Counted from the first letter of the stretch, positions 1-64,000 are shown. The stretch is DNA of 64,000 nucleotides from Selaginella moellendorffii (GCF_000143415.4 NW_003314306.1:931751-995750); one strand, 5' to 3'. The notes: generated by a model not told the origin, from the sequence alone. Numbers and translations are program-made.

Positions 1-9
1 AACTCTCTT

Positions 10-2688
10 TCACCCAAGAAACTTGGCAAGCTCCATTCTTACCTCATTCGCAGCGTCCGCCATCACCTTGCCATTGTTTATAGTCGTAGTCGTCCACTGG
101 ATATTGTCCTCGCTCTTCAAGAATCGCCCTCCTCTCGGGTACTGCACTTGCTGCCACCCCATCGCGCTCCATTTGTCACACTGCTCCTCGATCCTCCTCC
201 TCTTGAACCGAAAGTGCGCCGCGATCAAATCCTTGAACACCTCGTCCGGACTGCGCAGCGCCGGCGCCATGGAATGCATCATCGTGTTGAAGCACTGCTC
301 GTAGTTGTAATTCTCGGACGCGTAGTGGCGGCTACCATCCTTGGGCCTGCTCTTCTCCCACCCGGGTTCGTTGTAGTAAGGCTCGCTCACGAACACCAGG
401 CTTTGGAGCGACACGAGCAGCTGGAGCAGCGTCGAGGATCCCGGCTGCCACGATGGTCCGGTCCAAGTCCCCAGCAAGCTCAAGCACACCTTGCCACAGT
501 GGTACAAGTTTGGATTGAATCGCACCTTGCCGCCGGCGGTGGTGAGGAACTGGACCGACGGAGGGGAGCTCGGGTAGCCATCGCCCACGAAGATGTCGAA
601 GAGGAAGATCCCATTCTCGTATGGCGTGTCGTGGGGGCCGATGATGAGCGCGCGGAGGAGGTCCATCCGGAACTCGTCCACCCGGACGTGGATCGAGGAG
701 TGGAACTCGAGCGGGAGCTGCGTGGCGAGGCCAGCCAGCTCCTTGGCGATGCGCCGGGACCGGCTGCCGTTGCCCAAGTCCGCGTCCCAGTGGATCGAGC
801 TCCGGAAGTAGTGATTCTGGAGGAGCGCAGCGTGGCCGAACTGGAGTGGCTTGAGCGCCGTCACGTAGTCGAGCTCCTCGCTGAGTGGTTCGTCCATGGC
901 GATCACTTGCTTGCCTTTGTCGTCGTGTCGCGGCGGTGGAGAGCTCTCCTTCTCGATCGTGATGCTGCTAGCGCCGGAGGAGGGCGACCCTGACGGAAGA
1001 GCGCCAGGGTGGCGGAGCTTGAAAACTTGGTCCGAGTCTTCCATCCACGCTGCATGCCACGCGAGGCGCTGCCTCCACGCACTGATCCGCCGCTCCAGCC
1101 GCTCAAACGTGTCCTTTGCCTCGCCAAACAGCGCCGCCTCCACCGCGGAGTTCTCGTCGTCGTCCACCCCGCCAAGCATCGGCGTGCTCAGGAAGAACGA
1201 GGCCTGCGTGTGGAGCTTCGCGAAGCTGGCCATGAGCGACGCCGGATGGAACAGTCCCTCGCTGCCGCTCCAGCAATCGTGGCTCGGATCCGACGCGCTG
1301 CCGCAAACCAGCGGGAGGAGCTCCGGAAGGCCGGCAACAGTCCGCAGCAGAGCAAAGAGCTCGAAGTGGAGCTCCGAGCGGGAGACGATGTCCAGCGCTG
1401 AATCGTTGCGGAGCAGCCAGCTGAGAACCTCGCGGGCGATAGAGTCACGGCAGCACAGCAGCGCGGCTGCTGGCAGCGAGACCCGGCCGCCATTCTCCAG
1501 GCACGCCAGCTTGATCCCGTCCGAGAGCTTCCTCAACACCTCGACCACTGCCTTGTCCGAGGCCTCGACATTCTTATCCACGGCCACTGCGCAAACCTCC
1601 TTGGAGCTCGCCGTCTCGGACTTCTTCGCCTTGAAAGCTCGCCGGATCGACGAGCTCTTCTTCGTGTGGTTCTTCCTCGCCACCTTGACGCTCAAGCTCG
1701 AGTGATACACTGCCCGGAGCTCCTCCACCGTCGCAAAGATGGTCTCCATCTCCGCGTCCCACGAAAAGGTCGCCGCCGCCGCCGCCACCTTGAGCCGCTT
1801 CGCCGAATTCTCACCGGGGTTGAAAGCCGCCGAGGCGTCGCGCATCCTCGAGCACAGCCACTGGTCCACAAAGTCCACGGCCTCCTTGCCGGCGACAACT
1901 CTTAGATCCTGTCGGCTCAGGGGGAGCTGGCAGATCGGACACTCGAATCCCGCAAAGCCGGACTGGAGCCTCTCCACACGGTCGCCGACGAGCCCGACCG
2001 CGCAATCCCGGCAAAAACCGTGCCCACATCCTTGGAGGGAGTAGCCGTCAACGCCGTCAACGCGGCACACCACGCAGTTGACCGGGGGCTTGACCGCTGG
2101 AGGAGCCGGGTCCTCCTCGATCATCGTCAAATCGATCGGATCAAACGGGGCTCGGCACATAGAACACGCGCTGGAGGGCATCTCATTGATGAAAGTGCAA
2201 GCCGGGCAAGCTCTCTCGCTCGATCCCGATGATCCTTCTTCGCTGTTCTTGGGCTCGTTGTTGCGAATCTCCTGCTCGATCCGCGGCTCAAACCGGGCAT
2301 TGCACATAGAACACGCCAGCGCTCCCATCTTGTTGGCGAAAGTGCAAACTGGGCATGGCTTCGATCCGGCGGCGCCGCTCGAGGCCCCAAACTCCGATCG
2401 ACACATGCTACACTTGGCGGCCCTGGAGAAATTGAGATACGTGCAAACCTCGCAAAGCTTGGAGCGGGCCTCCTTGCCCGATTCATCGTCACTGCCATCG
2501 ATCACCACAACGTTATCCTGCGGAGGAGGAGGATGGGGAGGAGGAGCACCATAGCCAGGCCCAGGGGCTACAAATTCTACTTCATCTCCTCCACTGTCGT
2601 CCTCTTCCTCGTCTTCCTCGTCTTCCTCTTCTTCCTCTTCTCCTTGACTGTAGTAGCCATCCCCCGTCTCGCCCCAGTCCACCTCCAT
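10..2688 (-). CDS. Intronless multidomain ubiquitin enzyme: acidic N-terminus, 3 RanBP2/NZF zinc fingers, C3HC4 RING, C-terminal BIRC6/UBE2O/UBE2Z-type UBC (E2) domain
   Basis: 892-aa ORF. Three CxxCT(F/Y)xN-x6-CSMC fingers (aa ~79-96, 112-129, 161-178). RING CVVC..CGHGFCRDC..CPIC (aa 205-253). UBC motifs GPHDTPYENGIFLFDI, VRFNPNLYHCGKVCLSLLGTW (catalytic Cys) and EPYYNEPG. Confidence 0.9.
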   Translation of the reverse strand: MEVDWGETGDGYYSQGEEEEEEDEEDEEEDDSGGDEVEFVAPGPGYGAPPPHPPPPQDNVVVIDGSDDESGKEARSKLCEVCTYLNFSRAAKCSMCRSEFGASSGAAGSKPCPVCTFANKMGALACSMCNARFEPRIEQEIRNNEPKNSEEGSSGSSERACPACTFINEMPSSACSMCRAPFDPIDLTMIEEDPAPPAVKPPVNCVVCRVDGVDGYSLQGCGHGFCRDCAVGLVGDRVERLQSGFAGFECPICQLPLSRQDLRVVAGKEAVDFVDQWLCSRMRDASAAFNPGENSAKRLKVAAAAATFSWDAEMETIFATVEELRAVYHSSLSVKVARKNHTKKSSSIRRAFKAKKSETASSKEVCAVAVDKNVEASDKAVVEVLRKLSDGIKLACLENGGRVSLPAAALLCCRDSIAREVLSWLLRNDSALDIVSRSELHFELFALLRTVAGLPELLPLVCGSASDPSHDCWSGSEGLFHPASLMASFAKLHTQASFFLSTPMLGGVDDDENSAVEAALFGEAKDTFERLERRISAWRQRLAWHAAWMEDSDQVFKLRHPGALPSGSPSSGASSITIEKESSPPPRHDDKGKQVIAMDEPLSEELDYVTALKPLQFGHAALLQNHYFRSSIHWDADLGNGSRSRRIAKELAGLATQLPLEFHSSIHVRVDEFRMDLLRALIIGPHDTPYENGIFLFDIFVGDGYPSSPPSVQFLTTAGGKVRFNPNLYHCGKVCLSLLGTWTGPSWQPGSSTLLQLLVSLQSLVFVSEPYYNEPGWEKSRPKDGSRHYASENYNYEQCFNTMMHSMAPALRSPDEVFKDLIAAHFRFKRRRIEEQCDKWSAMGWQQVQYPRGGRFLKSEDNIQWTTTTINNGKVMADAANEVRMELAKFLG

Positions 2689-3126
2689 GCCCGGAAAAAG
2701 CTTTGCCCTCGCCGGCGAGCGAATATTCTCCCTATCAAACCCTAGGCCTAGGGGAATATACCGGTCAATTTATCTATTTTAGGGCTGACATCAGCGATAG
2801 GATGCTGACCTTTGGTTGCTCGGGTTTTATTTTTTTGTTTGCTTTTTCCGCTTTCGCGCGTTTCCTGGATTTGAAAAAGCTCTGTTCTTGGTCGCGGATG
2901 ATTAGGGCGGAGCGATGAGAGGGCGAGCTGTGATCGTCGGGAGATGGGTAGCAGCGGCGAGAGCCCGTGCCAGTTTATCGTCGAGCTCCTGAGCGAGAAT
3001 GCGTACGATCTCATCTCCTGATCTAGAGAGGTTTTCACAGTTTCTCTTCCTTTTGCTCGTTTTCTCTAAATCAGTCCCAGTGACCGCGGTCATCGTCCCC
3101 CGCCCCCGCCTCTGCCATCGAATCTA

Positions 3127-4195
3127 ATGCTAGCGGCTTTCAATCCTGCTGCGCAAGCAGCAGCTCAAGCTCCGCCACCGCCTCCGCCGCCGCCATCGCC
3201 GCCCACCCTCACCGCCACACTGCTCTACAGCCGCGTGAGCAAGAACATCCTGTGCCTGGAGGCCGGCAAGGAGCTCGTGGACCTGGTGGTGGGCTTCCTC
3301 ACGCTGCCGCTGGGATGCGTCGTCAAGCTCCTCCAGGCGATCGAGATCCCGCCACCCGAGGGAGCGCCGCCGCCGCCGATCTCCAGCAAGCGCGAGGTGA
3401 AGCCGCTGGTGGGGATCACGAGCCTGTTCTCGTGCACCGAGAAGCTGGATGAATCGAGGATGTGTTCCAGCAAGAGCTTGCTGGTGGATCCTCGCCCAAC
3501 CATGACCTTTGGAGACAAAGTGATCCGGATCCCCGGGACCGAGGGAGCGGCGATCTACTGCTGCGGCGCCCCGGCGGCGTGCGAGTTCATCACCAAGAAA
3601 CCGGATCTAAAGTGTCCCAAGCACAAGAAGGTGATGGAGAACCCGTGCAAAGTCTTGGCGAGCGAGGAGGATGTGATCGCCGCCGCCGCTGCCGCCGCTG
3701 GGGGTGGCAAGAAGGAGGAAGCGGCTCCAAAGAAAGGGAAGAAAGGCGGGGCCCCGGCAGTGGAGGCTGCGCCGCCTCCCGGGTATATCAAAACCGGATC
3801 GAGTTTCATGATCACCAACACGCTCGAGGTTTTCCCGAGCTCCACCATCCAATCCATCTTGCGACTGGGGACGCAAAAGGGCGAGAAGATGAGCGATCTG
3901 GAGAGCATGGAGATTCCAGTGTCGGGCGAGGAGGTAAGCTTTGATCTTTGGTTTCATGCTGATGATCGCTGGATCGATTTGTCACAGATTGTCCAGATGC
4001 TAAAGTCGTCGCTTTCTTCCACCAATGTGCTCAACGATGTGTTTGGCAAGCATTGCAAGAAACGTAAGCGCGAGAAATCTCTCCACCACATTCTTGTTCT
4101 TGATGTTCTTCCTCTCGTTTCTTGTGATCCCAGCGCTAGCTTCACCGATGATGCTTCTCCCGGCACCACCATCGGCCGGAGCTCTCCCCGCGTAG
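3127..4195 (+). CDS. DUF674 family protein
   Basis: Motifs ILCLEAGKELVDLVVGFLTLPLGCVVKLL, GYIKTGSSFMITNTLEVFPSS and LKSSLSSTNVLNDVF. Probable introns 3934-3987 (54 nt, in frame, no stop) and 4064-4133. 3' end uncertain (4195 spliced, 4227 unspliced). Confidence 0.75.
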
Positions 4196-4687
4196 AGATC
4201 AAACGCAGGAAGAAAAGGAGAGAGTGATTTAGAGCGTGGATTGGATGATCTTCCGGGAAGAACACAATGTTTGAGATTTATGGCCTAGTGAGGAAGAAAG
4301 GCGTTTTAAAAGCTTGCATGGACTGCCACGTAGCAAACCTCGCCATGGCCATGGGCATGAATGGGCATGGCCATGCATAGTGCCATTCAACGAGAGGGCG
4401 GGAAAAAAATCGCTAGGGGAGGCGTTGTTCCAATTACAATAAATTTGGTTTCCACAAAATAGCGAAGATGGTTCTTTAGGTTTTGTGGCGCTGCCCTAAT
4501 TCGTCCGGTCTGGAGCTCGAGCGCGGCGCCGTGGCAAGGTAGAGCGATTTCTCTCGCAATCTTGTGGAATGTAGATTCGGAGCTCTCGGCCGGCAGCGCG
4601 AGCGATCGAAAATGCGGGGGGATTGGCGATGGAGCGGCGCCACCGAGTGACGGATTCTTCGCCGCCGGAGGGAGCCGCGGGCGCGAT

Positions 4688-6144
4688 ATGACCGGTGGGA
4701 GGGGTTTTCCAGGCAGTGGAGCTGTGGCATTTCACATCGAGCTGGGCGACGATCGGGAGGCCGTGGAGAGGAGGAGGATTGTGTACGATAGCTCCGGGAG
4801 GGACGACGATGGTTTCAATGGAATAGTTGGCAGGAGTGAGGTGAGCGTTTCTCACAGTGATGGGTCCGAGGACTACGTAGACGAAGAGCTCGACTTGGAA
4901 GCTGATGGAAGGGATGGTCTGGTGGATGGAGATAGAACCCCGCAGATGCAAATTCCCAGCCAGGATAGCTTCCAGAGGATGACGAGCAGCGAGAGGGATA
5001 GGATCATGAAAACGGCGAGCCAGAAGTTTGGGATGTTTCCATTCTTTAACCCCGCGTCCTACAGCGAGAACGGTGCGAGGGAGAGGCCAGAGGGCGATGG
5101 AAACGGTGGTGAAGCGGGTGTTCCAGACTCCGCTTACTTCAGTTCGATGGTTAACTCCGCGGCTGGACGTGTTCCTCCGGCGACTGATACTACCTCGGTT
5201 CGTCACTTCCTGTCGGATCCAGTATCGTAAGTTGTAGATGTTTCGCTATGCTTGCTAACTTGCGGGGTTTATCAGTGGCGCGCTCATGGAGGACGCTGTC
5301 ATATTTCCCTGCGGACACTCGGTTGGAACCTCTGGCTTTCAACGAGTCCAAGAAACTGTATGTGACGAGAGATGGAATGCTCTTTGTACTGACCATGTTT
5401 TTCTTTCTCTTTTGTAGAACGCGTGCGTTGTTTGTATGATGCCGACTGCTCCTATGTCGGCTGCTCCTAACCATGGTATTGCTGCTCGGATTTTCTCCTA
5501 AACTCTCACTTTTTTTCTCTGGCAGCTCTAAGGCAAGCGGTACACGCCTACAAACGGGAGAGAGAGTTTCCTATAATCACTTGCTCGAAAACGCTGAAGA
5601 GGAAACGCGAACAGGTGTGGTGTGGAACTTATTTCCTGAGACGTTCTTATCGTTTTGTTTACGTTGTTTTAGGAGGATAATGGGAAAGTCAAGGGCGTGC
5701 AATTTCCATACTCGGTCAGTGATCGCGTTCTTATCAAGGTAAGTGATTTCACAAACTTTAGAATCCCCGGCGATAAATTCTCCGCAAAATCTCACAGGGT
5801 AACAAGCGAACTCCCGAGAGATTTGTTGGCCGCGAAGCGATTATTACCACTCAATGCTTGAATGGATGGTAAAACTCTCGCTTTGATCTGTTCTTTCGTC
5901 TCGTTTGACGATGTTCTTTCGCAGGTACTTGGTGAGGACAATAGACAATGGCGAGAGCGTCAGGTTACAATACCGATCTCTCCAAAAAATAGGAGGTAGC
6001 AAATCGAAGTTTCGTTTTTTTAACTTTGGATCTTACGAGACATTCTTGTGGCATTCTTGTGGCAGACTAAACGAGCGAAGACAAAGGTTAAAAGGTGAAT
6101 TCTTCCAGCCCAGATTTTACCAAAGTTTTGTAGAGAGCCTTTGA
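4688..6144 (+). CDS. U-box protein, PUB62/PUB63-like (multi-exon)
   Basis: Spliced translation gives LSDPVS-GALMEDAVIFPCGHSVG..ACVVC..PNH-ALRQAV, then VQFPYSVSDRVLIK-GNKRTPERFVGREAIITTQCLNGW-YLVRTIDNGESVRLQYRSLQK. Start and stop approximate. Confidence 0.8.
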
Positions 6145-6379
6145 AAATCAAATTGACGTGTAGCATATTCTCCATCAAATCGACGTGTCAAAGGCGAGGG
6201 GCTGCCGTAGGATCACTGATCCGACGGCCGTGGGAGCTTTCGCGCGAAGGAAGTAGCTCTCCGCTCGCACCGCGCTAGGGCAATAATAATCTCGCGAGGC
6301 ACATTTCAGGTATGGCGCTAGGGTTTTAGGCAATTCTCTTCTACAGAGGCGCTAGAGATTCTCGCCAGAGCCACGATTC

Positions 6380-7978
6380 ATGGCGTCTTTAGCTGAGAGG
6401 ATAGCTTCCGCGTGCCTGGCAGGTGATTGATCTTTGAAAAATTCGAGTGCGAGAGATCTGATCGGCCGATTGATGCAGTTCTTACGATTGCGCCGCTCGT
6501 CGTCAACGTAAATCCCAACGCTAACGTGATTCTTACCGCCTGCCTGACTGTTTTCATCGGTTGTCATCGATCCGTCAAGCCGGCTCCGCCCGTGGTAAGT
6601 GTTCTTGAGCTCCTTGCTTTTTCATATGTGAAAAAACGTTCTTTGTACAGGAAACTCTTTCCAAGGGACATGCCATACGCTTCCCTTTCGTCGGCAGTGC
6701 CGTCCTATGCTCTTTGTTTCTTCTCTTCAAATTTATTCCCAAGGAGCTGATCAACGGGATACTCACGCTCTACTTCGTGGTTCTCGGAGTTCTTGCTCTA
6801 ACGTAAGTAACTTGTGTGTCAAGGAAAATTAACTCATTGTTCTTGTAGTGCTACCATCTGGCCAGATGTCAAAGACTTCATTCCAAAGGCCTGGGACGAG
6901 AAAGAGATTTCTTTACATCTTCCGTATTTCACCAGTAAGATCATCTCATTTTATCACTTTGTGCGATTTTTCTTAGGATTCGCTGCAGATGTTGGTGTGG
7001 AGTTTACTCTTGCCCAGCTGTTTGTATCCATTCCGGGAATTTGCTTTTGTGCTTGGTATGCTCTACGAAAACACTGGCTGGCGAACAACACCCTCGGACT
7101 GGCATTCTCGATACAGGTGCTTTAGAGCTCTTCTTTTCTCAATTTACACAATGAACATACTTTCAGGGAATCGAGATGCTGTCTCTGGGCTCATTCAAGA
7201 TCGGGGCGATTCTTCTGGTACCGTGTTCACTTACAAAACAACACTTTGATGATTTGTTTTCTCTCTCTGTCTCGCCAGGCCGGGCTATTCGTATATGACA
7301 TCTTCTGGGTATTCTTCACTCCTGTGATGGTCACCGTTGCGAAGTCCTTTGATGCTCCCATCAAGGTTTGCTCTCTCAGTGCAATGCATCCTTCTCTAAT
7401 CCCTCCATGCAGCTAATCTTCCCGACTGGCTCTTCGAGCAAACCGTTCTCTATGCTGGGTCTCGGCGACATAGTAATCCCAGGTAAAGCCATCTTTTTCC
7501 TCTTCTTTGGTGACGGGGGATTTCAACTCAGGAATTTTTGTTGCACTGGCTCTGCGATTCGATGTGTCTCGGGGCACTGGAAAGCGCTACTTCACCAGTG
7601 CGTTTATGGGCTATATAACTGGAATCGTGGCCACCATAATCGTCATGAACGTGTTTCAAGCTGCTCAGGTAGAAGTTCAAGCACTACTGTTTAAAAGCTT
7701 GTCTGACTTTCTCCTTGGTGTTCTATCCAGCCCGCATTGCTGTACATTGTACCGTGCGTGACGGGCTTCTTGGCCGTTCACTGCCTTGCGAAAGGGGAGA
7801 TCAAACCGGTAAATCACACATCTAGTTACATCTAGTTCTTGTTTTGCCTCGAAATCTTACATGGTTTTTTTCCTTGTGATTCTAGCTCCTGGAATTCGAT
7901 GAGGCTGCCACAAAACGAGCTCTCGAAGAAGCAACGAGCTCGGAAGAAACCACTGAATCCACCAAAAAGGATGACTAA
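6380..7978 (+). CDS. SPP: Signal peptide peptidase (presenilin-type aspartyl intramembrane protease), multi-exon
   Basis: HWLANNTLG, GLFVYDIFWVF (YD), FSMLGLGDIVIPG (GxGD), QPALLYIVP, and C-terminal KKDD* ER-retrieval signal. Confidence 0.92.
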
Positions 7979-8413
7979 CAAAGGTAAATTTTTGTATCGC
8001 CAAGAACAACGTCTTGTTTTTCAAAACATTTAAAAAAAGTTTGGAAATTTTGGCATCCGACGCTTTCCAGGATTGAAAGGTCGAGATTGAAAGGAATATA
8101 CGAATATGCCGCCACGCGAAGGTAACGTCTCTTCAACATGGCGCGCGACCCGTGGTGCTTGGAAACGAGGGTTTCGTTCCAAGACTGGGGCCAGTAGTCC
8201 CGGCGATCGCCACTCGCCGGTCCGATCGCTCCATTCGTGATCTTTGCCCTAGATTTCGGCGCGGCCCAGAAATCGGCAGCGCAGTCTTGACAATGTGAGT
8301 TCTTGGCTGGATTCCGCAGCGGAATCCTCGCTAGTCCGTGTTCCAGGTGGGAGCTTCGCCGCCGGCTGTGGCGAATCAGCTAGGATCGGCTGGAGCTCCA
8401 GAAAACCAGCGCA

Positions 8414-11239
8414 ATGAAGGTCGACGCGGGGCAAATCCGGATTATCATGCGGCCTTCTCGCCCCGAGATTGAAGGTAAAGCTCGCGATTCTTAGCCCCCT
8501 TTCGGTCTCGATCAATGGGAATTTTTCTTGCGGTCTTTGCAGCTGTGACTCCTTCCACTGTTAGTCGCAGCCCGACTAGCAGGAGCCCGAGGAGTCCCGC
8601 GAGCGTGGCAAAGAGTGGATCGGACTCCGAGCACAAGGCTAGCAATATCCATGTATACGTTCGCGTTCGTCCTCTCGCGAAGGACGAGATAGCTTCCGGG
8701 GTAAAGTCCGCGGTGGAAGTGTCCAGGGACGAGACAACCATCCAGGTTGGTGAGTACATTATATGGCACTGGAAAATTCACTAAGATTTCGTTAAAGGGA
8801 GAATGAGACGAGTGGGACTCCTCCACTGTGCTAAATTGCTACGCTATGTCAGGTTGTGGATCGCCAGCAATCTTTCGGGTATACGGCCATGAAAACGTTC
8901 CAGGTGTGTGAAGAAGTTTTTCTTTTCTTTCTACCTTGTAAGATTCGCTAAGCTTGTGTGTGGGATTTTTGGCAGTTTGATGGCTGCTTTGGTCCCTCCA
9001 TCACGCAAGAGAAGCTCATGGAGAAGTGTAATATGAGGAAGCTGCTGGACTCGGTGCTGGATGGTTACTCGTCGACTGTGATGGCTTATGGCCAAACTGG
9101 CTCGGGGAAGACTTACACAATGTGTGGTCGCCAAGAGGTAAGAGCTTTGAGCGATGGAGTTGAGCTAACACTCAATGTGAATGTAGGGTAGCGTGAAGGA
9201 GAAGATAACAGAGGGTGGTGTTATTGCTCGTTCAGTGAGATATATTTTCGAAGCTATCAGAAGACGAACCGTATTGGATGATCAGAAAACGTACTCCTTG
9301 CGGGCCTCCTACTTTGAGATCTACAATGAGCAAGTATGTTTCTCTCATTTTGCTCGTTTCTCCCTTTTGTGACGAAATGAATTAAGAATGACAGGTCCAT
9401 GATTTACTGCGGGAGGAGTGCTCTCCAAGGGAGGTCAGATGGAACCAGTCGGACGGTTTTCACGTTGAAGGCCTTCTTGTTGTGGATTGCGAGACTGTTG
9501 AAGACGTGTTTGCTGTTGTGAACGAAGGGGCCAAGAACCGCAAGGTAGCTGAAAGAAGAATCTAGATCGTTCTAATGTTCTGGATTTTACAGGTTGGCTC
9601 TCACAATCAAAACAAGGATAGCAGCAGGAGTCATTGTATTATGACCCTGTACGTGGATTCCATATCTTCCATGGGAGATGGGCCAATTCTACTGAGACAT
9701 GGCCGACTACTATTTGTTGATTTGGCCGGAAGTGAAAGGTTGAAGAAAACAAAAAGCTCCGGCGACATGCTGAAAGAGACGGGAAGCATAAACCGGTCGC
9801 TTTTTACGCTTGGCAAGGTAATCTTGACGCGTTTATCGAGCCATTCGAGTTAATGCTCAATGTACAGGTTATCTCAGCTTTATCGGAGGGTAAGAAGGAG
9901 GAGATAGTACCATACAGGTCTGGATGTGTTTGTAATGTGAATTAGCTCGAGCTTACGCATTTTGGCAATGCAGGGAGAGCATGTTGACGAAGCTTATAAT
10001 GGAGAGTTTGGGAGGCAGCAGCCTGGGACTTATGATTGCTTGTGTTTCTCCGGCAACAACCGTTGTCGATCAAACGTTGAGCACCCTGCATTACGCCACT
10101 TGCGCGAAGCAGATTGTCAACATTCCATCTGTGAAGATGGACGAGAAAGACAGGGTACGTATGACATCCTTTCCGACAGGGAAACTTACTGACGTGTTTA
10201 TGTTTCGCAGGTCATAACACAACTCCAGAAAGAAGTGTCTCGCCTGAAAGACGAAAACCAGTCGCTGAGGTCGAAGCTGGGGATCATGGGAACTGGACAA
10301 ATCTGCGACATAGCGACGTTGTCAAACTGCGCTTCGAAAATGTGCATGCCATGCTCAAAGCCGGACGCGAGGCCGAACGACTACATCCCTTCCAAGGTAC
10401 GTCCACTACTCTTTCCCTTTAGACTGCATCTATTGACCGGTAACCCAGGTGGATGTGGGCTTGGAGAAACCAATCCCATGGCCTCATGGTGTTTCATCAT
10501 GAAACTAATGGGTGGGGAGATGCATTTCCTGCATCGGAGGAGGGGGACTTTACATACTTTGGCTAGACGTTCCATCAGAGAGTCTTTCTTCCTGGTTCCT
10601 GGGTCTGTGGTGGTGCTGTGCATGTTGTGCATGCTTGCTTCTTTGTCTTTCTTATTCATGTTGTGGCATTTCTCTGGCAAGACAAAGTTTCAGCTGAGCT
10701 ACAGCCTGGATTGTCGACGAGCTAAGGCTAGTGGAACAGGGCAGGAAAGACGTGAGAATGTAGTAAACAGGGCCAGGAGAAGAGCAGGCAGGAGGATAGG
10801 CGTAGTAGATAGGGGGTAACGCTGAACCTTGTGAAAGAACCGCGCTGCTTGCTCTTTTAGCTTTTGCTTTTTGCCAACTCGTTTTGAATGGAACCATGGG
10901 TGCTGCGTGCAGGAGATCACAGGCGGAGAAAAGCTGCCTGAGGGACGCTTAAGTAGAAATGGCAGTCCGGATAAGCAGCCGGGCAGTGAGGATTGGTCCG
11001 TGGTAGAGTTTTTCACTCGGTACAGTAGGGAGAGTCTAAAGGGGACAGGGAAGGCAAAATGGTTACAGCAGGCAGCAAACAGGAGGCAGCGGATATGTGT
11101 GGATCACTTGACTCCGTCGATCAAAAACAAGGTGCTGTCGCGGACGAGCAGCCGGTGTGGTCCGTCCGAGCCGGATTTCCAAGGAAGTATCATTGTCAAC
11201 CACGACGCGTTCTATCGGATACTGGACTTGGATTTGTAG
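8414..11239 (+). CDS. N-terminal-motor kinesin, most similar by eye to KIF12/kinesin-16 (multi-exon; 3' end uncertain)
   Basis: IHVYVRVRP, AYGQTGSGKTYTM (P-loop), SYFEIYNEQVHDLL, NKDSSRSH, FVDLAGSER, INRSLFTLGKVISAL, VPYRESMLTKLIMESLGG, MIACVSP. Confidence 0.85.
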
Positions 11240-12277
11240 CGTGGGTGACGGGACGGGCAGCACACGGGGGTGGAAGTGTTTGATGGTTTGTCGGGTCATC
11301 CGAAAGCCAGGGCTGCGCAGGCGAAAAAACTCCAGCTCAAAAACGCAGGAAGAGCTGTAAGTTGGAAGTTTGTGACTGCCTGGTTTTGCTTTGCATCGTT
11401 TGCCTTCTTTCTCTTTTTGTTACTTCTTCTTCACAGCGATGTTTCTACAGTGGCTAACGTCGTGTTTGATATTCTATCGATGCAGAGAGATTTGTGGTCG
11501 TGCTTCTGCTTTTGGTGGCCACGGCCTAGATGATATTTTTTTGGGGGGTCCATCCTCGTCGGTCGGGAATGTACATTCTAATCATCCTGTTTCGAAAGGA
11601 GACAGGAGCTTCAAATAGGACTCTACTCTCTCGTCCATCCATCCAGGTAGCGTGTTTTGCTCTAGCTTCGTAGAGTTCTTTCATTCTTTTCTACGGGAAT
11701 GTCTCAGCTAGATTGGATTGATTAAACTGCCAGCAGTAGTAAAGCAGGCAGCGCGTGTCGATCGATCGACAAGTTTCACGCGGAAGACGATCGCGCGAAA
11801 CTTACGAGACGAAAAGCCAACGCCAGCAAACTCCTTTTTAAAGAAGAAGAAGGCGCGACATCCAACGGCGGAGGTTTCCAACGGCTGGGATCTCTTTTCG
11901 CCTCCATCTTGTTGCCAAATCGCCATCGCGGAAGCGACGTTGTGGCGACCGTTTCCAAATCCCGGGGCATATTCTCCGGCACCAACGCGTACGACACAAT
12001 CGCTCTGCGATGTAGGTAGACGTGTTGCTGTTTCTTCCCGGAAAGCATAAAAACAGAGCATCCCTCTCTTTTTCTTCTCTCCCTCTTGGCGCTCTTTGTC
12101 TCGTCTAGCCCCCAATTCTCCGCTTCTCCCGCTCGATTCTCTCAATCCAGGGCCGCAATTGCCCTCTCTCTGCCAGATTTGAAGTGGGCAGCGTCCAATT
12201 TCGCGTTTCCGCCGCGGATTGATCTGGGTTGGAGCTGGTGCTCTGTTTTTTGCCTTTGCTAGTGTTCTTGGGTGGCT

Positions 12278-12973
12278 ATGGCGGAGCTAAACAGGCCTCC
12301 CCAGCAGCAGAAGCTCAACGGCGCCTACTACGTCCCGAATGCCTACCCGGTCGGCGACAATCGCAAGCGGCCATCGGGGCGCAGGAGCCGGATTGGATTT
12401 TGCTGCCGCTGCCTGTGCTCCACGCTCCTGGCGATCATCTTCGCGCTGGGCATCGCGGCGCTCGTCATCTGGCTCGTCCTCCGCCCCAAGGCGCCCAAGT
12501 ACACGGTCCAGGACGTGAGGATCAACGCGCTCAATGTCACCGCCGGCTCTAGATCCGTGGACACGGACATCGTGCTGGGCATCCGGGCCGAGAATCCAAA
12601 CAAGCGCATCACGATCAAGTATGGCGGCATCCACGCGCGGGTCTTCTTCCTGGGCACGCAGATTGGGGCGGGATCCATCGCTCCATTCACGCAGCCCAGG
12701 AGGAACGTGACGGTGGTGAGCGCGCCCATCCGTGGATCGGGCGTGGTAGTGTCCCAGCCCACCGCGTCCAGCCTGAGAGCGTCGGTCGATCGCAGCAGCA
12801 TTCCACTGGTTGTGGACGTGAATGTGAGGGCCAAGATCAAGACCGGGAGCGCGAGCACGTTTTGGTTCCGCGTGAGAGTGAGGTGCGCGATCCGGGTGAG
12901 CTCGCCGGCGTCGCCGGGCGGGGCGAGGATGCTGAGCAAGAACTGCAAGAGGCGTGGTGGCAAATTCTGGTAG
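12278..12973 (+). CDS. NDR1/HIN1-like (LEA_2 domain) membrane protein
   Basis: Intronless. Cys-rich CCRCLC, TM helix, LVLRPKAPKYTV, AENPNKRITIKY, PFTQPRRN and terminal C..C. Confidence 0.9.
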   Translation: MAELNRPPQQQKLNGAYYVPNAYPVGDNRKRPSGRRSRIGFCCRCLCSTLLAIIFALGIAALVIWLVLRPKAPKYTVQDVRINALNVTAGSRSVDTDIVLGIRAENPNKRITIKYGGIHARVFFLGTQIGAGSIAPFTQPRRNVTVVSAPIRGSGVVVSQPTASSLRASVDRSSIPLVVDVNVRAKIKTGSASTFWFRVRVRCAIRVSSPASPGGARMLSKNCKRRGGKFW

Positions 12974-13515
12974 AAGAAGAATGGAAATCGCCCTCCTCGC
13001 TCCCTCGCTCGCTCGCTGGGGGACGAATTTTCATATACATCCTTTCGTTTTTGGTCCCCTTTCTCTTCTCGCTCGCATTGTTTCTATAGATCGATCCAAT
13101 TCCTCCCTCTCGATGGAAATTGGCCATGGATTTGAGCTTTGTTTGTGCTGCCAAGGATCTATTCCTTGCTTTCGAGTTTCATTTTTACAGTGGTGTGAAT
13201 ACTAAAGAGATCTATAAACATGCATTCTTCGTTCGTCCGCCACGGAAATTTGCTCGCCCTTGTGGCGCGATTCCTCTTTTTTTACTGTGCGATTTACACC
13301 ATGGAAATTGCTTTTTCGCCTCGTTTCTTGGGATCGTGTGGCGTGGAGCTACCTGTCAATCTCAGACACAGAGGGTGTGATCCAGCAGTGACAAGATGCT
13401 GACGCTTGACTGGGCAGTTTGACCGGGTCAACCCATTCGGTCAACCCAGCAAAGGACTTTCGTCCATCTTTAACATTTTCGCTCTTCCTTGATGATCTAA
13501 TCCAGGAATTCTCTA

Positions 13516-14580
13516 TCACGATTTTGGAGGCGAGAATCCATAGACAGTGAAGCCACCGTCAACGCTGATCACTTGCCCGGAAACGTAGGAAGACGCTGGC
13601 ATTGCCAGGAACGCTACAACCGCGGAGACTTCGTGGGGTTCCCCGACTCGTCCCGCGGGCGTTCGATCCACCACCGCAGCTTCGTAGCCGGGCCTGCCCA
13701 GAACCTACGAGTCGAATCAGTTTGAGAAGAACTTTCGAAGAACTAACGAAAAACTTTAAGAACTTTCTACTAGAGCTTGGCACCTGTTGCGCAAGATCAG
13801 TTTTGATGTACCATGGGGCCACTGCATTGACACGGATCCCATCTTGAGCCCAGTCACACGCCAAGTTCTTGGTGATTTGATTCATGGCACCTGTTAGAAG
13901 GTAGAAGATGTATGGAAGTTATCCTTTTGCTCGTATCTACCTTTGGTGGCTGCGTAGAGTACGCCCGTGGAGATGGCCACCACTCCGGCCACCGAGGAGA
14001 TGAAAACCAGGCTGGAGTTTCCAGCGGCTTTGAGCAATGGGTGAGCCAATTGCGATGTGTGAAAGGCGGAGTCGAAGTTTGTGGAGAAAACCGTGGAGAC
14101 GTCCTCGCCAGTGTACTCCAGCGTAGGCTTTCTTACGTTGGTTCCAACGTTGTTTACCTGGAGACAAGAGGAGATTGATCAGAACAGAAGGACCAAGGAC
14201 GAAGCTCAAGAGATCTAGAAAAGATGGATAGTGCTTACAAGAATGTCGAGCTTTCCACCAAAGTGTTGGGACACAAGGCCCATGAGTGCTTCTCTCTCGC
14301 TGGGGTTGGAGAGATCACAAGTGGAGCCATGGACGTCGAGGTTGGATTGGCGCCACTCCTGGAGCCGCTCGCTCAAGCTCTGCCCGGAGCGCGAGCATGT
14401 ATACACGGAAGCTCCAAGGCCCGCAAGCTCCTCCACAACCGCTCGCCTGGGTGTCATCCAAATTTTTTTTGGGTGGATTTGAGACCATCTACATGAAAGA
14501 GCCTACCCGATTCCCCGTGTTCCTCCCGTGACGAGGGCGCTCTTGCCGCTCAAGCTCCATCGCTGGGAAAGGGATCCCAT
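13516..14580 (-). CDS. Tropinone reductase-like short-chain dehydrogenase, copy 1 (5 exons)
   Basis: [68 protein letters not shown]. Frames join intact across GT-AG introns. Confidence 0.9.
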
Positions 14581-14589
14581 TCAGAAAAG

Positions 14590-15805
14590 GATCGAACTGG
14601 AGACCTTCCGTAAAAGACAACAGCTAGATTTTATGAACTGACCAATTGCAACATGAAACCATTAGCAATCCCACAGGTAAAATGAAAGAAAAGATTCCAG
14701 TTCTGAAGCCTTCTGTGCGCTCAATTTAGGGCAAAGAAAGAGGTATGAACTAGAGACCTTCAATAACGTGATGACCAACTACACCATGAAAACATCAGCA
14801 AATGCCTCTTCCAGGCATTTGTTATTGACAAGTAAAATCAAAGGAAAGAAAATGCTTTAACATGTGGCTTCATCCGAGACCTTCAAGTGTATGAGACTGG
14901 TGTGATGACCAATTACACCATGAAACGATCACGAAATGCATTGCCTTTCCTGGGCATTGCTATTGTCCCTAACGCACAAGTAAAATAAAAGAAAAGAAAG
15001 GCCTTTTAAATTGGCTTCATGCTAGAGACCTTCAATGTGTAAGACTGACCAATTACACCATAAAACCATCACCAAATGTCTTTCTTGGGTATTCGCTTGG
15101 ACAAGCAAAATGAAAGATATTACGTTGCTTCGTCCAGGTTACAGACCTTCAATGTGTCGTGATGACCAACTTCACCAGATACCTGTTTTGGGCATTTGTA
15201 GTTAACCCACAAGTAAAATGAAAGTAAAGAAAGTGCTTCTGGCAATTGGCTTCATCCAGGTTTGAACTGGAGGTCTTCCATGAAACATTGAACCATCAAC
15301 AAATAACTTTTATGGGCATTTGTAGTTGTCATAACCCACAAGTAAAATCAAGCTTCATCTGGAGACCTTCAGTGTGTCACTACACCATGAAACCATCAGC
15401 AAATGCCTTTCCTGTTGTCCTAAATCACAAGTAAAAATCAAAGGGAAAAAAAAAAGCTTTAACATGTGGCTTCATCCAGGTTTGAAGACCTTCAATGTTT
15501 TGATAACCCCATGAAACCATCAAAACATGCCTTGCCTTTCCTTGGCATTTGCTATTGTGCCTAACTCACAAGTAAAAACAAAGCTTTAACTTATAGCTTC
15601 ATACAGGTTTGAATTTGAGGCTGTCAATATCAAAGACAAGACAGTGATAACTAACCACACTATACCATCAACAAATGCCTTCCTTGGGCATATGCCGTTG
15701 AACCCACAAGGGAAAAGAGTGCTTTCACATGTGGCTTCATCCAGGTTTGAACTGGAGACCTTCAGTGTGTTAGACTGACGTGATAACCAACTACACCATG
15801 AAACC
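14590..15805 (-). repeat. Tandem array of ~10 degenerate tRNA-Val(AAC)-derived units (~105-145 bp spacing) with a shared spacer
   Basis: Recurrent + strand pieces tggcttcatccagg / gagaccttca / gtgatgaccaactacaccatgaaacc start at ~14590, 14745, 14865, 15012, 15126, 15247, 15352, 15467, 15594 and 15732. Spacer motif aaatgcc..ggcattt..acaagtaaaa recurs. Confidence 0.85.
15732..15805 (-). tRNA. tRNA-Val (anticodon AAC), structurally intact unit of the array
   Basis: Reverse complement GGTTTCATGGTGTAGTTGGTTATCACGTCAGTCTAACACACTGAAGGTCTCCAGTTCAAACCTGGATGAAGCCA folds as a cloverleaf: acceptor GGTTTCA/TGAAGCC, anticodon stem TCAGT/ACTGA, T stem TCCAG/CTGGA. TTTT lies ~15 nt downstream. Confidence 0.85.
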
Positions 15806-15837
15806 ATTAACAAAATCTTCATTATGTGAAAGGGAAT

Positions 15838-16909
<1,072 letters not shown>

Positions 16910-17051
16910 TGCAAATCGAAATACCAAACTTCTCTCTCTGTTTTTGGCCACAGTGATTTGTGCTGCCTCGTGTCCGCATGGAAGAAGGACACCTGAAAGC
17001 TCAAGATCTTTCTATTATAGTAGCTAATTACATGTGTTTTAAGGCTACATT

Positions 17052-17436
17052 TTACCACTCAGATTCCACAACTGGAACATACCAATACTTGTAGCCCAAG
17101 TCCCAACCAGTGTTAAACAAAGCAAAGTCTAAGACATACCACTCGAGGGGACCGTAATCATAGTTCTTTTTTTGGTCATAAGCATTGAACGAGCGTGACT
17201 TGCCATTCAAGGAGACGTCGCACCAAAAGAGCGTGTTTCCGAACACTCGATCGCCGAATGGCCAGCCGAATGAAGCCTTGGGCTTGATCTTCTGTGCCCC
17301 CAAATCGTTTTGCGCGGATCGGCAGTGGAGAAATAGATCAAACTTAGAGCAATTAAAGATCGTGACGGTCTTTGCTCCTCCTGCTGCTATGAGAACTAGC
17401 AAGAGGGCAAGAACAAAAAGATTTCGGTGATAGCAT
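17052..17436 (-). pseudogene. S-protein homologue (SPH / Self-incomp_S1), frameshifted in the signal peptide
   Basis: Mature part has LHCRSAQNDLG, FGWPF, GNTLFWC and FNAY. The ATG at 17436, homologous to the paralog's start, is out of frame because of an indel at a T5 tract. TATAAAT at 17471-17477. Confidence 0.7.
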
Positions 17437-17583
17437 TGGAAAGTTCAGGGAGGACACTCGTGATCATTTGATTTATACTAGTCCAAAATATCAAACCTTG
17501 GACCGCAAAACTATCTCATGTAGTTTAAAGTTCGTATCTTTTCTTTTGTCCATAGACACAAGAACCTTCAAGCTTTGATCGTC

Positions 17584-18104
17584 TCATCTCTGGACGGACA
17601 GCTTCTCCTGGAAGATAATATCGTCCTCAAGGATTGGATTGGAATCTGGATCAAGGTATGGAGGAAGCAGCACTGCCGTTTTCTGGGTAGCCAAGCTCGC
17701 ACGGAAGGCCTCGGCGATCTTCTCCGGCCCGTAGTAGTGACCCTCGGCTACGTGAATCGAGGCATGCACCAAGAACCCATCCTCGATCACCAAGTTGTAG
17801 AAGTTGCATTGTGTTCCTCGGTAGATCTTCCGGAAGCGGGGCTTGTGTAGATCAAACTTGAGCTCGCCCAGGCTAAAGAGCGTTGTAAGCCCCTGGAAGA
17901 AAAGACTAAAGCCCACTCGATCTCGCTGAGTGAAACTTACGTTGAAGTGGAACTGGACAATGTCGTCTTTCCATTGCTCGAGCAGCGCGTCCAGTTGCTT
18001 CCACACCTCCTCTCGAGAGACGCCCCTCTTCTCGTACATGTCCTCCAAGCGCGAGGTCGATTCATCCTCTCCTTTTCCTTCGTGAGATCCAGAACGGTTG
18101 CCAC
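17584..18104 (-). CDS. Hypothetical protein of unknown family (5' end unclear)
   Basis: 154-aa ORF with coding-like GC content and a plausible 48-nt in-frame GTAAG..CAG intron (17893-17940). A deleted copy of its 3' end lies at ~19540-19625. Confidence 0.4.
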
Positions 18105-18349
18105 CTGTAAAACCAACCAGAACCCTAATGCCCTTTACGAACTAGCTAAGCTAACCATTTCAAGCTGCGGCAACTTTTCTCATGGCTTGCCTAACTCGAC
18201 CTCTCAGACCAGGATGTTACAACCATCGCTGAAATGATTGATGCGGCAATCGTGGCTTGGTTCCCGACTGGCGACCCGGGGCTTCTTTTGAGGACAATGG
18301 TGTGACAGTGATCAAGCACAAGCGAGAGAAGAAAGTCCATCGGTAGCTC

Positions 18350-18445
18350 ACCGAGATTTCAAGCCCCAGAATGAGACCGAACACCGCCCTCCATTTTACC
18401 ACTTGCGGCATCCGCTCAGCGCGCTCATGAGCGTCATAAATCCCG
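18350..18445 (-). pseudogene. Fragment of the 3' end of the neighbouring PPR gene
   Basis: Closely matches 19801-19900 (gatttcaagccccagaatgaga..ccacttgcggcatccg..catgagcgtca). A further inverted fragment lies at ~18160-18190. Confidence 0.65.
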
Positions 18446-18512
18446 TCGCGCCGATGAGAAACAGCAATTTTCCTTGACACGAGGTTGGAGCTGCGGACTC
18501 GGTTTGGACGAC

Positions 18513-18980
18513 AGGCGTGAAATAGAAGAAGACGGCGGACATGTCCTGGGCGGTGGATTTCTTCCTCACATTGTGTCCTACGTTGCTTACCTGGAGAAAC
18601 ACTTGGGACAAAGCCTGGATCGCTTCCTCACATTGTTTCCTACGTTGTTTACATCTCAATCATAATCCATCAATCGAGACAAACTAACGCGAGAAGAAAG
18701 CGGATTTACTCGAGGCAAAAACTTCGTTGTCGAGCTTTCCGCCTAAGTAAGGGGACACAAGCGGCAAGAACTTCAAAACTTCTTTACAAGGATGTCGAGC
18801 TTTTCCGCCAAAATGTTGCCCATTCATGAGCGCTCTCTCGCTGGGCTTGGAGAGGCCACAGTGGATTGGCGCCACTTGTGGAGCCGCTCATATATTACAC
18901 AGAAGCTCCAAGCCCCGCAAGCTCGATTCATGAGTTTTTATCGACGAGTAACCCATCAAAGAACTTAACCCGATTATACG
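18513..18980 (-). pseudogene. Degenerate third tropinone-reductase-like gene
   Basis: Scrambled, partly duplicated remnants VSNVG..VRK, HFGGK, LGGKLD and LAGLGASV, with deletions and frameshifts. Confidence 0.75.
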
Positions 18981-19050
18981 AGATTTCTCTTCCACAGCCA
19001 GCTCATTGTTCTTAATCTTTTATAATAGAACTATTACATGACATTAGTTT

Positions 19051-19440
19051 TTACCACTCAAACTCCACAACTGGAACATACCATTTCCTGGTTTCTTGGT
19101 GCCAACCAGTGCCAAACAAAGCAAAGTCCAAAAGATACCACTCGATCTGCTCGTAATTGGAGCTCTTTTTTTGGTCGTAAGCATGGAACTGGAATGACTT
19201 ACCATCCAAGGAGAAGTCACACCAAAAGAGCGTGTTTCCAACCCATCGATCACCGAATGGCCAGCCGAATGAATCCTTGGGCTTGAGCGTCTGTGCCCCC
19301 AAATCGTTCTGCTTGGATCGGCAGTGGAGCGATAGATCCGACTCAGAGCGATTAAAGATCTTCACGGTCTTTGCTTCTGCTGCCGCTGTCATGAGAACTA
19401 GCAAGAGTGGAAGAACGTGACAAGATTTCGGTGATAGCAT
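19051..19440 (-). CDS. Secreted S-protein homologue (SPH / Self-incomp_S1 family), 129 aa
   Basis: Signal peptide followed by TVKIFN..LSLHCRSKQNDLG..FGWPF..GNTLFWC..FHAY..EW. Intronless; TATAAAT at 19475-19481. Confidence 0.85.
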   Translation of the reverse strand: MLSPKSCHVLPLLLVLMTAAAEAKTVKIFNRSESDLSLHCRSKQNDLGAQTLKPKDSFGWPFGDRWVGNTLFWCDFSLDGKSFQFHAYDQKKSSNYEQIEWYLLDFALFGTGWHQETRKWYVPVVEFEW

Positions 19441-19742
19441 TGGAAAGTTGAGGGAGGGCAATTGCGATCATCTGATTTATAGTTGTCGAACTTGGACCGC
19501 TAAACTATCTCATACGGCTTGAAGTTTTCGCGGCATTCATAGTTGAGACAAAAACCTTCAAGCCTTGACTGTCTTATCTCTGGATGGGCAGCTTATCCCG
19601 GAAGTATGGAGGTAGCAGCACTGCGAGATTCAACACAAAGTTGCCACCTAGAGTTCTTTCACAAATGCCTGGTCGGGCATTTGCCTGAAACTCTATAATG
19701 GTTTACCAGATGTCTTTGAAAACGAGAAGCTGTAATGGATAT

Positions 19743-21866
19743 CTAGGCTTCTCCACAAACGCTAGCCATGAGCAAAGTTGCCGCAGCTCGATCTTCCTCC
19801 GGGATTTCAAGCCCCAGAATGAGATCAAACACCGCCCTCGCGACGCGGGCATTTCCCCACTTGCGGCATCCGCCCAGCGCGCCCATGAGCGTCACAAATC
19901 CCGGCCTCGGCCGCTGGCATTCCAACATCCCCACCGCCTCGTCCAATCGATTCGCCCGACAAAGGAGATCCACGACGCAGCTAATGTGCTCCTCGGAGGG
20001 GACAATGCCGTACACGTCCCGCATTTCGCGGAAGAACTGTCGCCCTTGGTCGACGAGCCCGGCGTGGCCGCACGCCGCGAGAATCGAAACGAAGGTCACT
20101 CGGTTTGGTCGGAGGCCCTGCTCGGCTTCCATCCCCTGGAGGGAATCCAGCACGCGATCGATCTTGCCTTGGTGGCTGTGAGCTCCCACGAGAGCGTTCC
20201 ACATCGCGAGGTCTCTAGCGGCAGCCGCGGCATCAAATACCGCCTCCGCGTCGCGCGAGCTCCCGGATCTCCCGTAGAAATCGATCAGTGCGGTGGTCAC
20301 TAGCAGCTCGCTCTCGAATCCTCGCCGGCAGATCTTCGCGTGGATCGATCTTCCCGCCGCCAGAGCTCCCAGGTTCGCGCAGGCCTTGAGCGCTGTGAGA
20401 TAAGTCACTGGGCTCAGAGGGGCTGGGATTTGCGCGAGCTCCATTCGAGCGAAGAGGGCGAGAGCTTGCTCGTTCTCGCCACCCTCGACGTAGGCGGAGA
20501 TCATGGCTGTCCACGCGAAAACGTCGCGGAGATCCATGGAATCAAACACGGTCTTGGCTTCCTCCACGCTCCCACACTTTCCATAGAGATCGATGAGAGT
20601 GCTCGAGAGAAAGAGATGGTGGTCTTGTCCAATGTTCTTCAGTTGTGAATGGATAGCTTGTCCCCTTCTCAGGCATGAAAGTTTCATAGATTTGGAGCTC
20701 GGACTGGTGGAACTCGGGCTCGAAGAGCTCGGACTGGAACTCGGGCTCTTTCCTGCCAAGTTTACACAGGCCTTGAGCGCTGCGAGGTAAGTCACAGCGT
20801 TGCTTCTCTCGAGCCTTTCAATCGACTCAAACGTCTCCAAGGCCTGTTCTTCGTCGCCACCCTCGGCATAGCCGAGAATCAGCGCGTTCCACGATGCGGC
20901 GTCGTCGTGGGCGATCGCGATTCCATCGAAAACAAGCTGAGCTTGGGTCATGCTGCCGACTTTTCCATAGAGATCGACCAGAGCGTTCGCCACGAATCCG
21001 TTGGACTCGCTGCCGGACCTTAGAATCCCCGAGTGAACGTCTCGAGCTTTCGAAAGATCTCCTGGAAAGTTGGCGCAGGCCTTGAGAGCTGCAAGGTAAG
21101 TCACCGCGTTTGGGCGAACTCCATCGTCTCGCATTCTCTCCAGGAGCTCCAGAGCAGTGTCTCCACGGCCACTCTCGGCGTATCCCAGAATCATGGAGCT
21201 CCACGACACAACATCCTGCGTTTTCATTCGATCGAAGACGCTCCTCGCGTCAACCATGCTCCCACACTTCCCATACGTGTCGATGAGCGTGCTTGCCACA
21301 AAAGTATGGAGCTCCAGTCCGGATTCGACGAGCTGGGAGTGGATTCTTCGTCCAATCTCCAAACACTCGGTGGATTTTCCTCGCTCTCTCGACGCGAGGT
21401 TGGCACAGGCCTTGAGAGCTGCGAGATAAGTCACTCGGTTTGGGCGACAGGATCTCTCCAGGCCCGAGCTTTCCATTTGCGTGAAGAGATCGAGAGCTTG
21501 CTTGGCATCGCCATTCTCGGCGTACCCAAGTATGAGAGCGTTCCACGAGACGACGCTCTTGCGAGGATTGGTTTCGAAAATCTTTCGAGCATCAACCATG
21601 CTCCCACACTTGGCATACATGGAAACGAGCGAGTTTGCAACGTAAGTGTCCGACGATGCCGCAGCGTCTCTGGAAACCTCGCCATGGATTCTCCTCCCGC
21701 CCTCTAAATCTCTGGAGCGAGCACATACCTTGAGCGCCGAGAGGAGAGCTGGAATGCTCAACGCCACTCCCTCTTTTGTCGAGGCTTCCCGGATTCTTTT
21801 CCGGCCGGAATATGAAGATGGTTCCTCCATCCTGGCGAGAAGAGCTCCAGCATGATGCCATTCCAT
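19743..21866 (-). CDS. PLS-class pentatricopeptide repeat protein with partial E domain (organellar RNA-editing-factor type)
   Basis: Repeated SLVSMYAKCGSMVDARKIF / VVSWNALILGYAENG / PNRVTYLAALKACA motifs. C-terminal TFVSILAACGHAGLVDQG..HISCVVDLLCRANRLDEA. No DYW domain. Confidence 0.9.
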   Translation of the reverse strand: MEWHHAGALLARMEEPSSYSGRKRIREASTKEGVALSIPALLSALKVCARSRDLEGGRRIHGEVSRDAAASSDTYVANSLVSMYAKCGSMVDARKIFETNPRKSVVSWNALILGYAENGDAKQALDLFTQMESSGLERSCRPNRVTYLAALKACANLASRERGKSTECLEIGRRIHSQLVESGLELHTFVASTLIDTYGKCGSMVDARSVFDRMKTQDVVSWSSMILGYAESGRGDTALELLERMRDDGVRPNAVTYLAALKACANFPGDLSKARDVHSGILRSGSESNGFVANALVDLYGKVGSMTQAQLVFDGIAIAHDDAASWNALILGYAEGGDEEQALETFESIERLERSNAVTYLAALKACVNLAGKSPSSSPSSSSPSSTSPSSKSMKLSCLRRGQAIHSQLKNIGQDHHLFLSSTLIDLYGKCGSVEEAKTVFDSMDLRDVFAWTAMISAYVEGGENEQALALFARMELAQIPAPLSPVTYLTALKACANLGALAAGRSIHAKICRRGFESELLVTTALIDFYGRSGSSRDAEAVFDAAAAARDLAMWNALVGAHSHQGKIDRVLDSLQGMEAEQGLRPNRVTFVSILAACGHAGLVDQGRQFFREMRDVYGIVPSEEHISCVVDLLCRANRLDEAVGMLECQRPRPGFVTLMGALGGCRKWGNARVARAVFDLILGLEIPEEDRAAATLLMASVCGEA

Positions 21867-22092
21867 AGAGAAATCAACCCATAGAAAAGAAAGACTAGAT
21901 TTTTTGTGGATCCAACCTCTTGAGTTCCTTTTAGTACACAATGCTAGGATCATCTATCGCTCTACAACAAAAACCATCCATTTCCCTTCCTCTCTCCAGC
22001 TTTTCCTTCTTCTCTAGCTGTGGATCTAGTATACAAACCCAAGGCAAGGAAAACGAATCAAAGAATGGACGTGTGCTCTCTCTTTCATCCAT

Positions 22093-22972
22093 TCAACTTT
22101 GCTCCGTCTTGACGGCCATGGCGGCTTGCCTTCTACGCATTTGAGCCTCGAGCTTATTTTGCATCTCTGCGAAACAAAAACAACGTTAGAAACTCTGCTC
22201 TTCATGCGTAAAACCAAGTGAAGAAGGGAGAAAGGCTTACTCTTGTGAGCAATTGCCTTGCGAGTGAGTGCCAAAAACTCTTCCCACTCGAACGATTGTA
22301 GCTCTTGTTTCTCTTCGTCTGTGAGTTGGAAGTTTGGCTCCCTTCCACACATATAAGCAGCTCTAATGCCAGACAAAGATAAGAAACGACGAAACGAAAC
22401 GAAGAGCTATGAAAAACTCTTTACCTGTCGTAGAGATGAGCAGCCTCTTCTTGGGTGTTGACGGTTCCCAGATGGACTTGTTTCTTCCCAACTTTGATGG
22501 CAGCCTGCCACTTCAAGTTCTTGAAGTAAACTCCCCGCAACATGCACGGCTCCTGGTTATTCACTTGCTTCCTCCGGTGTAGCTTTCGCTTCTTGAGCTC
22601 CTTGTCTGCCAAAAACCAAGGATATCTCAAGCCGAGCAAACTAGAAAAGCAGTAGCGAGAGATACCTTTGAAGGGGGTTTTGAAAGCGAGAGGTGGTGGC
22701 TTGCCTATGTACTCCTGCAACTACGAAGGCATAGCCTCTTAGAACTTGAAACTGGAAACGAAGAGAAGAAAGTGATGGAAACTTACGTCTGTTCCATCCG
22801 GCCGATACATGGCCAGCGCCAGAGGCTCCACATTTTCACTACACTTGTTGGAAGCTTGCTGCAGCCTACATTTCTCTGATAGAACACACACACAGGAAAC
22901 AAGTAAGATATGAGCTTTGAAGCAATAGAAACACTTACCACTCAGGTGCTTTCGTTTTCGAATGCTGACCAT
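22093..22972 (-). CDS. Soloist AP2/ERF transcription factor, At4g13040 (APD1)-like, multi-exon
   Basis: MVSIRKRK start; KRKLHRRKQVNNQEPCMLRGVYFKNLKWQAAIKVGKKQVHLGT..EEAAHLYDR-AAYMCGREPNFQL..WEEFLALTRKAI. Confidence 0.88.
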
Positions 22973-25900
22973 GGCCTCCAGCTAAAGCTCTTTCAAAGTC
23001 TCCACCAAAACGACAGTAAAGCTAGTCCCACCCTCGAATCGACTTGTAGCAGCACAGCTTTTCTCCTTCCCGGCCCTCCACCAAAGCAAAAGCTCGATTT
23101 CTACGCACCCGTCCTTCCTGTTCACGCCGTAAGCTCCAAGCTTTCCTGGATCCCTTCCCCGCGGCTAGTTTGTCCCCGAGCTACTGTCCTACCACTGTTC
23201 TTCCCCTTTGCTCCAAATCCAAAGCTCCCCCCTGGATGTGTCCTAGCGCTCTAGCTGCAAACACGCACACACCGGGATGAAACGAATCATCGAGAAAGGT
23301 GGCACCGATAAAAACCAGCCAGCCAACCAGCCACCCCCGTCAATCAATCAATCAATCCGGCCCCCACGGAGCTCCGGAAAAAGTCAACTTACAAGAACCA
23401 CCGCCGCCTCCTCTTCGTCTTCTTCCTTGCAGCTCCAGCTCCACAAGATGGACCGCGCAAAAAAAATCCCCCTCTTCTTCTCGCTCTCCTAGTCAAACAC
23501 AAGCACCTCTATTCCTCTTTCTCCTCCAACCAAGAACACGAAGAAAAAAAAAAACCTCTCCCCCAGATAGACGCAGAGAAAGAAAGCCCAAGCGCAGGCA
23601 GCAAGAAAGAAGAGAGACTTACCCGTGTAGCGTTTTGGAGCATTCCCTGGGATTCAATGGAGGCGGCCGAGCAAATGGGTCGGCGCTAAACCTTGCGAGG
23701 CGCGGCGGCGAGCACAGCCCAGTTCCCCAATCGCTGGAATCGGCGAGAGCGGCGGCCCCAAAAGCCTCCAAATCTTTGCTTGCCACCTTTTGCTAAACGA
23801 AGCGAGGGGACTAGCGCACCACCCTCGACGCCATGGATGGTGGTGGTGGTGGACGCTTAAACTCACGCACACGCACACGGGGGCACACCACTTAATAGAA
23901 AGAAAGAGAAAGAAAGAAGAAACCCAACCCAACTCTCTCCTCTCTCTTTGAGTTGATAGCCTAACTCTCTAAGTAAGAGTGAGATGCACGACTTTCAACT
24001 CTAACACGAAAAAAAAAAGGGCAAACAATGGGAGAGAGAGAGCCCAAAAGGTAAGCAAAAAAAAAAAGATTGAGAAAAAAAACGGCAAAAAGAAGAACAA
24101 TGAGGGTTAAAATGTACAAAACCGACTTGGGTGGTGGAAATTATTTCCCCCCAGCGGTCCAATCCATGGTGGCTTAAGGTGAGATTAAAGGCTAATCACA
24201 ATTAGCCGCGGGCCAACGACTGCTGTGTGCCACCGCCACCCTTCGGGAAAACAAATAGGATTTGTGCTAACCGAGGTGGGGTTTATTAGCATTAGCGGGT
24301 GATTAGCGCCGCAGGCGTCAGATTTCTCGGCAGCAACGGTGAGGATTGGAGGGCGCCGGCGCTTTACAGGTATACGTGTACGCTGCATGGACCAGGAAGC
24401 AAAAAGCAAAAAATAATGCTTGCCTCTCTTTTATATGTTTCAAGCCTCGTTGTGTTTTTTTAGGGGCCACCACCTTTGGGTTTGTAATGAGGGAAAATTT
24501 TGACAAGGACGTGGAGTTTGTGGGTCGGCCTGCCGCCGCTGCCTCGTCTAGCAATAAAGTGGAGAAAGGTGGTGCAATCGCCACCGTTACTTTTAGCGCT
24601 TACCTGTCCCGTATGCTGGATTTTGATTTTGGTCAATGATTAAGTACTTTAAGATATTTAACCATATTTATGTACTAAATTGTTTCTGAAGAAATTTCAA
24701 ATGACACTAATCATCAAGTAGATTTAAAAGTAAATTCTACAGCCAAAACAAATATGCCAAAAATTAAATATGAAGAATTAGACAAATGGTTTTCCAAGTT
24801 AATTTTATCTCATCACATATATGTGATAACTTAAGCAGAATTCGATTTCACAAACTAAGAACTCTTAAAAACAATAACTTAAATTAATATAATAACTTAG
24901 AGAAAATTAAAACTCTTTTGCTGTAAGAAAAATATATAAGTCTAAGAAAAAGAAGCTAATAGTTAGTATATCAACACCTTAGGAAGTTCCAAAGAAAAGG
25001 TATAATATAAAATGGTCTAAAGATTTAATTTGATTCAAATTTACATTTTTATTTTATAATCACTCTTTAGCATCTTTATAATACCTCAAGATATGAGGGA
25101 ACACTCTTTAGTATTCCTTCTTTGATCCCCATTAAGTCCCTTTCTATTCACAACAATGTTTGTCAAATCTATTGATATAGGGCTCAAAAACCTATCTAAT
25201 AAATCCCATTAATTTTTCAAACGGTAGCTAAAGCAAAGTTCTAATAAGCCATGCAAAGTATCCAATAATGCCACCCACATTTAGATTAAGAGCATTGACT
25301 ATTCAATATTTTAGAGGAGTTAAAGCTAACTATTAAACATTTCACAAAATCATTTAACTTGTTCATTAATGTTCACTCTAACCTTGGATTCCTTAATGTT
25401 TACATCATTAGCCACTATATAGAAATAACATTTTCTAGTTATATTAATTCTTTGGAATGCTCCCCCTATTATCCTATAGGGATTTACTAAACCCCTTAAA
25501 GTTTGGGAGAAGATTGTTTTGGGCTTTCAACCCACTTTATGATATGTTTATCTCTAAATATATCAAACCTTGGACTTGGTCTTATATATGGTCTCAGACT
25601 TGGTTTTAAATCCAATCTTGGATTTGGTCATAGACTTGATTCTAGATTTAATTTTGGACTCAATCCCAAACTTAATTTTGAACTCGATCTTAGAGTTGCT
25701 TTAGACTTAGTCTCAAATTTGATCTTAAACTTTATTTCAACACTTCCATGTATTACGACACTTGCCACATATTAGTTATTCTTTTGTCCCTTTTTAAAAA
25801 CTCACTTATCAATTGTTTTGTGCACTTATTTCGAAGTTCCACTCCCACTCTCAACTTTTCAGGTTAGAGCTTTTAGTCTAAATATATTATGATTATTGAC

Positions 25901-26999
25901 CTTTTGCCTTAGCCATTGCCATATTGCTCACCTTTGACTCTACTTTAGGATTTAGGGATTTGTGTTTTATAAGTGTTTCATGACTAATCTAGCTTGATAT
26001 CCAAGTAGTTTTTCCCCTTCCTAAGCCTCTAGTACTATATCATGATTGTTACCCTCTTCTTTATAGCCATGCCATACATGAGTCATATATCAAAAAATAT
26101 TTTAGAGCTAAAAACATGTAAGCATAATATTAAAACTAAAATTCTCACTCTATCTAATTTTGCATTTTCAAATAGAGATAGAGAGAAACTAGTGCCATAA
26201 GGTTGAGGTGTTTACCACATAAGAATGAAACATAAAACTTATGAAATTTTAAACAAAAGCATTTCTCACCCAAGTCCCCAAGTCTTTAATTCAGCCCCCA
26301 AATTATATCCATATGATAAATGCAAAATTATGAGATAATTTTTTGGGTAGATTTTATGACATTTTAGATTTAAGTATCATTTAAGGGTTCACCACTATTT
26401 TCAATCGTAAATCTAGTCCTTTGGAGGAAAAGGAACTCATCCCATTACTCTATTTTATCTATATTCCTGAGTTTAGAAAAGAGCTTAATAAAACTATATA
26501 AGTAAATGATTTGTTTAGTTCAACTATCTATTAAGTTACATTTCATTATAGGGTCAAAATATCTCAAAAGTGGCTAAGAAAAGTAAAGAAGTTAGAAATA
26601 TATATATATTTAAACATTTTTTTCCTTATATTTCTTAGATTTTATCACAAGATTTATCATTCAATCAATTACAAAGCTCAACTAACACAATATACATATA
26701 TAAAGTACATTGCATGCCACTTTTTTGTATGGTAAAAAAAATAATTATAAAACCGTTAAAATTATTTGTGGGAGTACCAAATTGTTTGACTTGGACCAAT
26801 GTTGTAAATTAGTATTAAATTTTTTTTAACAAGTCCAAAATCATAAAAAAATTTGAAGTGATTGTTGTTGCAAAAGAAACATATGAGAAACAAAAAAATT
26901 AAAAGTAACAAAAAGGGCTACAAGGAAAAAGGATAAAAAATTAACAATAAATAAAAAATAAAGAAGCAATAACTGCCAAGAAAAAAGAGAGGGAAGAAG

Positions 27000-27386
27000 T
27001 GTCAGGAATCCCCCAATTCTTGCCACATTCCTGACTCTCGCCGGATTCCTGACCTGCAGACCACATTCCTGACTCTCGAGACACTTCTCTATTCCTGACT
27101 CTCGAGACACTTCCCTATTCCTGACTCTCGAGACACTTCCCGATTCCTGAGTCTCGAGCCACATTCCTGATGATGATGTGGCGCCTCCTCGACCTCAGCT
27201 GTATTTAGGCTGTCCTCGATCCAAGAGTGGTGGAGCTTCATCAACCTATAGTATATATAGGTTAGCCTTGTTCCATTTCTCCACAATCTGAATCAACACC
27301 AGTCTAAGGCCTCTTCTTTGTTTTCACTAGCTTTTTCTCTTTGTCTTTAGCATTTTCCAGTCTTGATCTTGTTGGGGGTCTTGACA
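27000..27386 (+). repeat. 5' LTR (387 bp) with ~26-bp U3 subrepeats (attcctgactctcgagacacttc) and TATA box at ~27252
   Basis: TGTCAGGA...TCTTGACA termini; only two C/T differences from the 3' LTR seen by eye. Confidence 0.95.
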
Positions 27387-27483
27387 GTTTGATTCAAATT
27401 GTGTTTTTTGCTTTTCTTTTAGCTTGTTTTGATTATTTGATTGCCTTTGTCTTTTCCCCCCTTTCTTTTCTTTCTTCTTGCCA

Positions 27484-28455
27484 ATGGAGTCTCCAAGCCA
27501 TCCTGATTTCTTTGCCGAAGTCCTTGCAAAAATCCAGTCTGAGAATACCGAGCTGAAGGCGACCCTTCTTCGCATGCAGCAGGAGCTTGCTTCACTTTCG
27601 GCTCAAGGATCCAGCAAAGTTCCTGAACCGAAGGTGAGTTTCCCGGCGAAATTTTCAGGCAAGCGTTCGGAGCTTCGTGGATTTTTGAATCAAATGGAGC
27701 TGATCTTTGCACTTCAACATCAGCGGTACCCCACTCCCGAGTCTCAAATCAGCGCGATTGGGACGTTGCTCGAGGGTGCAGCTTTGTCATGGTTTTCTCC
27801 TCTTCTGGAGAAGAGCATGAAAGGGGTCGTGGTTCCGGAGCTGATGGATCTTCAATTGTTCAAAGAGAAGCTCGAAGCATGTTTTGGCGAGACGGATCGG
27901 GTTCGGGCTGCTACCACAAAGATGAGACGTCTCTCTCAGGGGTCTCGTCCTGCCTCGATCTACGCTGCAGAGTTCCAACTCCTTGCCTTGGACACTCAGT
28001 GGGATGAGCAGGCCCTGATTGACCAATTTTGTTTCGGCCTCAACAACGGTGTCAAGGATTTGTTGCTCACCATGGAGGATCCCAAGGACCTGTCGGACGC
28101 CATCAACAAAGCTGTTCGATGTGACAATCGTCTCTTTGAACGTCGTCAGAAAAGTCGCCGCGCCGCTGTTTTTCCGTCCCAGACTCAGGAATCCCAGCTT
28201 GAGTCTTCGGGGCATAGTCCTGAACCTACTGCTCCGGTCCCGATGGATATTTCTGGTACTCCCCGACTCATTAGAGGGAAGTTGAGTCCTGCTGAGAGGC
28301 AACGTCGAATATCTCATAATCTTTGCCTCTACTGTGCTGATCCTAATCACAAAGCAGCTGTGTGTCCCAGGAAGCCTCCCCGATTGCTCGAGTTCACTCT
28401 GCCTCAAAGTCCACCACTGTTGCAGTCGGGAAACGACCCTGTCCAAACAGAGTAG
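27484..28455 (+). CDS. gag: Retrotransposon Gag (capsid + CCHC zinc knuckle)
   Basis: PAKFSGKRSELRGF, LLEGAALSW, LSQGSRPASIYAAEF, FCFGL, CLYCADPNHKAAVC. Confidence 0.95.
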   Translation: MESPSHPDFFAEVLAKIQSENTELKATLLRMQQELASLSAQGSSKVPEPKVSFPAKFSGKRSELRGFLNQMELIFALQHQRYPTPESQISAIGTLLEGAALSWFSPLLEKSMKGVVVPELMDLQLFKEKLEACFGETDRVRAATTKMRRLSQGSRPASIYAAEFQLLALDTQWDEQALIDQFCFGLNNGVKDLLLTMEDPKDLSDAINKAVRCDNRLFERRQKSRRAAVFPSQTQESQLESSGHSPEPTAPVPMDISGTPRLIRGKLSPAERQRRISHNLCLYCADPNHKAAVCPRKPPRLLEFTLPQSPPLLQSGNDPVQTE

Positions 28456-31400
28456 GAGCTGTCTGTTTGGACTCCCCAAATAAAAATCACTTTTCTTCCT
28501 TATCAAGCTCCTCACCACCTTTCATCAAAGCCACCACCAATTCCCGCAACTTCCGCGTCCCATGTCTCCTTTCTTTCACCGGACAATCAGGACTCAAGGC
28601 TTTGGCGCTACTGGACTCGGGTGCAACTTCCTGCTTCATGGACACGGACTTTGCTGCCCGACATCACGTTCCTCTTTCTCCTACCATACGGGATCTGAGG
28701 GTTGAAGGCATCAGCGGGCATTTTGTGTCTCCATCTTCTGGACTTAGGGAAACGTTGCCCGTTCGAGTACACATCGGGTCCACCGTCACCGATATCGCCT
28801 TCAACATCATCAACAGCAAGTCTTCCTCTGTGGTGCTCGGTCTTCCTTGGTTCCAACTACATCAGCCTCAGATTTGTTGGAAGGACTTACAGCTCATCTC
28901 TCCCACATCACCATCTCCCACGGCTTCCCCTGGTGTTCATCGAGTCCGAATCAGGAAAAGTTCCCTAAACTCAAGTCGGGGTTCTGTTCCTGACTCTACG
29001 CAGTTTTCATCCTCTTCTTTTTTCTCTCTTCCATCTTACACTGGACAGTATCCTCGTCTCATCATTCCATTTAGTCGTACTCCTCCTCCTATCTCCACAA
29101 TCACTATGAAAGAACTCCTTCATGAAGAACCTCTTTTTCTTTTTGCTTTGCATGTTTCTCCTGTCAGTCTTCCTGAGAAGTATCATGATTTTGGGGATGT
29201 GTTTGACAAGAAAAAAGCTAGTGTACTGCCTGTTCATCGGCCTTATGATTGTCCCATTGATTTACAGAAAGGAGCGTCACCTCCGTGGGGGCCTATCTAT
29301 GGGTTATCCCCGTCCGAGCTTAAGGCCCTCAAAGAGTACGTGGATGAGAACCTTGCCTCGGGCTACATTCAGCATTCGCAGTCCCCGGCTGGAGCGCCTG
29401 TCTTCTTTGTCAAGAAGAAGGATGGGAGCTTGCGGCTAGTCATCGACTACCGAGGTTTGAACAAGGTGACTGTTCGGAACCGTTATCCGCTGCCCCTGAT
29501 CTCGGACCTGTTGGAACGCCTCGGCGGTGCCCGCTTCTTCACCAAGATCGACCTCCGTGGAGCATACAACCTGATCCGGATCCGGCCTGGTGATGAATGG
29601 AAGACTGCGTTCCGAACCCGCTATGGCCACTTCGAGTACACTGTCATGCCATTTGGCTTGACAAATGCTCCAGCGGTTTTCCAACACATGGCGAACGACG
29701 TTTTTCGGGAGTTTCTTGATCAGATGGTGATCGTCTACCTCGATGACATCCTCATCTACTCAAAAACTCAGGAGGAGCATGACGAACATGTTCGCAAGGT
29801 GCTAGCGAAGCTGCGAGAACACGACCTATACGCGAAGCTTGAGAAATGTTCCTTTGATCAGCAGTCTGTGGAGTTCCTTGGGTACATTGTCACTCCTGAG
29901 GGTATCACGATGGATCCTGCAAAAGTCAAGACTATTCTCGAATGGGAGCCTCCACAATCAATGTCAGACGTTCAGGTTTTCCTTGGCTTCGCCAACTTCT
30001 ACTGCAAATTCATTGATCACTACTCTGACATTGTCCTTCCTCTCACACATCTCACTCGCAAGGATGTTCCCTTCTCTTGGTCTGCTGCTGCCCAGCAGGC
30101 TTTCGACACACTCAAGGCGGCCTTCAGTTCTGCTCCTGTCTTGATCCATGCTGATTCCTCACAACCTTTCTTCATCGAGGCTAACGCCTCCGACTTTGCC
30201 ATTGGTGCTGTGCTATCTCAACTCGGAGCGGATCACGAACTTCATCCGGTCGCTTTCCATTCTCGGAAATTCCAGCCTGCGGAGATCAATTACGAAATCC
30301 ACAACAAGGAGCTTCTTGCCATCGTGGATTCCTTTGGAGAGTGGCGCCGTTTCTTGGAGGGGGCGAGCAATCAAACAACAGTCTGGACGGATCACAAAAA
30401 TCTCGAGTACTTTACCACTTCCCGAGTTTTAAGCCGTCGTCAAGCAAGGTGGGCACAATTCCTGAGTCGGTTTGACTTTGTTATCAAGTACAGACCTAGA
30501 AAGTTTCAAGGCCTTCCTGATGCTCTTTCAAGGCGCTCCTATCTCAGTCTCAGGCCTGGTAATCCTGCCTTCGATCAACATCAAGTTATCCTCGGTCCTG
30601 ATCGGCTTCAAGTTATGGCAATTTCCCTGGCCCCTCAGGACTCCTCCTTGATGGATGCAATCAGAAACGATCTTCAATCCGATGATCTCGCTAGCGACAT
30701 TTTTCCCCATCTTCAGGCTGGACACCCAGTGACTCCCGACTGCCGGCGATTTGACGAGTTCGAGTTCTTAGATGGCTTATTGTACCGTGGGGAGCAGCTT
30801 TACGTTCCTGAAGGTGATGCTCGAAGGTTGATCCTGATGGCGTGCCACGATAGCCCGACTGCTGGTCACTTCGGCATTGCGAAAACCTATGAGCTAGTTG
30901 CACGGGACTTTTGGTGGCCTCACATGGACGACTACATCAAAGCTTTTGTTACCTCCTGTGACACTTGTGCCCGGAATAAGGTACCTCGCCACCTTCCTTC
31001 AGGTTTGCTTCGTTCCCTTCCGGTCCCTTCAGGTCCTTGGGAATCCATCTCCATGGATTTCTTGAGTGATCTTCCGAGTTCTGGAGGCTTCAACAGCATT
31101 TTAGTCGTGGTGGATCGCTTCACAAAGATGGCGCACTTCTTGCCATGTACCAAGGAGTTTTCGGGCGAGGACATGGCAAAACTGGTATTCAGGGAAATTT
31201 TCCGACTTCATGGGATTCCTACAGATGTGGTTTCGGATCGGGGGCCTCAGTTCATCTCTCATTTCTGGCAACGGTTTTTGCAGTTGCTTGGAGTGAAGGC
31301 CAACCTCTCTTCGGCATATCATCCTCAAACTGATGGGCAGTCCGAGCGAACGATTCAGACATTGGAACAATTCTTGAGGTGCTTCATCAACTATCATCAG

Positions 31401-32198
31401 GATAACTGGTTCGATATCCTTCCCTTTGCTGAGTTCTCCTATAACAACTCTGTTCACTCCTCTCTTCGAGTTTCCCCCTTCTTTGCGAACTCTGGCCGAA
31501 ATCCCCGATTCAATCTCTCACTTCCTTCTCCATCTGAATCCTCTCGTTTAAATCCCCGCTCTGAATCATTTCTCTCCAACATTCAGGAAATCCACAACTC
31601 CATCTCCTTCCACCTCCATCGTGCTCAGGAATCTCATAAAACATTTGCCAATGTCCATCGTCAGGATTGTCCCCCTTACAATATCGGGGATAAAGTCTGG
31701 CTCCTCAGGCAAAATATCTCCACCACCAGGCCCTGTCCAAAACTCGATTTCAAACGCCTTGGTCCTTTCCCTATCACTGCCATCATTAATCCTGTCACTT
31801 ATCGCCTTGCACTTCCCTCCTCATATCAAATTCACCCCGTTTTTCACTGCTCTCTCCTTGAGCCTTATATTCCCAGTCCTATTCCAAATCGGGTCATTCC
31901 TCCGCCTCCACCAGTGCAGCTCGAGGATGGGTCTGAGTACGAGGTTCAGGACATCCTTGATTCCAAGATTTCACGATCTAAACTCTACTATCTGGTGGAC
32001 TGGAAGGGTTACGGACCTGAGGAACGCACTTGGGAACCTGCGGACAACCTGATTCATTCTCCTGACCTTGTTCAGGACTTCTACCGCCGCTATCCTTCTC
32101 GTCCCAGTCCTCATTCTTTTTCTCCATCTCCCATCCCTCGCCGCTCATCTCATCCTCCTCTTCGTTCTCGTTCACATCCTCGTTCCACTCGTTCTTGA
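28428..32198 (+). CDS. pol: Retrotransposon Pol (PR-RT-RH-IN-chromodomain) in the -1 frame relative to gag
   Basis: ALLDSGAT (protease), VYLDDILIY (RT), RNase H region, HHCC zinc finger + SDRGPQF..GQSER (integrase), GPF, YEVQDIL..YLVDWKGY..TWEP (chromodomain). Confidence 0.96.
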   Translation, partial: GKRPCPNRVGAVCLDSPNKNHFSSLSSSSPPFIKATTNSRNFRVPCLLSFTGQSGLKALALLDSGATSCFMDTDFAARHHVPLSPTIRDLRVEGISGHFVSPSSGLRETLPVRVHIGSTVTDIAFNIINSKSSSVVLGLPWFQLHQPQICWKDLQLISPTSPSPTASPGVHRVRIRKSSLNSSRGSVPDSTQFSSSSFFSLPSYTGQYPRLIIPFSRTPPPISTITMKELLHEEPLFLFALHVSPVSLPEKYHDFGDVFDKKKASVLPVHRPYDCPIDLQKGASPPWGPIYGLSPSELKALKEYVDENLASGYIQHSQSPAGAPVFFVKKKDGSLRLVIDYRGLNKVTVRNRYPLPLISDLLERLGGARFFTKIDLRGAYNLIRIRPGDEWKTAFRTRYGHFEYTVMPFGLTNAPAVFQHMANDVFREFLDQMVIVYLDDILIYSKTQEEHDEHVRKVLAKLREHDLYAKLEKCSFDQQSVEFLGYIVTPEGITMDPAKVKTILEWEPPQSMSDVQVFLGFANFYCKFIDHYSDIVLPLTHLTRKDVPFSWSAAAQQAFDTLKAAFSSAPVLIHADSSQPFFIEANASDFAIGAVLSQLGADHELHPVAFHSRKFQPAEINYEIHNKELLAIVDSFGEWRRFLEGASNQTTVWTDHKNLEYFTTSRVLSRRQARWAQFLSRFDFVIKYRPRKFQGLPDALSRRSYLSLRPGNPAFDQHQVILGPDRLQVMAISLAPQDSSLMDAIRNDLQSDDLASDIFPHLQAGHPVTPDCRRFDEFEFLDGLLYRGEQLYVPEGDARRLILMACHDSPTAGHFGIAKTYELVARDFWWPHMDDYIKAFVTSCDTCARNKVPRHLPSGLLRSLPVPSGPWESISMDFLSDLPSSGGFNSILVVVDRFTKMAHFLPCTKEFSGEDMAKLVFREIFRLHGIPTDVVSDRGPQFISHFWQRFLQLLGVKANLSSAYHPQTDGQSERTIQTLEQFLRCFINYHQDNWFDILPFAEFSYNNSVHSSLRVSPFFANSGRNPRFNLSLPSPSESSRLNPRSESFLSNIQEIHNSISFHLHRAQESHKTFANVHRQDCPPYNIGDKVWLLRQNISTTRPCPKLDFKRLGPFPITAIINPVTYRLALPSSYQIHPVFHCSLLEPYIPSPIPNRVIPPPPPVQLEDGSEYEVQDILDSKISRSKLYYLVDWKGYGPEERTWEPADNLIHSPDLVQDFYRRYPSRPSPHSFSPSPIPRRSSHPPLRSRSHPRSTRS

Positions 32199-32209
32199 GG
32201 AGGGGGTGC

Positions 32210-32596
32210 TGTCAGGAATCCCCCAATTCTTGCCACATTCCTGACTCTCGCCGGATTCCTGACCTGCAGACCACATTCCTGACTCTCGAGACACTTCTCT
32301 ATTCCTGACTCTCGAGACACTTCCCTATTCCTGACTCTCGAGACACTTCCCGATTTCTGAGTCTCGAGCCACATTCCTGATGATGATGTGGCGCCTCCTC
32401 GACCTCAGCTGTATTTAGGCTGTCCTCGATCCAAGAGTGGTGGAGCTTCATCAACCTATAGTATATATAGGTTAGCCTTGTTCCATTTCTCCACAATCTG
32501 AATCAACACCAGTCTAAGGCCTCTTCTTTGTTTTCACTAGCTTTTTCTCTTTGTCTTTAGCATTTTCCAGTCTTGATTTTGTTGGGGGTCTTGACA
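32210..32596 (+). repeat. 3' LTR (387 bp)
   Basis: Near-identical to 27000-27386; preceded by a polypurine tract and followed by the TSD. Confidence 0.95.
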
Positions 32597-34379
32597 AGAA
32601 GTAGTAATCGAAAAAGATGAAGAAATAAAGAAGGAAAAATTAGAAGTTTTGAAAACAAAAAGAGAAGAAAAAGGAAATAATAAAAAAAGTGAATTTATTG
32701 CATATTGTATGCAACATCACTTGATTTACTTAATAATAGTGTTTTTCTTGTTTAGTATTATTTATTAATATAATTGATCAATCAAAATTTTATAATTTAT
32801 AAATACAAGATTAATTTTTATTGCACACCATTATTTGGTAGAATAAACTAGAATATACTCGAAAAAGTTTAGAAAAGTTTAAAATTTATAAACATGTTTA
32901 TAAATATAAATATAATAAATGAATAACAATTTTTAAATAGTAGAATATCCCAGAATATCTAGATATATTTTTTATGTCTCCCTCTCTTGGATAGAAAAAT
33001 TTTAGATGTTAAAGGCTTTCTAGTGAGCAAAGTCTCCTTGCATTTTTTTCTTGCTAGGGTTTGCCCAACACCCAACACCTATAGCTTATTATGAAGAGTG
33101 GAGAAGGTTAGAGATGGCTCCTCTGTGCTAGATATGGCATTGGTATGTCCTCTTCTTGGCAAGAAAGAATAAGAATTCTCACTTAAGTTAAGAGTTTACT
33201 TTGTGTTTGTGGCTATTGTAGGGAGAGTGTTGGCACTGCTTTCATCAGCCTCAGGGTTTATAGTGAATTCTCATGTCACAAATTGGTGTTTACAAATCTT
33301 TTTTCTGCCATGTTCATTGAATGTAATATGTGTGATCCAGGTGAGAAAGAGAGACTAAGGCATTTCTTTTTTCTCATATCTATCCCAGAGCAAGTTACTA
33401 AGGCATTCAAGGAGCACAAAACAATGTTTGAGAGACTAGATGTATATGTTAACTAAGTAGGCATTGCTGAGCAAAGGGACTTCCTCAGCAATGCAAAATG
33501 GTGCAAGGTTTGAACCCATCAAATGCCCAAGCCAAATAGTAAGTCTCAACTCTCATAATTTCTTCATTCCACATTCAGGATCTCAAGAGAGCACACTCTA
33601 GCCATAAGAATCTGATGCAGGAGAGGAAGAACACCGTGCTAAACTTAATGCTTTATGACTTTATGAGAGAAATGACAAGCTGTTTGGAAGCAATTGAGGA
33701 GGATTGGGTGCTGGGAATTGTGAGTATTTGGAGTATTTACACTTATTTCTCTGCCGATGGTGAAGTTCCAGGAGAAGAATTGAGTTCTGAGTGAAGGCAT
33801 GGTGCTCATATCAAATTTCACTGCTACTGCATCCAAGAAAGAAAGTAAAGTGGTTCATAATGGGTTGGGTATGCGGGAGCTAGGATTGTGTGTATCTTGG
33901 AGCCAATGGCAATGTTGTTGCATGTTTCCTTGATAAATTTGGTTACTTATCTTTTTTAGTCTAACAAGAGACAAAGTTTTCATAGACATTAGTATCCAGT
34001 TTAACTCTAGTTCAAAAAGCAATTTGCTCTTTACTGTGTTAATAAATTATGTTTACTACTTTCTTTTGAAGTTTTCGCCTGGATCTTGAGACCACATTAA
34101 ATAACGTAAACCTTTATTTATCAGTATGTTTCTAATTACGCACTATTTCAAAAAAAGTGGTTTAACAGCTTATAAATAGCGATAAATATAACAAAACATA
34201 TGTACAAACATAAACTTATTTTGCACTCTCGGTAAAGAAAAAATCCAAATAAATAGGAATAAGAACCAACCTCCTGTTGGATTTTGGTTTGAAAGTTTGG
34301 CTGAAGTGTCGGCGGTGTCCACGATGCGAGAGAACGCGTTCAAGCCCTAGCCAGTGTTCCATGCGGGGGCCGATCGCCA

Positions 34380-35878
34380 ATGCCAGAGGACGATGCATAT
34401 CGATTCGAGGTTACGGGGCCAAAGCGCAAGCATTTCAACTGGTAAAGAATCTCGCCGCCCTAGCATTGCTCTGTTTGAAGCGATTCTTGGCGGGCTGGGT
34501 GTGTGATTTTGGCAGTAGAATCCCGTTTCGATTGATTCCAATCGCCCCCGACAGAATTCTCAGCTACCCTAGGCTTGTCTAGCCTTTCATTTGTCCCATT
34601 TTGGTGTCTCTTTCGTTCACTTGCGTGCTAAGGGCTGATTGATAAGTAGCTAGAGTTCTTTCGATGGCTAGTCTTTAGTGGATTGGCCCTCACTTCTCCA
34701 TTCTTTTCTTTTTTTTGTTGTTTCGCAAAGCTTGCTTGGGCTTGAGTTCATTGTCTACTTTTTTGTTTCATTGCTGCTAAAGACTTGGTCCGGCTAGAGT
34801 TCTCGTCCTTTAAAAGCTTTTTATCTCGAGTCTTCGGGAGTTCTTACCATACATTCTTTCCAGGGATGTTCCGGACGTCAAAAGAGCAATCTTGGCATGC
34901 CTTGTGTCAAGCGTGTACTCACTCCAGCACGACAGATCGAAAAACTACACAGGAACTCCGCAAGCTCTCGCTCCTCCCTGGTGGACGTCCTTCAACTACG
35001 AGCTCCTCGACGTGATCCTCGGCAATGACAAGCTCCGGATCAACGGCGCAGTGTTCGTGTGGAACTACAAAAACCACTGGAAGCCTGCCAGAGCTCCGAT
35101 GGTGGTCCTGGCGCTCAGAGGCACGGACAGCCTAACCAGCGACTACATCGTCGACTTCAAGATCGCCAACCAGGAGCTTTACAAGACAGGCAGGTTCACA
35201 GCCGCGTACAACGCTCTCCGAAACGCCGTCGCATGGCATGGCAAGGACAACGTTTGCATCACGGGGCACTCGCTCGGAGCAGCGGTGGCGCTCTCCGCCG
35301 CTCGGATGATGGCATCGCATGGCCAGTTCGTCGAGGCTCATCTCTTCAATCCGCCATTCTCGTCCTCGACCGCTCCATACAAGTCACTCTTCGGTGCTGA
35401 GACTTACAGCAATCTCCAAGAGGTTTACACCGTTGCAAAGGCCGGGTTCGTCAACTTACTGGTGGATGCCGCAAAGAGAAGGGAGTCCGAGGCAGAGTTT
35501 GCGGCACTTGGAAGCTGGTACCCGGACATGTATGTTCATCCCAGTGATCCGGTATGCTCGGGCTTTCTCGAGCACTTCAAGAACTATCAGTATATGCTAC
35601 AGGGGAAGTACGCGAGATTGGCGATGCCTCACGAATCCATCCGGGGCGTGCTCTGCTCCTCCAAAGCGAAGCCGCATCACCTCATCCCCTCGGCAAGGCT
35701 TCACGTCCCAGCGGATGAAGGCAAAGCTGCGAGTGCTCGAGACGCTCATTCTCTTACACAGTGGTGGTCGGATGGAGCAGTCGTTCAGGTGCAATTTGTC
35801 AACTTGACAGGTCAAGAACACTTGGATCATCCGCTGCAAATCCCGTTTGGGGGGATAAGCTACGAAGCTATGGTGTAG
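34380..35878 (+). CDS. Class-3 lipase / alpha-beta hydrolase (At4g10955-like), copy 1, intact, 2 exons
   Basis: Exon 1 34380-34441 (MPEDDAYRFEVTGPKRKHFNW), intron 34442-34863. Exon 2 has ACLV, LAPPWW, VLALRGT, GHSLG, AHLFNPPF, DPVC and AHSLTQWW. Confidence 0.88.
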
Positions 35879-36349
35879 CACGCGGCTACATATTTTCTCT
35901 GTGCTCAAAGAACCCGAGAAAAAAGTTTTTTATTTTTTCCTGTGCTAGAAGAGAACGCGGCGTGTTTTCGACGTTCAATCTGACTGGAAGAACGTCACAG
36001 GTGGATGTTTACCACGTCATGACTTTACAATGAACACTTTCATTGTCTTGCTCGAGCCAAAGCCTTCAAAGTAAGTTTGCTCGCGTTTGTTTTTGTCAGA
36101 TGGTTAAAGAGAGAACGAGGCCGGATAATGAGGGTTGGCGATTTCAACTAGAGAAGCACAAGCCAGTGAGAAGAAGCTGAGCTTCCCGAAAATGAGATTT
36201 TTTAATCGATGAAGCGTCACTCTGCTTCCATGCTGGGTTTGCTCGAGGACATGGAAGGTAATCTTGTTCCATTATCAGTTCCTTTTGGGGCATCCTTTTT
36301 GCAGTACTATAAGGTGCTTCTCGCCACTCTTCTAGGCATTGCCCTTGTG

Positions 36350-37580
36350 ATGAAGAAACGGAGAAAAGAAGCGCCTGTGTTGCTGCAAGACGACACTTTG
36401 GAGACGGTTCTCAGCTATGTGGACCTGGCCACACTAGCGACCTCATGCTCCGCCGTTTGCAAGTCATGGAACGCCATCATCGGCGATCCATCCTTTCGCC
36501 GCCGCTGGTGCCAAAACAGTGTTGCGGCTTATGACTAGCTCCTTCGGCTACGGCGAGCGTTGCCACGCCTGGGATCCATCACGGCCCCAACGCAGCGTGG
36601 AGTTTCCGTTGCCCCACAAAACGGAAGAATTTCCTAACGCTCAAGTGGTTGCTTCCGCGGGTGGCCTGGTATGCGTCTTCAGGACGCACAGGGGCATGGT
36701 TGATCCTGCTGATGATGTGTTTCACCTGGTGGTGGGGAATCCAGTGACCCAAGAGTGGAGCGAACTACCACCGCTCCATTGGGAGGACAGAGAAAGATGC
36801 ACTTTAGCGGGAGTGATCGACTTTGCCATGTTCGTCGACAAGAATGGCTTCAAAGTCGGTCTGCACTACACCGCTGTCGACTTCTCAGGCCACTGGTGCT
36901 GCATCTACGACTCGGCAACGCGCTCCTGGTCTTCTCTCCCCAAGCTCCCGTTCTCGCCAGCCTACGTCAAAATGAAGGCGCAGCGGCTTTCAGATTACAG
37001 CGTAGACGTGGCACCCCCTGCTGTATTCCCAGGCTTGGACGATTACTTCTACGATCTCACCATCCTGGGATTTTACGACTTTGGCCGCGCCAGGTGGAGC
37101 ACCGGGGAAGTCGTGCGCAGCCTGAGGATTACAACAGGCCTGGAAGACAAGGTTGACCCGGATGGAGAGATCCTGCGCTGCGTTTTGCCGTTCCCGGGAC
37201 TGTGCACCGCGAGGCTGTGGGAGTACAATGGCCAGCGATACTTGGCAAGTGGCTGGGTGTATGCGGGAGGCTACCGCGAGGCAGGGGAGTCCGGAGTTGA
37301 TGGCTATGGCGTGTGGAAGGTTGACGACAAGGGTGGCTTGGTTGCCGTCTCTGCAAAGACCCATAAATCGATCCTTCGTCAAGTGTACGCTGGGCAGCGC
37401 TTTTTCGGAGCGGTTTTCCGTTGTTCTGTTCATGCAGAGGCCAATCTGGTGATCTTTTCAGAGATAGGGATCATGTTTGTTTACGACTTGAGCACAGGGG
37501 ATTGGGGCGGAGTAGGGGGGCACGTAGATGAATATTCAAAAGCAGTGATTTTTCGCCCGTCCCTCAGGGCACCTAGATGA
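36350..37580 (+). pseudogene. F-box/kelch-type (FBA-like) protein, copy 1, frameshifted
   Basis: F-box LQDDTLETVLSYV..AVCKSWNAII..F, then a 14-nt deletion (gccacaaggaatcc, present in copy 2) at ~36521 splits the ORF. Confidence 0.8.
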
Positions 37581-37899
37581 TCCAGAAAGGAGGATGAACG
37601 CCACACAAACAGGTATTGTTAATCCTGAGCTAGTCTGTAAGTTAACGAGACTTTCTGGGCTGGCAGGAACACCTGTTTGGAGCATTAGCGAAGTCTGTCT
37701 ATTATTCAAGAATTATACACATTATGTACATATAAGATTTTGAGATTCTATGTACATAGAAGATTTTGCCTCCCAGAGGATTGCTACTCAACAGTACGGT
37801 AGACAGCAGATAAATATTCATGATGGGGATGAAAGTCTGCTTCCTTGCTTTATCGTCAAGTTCTGTGCTAAAATCACGGGAAAACACGCTCTAGATAAT

Positions 37900-38360
37900 T
37901 ACCTACTTAATAAAGAGAGCATAATCATGCTATGTTGTGAGATACTTGAGGTTCTCGCAAGTGAAGTTTTGAAAGGGATAGCTTTCTCAACGATGCCCAA
38001 ACGATTGCCACTGTTTGCATAACAATCGATTAAAAAGGATGCTAAATGCTATAATGAGAGATGCGACATAAGTTTAAAAATGGCTACAGAGGGCGAGAAA
38101 TATCGGGCCGAAAGTAATCCAGGAGCTCGAAGTATCTTTGAGAGAACACTCTCGAATCCTAGATCAACTATATAACACTAGATAAGAAATGCAGGACGTA
38201 CTTCTGGATCAAAATGGTTGACTCTGGAAAAAATAACTAATATGGTTTGCGTTTGTACATGCAGCGGAAGAGAAATGTTGCCGGTGGATTGAACTTCTCC
38301 AACCCAAAGCATAGCAAGTAGCTGCTGCAGTAGCCAGGAGGAAGAACAATGTTTCATAGA
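37900..38360 (-). pseudogene. 5' fragment of a peptidase S28 (serine carboxypeptidase) gene
   Basis: Homologous to 40820-41350: signal peptide, VNHFDP, YPFQNFT.ENLKYLT. Confidence 0.65.
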
Positions 38361-39368
38361 GAATCTTTCACATTACTTGATGAAAGGAGCTTCGTCCAAG
38401 CTATACTCCTGTTCCTTTTGATTGGCCAGCGACCTTACTTGAGAAATTTCGGACTCTAGCGTCGTTCTTTTGACTTTCCAGATCGAAAGTTCACCAGAAT
38501 TCACCATCGAGCTGTAAAAGAGAAAAAGAGACCAATGGAGAGGTGACTCTCTTGGCTGTTGTTGAGAAACCGAGATACCTCACGAGGTTTTAGTTTGTCA
38601 AAAATTAAGAACGACGACTAGAAGTTAACTTACCAAGCCTTGAACTCTCCACTGAAAGTTCCGAGTCGGCGCCTCGGATGGGCGCGCTACGATCATAACA
38701 CGCGAATTCCAAAGCCTAAAGTCCTTAGCATAAATTTGCTATTCCATTCATTTGATAGATCTCTACTCTATCCCCGTGGACATGACTACAAAATAGATCA
38801 TGGAGCAAGGTAACTTGTAGAGTGTGGATGTTCTTTAGGATCCGAGCAGGAGGAACAGGAGGAGCTTCTCCAGCTCATGAACAGGAGTGTTTCCTCAAGA
38901 AGTTGGTCACGGACAAGCATCTAAGAACGTTCGACTCAACGAGTTTCTCAAACCGGTAAAATAACTCCTTGTGAATCATACATTTCCTCTTCTAACTTAA
39001 AACTGGACACTCGTGTTGGAGATCAAATACATACTTTCATCAGGACTCCATCCGGAAACTTGGGCGTCGTCAAGTTGTGTGGAGACGCCAGGGGAGCCGT
39101 CACGCTACAATGGCGTTCTTCTTGGAGATCCGAGGACAAGGCAAGAGCGAGGGGAACTCCACAAAGCAGCGAAGCAAGAGCGTCTTGCTGCTGGTGGATC
39201 TGCCTGTCGAAATTCATTATGACGACGACAACTAAAACCAAAGCCTTCTTCTCTTCTGTTTCTCTCTTCTTTCATGCTAAAATCTTACATACCACAAGAA
39301 GAACTTCAAAAGCTCAAAGCAGAAATTACGAAAGTTTGTGTTTGCCCTTGCGAAGAGAACGCCATTAA

Positions 39369-41377
39369 CTACGAGGAAAACCACTCCTTCATGTACAAAG
39401 ATATGTAGGTGTGGGCCTTCATTAGCTCCTGGCACCTGGGTGATCCTGAGAGAATCAAAGTTAAACGCAAGGGTGGTCATGTATCAAAGCATTACCAATG
39501 TCTGAACTACAATCCATAGAAAGGTCTTTGCAGTGTGCACAGCTTTCACAAGTTAATACAAAGGAGGGTTCTATGGGAAAAATAAATCATTGTAAATCTC
39601 CTAAGCATAAAAACGCTGCCCTATCATTTTACCTCCTGGAGAAAATGTCGTCTTCGGCGCATGCTGCCACGGATCCTGTGAGCCATTCAGAAAGATAATT
39701 CTCGAACCTGTTATTCAAGATTAGAACAGCACAAGGCAGCATGAAGAAGAAAATATTTTACTAGCAATGTCCCGCCCTCCATAGTTCCAGTTTGCGGCAG
39801 TAACATCTGGAAATGTGTTGGGACCAAACAATACAGCACAAATGTCGATGTAATATCTAACACGTAGCAACATGAAGTCACACTCAAGATGAGAGGGAAA
39901 AGGGAAAACAAACTTACTGGAGATTTATACGTGATGATCGAATGCTGTCGTTGGTAGGGGCAACTTGGAAGTAAGCTAATTCCGTGCAAATTTGGTAATT
40001 CCAGCTCATAGTGTCTTTAGCACTGATATCGTTTGCTTCAGCTTGTCTTCTCAGTTCATATGCATCGTAAAAGTCACTGGAGGAGCTATCTACTCCACCA
40101 ATACGTGCATATGCCATCTGGAAAAACAACGAAGTCGTGACTTGTATAGAACTCATGAAAGAGGAGCAAATTACCAGGAGATCGGTTTTGTTCTGAATGG
40201 CTTCCAAAAGTGGAGGACAGAGCATACCAATAGCACCTAACAAAAAATATAAAGGAAAAAATACAAAGCTCGTTAAATGAAAACTATGTTAGTCTCAAGC
40301 TTTCTACTCACAAAACCAGCGGCAATGTCTGCTACGAGTGACAGGAAATCATCATCTCTGAGCTGTGCGAAGTTCGCAAGTCTTAAGCCTTTGAGAGAAA
40401 CGATTTAGAAAGGACGAAATACCTTTTGTGCAAAAAACACAGATTTAACTGCTGTTGGGTTTGTTACTAGACCTTCTTCAGCCAGCTTTGTGATCTCCTG
40501 TAATGCCTTCTTGCATTCAGGACCAACAGAAATTCCCATCTACATACAAAGAAGGATAAATACAGGAAATCTCAAAGTAAATTTACGTACTTGTTCGTCG
40601 CAAGCACTATATTCCAGCACAGCTTCGACCACTGAGCTTGCCCAGCTTGCAACGACCAAATGCGGAAATTTCAGTCTAAACCAAGCACTCAGGGCACCTG
40701 CGTATGAACCTCCCACAACAATCCATGGATTCTTGCCTTGCTTGTTATATTGTAGATTAATCAAGTTCTGTACCAAAGAACGTTAAGATCACGAGAAAAC
40801 ACGTTCGAGATATTTATCTACCTGATAATATTCGATAAAGAGAGCAATAATCATATAAAGCTTGCTGTGTTGTGAGATACTTGAGGTTCTTGTAAGAGAA
40901 GTTTTGAAAGGGATAGCTTTGTCCGTAATACCGATGCTCAATTGTCACGACTGCCGCTCCTAGTGACTTAGCTAGAGCCTGCTTGCATCAAATTGGATAA
41001 AAGGATGAAACGTTATGATGTGAGACGCTTACTCCTACAGCTGTTCTTTGATATCCGCCGCCGCATGTGGATTCTCCACAGAGGGCGAGAAATATTGGGC
41101 CTTGTTGGGGCTGAAAGTAATCCAGGAACTCGAACTCTCGAATCCTGGATCAATCAAACGCTATAACTACCAGATAAAAAATGCAAGGTCCTACTTCTGG
41201 ATCAAAATGGTTAACTCTTTGCTTCTGGAACAACTGGCTCGTGTTGTTTAAGTTTGCAGATGCAGGAGAAAAGAGACGCTGTTGGTGGATTGAAGTTCTC
41301 CAACCCAAAGCAGAGCATGTAGTTGCTGCAGTAGCCAGGAGAAAGAACACGCATGTCAGCATTAGGAAAAATGCCAT
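39369..41377 (-). pseudogene. Peptidase S28 family (Pro-X carboxypeptidase/EDA2-like) gene, probably frameshifted
   Basis: QRVNHFDP, NLKYLTTQQALYD, PWIVVGGSYAGALSAWFRLKFPHL, WNYQICTELAYFQ, NGSQDPW, CAHCKDL. An extra T at ~40847 (GATTATTGCT versus GATTATGCT in the paralog) shifts the frame. Confidence 0.75.
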
Positions 41378-42041
41378 GATCAAACGAACCTCGGTTTGCT
41401 GATATTTGAAGCAAGCTGCCGGGATGCCGACAATTCCGAAACTATTATTCATGTCAATGATGGAAGCATAGGAGGCAGCAGATTTTGTTGTTTTCTTTTA
41501 GGAATAGAACACAAACGGCTGTCTCATATGTTTTACGGCGAATCTTTTCTATTACTTGACGAATGGAGCTCCGTCCAAGCAACACCCTTGTTTCTTTTGA
41601 TTGACTAGCCACTGTGAGAGAATGTTGATCTAATGTTAAAAAATGATGAATGGTAGGGACCTTACCTGAGAAATATTTGGAGTCTAGTGTCGTCCTGAAG
41701 TTCCAAAGTCACCAGTAATTGCCATCGATCTGTAAAAGAAAAAAAAAAGAGCAAGCTGGAAGAGGTGACTACCTGAGAGAAAGTAAAAATCTTATCAACT
41801 TTTAGTTTGTTTCCTGCGAGGTCAAGACCAAAAATAATAGGATCCATGATAATTTAATAACTAGCTCGTGCGAAGCGCCGCCTCTGGATCGGAAATCTGC
41901 CTCAAATGCTTGGTAAGTTTGATCTGAAACAATCGACGAACCTATGCACCGGATGTAAGCCGAAAGAAGGAAGCACACCGCCATTCCCCTAAACCCTAGC
42001 AATTTGAATGGGGGCGGGAGAAACCAAAGCATCATTTTGTA

Positions 42042-43904
42042 CTACGAGGAAAGCCACTCCATGTACAAAGATATAAATGCGTGGGCCTTCGTTAGCTCTT
42101 GGCACTGATCTAGATCTGAGAATCCAATCCAATGTTAAAAACAGGGTATACAGAAATTATTACTACAGAAGCTATACCAGTTTCTATGGTACATTCTGGC
42201 CAAAGGTCTTGGCAATGTGCGCAGTTATTGCACGTTAATATAAAGAAAGGCTCTGTGAATTCATCTTTGCTTAAAGTCTTCGAAGCAAAACAATAAGTTA
42301 CCATAAGGAGAGAAAGTTTGTTTTGACACGCCATGGATCCTGTGAGCCATTCAGGAAGATAATTCTAGTGCTGCTTGTTTAAGACCAGAATCAAGCTAGC
42401 AAAAGAAAGAACGAATTAATTACCAGAAATATCCCATCCTCCATAGTTCTCTTTTGAAGCTTTGACATCTGGGAATGTCTCGTGGCCAAAACAATTCAGC
42501 ACAGTAGTGGATGAATTACCTGTTAATTGTAAGAAATACATCTAAGGCACATAATTTGAAAGAGTAAAACATGAACAAACTTACTAAGGTCTAGCCGAAT
42601 GCTGTCGTTGGCCGGAGAAACGTGGAAGGCTGCCAATTCTGTGCAAACTTGGTACGCATAGCTCATAGAGTTTATAGCACCGATATCGTTTGCTTCAGCT
42701 CGCCTTTTCAGCTCATTTGCATCGTAAAGTTCAACGGAAGAACGATTCAGGCTCAGAAGATTGGCAAACGCCCTCTATAAAAAAGCAAAAAAATTGACCT
42801 TTATGAAAGAAAAGTTACCAGAAGGTCTGTTTTGTTCTGAACAGCTTCCAGAAGTGGAGCACAAAGGTTGTCAGATCTACCATATTGCACCTAGCATAAA
42901 CAAAATGCTTGTCAACCTTTGTATAAATTCTCACGATGTTTACTTACAAAACCAGCTCCAATGTCTGCTATCAGCGATAGAAGTCATCGCCTTTAAGCTG
43001 TCAAATGTAGTGTTCACAAGTAAACACGAAGGAACTCCAAAGACAATACCTTTTCCTCAGAGAACATGGATTTAACGGGTGCTGAATTTGCTACCAGGCC
43101 TTCTTCGGCCAGCTTTGTAATCTCCTGTAATTCTTTCTTGCATTCGGGACCAGCAGAAACTCCAATCTACAAGAGAAACAAAGAAACATGAGCGAGCTTT
43201 GGCGTGAGTAAACATACTTGCTCGTCATAATCACTGTATTCCAAGATTGTTTGGACCACGGCTGAGCTTCCCAGCTTGCAGCAACCAAGTGCGGGAATTT
43301 CAGTACTACGCACTCAAGGCACCTCCCACAACAATCCATGGATTCTTGTCTTGCTTGTTATATCGTTGAATAATCAAGTTCTGTATAAGAAAACAGAAAT
43401 CACACGGTAAGATCATCATCCACTTAATGCCTGATAGTTGGAATAAAGCTTGCTGCGTCGTGAGATACTTAAGATTCTCATAAGTGAAGTTTTGAAGGGA
43501 GAACCGTCTCCGTAATACTGACGCTCGACAGTCACGATTGCCCCTTCCAATGATTTCACAAGAGTTTTCTAATCAAACACTGATGACAAGAAAGATTGGG
43601 CCTTGCCGAGGCTGAAAGTAGGAGCTCATAGTATTTCTGAGAAAATACTCTCGAATCCTGGATACATCAAGTGTATTACGACAAAAAAATCGGGTTGTAT
43701 AAATAAGCCCACCTCTTGGAACTTTTTGATGCAGGAAGAATGAAATCGTCTCGTTCGTGTTAGTAGATCACCGGAGGAGAACTGGTGTTCGTGAAGTGAA
43801 TTTCTACATGTGTAAAAGGTTATTATTAGTAAAATATCTCCAGCCCGAGTCGCTGCAGCAGCCAAGAAAAAGAAGAAACATGCCAAAACTGGAAAACTCG
43901 CCAT
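42042..43904 (-). pseudogene. Peptidase S28 family pseudogene
   Basis: Paralog of 39369-41377. The catalytic SYAG codons are deleted (PWIVVGG-ALSA*), with an in-frame stop and frameshifts near 43270-43320. Confidence 0.8.
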
Positions 43905-43978
43905 GATCTCACGTCAAAGAATCTACTGATATTTGAAGCAAGCTTGCCGGAAGGACTGCTTTGGAGAAGTTTCCAGTC

Positions 43979-45572
43979 AATGCCGGAAACATAAGAGACA
44001 ACCATTGTTAAGACGAACGGCTGTCTCATATGGTTCATACCGAATCTTTTTCTAGAAGTTGCAATAAACCTTTCGTTGTATACTATGTTTAGGATCTCAT
44101 CCGCGAGTTACAAGAAAGAAAGAGCTGACTTACCATTTATGATACATCACACCATAAGTAATCTACAAAATAATAAAGGTCGAGCTCGAACATTACAAGC
44201 ATACCTGGTAGCTTCTCTTCCGTGAGTAGATCCAAAATCAAGCCAAAGTAACAGCACAGAGAGCAAAGCGTAAGCAGCGAACTAGTATTACTTCGAGCTC
44301 CGATCACAGTTAATTGAACCAAGAGTACGAGATAGAGCAAGTACTAACTCGAGATCAACTTCTCCGTGAAACCGAGTAATCCATGAGCATAGACTCATGC
44401 CTGCCGCCGGAGACACGACGAAGTCTGCCTCGCACTGAAACGGCAGCATTTGCTTGATCCACTCCGCTTCCCGCACCTTTAAGGGGATCCGGCTTGGTTA
44501 CGAGTATGTTCTTGAGCAGGCCCCTCACCTCCCTTGACAGGTAACCGAAGTTGCCATCAAGGCCATAGCATGTCAGCTGGAGATCACTCTTATCCTCCTC
44601 CTGATCCCACAAAAGCCAAGACTTTGTGTCCGCAACTGCTTGCTCCTTGCATTGACATACACGGCAACCACAGGAAGAACTTTCCACTTGGTGAGCTCGG
44701 ATGAGACACCGCCCCTCGTCTTCAGGGACACAACGCAGCAAGTCATCCCCTCAGGAAGAATGAGATCGGCACCACGCATATCGTTTTCCGCTTGATGCCC
44801 GATAGCAAGGCCTCCTGCAAAGTATCTCGCTGCAGTATCCGGGACTTCCCGCACGGCAAAAGAATTGCAGAACAGGGGACCACCACTTTGATCGGATGAA
44901 GGTACCAGCTAAGCATACCGCTTCACTTCTTGAACTTGAGCAGGCTAGCAGCTGGGCGTCGCTGGAAGAGCGACAAACAACCTGTTTTTCATAGTAATAC
45001 GACGTTCATATGTGACGCTACCATCGGGCAGCGAGGACACACCTGCAGGCCTGTTGCAGCAGCAAACAATACCATCCCTGGCTCTCTGTCACCTTGCCTT
45101 CAATGGCGAACTCATTACTGATTCCCATTTCACCCTATCCTATTCTGGCGGCCCGCACAGGCCTTCCATACTTCATCCAGGTTGACGAAGAACTATACTC
45201 CGCAACGCTCAGGCCCGGCTTGAGCATGTCTAGTTGCAAAGTTAGCAAGAAGTAGATCGGAGGCAATAAGCATCTCCCGGTCTTCAAGGCCCTGCTGCTG
45301 TTGTCCTCGTCACTCTTTCTTGGCAAAAACTTCGCGGTTGTCCAGCATGAGCACAAAGTAGGCATTCCACGGAAACAAAACTCTGAGCGCCCCGCGGAGC
45401 TGAGGTTTCGTTCAGACCCCTTGCCTCGTCAAACACGAAAACGGCTCGCCTGTCCTCGCCGCACTTTCTCGGCGAGCTGCTGTTGTCCTCGTCGCTCTTT
45501 CTCGGCAAAAGCTTCGCGGTTGAGTCCAGCGCAAAGCTGGCATTCCACGGAAACAAAACTCTGAGCGGGTTT
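43979..45572. repeat. Left arm of a ~1.6-kb near-perfect inverted duplication (right arm 47402-48996)
   Basis: ORFs recur mirror-wise (e.g. 44573-44854 minus = 48120-48401 plus). Arm ends located by direct reverse-complement comparison. Confidence 0.93.
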
Positions 45573-45985
45573 CGTTCAAACCCCCTGCCTCGTCAAACAC
45601 GAAAACGACTCGAGGATTACATCACGGAACTCTGGTCGTAAATGCGCGGCTGGTGATCACCATCCAAGAGCTGTTGCAACTGCTCCAATGTTTTTCCATG
45701 ATTTCACGCTTATCCTCAATGTGAGTTCTTCCCACTTCTCGCTCACTGCTCGGGCGATGCCAGAATCGCTGCCAGGCAACTGCTTATCCTTCCACTCCAC
45801 GGCCGAAGTTCCTTTCTCCAATTCATGGAGCCAGGCATTCACCAGTAGAACACCATCTCTAGCTCGGTGAAGCTTTGTGTGCCAGGAATTCAGTCTTAAG
45901 TCCTTGGCAGATGAGGAGTCCTTGCCAGGCTGCTGTACACACCTAGCCTGGACATCTCCATGACAGACCTTCGAAGCATTCAGCC
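44690..45985 (-). pseudogene. Degraded P-loop NTPase + restriction-endonuclease-fold gene (Crinkler/CR-effector-like)
   Basis: Fragments across frames: VFVFDEARGL, LLPPIY, KYGRP, MVASHM, GGLAIGHQAENDMRGADLILP..CVVSLK. Includes an internal ~180-bp tandem duplication. Confidence 0.5.
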
Positions 45986-46826
45986 ATCTAAAATAGAGTT
46001 TTAGATTAATTATTTTTAATAAAGTTTTTTAAAAAGTAAATTCTTTTGATATTAATAATTTTGGATTTTTATTAACAATAAATAAGTATTTTTAATAATA
46101 AAGAATAAAGAAAATTAGGAATGCTTGGTTAACATTGTAGCTTTAGGCATTTACATAATATTTTTGCTATGTTTTGTTTTTTTTGTTTGTAAAATTAATA
46201 CAGATTTAAATAAAAATAAGTGTTTAAGTTTATAAATAATAAATTTAAAATTTAAATATTTATAGTTGATTAGTATTTTATTAACTTGAAATCTAAATTC
46301 ACATAATCTTTTAGTTTTTAGGCTTTTGAATAGGCCTAAAAGAAACATAGTTTTCTCTTTTTCAGTGGTATTTTTTAGTCTAAAAACATGTAAACATTAA
46401 CAGAACATAGATTGAGATACTTTAAAATAAATTTTTATTATTGACTCACTCTTAATCACCATTAATCACCATATAGTTACATGGAAATCACCATTCTTTT
46501 ATATTTGAAATTTTTATAGTTTAAAATCATAATATAGTTTACTTTATTAAATTCTTCTATTAAATTTCATAAATTAACATTACAATACTAACCACAGTTT
46601 TATTAACTTTTAATTTTCTTTTCAACCTTAAACTTTTTCTAAAATACTTAAATTAAATATACCAATGTAATTTATAAGCATAATTTATAAACACAATTTT
46701 GTAGTTTCTGTTAGATGATTTATTTAACTAATCATACCAAAAAGAAAAGAAAATAATACATTTTTTTAACTAATATTATGTGTTATTTAAATTTTTTCAC
46801 AATTGTGATTGTTACATCTATTTTAC

Positions 46827-46991
46827 ACTTATTTTTAATTCTTCTATTCACAAAACTAACTAATGATCTTTTTAAATGTAATGAAACTTAGCTATACATA
46901 CATACATATATATGTATGTATATGTATGTATATTCAGTACATTTAAAAAGATCATTAGTTAGTTTTGTGAATAGAAGAATTAAAAATAAGT
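46827..46991. repeat. AT-rich foldback hairpin with 54-bp perfect arms
   Basis: 46827-46880 is the exact reverse complement of 46938-46991. The loop holds self-complementary (TACA)n/(TATG)n. Confidence 0.9.
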
Positions 46992-47401
46992 TGTTAATGT
47001 TCCCACCCAATGTTCCCTAGAACGTTCAAATTTCAGTACACATACTTGTGTAGTGAGAACACCAACTTGGCCAGTCACATATTCGTCATGTGGCACAACT
47101 AAATCACCTAAAAAGAAATGTATGAAAAAATCCATTCGAAAACAAGAAACCAGAAATTAACATTCTGTACGCGCTCTTGCATTAATTAGCTTATTTTAAT
47201 GTTAATTTCTGGTGTGAACAAGTTAGCATTAAATTTAATATTTATTTAATAATTATTTAATCAAAACCCCCTTGATTCCCACCTTCGGAAAATTTCGTAG
47301 TGGATTGTATCTCTAACAAGCCTTTTAAGACTTGGAAGATCCATCTAAAATTAAAATTTGTAAACTTTAATTTAACTATTAAATTTTTAAATGGATCTTC
47401 C

Positions 47402-48996
47402 AAACCCGCTCAGAGTTTTGTTTCCGTGGAATGCCAGCTTTGCGCTGGACTCAACCACGAAGCTTTTGCCGAGAAAGAGCGACGAGGACAACAGCAGCTC
47501 GCCGAGAAAGTGCGGCGAGGACAGGCGAGCCGTTTTCGTGTTTGACGAGGCAAGGGGTCTGAATGAAACCTCAGCTCCGCTGGGCGCTCAGAGTTTTGTT
47601 TCCGTGGAATGCCTATTTTGTGCTCATGCTGGACAATCGCGAAGTTTTTGCCAAGAAAGAGTGACGAGGACAACAGCAGCAGGGCCTTGAAGACCGGGAG
47701 ATGCTTATTGCCTCCGATCTACTTCTTGCTAACTTTGCAACTAGACATGCTCAAGCCGGGCCTGAGCGTTGCGGAGTATAGTTCTTCGTCAACCTGGATG
47801 AAGTATGGAAGGCCTGTGCGGGCCGCCAGAATAGGATAGGGTGAAATGGGAATCAGTAATGAGTTCGCCATTGAAGGCAAGGTGACAGAGAGCCAGGGAT
47901 GGTATTGTTTGCTGCTGCAACAGGCCTGCAGGTGTGTCCTCGCTGCCCGATGGTAGCGTCACATATGAACGTCGTATTACTATGAAAAACAGGTTGTTTG
48001 TCGCTCTTCCAGCGACGCCCAGCTGCTAGCCTGCTCAAGTTCAAGAAGTGAAGCGGTATGCTTAGCTGGTACCTTCATCCGATCAAAGTGGTGGTCCCCT
48101 GTTCTGCAATTCTTTTGCCGTGCGGGAAGTCCCGGATACTGCAGCGAGATACTTTGCAGGAGGCCTTGCTATCGGGCATCAAGCGGAAAACGATATGCGT
48201 GGTGCCGATCTCATTCTTCCTGAGGGGATGACTTGCTGCGTTGTGTCCCTGAAGACGAGGGGCGGTGTCTCATCCGAGCTCACCAAGTGGAAAGTTCTTC
48301 CTGTGGTTACCGTGTATGTCAATGCAAGGAGCAAGCAGTTGCGGACACAAAGTCTTGGCTTTTGTGGGATCAGGAGGAGGATAAGAGTGATCTCCAGCTG
48401 ACATGCTATGGCCTTGATGGCAACTTCGGTTACCTGTCAAGGGAGGTGAGGGGCCTGCTCAAGAACATACTCGTAACCAGGCCGGATCCCCTTAAAGGTG
48501 CGGGAAGCCGAGTGGATCAAGCAAATGCTGCCGTTTCAGTGCGAGGCAGACTTCGTCGTGTCTCCGGCGGCAGGCATGAGTCTATGCTCATGGATTACTC
48601 GGTTTCACGGAGAAGTTGATCTCGAGTTAGTACTTGCTCTATCTCGTACTCTTGGTTCAATTAACTGTGATCTGAGCTCGAAGTAATACTAGTTCGCTGC
48701 TTACGCTTTGCTCTCTGTGCTGTTACTTTGGCTTGATTTTGGATCTGCTCACGGAAGAGAAGCTACCAGGTATGCTTAGTAATGTTCGAGCTCGACCTTT
48801 ATTATTTTGTAGATTACTTATGGTGTGATGTATCATAAATGGTAAGTCAGCTCTTTCTTTCTTGTAACTCGCGGATGAGATCCTAAACATAGTATACAAC
48901 GAAAGGTTTATTGCAACTTCTAGAAAAAGATTCGGTATGAACCATATGAGACAGCCGTTCGTCTTAACAATGGTTGTCTCTTATGTTTCCGACATT
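47402..48996. repeat. Right arm of the inverted duplication
   Basis: Reverse complement of 43979-45572 with few mismatches. Confidence 0.93.
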
Positions 48997-49406
48997 TCCA
49001 AAGACAAGCCTAGGGTAGCTTGAAAATTTGGCTGAAGTGTGTGATTTTGGCAGTAGAATCCCGTTTCGATTGATTCCAATCGCCCCCGAGAGAATTCTCA
49101 GCTACCCTAGGCTTGTCTTTGGATCATAGCCTTTCATTTGTCCCATTTTGGTGTCTCTTTCGTTCACTTGCGTGCTAAGGGCTGATTCATAAGTAGCTAG
49201 AGTTCTTTCGATGGCTAGTCTTTAGTGGATTGGTCCTCACTTCTCCATTCTTTTTTTTTGTTGTTTCGCAAAGCTTGCTTGGGCTTGAGTTCATTGTCTA
49301 CTTTTTTGTTTCATTGCTGCTAAAGACTTGGTCCGGCTAGAGTTCTCGTCCTTTAAAAGCTTTTTATCTCGAGTCTTCGGGAGTTCTTACCATACATTCT
49401 TTCCAG

Positions 49407-50421
49407 GGATGTTCCGGACGTCAAAAGAGCAATCTTGGCATGCCTTGTGTCAAGCGTGTACTCACTCCAGCACGACAGATCGAAAAACTACACAGGAACT
49501 CCGCAAGCTCTCGCTCCTCCCTGGTGGACGTCCTTCAACTACGAGCTCCTCGACGTGATCCTCGGCAATGACAAGCTCCGGATCAACGGCGCAGTGTTCG
49601 TGTGGAACTACAAAAACCACTGGAAGCCTGCCAGAGCTCCGATGGTGGTCCTGGCGCTCAGAGGCACGGACAGCCTAACCAGCGACTACATCGTCGACTT
49701 CAAGATCGCCAACCAGGAGCTTTACAAGACAGGCAGGTTCACAGCCGCGTACAACGCTCTCCGAAACGCCGTCGCATGGCATGGCAAGGACAACGTTTGC
49801 ATCACGGGGCACTCGCTCGGAGCAGCGGTGGCGCTCTCCGCCGCTCGGATGATGGCATCGCATGGCCAGTTCGTCGAGGCTCATCTCTTCAATCCGCCAT
49901 TCTCGTCCTCGACCGCTCCATACAAGTCACTCTTCGGTGCTGAGACTTACAGCAATCTCCAAGAGGTTTACACCGTTGCAAAGGCCGGGCTCGTCAACTT
50001 ACTGGTGGATGCCGCAAAGAGAAGGGAGTCCGAGGCAGAGTTTGCGGCACTTGGAAGCTGGTACCCGGACATGTATGTTCATCCCAGTGATCCGGTATGC
50101 TCGGGCTTTCTCGAGCACTTCAAGAACTATCAGTATATGCTACAGGGGAAGTACGCGAGATTGGCGATGCCTCACGAATCCATCCGGGGCGTGCTCTGCT
50201 CCTCCAAAGCGAAGCCGCATCACCTCATCCCCTCGGCAAGGCTTCACGTCCCAGCGGATGAAGGCAAAGCTGCGAGTGCTCGAGACGCTCATTCTCTTAC
50301 ACAGTGGTGGTCGGATGGAGCAGTCGTTCAGGTGCAATTTGTCAACTTGACAGGTCAAGAACACTTGGATCATCCGCTGCAAATCCCGTTTGGGGGGATA
50401 AGCTACGAAGCTATGGTGTAG
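49407..50421 (+). pseudogene. Class-3 lipase copy 2: exon 2 intact, native exon 1 deleted
   Basis: Exon 2 differs from copy 1 by one residue (F>L). At ~49040 ggctgaagtgt joins directly to gtgattttggcag, removing the ATG-bearing exon. Confidence 0.75.
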
Positions 50422-50911
50422 TACGCGGCTATGACTTCATGGTACATATTTTCTCTGTGCTCAAAGAACCCACCCGAGAAAAAAGTTTTTATTTTTCCTG
50501 TGCTAAACCAAGGTTTGAAGAGAACGCGGCGTGTTTTCGACGTTCAATCTGACTGGAAGAACGTCACAGGTGGATGTTTACCACGTCATGACTTTACAAT
50601 GAACACTTTCATTGTCTGCTCGAGCCAAAGCCTTCAAAGTACGTTTGCTCGCGTTTGTTTTTGTTAGATGGTTAAAGAGAGAAAAAGGCCGGATAATGAG
50701 AGTTGGCGGTTTCAACTAGAGAAGCACAAGCCCAGTGAGGACAGATAGTGGGAATAACTTCAGAAAGAAGAAGCTGAGCTTCCCGAAAATGAGATTTTTT
50801 CGTCACTCTTTAGGTTATGAGAAGGGTTTACTCGTGGTAATCTTGTCAGTTCCTTTTGGGGCTCATCCTTTTGCAGTACTATAAGGTACTCTTCTAGGGA
50901 TTGCCCTTGTG

Positions 50912-52147
50912 ATGAAGAAACAAGCGCCTGTGTTGCTGCAAGACGACACTTTGGAGACGGTTCTCAGCTATGTGGACCTGGCCACACTAGCGACCTCATG
51001 CTCCGCCGTTTGCAAGTCATGGAACGCCATCATCGGCGATCCATCCTTTCGCCGCCGCTGGTGCCAAAACAGTGGCCACAAGGAATCCTTGCGGCTTATG
51101 ACTAGCTCCTTCGACTACGGCGAGCGTTGCCACGCCTGGGATCCATCACGGCCCCAACGCAGCGTGGAGTTTCCGTTGCCCCACAAAACGGAAGAACTTC
51201 CTAACGCTCAAGTGGTTGCTTCCGCGGGTGGCCTGGTATGCGTCTTCAGGACGCACAGGGGCATGGTTGATCCTGCTGATGATGTGTTTCACCTGGTGGT
51301 GGGGAATCCAGTGACCCAAGAGTGGAGCGAACTACCACCGCTCCATTGGGAGGACAGAGAAAGATGCACTTTAGCGGGAGTGATCGACTTTGCCATGTTC
51401 GTCGACAAGAATGGCTTCAAAGTCGGTCTGCACTACACCGCTGTCGACTTCTCAGGCCACTGGTGCTGCATCTACGACTCGGCAACGCGCTCCTGGTCTT
51501 CTCTCCCCAAGCTCCCGTTCTCGCCAGCCTACGTCAAAATGAAGGCGCAGCGGCTTTCAGATTACAGCGTGGACGTGGCACCCCCTGCTGTATTCCCAGG
51601 CTTGGACGATTACTTCTACGATCTCACCATCCTGGGATTTTACGACTTTGGCCGCGCCAGGTGGAGCACCGGGGAAGTCGTGCGCAGCCTGAGGATTACA
51701 ACAGGCCTGGAAGACAAGGTTGACCCGGATGGAGAGATCCTGCGCTGCGTCTTGCCGCTCCCGGGACTGTGCACCGCGAGGCTGTGGGAGTACAATGGCC
51801 AGCGATACTTGGCAAGTGGCTGGGTGTATGCGGGAGGCTACCGCGAGGCAGGGGAGTCCGGAGTTGATGGCTATGGCGTGTGGAAGGTTGACGACAAGGG
51901 TGGCTTGGTTGCCGTCTCTGCAAAGACCCATAAATCGATCCTTCGTCAAGTGTACGCTGGGCAGCGCTCTATAGGAGCGGTTTTCCGTTGTTCTGTTCAT
52001 GCAGAGGCCAATCTGGTGATCTTTTCAGAGATAGGGCTCATGTTTGTTTACGACTTGAGCACAGGGGATTGGGGCGGAGTAGGGGGGCACGTAGATGAAT
52101 ATTCACAAGCAGTGATTTTTCGCCCGTCCCTCAGGGCACCTAGATGA
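50912..52147 (+). CDS. F-box/kelch-type (FBA-like) protein, copy 2, intact
   Basis: Uninterrupted 411-aa ORF: F-box, VVASAGGLVC, LVVGNPVTQEWSELPP, IYDSATRSW, VYDLSTGDW, FRPSL. Confidence 0.85.
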   Translation: MKKQAPVLLQDDTLETVLSYVDLATLATSCSAVCKSWNAIIGDPSFRRRWCQNSGHKESLRLMTSSFDYGERCHAWDPSRPQRSVEFPLPHKTEELPNAQVVASAGGLVCVFRTHRGMVDPADDVFHLVVGNPVTQEWSELPPLHWEDRERCTLAGVIDFAMFVDKNGFKVGLHYTAVDFSGHWCCIYDSATRSWSSLPKLPFSPAYVKMKAQRLSDYSVDVAPPAVFPGLDDYFYDLTILGFYDFGRARWSTGEVVRSLRITTGLEDKVDPDGEILRCVLPLPGLCTARLWEYNGQRYLASGWVYAGGYREAGESGVDGYGVWKVDDKGGLVAVSAKTHKSILRQVYAGQRSIGAVFRCSVHAEANLVIFSEIGLMFVYDLSTGDWGGVGGHVDEYSQAVIFRPSLRAPR

Positions 52148-55100
52148 TCCAGAAAGGAGGATGAACGCCACACAAACAGGTATTGTTAATCCTGAGCTAG
52201 TCTGTAAGTTAACGAGACTTCCTGGGCTGGCAGGAACACACACACCTGTTTGGAGCATTGGCGAAGTCTGTCTATTATTCAAGAATTATACACATTATGT
52301 ACATATAAGATTTTGAGATTCTATGTACATAGAAGATTTTGCCTCCCAGAGGATTGCTACTCAACAGTACGGTAGACATATTCATGATGGGGATGAAAGT
52401 CTACTCTTCAAATCAATCAATGCCTCGTGATCCGCTGGTACGCTGCACCATTCCTGGGCCATATTCGTAGGTCGGATTCGAGACCTCCGCGCCGAAGATC
52501 TCACGCTGCTGCGGCCGTGGTCTCCTTGTTCCACTTTAGAATTTGTGACCTTAGCAGGCAAAGCTCATGAACATGCTCTCCATCCGCGATCGCAGTCTTT
52601 GCGCTCCCTCGCCGCGGCCTTTGGAAGCCGCCGATAAGACTGCGCCACTTTCTGGCGGCTCCTGGTAGAAAAAGAAAAAGAAAAAAAACAAAACAAAACC
52701 AAAGAACCTTTTTGCTTTCCCGTCAAGGCGAATTTCTGGAATTCGTCTTCGCTGCTCAAGACGATTGTCGCTCAATCCGGCAGCTCTTTAAACATCTACG
52801 ACCACAAAACAAACGCGTGACCACCGTAGCAAAACATTTCACATACTTACTTTCATAAATCGTGATCATTCGAGCATATCACGACAACAAAAACTATGAG
52901 GCGACATCCAAAGTGAAAACCATTTCTTCAGAACATCGAAAACAAGAACTTACATGAATAACTTTGCGCCATTGTTTCAACCTCTTTCTCCTCCAACCAA
53001 GAACACGAAGGAAAAAAAAAAACCTCTCCCCCAGATAGACGCAGAGAAAGAAAGCCCAAGCGCAGGCAGCAAGAAAGAAGAGAGACTTACCCGTGTAGCG
53101 TTTTGGAGCATTCCCTGGGATCCAATGGAGGCGGCCGAGCAAATGGGTCGGCGCTAAACCTTGCGAGGCGCGGCGGCGAGCACAGCCCAGTTCCCCAATC
53201 GCTGGAATCGGCGAGAGCGGCGGCCCCATAAGCCTCCAAATCTTTGCTTGCCACCTTTTGCTAGACGAAACGAGCGAGGGGACTAGCGCACCACCCTCGA
53301 CGCCATGGATGGTGGTGGTGGTGGACGCTTAAACTCGCGCACACGCACACGGGGGCACACCACTTAATAGAAAGAAAGAGAAAGAAAGAAGAAACCCAAC
53401 CCAACTCTCTCCTCTCTCTTTGAGTTGATGGCCTAACTCTCTAAGTAAGAGTGCGATGCACGACTTTCAACTCTAACACGGGCAAACAATGGGAGAGAGA
53501 GAGCCCAAAAGGTAAGAAAAAAAAAGAGATTGAGAAGAAAAAACGGCAAAAAGAAGAACAATGAGGGTTAAAATGTATAAACCGACTTGGGTGGTGGAAA
53601 TTATTTCCCCCCAGCGGTCCAATCCATGGTGGCTTAAGGTGAGATTAAAGGCTAATCACAATTAGCCGCGGGCCAACGACTGCTATGTGCCACCGCCACC
53701 CTTCGGGAAAACAAATAGGATTTGTGTTAACCGAGGTGGAGTTTATTACCATTAGCGGGTGATTAGCGCCGCAGGCGTCAGATTGCTTTGCAGCAACGGT
53801 GAGGATTGGAGGGCGCCAGCGCTTTACAGGTCTACGTGTACGCTGCATGGACCAGGAAGCAAAAAGCAAAAAATAATGCCTGCCTCTCTTTTATATGTTT
53901 CAAGCCTTGTTGTGTTTTTTCAGGGGCCACCACCTTTGGGTTTGTAATGAGGGAAAATTTTGACAAGGATGTGGAGTTTGTGGGTCGGCCTGCTGCCGCT
54001 GCCTCGTCTAGCAATAAAGTGGAGAAAGGGGGTGCAATCGCCACCGTTACTTTTAGCGCTTACCTGTCCCATTATGCTGGATTTTGATTTTGGTCAATGA
54101 TTAGGTACTTTAAGATATTTAACCATATTTATGTACTAAATTGTTTCTGAAGACACTAATCATCAAGTAGACTTTAAAACTAAATTCTACCGCCAAAACA
54201 AACATGCCAAAAATTAAATATGAAGAATTACACAAATGGTTTTCCAAATTAATTTCATCTCATCACATATATGTGATAACTTAAGCAGAATTTGATACAA
54301 ACTAAGAACTCTGCAAGTATGAGAGTAATTTGTTTTTGAAATAAATTAAAAACAGTAACTTAAATTAATATAACAACTTAGAGAAAATTAAAATTCTTTT
54401 GCTGTATAATATATTAAATATCTGTTTTCCAAAACACACGTAATTATAATCCATCACACATTATAGTGGCACTAAATTTTAATATAGAATAAATAAAATA
54501 AATAAATAAAATTTCATAAAGACTAGTATACTAGTTCAACTTTTTGTTATTATATTATTAAATTTAGCTTCTATTTATCTTTTTCTATGAACCCTTTAAT
54601 TTAAAATTTATATTTTAAAATTATTAATGTAAAAAGATATGGGAATATTAAAAAAATAAGGAATTAAAATAACTAATGTCAAAGAAAAAAAGAAGAAATA
54701 AATGTTATAATATAAAACTATTATAAAAATTATTTTTAACTTGTGACAATGATAAAGGCTGTCAAGTATAATAGTTAATACTTTATTTGATGTATCTCAC
54801 AAATTTGTTTGATTTGATTTAAAACTATTTTATATAAATAATTATTTTACTATAAAATTATTTTTTGGAAAAGTATAATGTGTTAACCATCTATCCAAAA
54901 TTTTAGAATGATTTTTTATTTTATCTATGTTAATTAATCTAATTATTTTTTATTTCTTAACTATTGGTTTATAAGTAAACAAAATCAGCTATAAATATAA
55001 CATTAAAAATAAAAAATTTTATTCTCAAATTGATAGCATAAGAAGACGTGTTTTTGAAAAAAACCATGTAAAAGTTTTGGTGGCCAATAGGTAGTTAGCA

Positions 55101-55728
55101 TAGTTAGTTAAAGAGGGAAAACAATGGCATAACAACTCTTATAAATCTAAGACTTTATTAACATATTTATATATGGTAAAAATATGCTCTAATATACTCC
55201 TTTAATTAAAGCATTTATACACAACAAGAATCCTTTTTAGTGCGAGCTAGTCTAATTTACAATTGGGTTTAACTACTATACTTACAATTATGGGATTAGG
55301 GCAAATATAAATAACATGTATACTAATATGGAGTGCATTAATAAGCTTATGCTTTTTGCCATAGGCACTAACAACAAATGTGTTACTTGGGAGAAAAACA
55401 AATGCAAAGTAATGAAAGTGTATGTGAGTAAAGTAAGGCACTATTGAAGCACTAGACTTAGGATTAGGTTGCAAAATTAATAGTAATGCATTTTATGTGT
55501 TATGTAGGTTGTAATTGACGAAGAGAGAAAACAAGTGTTGCACTATTGAAAAATTCAATACAAAGAAATCCAAATAATGGATTTAATGAAACAAGAGTCA
55601 AGAAGAGTCACCATAATTATGGTGAAGCAAAGTGTAATTTATTTAAGCTAATGTTGCACTTAGACAAGCCTATATCATTTGAGAAGCAATTGAGCTTTAA
55701 AGCCATCTCCCAGAGGTTGAAATGGTAA

Positions 55729-55828
55729 NNNNNNNNNNNNNNNNNNNNNNNNNNNNNNNNNNNNNNNNNNNNNNNNNNNNNNNNNNNNNNNNNNNNNNNN
55801 NNNNNNNNNNNNNNNNNNNNNNNNNNNN
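55729..55828. other. Assembly gap (100 N)
   Basis: Run of N. Confidence 1.
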
Positions 55829-58800
55829 GGTTTAGCAATGGTTTTCTTGAGCATATAAATAAGCAATATCAAATTTTTAAATTTGTAAAGCTTTTACAAT
55901 GTATTTTCCCCCTTTTTGTTTATATCAAGTTAAAAGGAAGATAAACACTTTAAACACCCTAAACCTACCTTAGTTGTTTTTGACTTTTTGTTTCTAAAGA
56001 GCACTTGACATCAAGAACTTTGATTATTTTCTCGTACTTTAGAACTCTTTTGGATTTAATAAGTATTGAGCTTTGAAAGTTTATTTACTTCTAAGTATTG
56101 ATTTTATCTTTAATTGCAAATTTTAGTATTTTGTAAATTCACTAATTTAAGAAGAGTTAATAGTTGTATGGAGGGTAGTTTAACTTGTTAAGGGTCTTTT
56201 GAATGCATAGTGATGCATTTATTGAACACATTCCAACCACACATGGTATGGATAAACTCATCACTTTATCTTAGTATGCTTATCAACTTAGCCTGTTTAT
56301 TATAATATGAACAAGTGCATCATTCCATCTTAGTATATTCATCAACTCAGCTTATTTATTTTTCATTTATGTTTTGCTAGGTCCATGATATACTTTAAGA
56401 GTATTCAATAAAGGTATCAAGAAAAATAGAATCTAACATGTGCATACTTTTCCTTAAGGAAGTAAAATATATTGATTACAAGATATATTACATTATTGAG
56501 ATTATTATAATAGTAGTTTAATATAATAAAATGTATTGAGAAGCAGAGATTAATTATAGAGTGGATAAGTTTTTGCCTATTTTTTGCCTTTTATGAGTTG
56601 AATCTATTTTTACTCAAAGAGTTTTAAAGATTGCACTGATTAGCATTTGCTAAGCAGCTTTAGTTTATAACAATAAAAAGAAATGTTGAACTTTATTGAT
56701 CTCACCAATTGATGTTATTAAATAAAGGGTAATATTGTTTTTTCACTATGCATTTTTTTGAATATTTTTTGCAATGTTGTGTCATTAGGTTAGGGAAGAA
56801 GGTAGATATGATATTTAGTTTTTTCCTCATTCAAATAAGTTTTGTGAGAGTAAAGTTTTCTTCACTATTGCATGTTCTTTCCTACTTGAATCCTCTTTTA
56901 CAGTCTAATTTTCTTCTAAGGGTAATAAGTTTATCTCTCAGATATTTATTTAAATCTTTATAAGTTTTCTAATTTCCTTTATTTCTTTTGGCAAAAAATT
57001 TAGATCTATGAATACTCTTCAATCCTAATATAAATCATAGATGAGAATGCTATGTTTTGAAGATTTTAAAGGGGAAAGGGGATTGTGGGGATTAGCTTCT
57101 TTTAACACATATCAAAGAAAGATTAAATCAACTTCAAGAATAAACAAAAATTTAATCTCAAAGAAGAAAACTAGCACACTTCATCCTATTGTTTTTGTTT
57201 TAATAAGGGAAAATGTAAATATTTTTAAAGAAAATTATTCTTAAAATTCTAATGAGCTATACAAAATATCCAAATAGTATTACCCCCACTTGGATTGAGA
57301 GCATCGACTATTCAATGTTTTGGAAGAGCTAGAGTTGGCTATTAAACACTTCACCAAATCATTCAATTTATCTATTCATGTTTAATTTAATCTTGGACTC
57401 CTTAATGTTTATATCATCACCCACTATATAAAAATAACTTTTCTTTTTCATATTGGTTCTTTATAATCTTCCCTTCATTATCCCATAAAAACTTATCAAA
57501 CCCCTTAATGTTTGGGAAAAAATTGTCTTGGGCTTTCACCCCACCTTCAAATATTTTTGTCATTAGATATGGTCTCAACCTTGGTCTAATACTCGATTCT
57601 AGACTTAATTTTAGACTCAATCTTGGAGTTGTTTTAGACTTGGTCTTGAATTCGGTTTTGTATTCTATCTCAACACTTTCATATATTACAATAATTGCCA
57701 CATGTTAGTCATTCTTTTGTCCTTTTTTAAAAACTCATTTATTAATCGTTTTGTGCTCATTCCTCAAACACTTCTTTAAGAGCTCACTTCCACTCTCGAC
57801 TTTTTGAGTCAAAACTTTAGTCCAAATATGTTATGCTCATTGAACTTTTGCCTCAACCACTACCTCACCTTCGACTCTACTTTGGGATTTAGGGACTTGT
57901 ATTTTATAAGTGTTTCATGATTAATACAATTTGATATCTAAGTAGTTTTTCCCCTAATCCTCTAGTATTACACCATGATTGTTGCCCTCTTCTTTATAGC
58001 CATGTTATACATAAGTTATATATCAGACAATATTTGAGAGCTAAAAATACCTAAGTAAGATTTTAAAGCTAAAATTCTATCACAATATTTAATTTTCTAT
58101 TTTCAACAGCCATATAGGATAGAGAGAAACTAATGCTATAAAGTTGGGGTGTTTAGTATATAGGAGTGAGACATAAAATTTATGAAGGTTTAAGTAAAAA
58201 TATTTCTCACTCAAGTCTTTAATTCAAAGCCCCCCATCTACATCATATTCATATGATAAATGAAAACTTATAAAGTAATTGTTTTTAGATTTTATGATAT
58301 TTTAAACTATAATACATTTTAGTGTTATTCAAGTGTTCATCACTTTTTTCAATCGTAAATCTAGCCATTTGGAAAAAAAAGGAACTCATCCCATTGCTCT
58401 ATTTCATTAGTATTCTTGAGTTTAGAAAAGAACTTAATAAAACTATACAAATAAGTAGTTTGTTGAGTTTAACTATCTATTAAATTGCATTTTATTATAG
58501 GGTCAAAATGTCTCTAAAGCTATTGTTTTTATAAGAAAAACATTCTTTTCCTTATATTTCTTAGATTCTATCACAAGATTTATTCAATCAATTACAAATC
58601 TTAATTAGCATTATATATATAGCACTACTAATTAGCACTACTTATAAAGTACATTGCATGCCACTTCTTTGCATGGTAAAAAAACACTAAGAAAACCAAT
58701 AAAATTATTTATGGGAGCATAAAGTTGTTTAACTTGGACCAATGTTGTAAACTAGCATTGAGATTGTTTTAATAGGTTTAAAATTCATAAGCATTATTGT

Positions 58801-60705
58801 GCTGCAAAAGAAACACATGAGAAAAAAAATCAAAAGTAGCAAAAAGGGCTATAAGAAAAAAGGAAAAAAAATAATAATAACAAAGAAAGAAGCAACAATT
58901 GCCAAGAGAAAAGAGCCTAGTAGTAAAAAAAAATGAAGTAATAAAGAATAAAAAATTAGAAGTTTTGGAAAAATAATGAGAAGGAAAAAAAATTATAAAA
59001 AAAACTAATTTATTGCATATTGTATGCAACAACACTTGATTTTCTTAATAATAGTGTAATTCCTGCTTAGTATTATTTAATAATATAATTGATCAATTAA
59101 AAATTTATAATTTTAAAATATAAGATTAATTTTATTGCACATCATTATATGGTAGAATAAAATAGAATATACTAAAAAGTGTTTAGAAAAATTCATAATT
59201 TATAAACATGTTTATAAATTATAAATATGGTAGAATATCCCAGAATATCTAAATATATTTTTGATGTATCTATCCCTCGATAGAAAAATTTTAGATGTTA
59301 AGGGCTTTCTAATGAGTAAACTTTCCTTGCATTTTTTCTTGCTAAAGTCTACCCAACACCCATTGCTTATTATGAAGAGTGGAGAAGGTTGGAGATGGCT
59401 CCTCCATGCTAGATGTGGCATTGGTATGTCCTTTTCTTGGCAAGAAAGAATAAGAATTCTCACTCAAGCTAAAAGTTTATTTTGTGTTTGTGGCTATTGT
59501 AGGGAAAGTGTTGGCATTGCTTTCATTAGCTTCAAGGTTTATAGTGAATTCTCATGTCATGAGTTTACAATTCTTTTTTCTGCCATCTTCATCGAGTGCA
59601 ACATATGTGATCCAAGTGAGAAAGAGAGGCTAAGGCATTTCTTTTTTCTCATATCTATCCCAAAGTAAGTTACTAAGGCATTCAAGGAGCACAAAACAAT
59701 GTTTGTGAGACTGGATGTATATATTAACTATGTAGGCATTGCTGAACAAAGGGACTTCCTCAGCAATGCAAAATGGTACAAGGTCTTGAGCGTGAACCCA
59801 TCAAATGCATAATCCAAGTAGTAAGTCTCAATTCTCACAATTTCTTCATTCCACATTCTGGATCTCAAGAGAGCACACTCTAGCCATTAAGAATCTGATG
59901 CCAGAGAGGAAGAACATTGTACTAAACTTAATGCTTTATGACTTTATGAGAGAAATGACAAGCTGTTTGGAAGCAATTGAGGAGGATTGGGTGTTGGGAA
60001 TTGTGAGTATTTACACTTATTTCTCTATTGGGATCTAGATGAAGTGATGGTGAGGTTCGAAGAGAAGAATTGAATTCTGAATGAATATGTGATGCTCATA
60101 TCAAATTTCACTGTAAGTAAAGTGGTTCATACTAATGAAAAAAGTTTTTCAACTTTGAAAAGAAGGGTGTAAGCTTTATATATAGAGAATGCTGAAAGTT
60201 ATTGTGAGTATAAGATGGATTTAGGTATTTGGGAGCTAGGATTGTATGTATCTCGGAACCAATGGGGGAGCCAATGGCAATGTTGTAGCATGTTTCCTTG
60301 ATAAATTTAGTTACTTATCTTCTTTAATCTAACAAGAGACAAAGTTTTCATAGACATTAGTATCCAGTTTAACTCTAGTTCAAAAAGCAATTTGCTCTTT
60401 ACTGTGTTAATAAATTATGTTTACTACTCTCTTTTGAAGTTTTCGCATTTTATTTATCATTATGTTTCTAATTACGCACTCTTTAAAAAAAAGTGGTTTA
60501 ACAGCTAGCATAAATTTAAATAGCTATAAATATAAGCATTTGCTCGGTAAAGAAAAAATCCAAATAAATAGGAATAAGAACCACCCTAGCAAGTTCTGGC
60601 CTGTTGGATTTTCGTTTGAAAATTTGGCTGAAGTGTCGGCGGTGTCCACGATGGGAGAGAACGCGTTCAAGCCCTAGCCAGCGTTCCAGGCGGGGCCGAT
60701 CGCCA

Positions 60706-61964
60706 ATGCCAGAGGACGATGCATATCGATTCGAGGTTACGGGGCCAAAGCGCAAGCATTTCAACTGGTAAAGAATCTCGCCGCCCTAGCTGCATTGCTC
60801 TGTTTGAAGCGATTCTTGGCGGGCTGGGTGTGTGATTTTGTCAGTAGAATCCCGTTTCGATTGATTCCAATCGCCCCCGACAGAATTCTCAGCTACCCTA
60901 GGCTTGTCTTTGGATCATAGCCTTTCATTTGTCCCATTTTGGTGTCTCTTTCGTTCACTTGCGTGCTAAGGGCTGATTGATAAGTAGCTAGAGTTATTTC
61001 GATGGCTAGTCTTTAGTGGATTGGCCCTCACTTCTCCATTCTTTTCTTTTTTTTGTTGTTTCGCAAAGCTTGCTTGGGCTTGAGTTCATTGTCTACTTTT
61101 TTGTTTCATTGCTGCTAAAGACTTGGTCCGGCTAGAGTTCTCGTCCTTTAAAAGCTTTTATCTCGAGTCCTCGCGAGTTCTTACCATACATTCTTTCCAG
61201 GGATGTTCCGGGAGCACAGGGGATTGGGGCGGAGTAGGGGGGCACGTAGATGAATATTCAAAAGCAGTGATTTTTCGCCCGTCCCTCAGGGCACCTAGAT
61301 GATCCAGAAAGGAGGATGAACGCCACACAAACAGGTATTGTTAATCCTGAGCTAGTCTGTAAGTTAACGAGACTTTCTGGGCTGGCAGGAACACACACAC
61401 CTGTTTGGAGCATTAGCGAAGTCTGTCTATTATTCAAGAATTATACACATTATGTACGCTCCATACAAGTCACTCTTCGGTGCTGAGACTTACAGCAATC
61501 TCCAAGAGGTTTACACCGTTGCAAAGGCCGGGTTCGTCAACTTACTGGTGGATGCCGCAAAGAGAAGGGAGTCCGAGGCAGAGTTTGCGGCACTTGGAAG
61601 CTGGTACCCGGACATGTATGTTCATCCCAGTGATCCGGTATGCTCGGGCTTTCTCGAGCACTTCAAGAACTATCAGTATATGCTACAGGGGAAGTACGCG
61701 AGATTGGCGATGCCTCACGAATCCATCCGGGGCGTGCTCTGCTCCTCCAAAGCGAAGCCGCATCACCTCATCCCCTCGGCAAGGCTTCACGTCCCAGCGG
61801 ATGAAGGCAAAGCTGCGAGTGCTCGAGACGCTCATTCTCTTACACAGTGGTGGTCGGATGGAGCAGTCGTTCAGGTGCAATTTGTCAACTTGACAGGTCA
61901 AGAACACTTGGATCATCCGCTGCAAATCCCGTTTGGGGGGATAAGCTACGAAGCTATGGTGTAG
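60706..61964 (+). pseudogene. Class-3 lipase copy 3, disrupted
   Basis: Exon 1 is intact. About 500 nt of exon 2, including GHSLG, are replaced by 61212-61457, a copy of the F-box gene 3' end. Confidence 0.85.
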
Positions 61965-62435
61965 CACGCGGCTACATATTTTCTCTGTGCTCAAAGAACC
62001 CGAGAAAAAAGTTTTTTATTTTTTCCTGTGCTAGAAGAGAACGCGGCGTGTTTTCGACGTTCAATCTGACTGGAAGAACGTCACAGGTGGATGTTTACCA
62101 CGTCATGACTTTACAATGAACACTTTCATTGTCTTGCTCGAGCCAAAGCCTTCAAAGTAAGTTTGCTCGCGTTTGTTTTTGTCAGATGGTTAAAGAGAGA
62201 ACGAGGCCGGATAATGAGGGTTGGCGATTTCAACTAGAGAAGCACAAGCCAGTGAGAAGAAGCTGAGCTTCCCGAAAATGAGATTTTTTAATCGATGAAG
62301 CGTCACTCTGCTTCCATGCTGGGTTTGCTCGAGGACATGGAAGGTAATCTTGTTCCATTATCAGTTCCTTTTGGGGCATCCTTTTTGCAGTACTATAAGG
62401 TGCTTCTCGCCACTCTTCTAGGCATTGCCCTTGTG

Positions 62436-63666
62436 ATGAAGAAACGGAGAAAAGAAGCGCCTGTGTTGCTGCAAGACGACACTTTGGAGACGGTTCTCAG
62501 CTATGTGGACCTGGCCACACTAGCGACCTCATGCTCCGCCGTTTGCAAGTCATGGAACGCCATCATCGGCGATCCATCCTTTCGCCGCCGCTGGTGCCAA
62601 AACAGTGTTGCGGCTTATGACTAGCTCCTTCGGCTACGGCGAGCGTTGCCACGCCTGGGATCCATCACGGCCCCAACGCAGCGTGGAGTTTCCGTTGCCC
62701 CACAAAACGGAAGAATTTCCTAACGCTCAAGTGGTTGCTTCCGCGGGTGGCCTGGTATGCGTCTTCAGGACGCACAGGGGCATGGTTGATCCTGCTGATG
62801 ATGTGTTTCACCTGGTGGTGGGGAATCCAGTGACCCAAGAGTGGAGCGAACTACCACCGCTCCATTGGGAGGACAGAGAAAGATGCACTTTAGCGGGAGT
62901 GATCGACTTTGCCATGTTCGTCGACAAGAATGGCTTCAAAGTCGGTCTGCACTACACCGCTGTCGACTTCTCAGGCCACTGGTGCTGCATCTACGACTCG
63001 GCAACGCGCTCCTGGTCTTCTCTCCCCAAGCTCCCGTTCTCGCCAGCCTACGTCAAAATGAAGGCGCAGCGGCTTTCAGATTACAGCGTAGACGTGGCAC
63101 CCCCTGCTGTATTCCCAGGCTTGGACGATTACTTCTACGATCTCACCATCCTGGGATTTTACGACTTTGGCCGCGCCAGGTGGAGCACCGGGGAAGTCGT
63201 GCGCAGCCTGAGGATTACAACAGGCCTGGAAGACAAGGTTGACCCGGATGGAGAGATCCTGCGCTGCGTTTTGCCGTTCCCGGGACTGTGCACCGCGAGG
63301 CTGTGGGAGTACAATGGCCAGCGATACTTGGCAAGTGGCTGGGTGTATGCGGGAGGCTACCGCGAGGCAGGGGAGTCCGGAGTTGATGGCTATGGCGTGT
63401 GGAAGGTTGACGACAAGGGTGGCTTGGTTGCCGTCTCTGCAAAGACCCATAAATCGATCCTTCGTCAAGTGTACGCTGGGCAGCGCTTTTTCGGAGCGGT
63501 TTTCCGTTGTTCTGTTCATGCAGAGGCCAATCTGGTGATCTTTTCAGAGATAGGGATCATGTTTGTTTACGACTTGAGCACAGGGGATTGGGGCGGAGTA
63601 GGGGGGCACGTAGATGAATATTCAAAAGCAGTGATTTTTCGCCCGTCCCTCAGGGCACCTAGATGA
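62436..63666 (+). pseudogene. F-box protein copy 3, same 14-nt frameshift as copy 1
   Basis: Translations identical to 36209-37580. Confidence 0.8.
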
Positions 63667-64000
63667 TCCAGAAAGGAGGATGAACGCCACACAAACAGGT
63701 ATTGTTAATCCTGAGCTAGTCTGTAAGTTAACGAGACTTTCTGGGCTGGCAGGAACACCTGTTTGGAGCATTAGCGAAGTCTGTCTATTATTCAAGAATT
63801 ATACACATTATGTACATATAAGATTTTGAGATTCTATGTACATAGAAGATTTTGCCTCCCAGAGGATTGCTACTCAACAGTACGGTAGACACCAGATAAA
63901 TATTCATGATGGGGATGAAAGTCTGCTTCCTTGCTTTATCGTCAAGTTCTGTGCTAAAATCACGGGAAAACACGCTCTAGATAATTACCTACTTAATAAA

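Follow-up and report, generated by a model that had tools for sequence, protein, structure and literature searches.

A degraded tandem array of tRNA-Val(AAC) genes, probably the relic of a homocluster, between two expressed tropinone-reductase-like genes of Selaginella moellendorffii

The locus described here lies within a 64-kb stretch of Selaginella moellendorffii DNA, the whole of which was analysed and is referred to as the window. It contains two tropinone-reductase-like SDR genes, copy 2 and copy 1, that are separated by a stop-to-ATG spacer of 1.26 kb (14581-15837). The spacer holds one intact tRNA-Val(AAC) gene and nine degraded head-to-tail copies of it, and all of these features, the tRNA, the degraded units and both SDR genes, lie on the minus strand (Table 1). 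The wider locus is a duplicated module in which a self-incompatibility-S1-like (SPH) gene is followed by an SDR gene, and the SPH genes form a paralogous block at 17050-17614 and 19049-19604. Only 142 nt separate the stop codon of SPH gene a from the ATG of copy 2, so tight gene spacing is normal here. Next to the locus lies an NDR1/HIN1-like gene that shares 99% identity with NHL6 of Selaginella moellendorffii.

The models of the two SDR genes were built from splice joints in RNA contigs and their reading frames checked, and homology was searched with exons one at a time. Each copy carries the TGxxxGIG, NNVG and YxxxK motifs, and the exons match the Pfam families adh_short and adh_short_C2. 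Among PDB entries, exon 3 of copy 1 matches the At1g07440 tropinone reductase homolog best (E 8e-22), with tropinone reductases I and II next. The proteins are 85% identical, and a dN/dS of 0.16 with a dS of 0.46 indicates that both genes are under purifying selection. Homology between the copies at the DNA level is 78% with introns included, and it ends within a few nucleotides of the ATG and of the stop. Upstream of the two genes there is no significant homology (91% of 500 shuffles reached at least the same score), and a common TATA-containing stretch is found upstream of copy 2 and of a degenerate third SDR copy. When the copy 2 last exon served as query, only distant SDRs were returned, the best of which lies in unrelated DNA without a tRNA.

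Table 1. Positions of the genes, array units and motifs at the locus, counted from the first letter of the window
Feature	Position	Strand	Basis
SPH gene a, self-incompatibility-S1-like	17052..17402	-	Pfam PF05938
SDR copy 2, tropinone-reductase-like, 5 exons, 264 aa, intact	15838..16909	-	splice joints, frame check, Pfam
SDR copy 2 exons	16909-16836, 16757-16550, 16453-16234, 16183-16077, 16023-15838	-	RNA-contig joints
ATTAAA, poly(A)-signal-like, overlapping the copy 2 stop codon	15842-15837	-	sequence
Spacer of 32 nt, copy 2 stop to tRNA	15806..15837	-	sequence; X5 RNA contig crosses to 15801
AATGAA, poly(A)-signal-like, in the 32-nt spacer	15823-15818	-	sequence
Unit 1, intact tRNA-Val(AAC): A box, B-box core GTTCAAACC, discriminator A	15732..15805	-	ARAGORN, Rfam
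T4 run, candidate Pol III terminator of unit 1, 16 nt past the tRNA 3' end	15713..15716	-	sequence
Spacer 1 and units 2-9, degraded tRNA-Val units with co-amplified spacers of ~60-75 nt	14664..15731	-	repeats, BLASTN, alignment
Unit 10, presumed core promoter and 5' leader of copy 1	14581..14663	-	alignment, motifs
Unit 10 parts: tRNA 5' half, replaced middle, B-box-like GTTCGATCC, TTTTCTGA, then copy 1 ATG	14581..14663	-	sequence
Unit 10 middle: 30 nt replaced, TATA-like CATAAAAT	14635-14628	-	sequence
SDR copy 1, tropinone-reductase-like, 5 exons, 264 aa, intact	13516..14580	-	splice joints, frame check, Pfam, PDB match
SDR copy 1 exons	14580-14507, 14446-14239, 14157-13941, 13890-13784, 13704-13516	-	RNA-contig joints

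ARAGORN detects a single tRNA in the 64-kb window, a tRNA-Val(AAC) at 15731/2-15805, and the same unit, scored with the Rfam tRNA model (gathering score 29), is the sole hit of any Rfam family above gathering score in the whole window. Its 5' end is exactly 32 nt from the stop codon of copy 2 (TAA, 15840-15838). When unit 1 and its spacer are used as a BLASTN query against the window, matches with E values down to 6e-16 are confined to 14588-15812, with no significant match elsewhere in the 64 kb, and a repeat search places 14 direct-repeat families in register across the array. Tandem Repeats Finder gives zero rows for the array because the units are only ~72% alike and rich in indels, and the array was resolved by BLASTN, direct-repeat search and MAFFT instead. 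In our own segmentation, with the units aligned by MAFFT, ten units start near 15805, 15666, 15518, 15394, 15294, 15177, 15067, 14927, 14793 and 14660. Each consists of a tRNA and a conserved spacer of ~60-75 nt, with a period of 100-150 nt in the alignment.

At the other end of the spacer, unit 10 closes with the B-box-like GTTCGATCC (14597-14589), TTTT (14588-14585) and CTGA, which is followed directly by the ATG of copy 1 (14580-14578), so that the motif ends 8 nt upstream of the start codon. Descent of this motif from an ancestral SDR leader was considered and rejected: the DNA upstream of copy 1 has no significant homology to that upstream of copy 2, so the motif is array sequence. This anatomy confirms the original prediction, made from the sequence alone, of about ten head-to-tail tRNA-Val(AAC) units on the same strand as both SDR genes, on which ARAGORN, Rfam, BLASTN and the alignment agree; the predicted interval coincides exactly with the spacer from stop to ATG. 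The predicted distance of 32 nt from the copy 2 stop to the intact tRNA is exact, and that of ~9 nt from the last unit to the copy 1 ATG differs little from the 8 nt found. The last unit had also been credited with a perfect B box; it does contain a 9-nt core followed by TTTT, but not a strict 11-nt match.

The ten units are in very different states of preservation. With the Rfam tRNA model, only unit 1 exceeds the gathering score (59.9 bits); unit 8 is the runner-up at 23.4 bits, and the remaining units go undetected even at E = 10. The commonest lesion is deletion of the T arm, lost wholly or partly from units 3, 4, 6, 7 and 8 in the alignment, while units 9 and 10 are missing the 3' half of the T stem and the acceptor strand. 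The anticodon arm is absent or shortened in units 3-7 and 9 and has been replaced in unit 10. Half of the units (1, 6, 7, 8 and 9) still match the A box and three of the ten (1, 5 and 10) keep the 9-nt B-box core; unit 1 alone has both, and the strict 11-nt B box (GGTTCGANNCC) is matched by none of the ten. Single-strand folding of units 2, 5, 8 and 10 gives energies no better than those of shuffled sequence. Judged by these measures one unit in ten is foldable as a tRNA, and the other nine are classed as pseudogenes.

Though itself a perfect tRNA, unit 1 differs from its sister units by 16-33%. Between 15732 and 15795 it has no listed differences from an RNA contig that derives from another locus. 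Because it is pristine beside such diverged sisters, and shows no listed differences from that contig, unit 1 must have been preserved, through selection or gene conversion, until recent times. We take it to be the one gene of the cluster that still functions, presumably with Pol III activity.

Evidence at the RNA level comes from the contigs of four runs from four studies (X1, X2, X5 and X8; k = 31). Contigs were used rather than raw reads, and they cannot show true RNA ends, tails, rare read-through or short-lived precursors. Runs that match the locus contain one quarter of the words sampled, as expected if exons only are represented. GT-AG splice joints of both SDR genes are found in all four, and copies 1 and 2 are separate, expressed and spliced Pol II genes. 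None of the four runs has a contig on 14671-15636 (units 2-9), and none has a contig that connects the copy 2 3' UTR with the body of the tRNA or with its trailer (15669-15731). A contig of X2 with a depth of 168 does cover 15732-15795, but it goes on for 255 letters of foreign sequence and so stems from a different tRNA-Val(AAC) locus.

The 3' end of copy 2 is approached by one contig, from X5, which passes through exon 4, exon 5 and the stop codon to a flush end at 15801, 5 nt inside the tRNA. This is an end of coverage rather than a branch at a repeat, because k = 31 allows ~30 nt of extension into shared tRNA sequence. The contigs of X1, X2 and X8 break at 15878, with nothing placed from there to the tRNA, and so are uninformative on the end of copy 2. 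On the 5' side of copy 2 a contig extends to 16962, so that its leader measures at least 53 nt. For copy 1, the X2 contig of exon 1 reaches 14587-14589, 7-9 nt before the ATG, where it runs into Illumina adapter, its last two bases being ambiguous with the first two of the adapter. Adapter-abutted contig ends were rejected as true termini, the X2 end at 13446 being overrun in X5 and X8; because such ends are unreliable, 14587-14589 is only suggestive of the 5' end of copy 1.

A second sequence of the locus is available from the S. moellendorffii v1 scaffold GL377597.1 (GCA_000143415.2). It is 98.2-98.4% identical to the window outside the array, a level expected between haplotypes, and apparently represents the other haplotype of the sequenced plant. 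The array is present in this independent sequence too, in altered form, and is therefore not an assembly artefact. The original prediction had counted absence of the array from the other haplotype among the findings that would speak against an active role; its presence there shows its age, not a function.

In the other haplotype, unit 1 carries two substitutions, and a deletion of 10 nt has taken out most of its T arm. The T arm of unit 2 is shorter by 9 nt, a loss of 41 nt has left little of unit 3, an extra partial unit of 59 nt is found between units 9 and 10, and unit 10 has an 11-nt insertion. The 32-nt spacer differs by one substitution (15826 C/G). ARAGORN finds no tRNA in the scaffold sequence, and unit 1 scores 35.7 bits with Rfam instead of 59.9, its T arm being left out of the alignment and the acceptor strand of the match being spurious. 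Over the array as a whole the two haplotypes differ by 4.8% substitutions and by 12 indel events covering 204 columns, the T-arm loss of unit 1 and 11 further events. Substitutions amount to 3.1-3.6% in neighbouring intergenic DNA, 2.2-3.1% in the SDR introns and 0.75-1.1% in the SDR exons. The array has thus been no less free to diverge than introns or neutral DNA, and it is not under constraint. Both SDR genes retain intact 264-aa ORFs in the other haplotype, and the last exon of copy 2 is 100% identical. Because unit 1 is broken there while both genes are intact, the intact tRNA is dispensable, at least in heterozygotes.

Several features of the array are those of a tDNA homocluster: it contains one isoacceptor, its units follow one another head to tail within 1 kb, the spacer is repeated along with them, and there is structural and copy-number polymorphism between haplotypes. 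Such a cluster should consist of intact tRNA genes with cloverleaf, A box, B box and T-run terminator; as only unit 1 qualifies, the array is filed as the relic of a homocluster. The mean pairwise Jukes-Cantor distance between units is 0.35, and the introns of the SDR paralogs differ by 0.45. These values, with the dS of 0.46, place the amplification of the array close in time to the SDR duplication and long before the haplotypes split.

Taken together, the array is probably the relic of a tandem tRNA-Val(AAC) homocluster that is decaying neutrally in place, and not an RNA-processing device. A unit of tRNA and ~60-nt spacer would have been amplified at about the time when the neighbouring SDR gene duplicated, with neutral decay since, so that unit 1 alone would still be a tRNA gene, and only in the haplotype of the window. 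Signals of the poly(A) type within the 32-nt spacer would end the copy 2 mRNA no more than ~40 nt past its stop codon. ATTAAA and AATGAA are suitably spaced for cleavage near 15800, so that a normal poly(A) site would account for this end without RNase P. Transcription of copy 1 would start from a core promoter within the last tRNA-derived unit, where the TATA-like CATAAAAT stands ~53 nt before the ATG; since only array DNA lies upstream of copy 1, its promoter must lie in tRNA-derived DNA.

Two predicted properties of the flanking genes agree with the RNA contigs, namely that copy 2 has almost no 3' UTR (~40 nt) and that copy 1 has no room for an ordinary promoter or leader outside the array, the position of the promoter itself being presumed. 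The original prediction also offered active roles such as mRNA end formation, dicistron punctuation and small-RNA production, with simple decay of a tRNA cluster as the null hypothesis. It is the null hypothesis that fits best. Units 2-9 devoid of contigs in all four runs, a single foldable unit, B-box cores in three units of ten, fast divergence and a broken tRNA in the other haplotype leave the active roles unsupported.

Three observations stand as counterpoints to decay. Unit 1 does place a functional tRNA gene only 32 nt from a stop codon; the one contig that informs on the copy 2 end stops 5 nt past the start of the tRNA, roughly as RNase P or a roadblock would predict; and the persistence of a 1.2-kb relic in a compact, deletion-prone genome could hint at use as a spacer or promoter. 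One alternative combines these roles. In the haplotype with an intact unit 1, the tRNA would set the 3' end of copy 2, by RNase P or by a Pol III block, and the promoter of copy 1 would have been built from a decayed unit, with the TATA-like element arising in the former anticodon region. We regard this as doubtful; if the tRNA did set the copy 2 end, the 10-nt T-arm deletion of the other haplotype would amount to a natural loss-of-function mutation, and the mRNA end would be shifted in that allele.

RNase P forms the 3' end of the Pol II transcript MALAT1 at a tRNA-like fold, mascRNA. In a similar scheme, Pol II transcripts of copy 2 would run into the intact tRNA, which is on the same strand 32 nt past the stop, and would either be cut at its 5' end or persist as mRNA-tRNA dicistrons like those reported in vascular plants. 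In favour, the X5 contig ends at 15801 with nothing seen beyond. The likeness to MALAT1 is that the apparent 3' end of copy 2 is followed at once by a cloverleaf, in the window haplotype only. The differences are that no A-rich or U-rich stabilising tracts occur in 15806-15870, where the ordinary poly(A)-type hexamers ATTAAA and AATGAA are present instead, and that unit 1 is a real tRNA gene and not a mimic. Furthermore, the contig extends 5 nt beyond the predicted cleavage site (to 15801, not 15806, although contigs cannot show an end or a tail), and in the other haplotype, where the T arm is gone, copy 2 is nonetheless intact with an unchanged last exon. For dicistrons the species itself is a favourable setting, as S. 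moellendorffii has the most reported dicistronic tRNA-mRNA loci of nine surveyed plants, with 23 tRNA genes and 49 transcripts (Hortic Res 2021, PMC8166872). Published tRNA-Val(AAC) dicistrons at GL377589 and GL377634 have gaps of 166 and 164 nt (PMC8166872), and other tRNA-mRNA pairs of this species are only 1-10 nt apart (PMC8166872 supplement). The SDR array resembles these loci in having a tRNA gene on the same strand and tens of nucleotides from a protein gene, but differs from them in that, as far as contigs can show, the four runs give no continuous coverage from mRNA to tRNA. The published list does not include it (PMC8166872), though the v1 annotation would have hidden the locus, since with both SDRs fused in one model the tRNA would have looked intronic. 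On balance, processing at the tRNA or a dicistronic transcript is unlikely.

A role as insulator or roadblock, in which TFIIIC and TFIIIB at unit 1 and at the remaining B-box-like sites would stop Pol II read-through and shield the promoter of copy 1, is very unlikely. The barrier activity of tDNAs is established in yeast and mammals (reviewed in PMC13578239), the A box and B-box core of unit 1 are intact, units 5 and 10 keep B-box cores, and no read-through RNA is seen across the array. However, the conserved GGTTCGANNCC B boxes of tDNA insulators are not found in any of the ten units, and even the shorter core is confined to three. T-arm deletions are the commonest lesion, with two more in the other haplotype including that of unit 1, a pattern opposite to that predicted from selection for TFIIIC binding.

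Clustered plant tDNAs are silenced by DNA methylation (PMC7544208), and the array might by analogy be methylated heterochromatin that gives siRNAs or tRNA fragments and may modulate both SDR genes. Its CpG observed/expected ratio is 0.29, against 0.85-0.99 in the flanks. We considered this depletion as a footprint of methylation and rejected it: the consensus unit itself has a ratio of 0.17, with CpG sites too few to test, so the depletion was inherited from the founder sequence and says nothing on methylation. With both flanking genes expressed as well, a silenced repeat is highly improbable.

The remaining alternative, a fused gene or an SDR2-SDR1 read-through transcript with the array as intron or punctuation, is suggested by the v1 annotation, which has one 561-residue product over both SDRs, and by one X2 contig that connects 16232 to 13888; it is hardly credible, as contigs run straight through the copy 2 stop, no joint leaves the last exon of copy 2 or enters exon 1 of copy 1, and the array is without coverage. 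The joint from 16232 to 13888 was rejected as splicing across the array. The two paralogs, once spliced, share 54 identical nucleotides at this point, and X1, X2 and X5 each show one path through them, so the joint represents a collapse of the paralogs in the k-mer graph.

Decay of a tRNA-Val(AAC) gene cluster, the reading that we prefer, has parallels in other plants. Arabidopsis chromosome 5 carries a tandem tRNA-Cys homocluster with pseudogenes and copy-number polymorphism (PMC10701932), and Pro and Ser-Tyr-Tyr tDNA clusters are known from the same plant, where clustered tDNAs are epigenetically silenced (PMC7544208). The array has in common with the Arabidopsis homoclusters the head-to-tail repetition of one tRNA, the co-amplified spacer and the presence of pseudogenes beside functional copies; it varies between haplotypes as they vary between accessions. 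It is unlike them in its period, 100-150 nt against 0.4-1.5 kb, in having nine of its ten copies dead, in being wedged exactly from stop to start between two expressed genes, and in occurring in a lycophyte. In the literature we found no description of such a tDNA cluster for a lycophyte, and recent surveys of homoclusters in land plants give no Selaginella example. Like tRNA-derived SINEs, the array consists of tRNA-derived sequence with remnants of an internal Pol III promoter, but its copies are tandem with the whole spacer co-repeated, there is no other copy in the 64-kb window, and of the SINE hallmarks neither a tail nor target-site duplications are found in the array.

As a decaying tRNA gene cluster the array is ordinary, tandem tDNA homoclusters being already known. 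Its anatomy corrects the fused 561-aa gene model of the v1 annotation, and it reveals that a compact genome tolerates a tRNA gene 32 nt past a stop codon and a start codon 8 nt past tRNA-derived DNA. The pair of intact and broken tRNA alleles provides a natural experiment on whether a tRNA structure beside a 3' UTR affects mRNA end formation or tRNA-mRNA co-transcription, which is a live question in the literature on plant mobile mRNAs.

In the v1 annotation of S. moellendorffii the two tropinone-reductase-like SDR genes are joined into a single protein of 561 residues with two SDR domains (L001:11248-14613, on the scaffold of the apparent other haplotype, equivalent to window 13516-16909), and the tRNA array between them is treated as an intron. 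This fused model is contradicted by the RNA contigs, which give two separate genes of 264 aa, both having a start codon and a stop codon of their own.

Upstream of the pair, a fragmentary third SDR copy sits downstream of a second self-incompatibility-S1-like (SPH) gene, an arrangement that makes this stretch a duplicated SPH-SDR module. The first gene of this type, SPH-a, is an ORF with a TTG start whose frame differs from the N-terminus seen in SPH-b; because it is 6% different from L001, its sequence suggests that it may be decaying. At the opposite end of the pair, NHL6 and SDR copy 1 (minus strand) are convergent genes. A contig from RNA run X8 (window 12900-13702), labelled 'organism B' and carrying many SNPs and small indels relative to the window, runs unbroken from the 3′ end of NHL6 into the last exon of SDR copy 1, and the two 3′ UTRs may therefore overlap or abut.

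Features around and within the tRNA-Val(AAC) array
Feature	Window position	Strand	Remark
NHL6	12278-12973	+	
Spacer palindrome, example	14809-14830		
Spacer palindrome, example	14940-14962		
Spacer palindrome, example	15676-15700		
SPH-a	17052-17402	-	
154-aa ORF	17584-18048	-	between SPH-a and SDR relic
Third SDR copy, fragmentary	18400-18990	-	in pieces, with 70-90% similarity to SDR copies 1 and 2
SPH-b	19051-19461	-	second S1-like gene

Within the array, most spacers hold a palindrome composed of CAAATGCC, a 7-nt loop and GGCATTTG, which ends about 6-10 nt before the start of the next tRNA and is evidently a component of the ancestral repeat unit. Among the decayed units (window 14581-15805; L001:12303-13509) the T arm, which contains the B box, is a recurrent target of deletion: it is affected in units 3, 4, 6, 7 and 8 of the window, with two more independent deletions in units 1 and 2 of the other haplotype. 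One possible cause of such recurrence is a deletion hotspot driven by hairpins; another is that selection has acted against TFIIIC sites.

The tRNA-Val(AAC) sequence of window 15732-15795 also appears in a contig of RNA run X2 (depth 168), where the 255 nt of 3′ flanking sequence differ from those in the window. Long RNA therefore includes a further tRNA-Val(AAC) locus, possibly the one already published as dicistronic (GL377589/GL377634).
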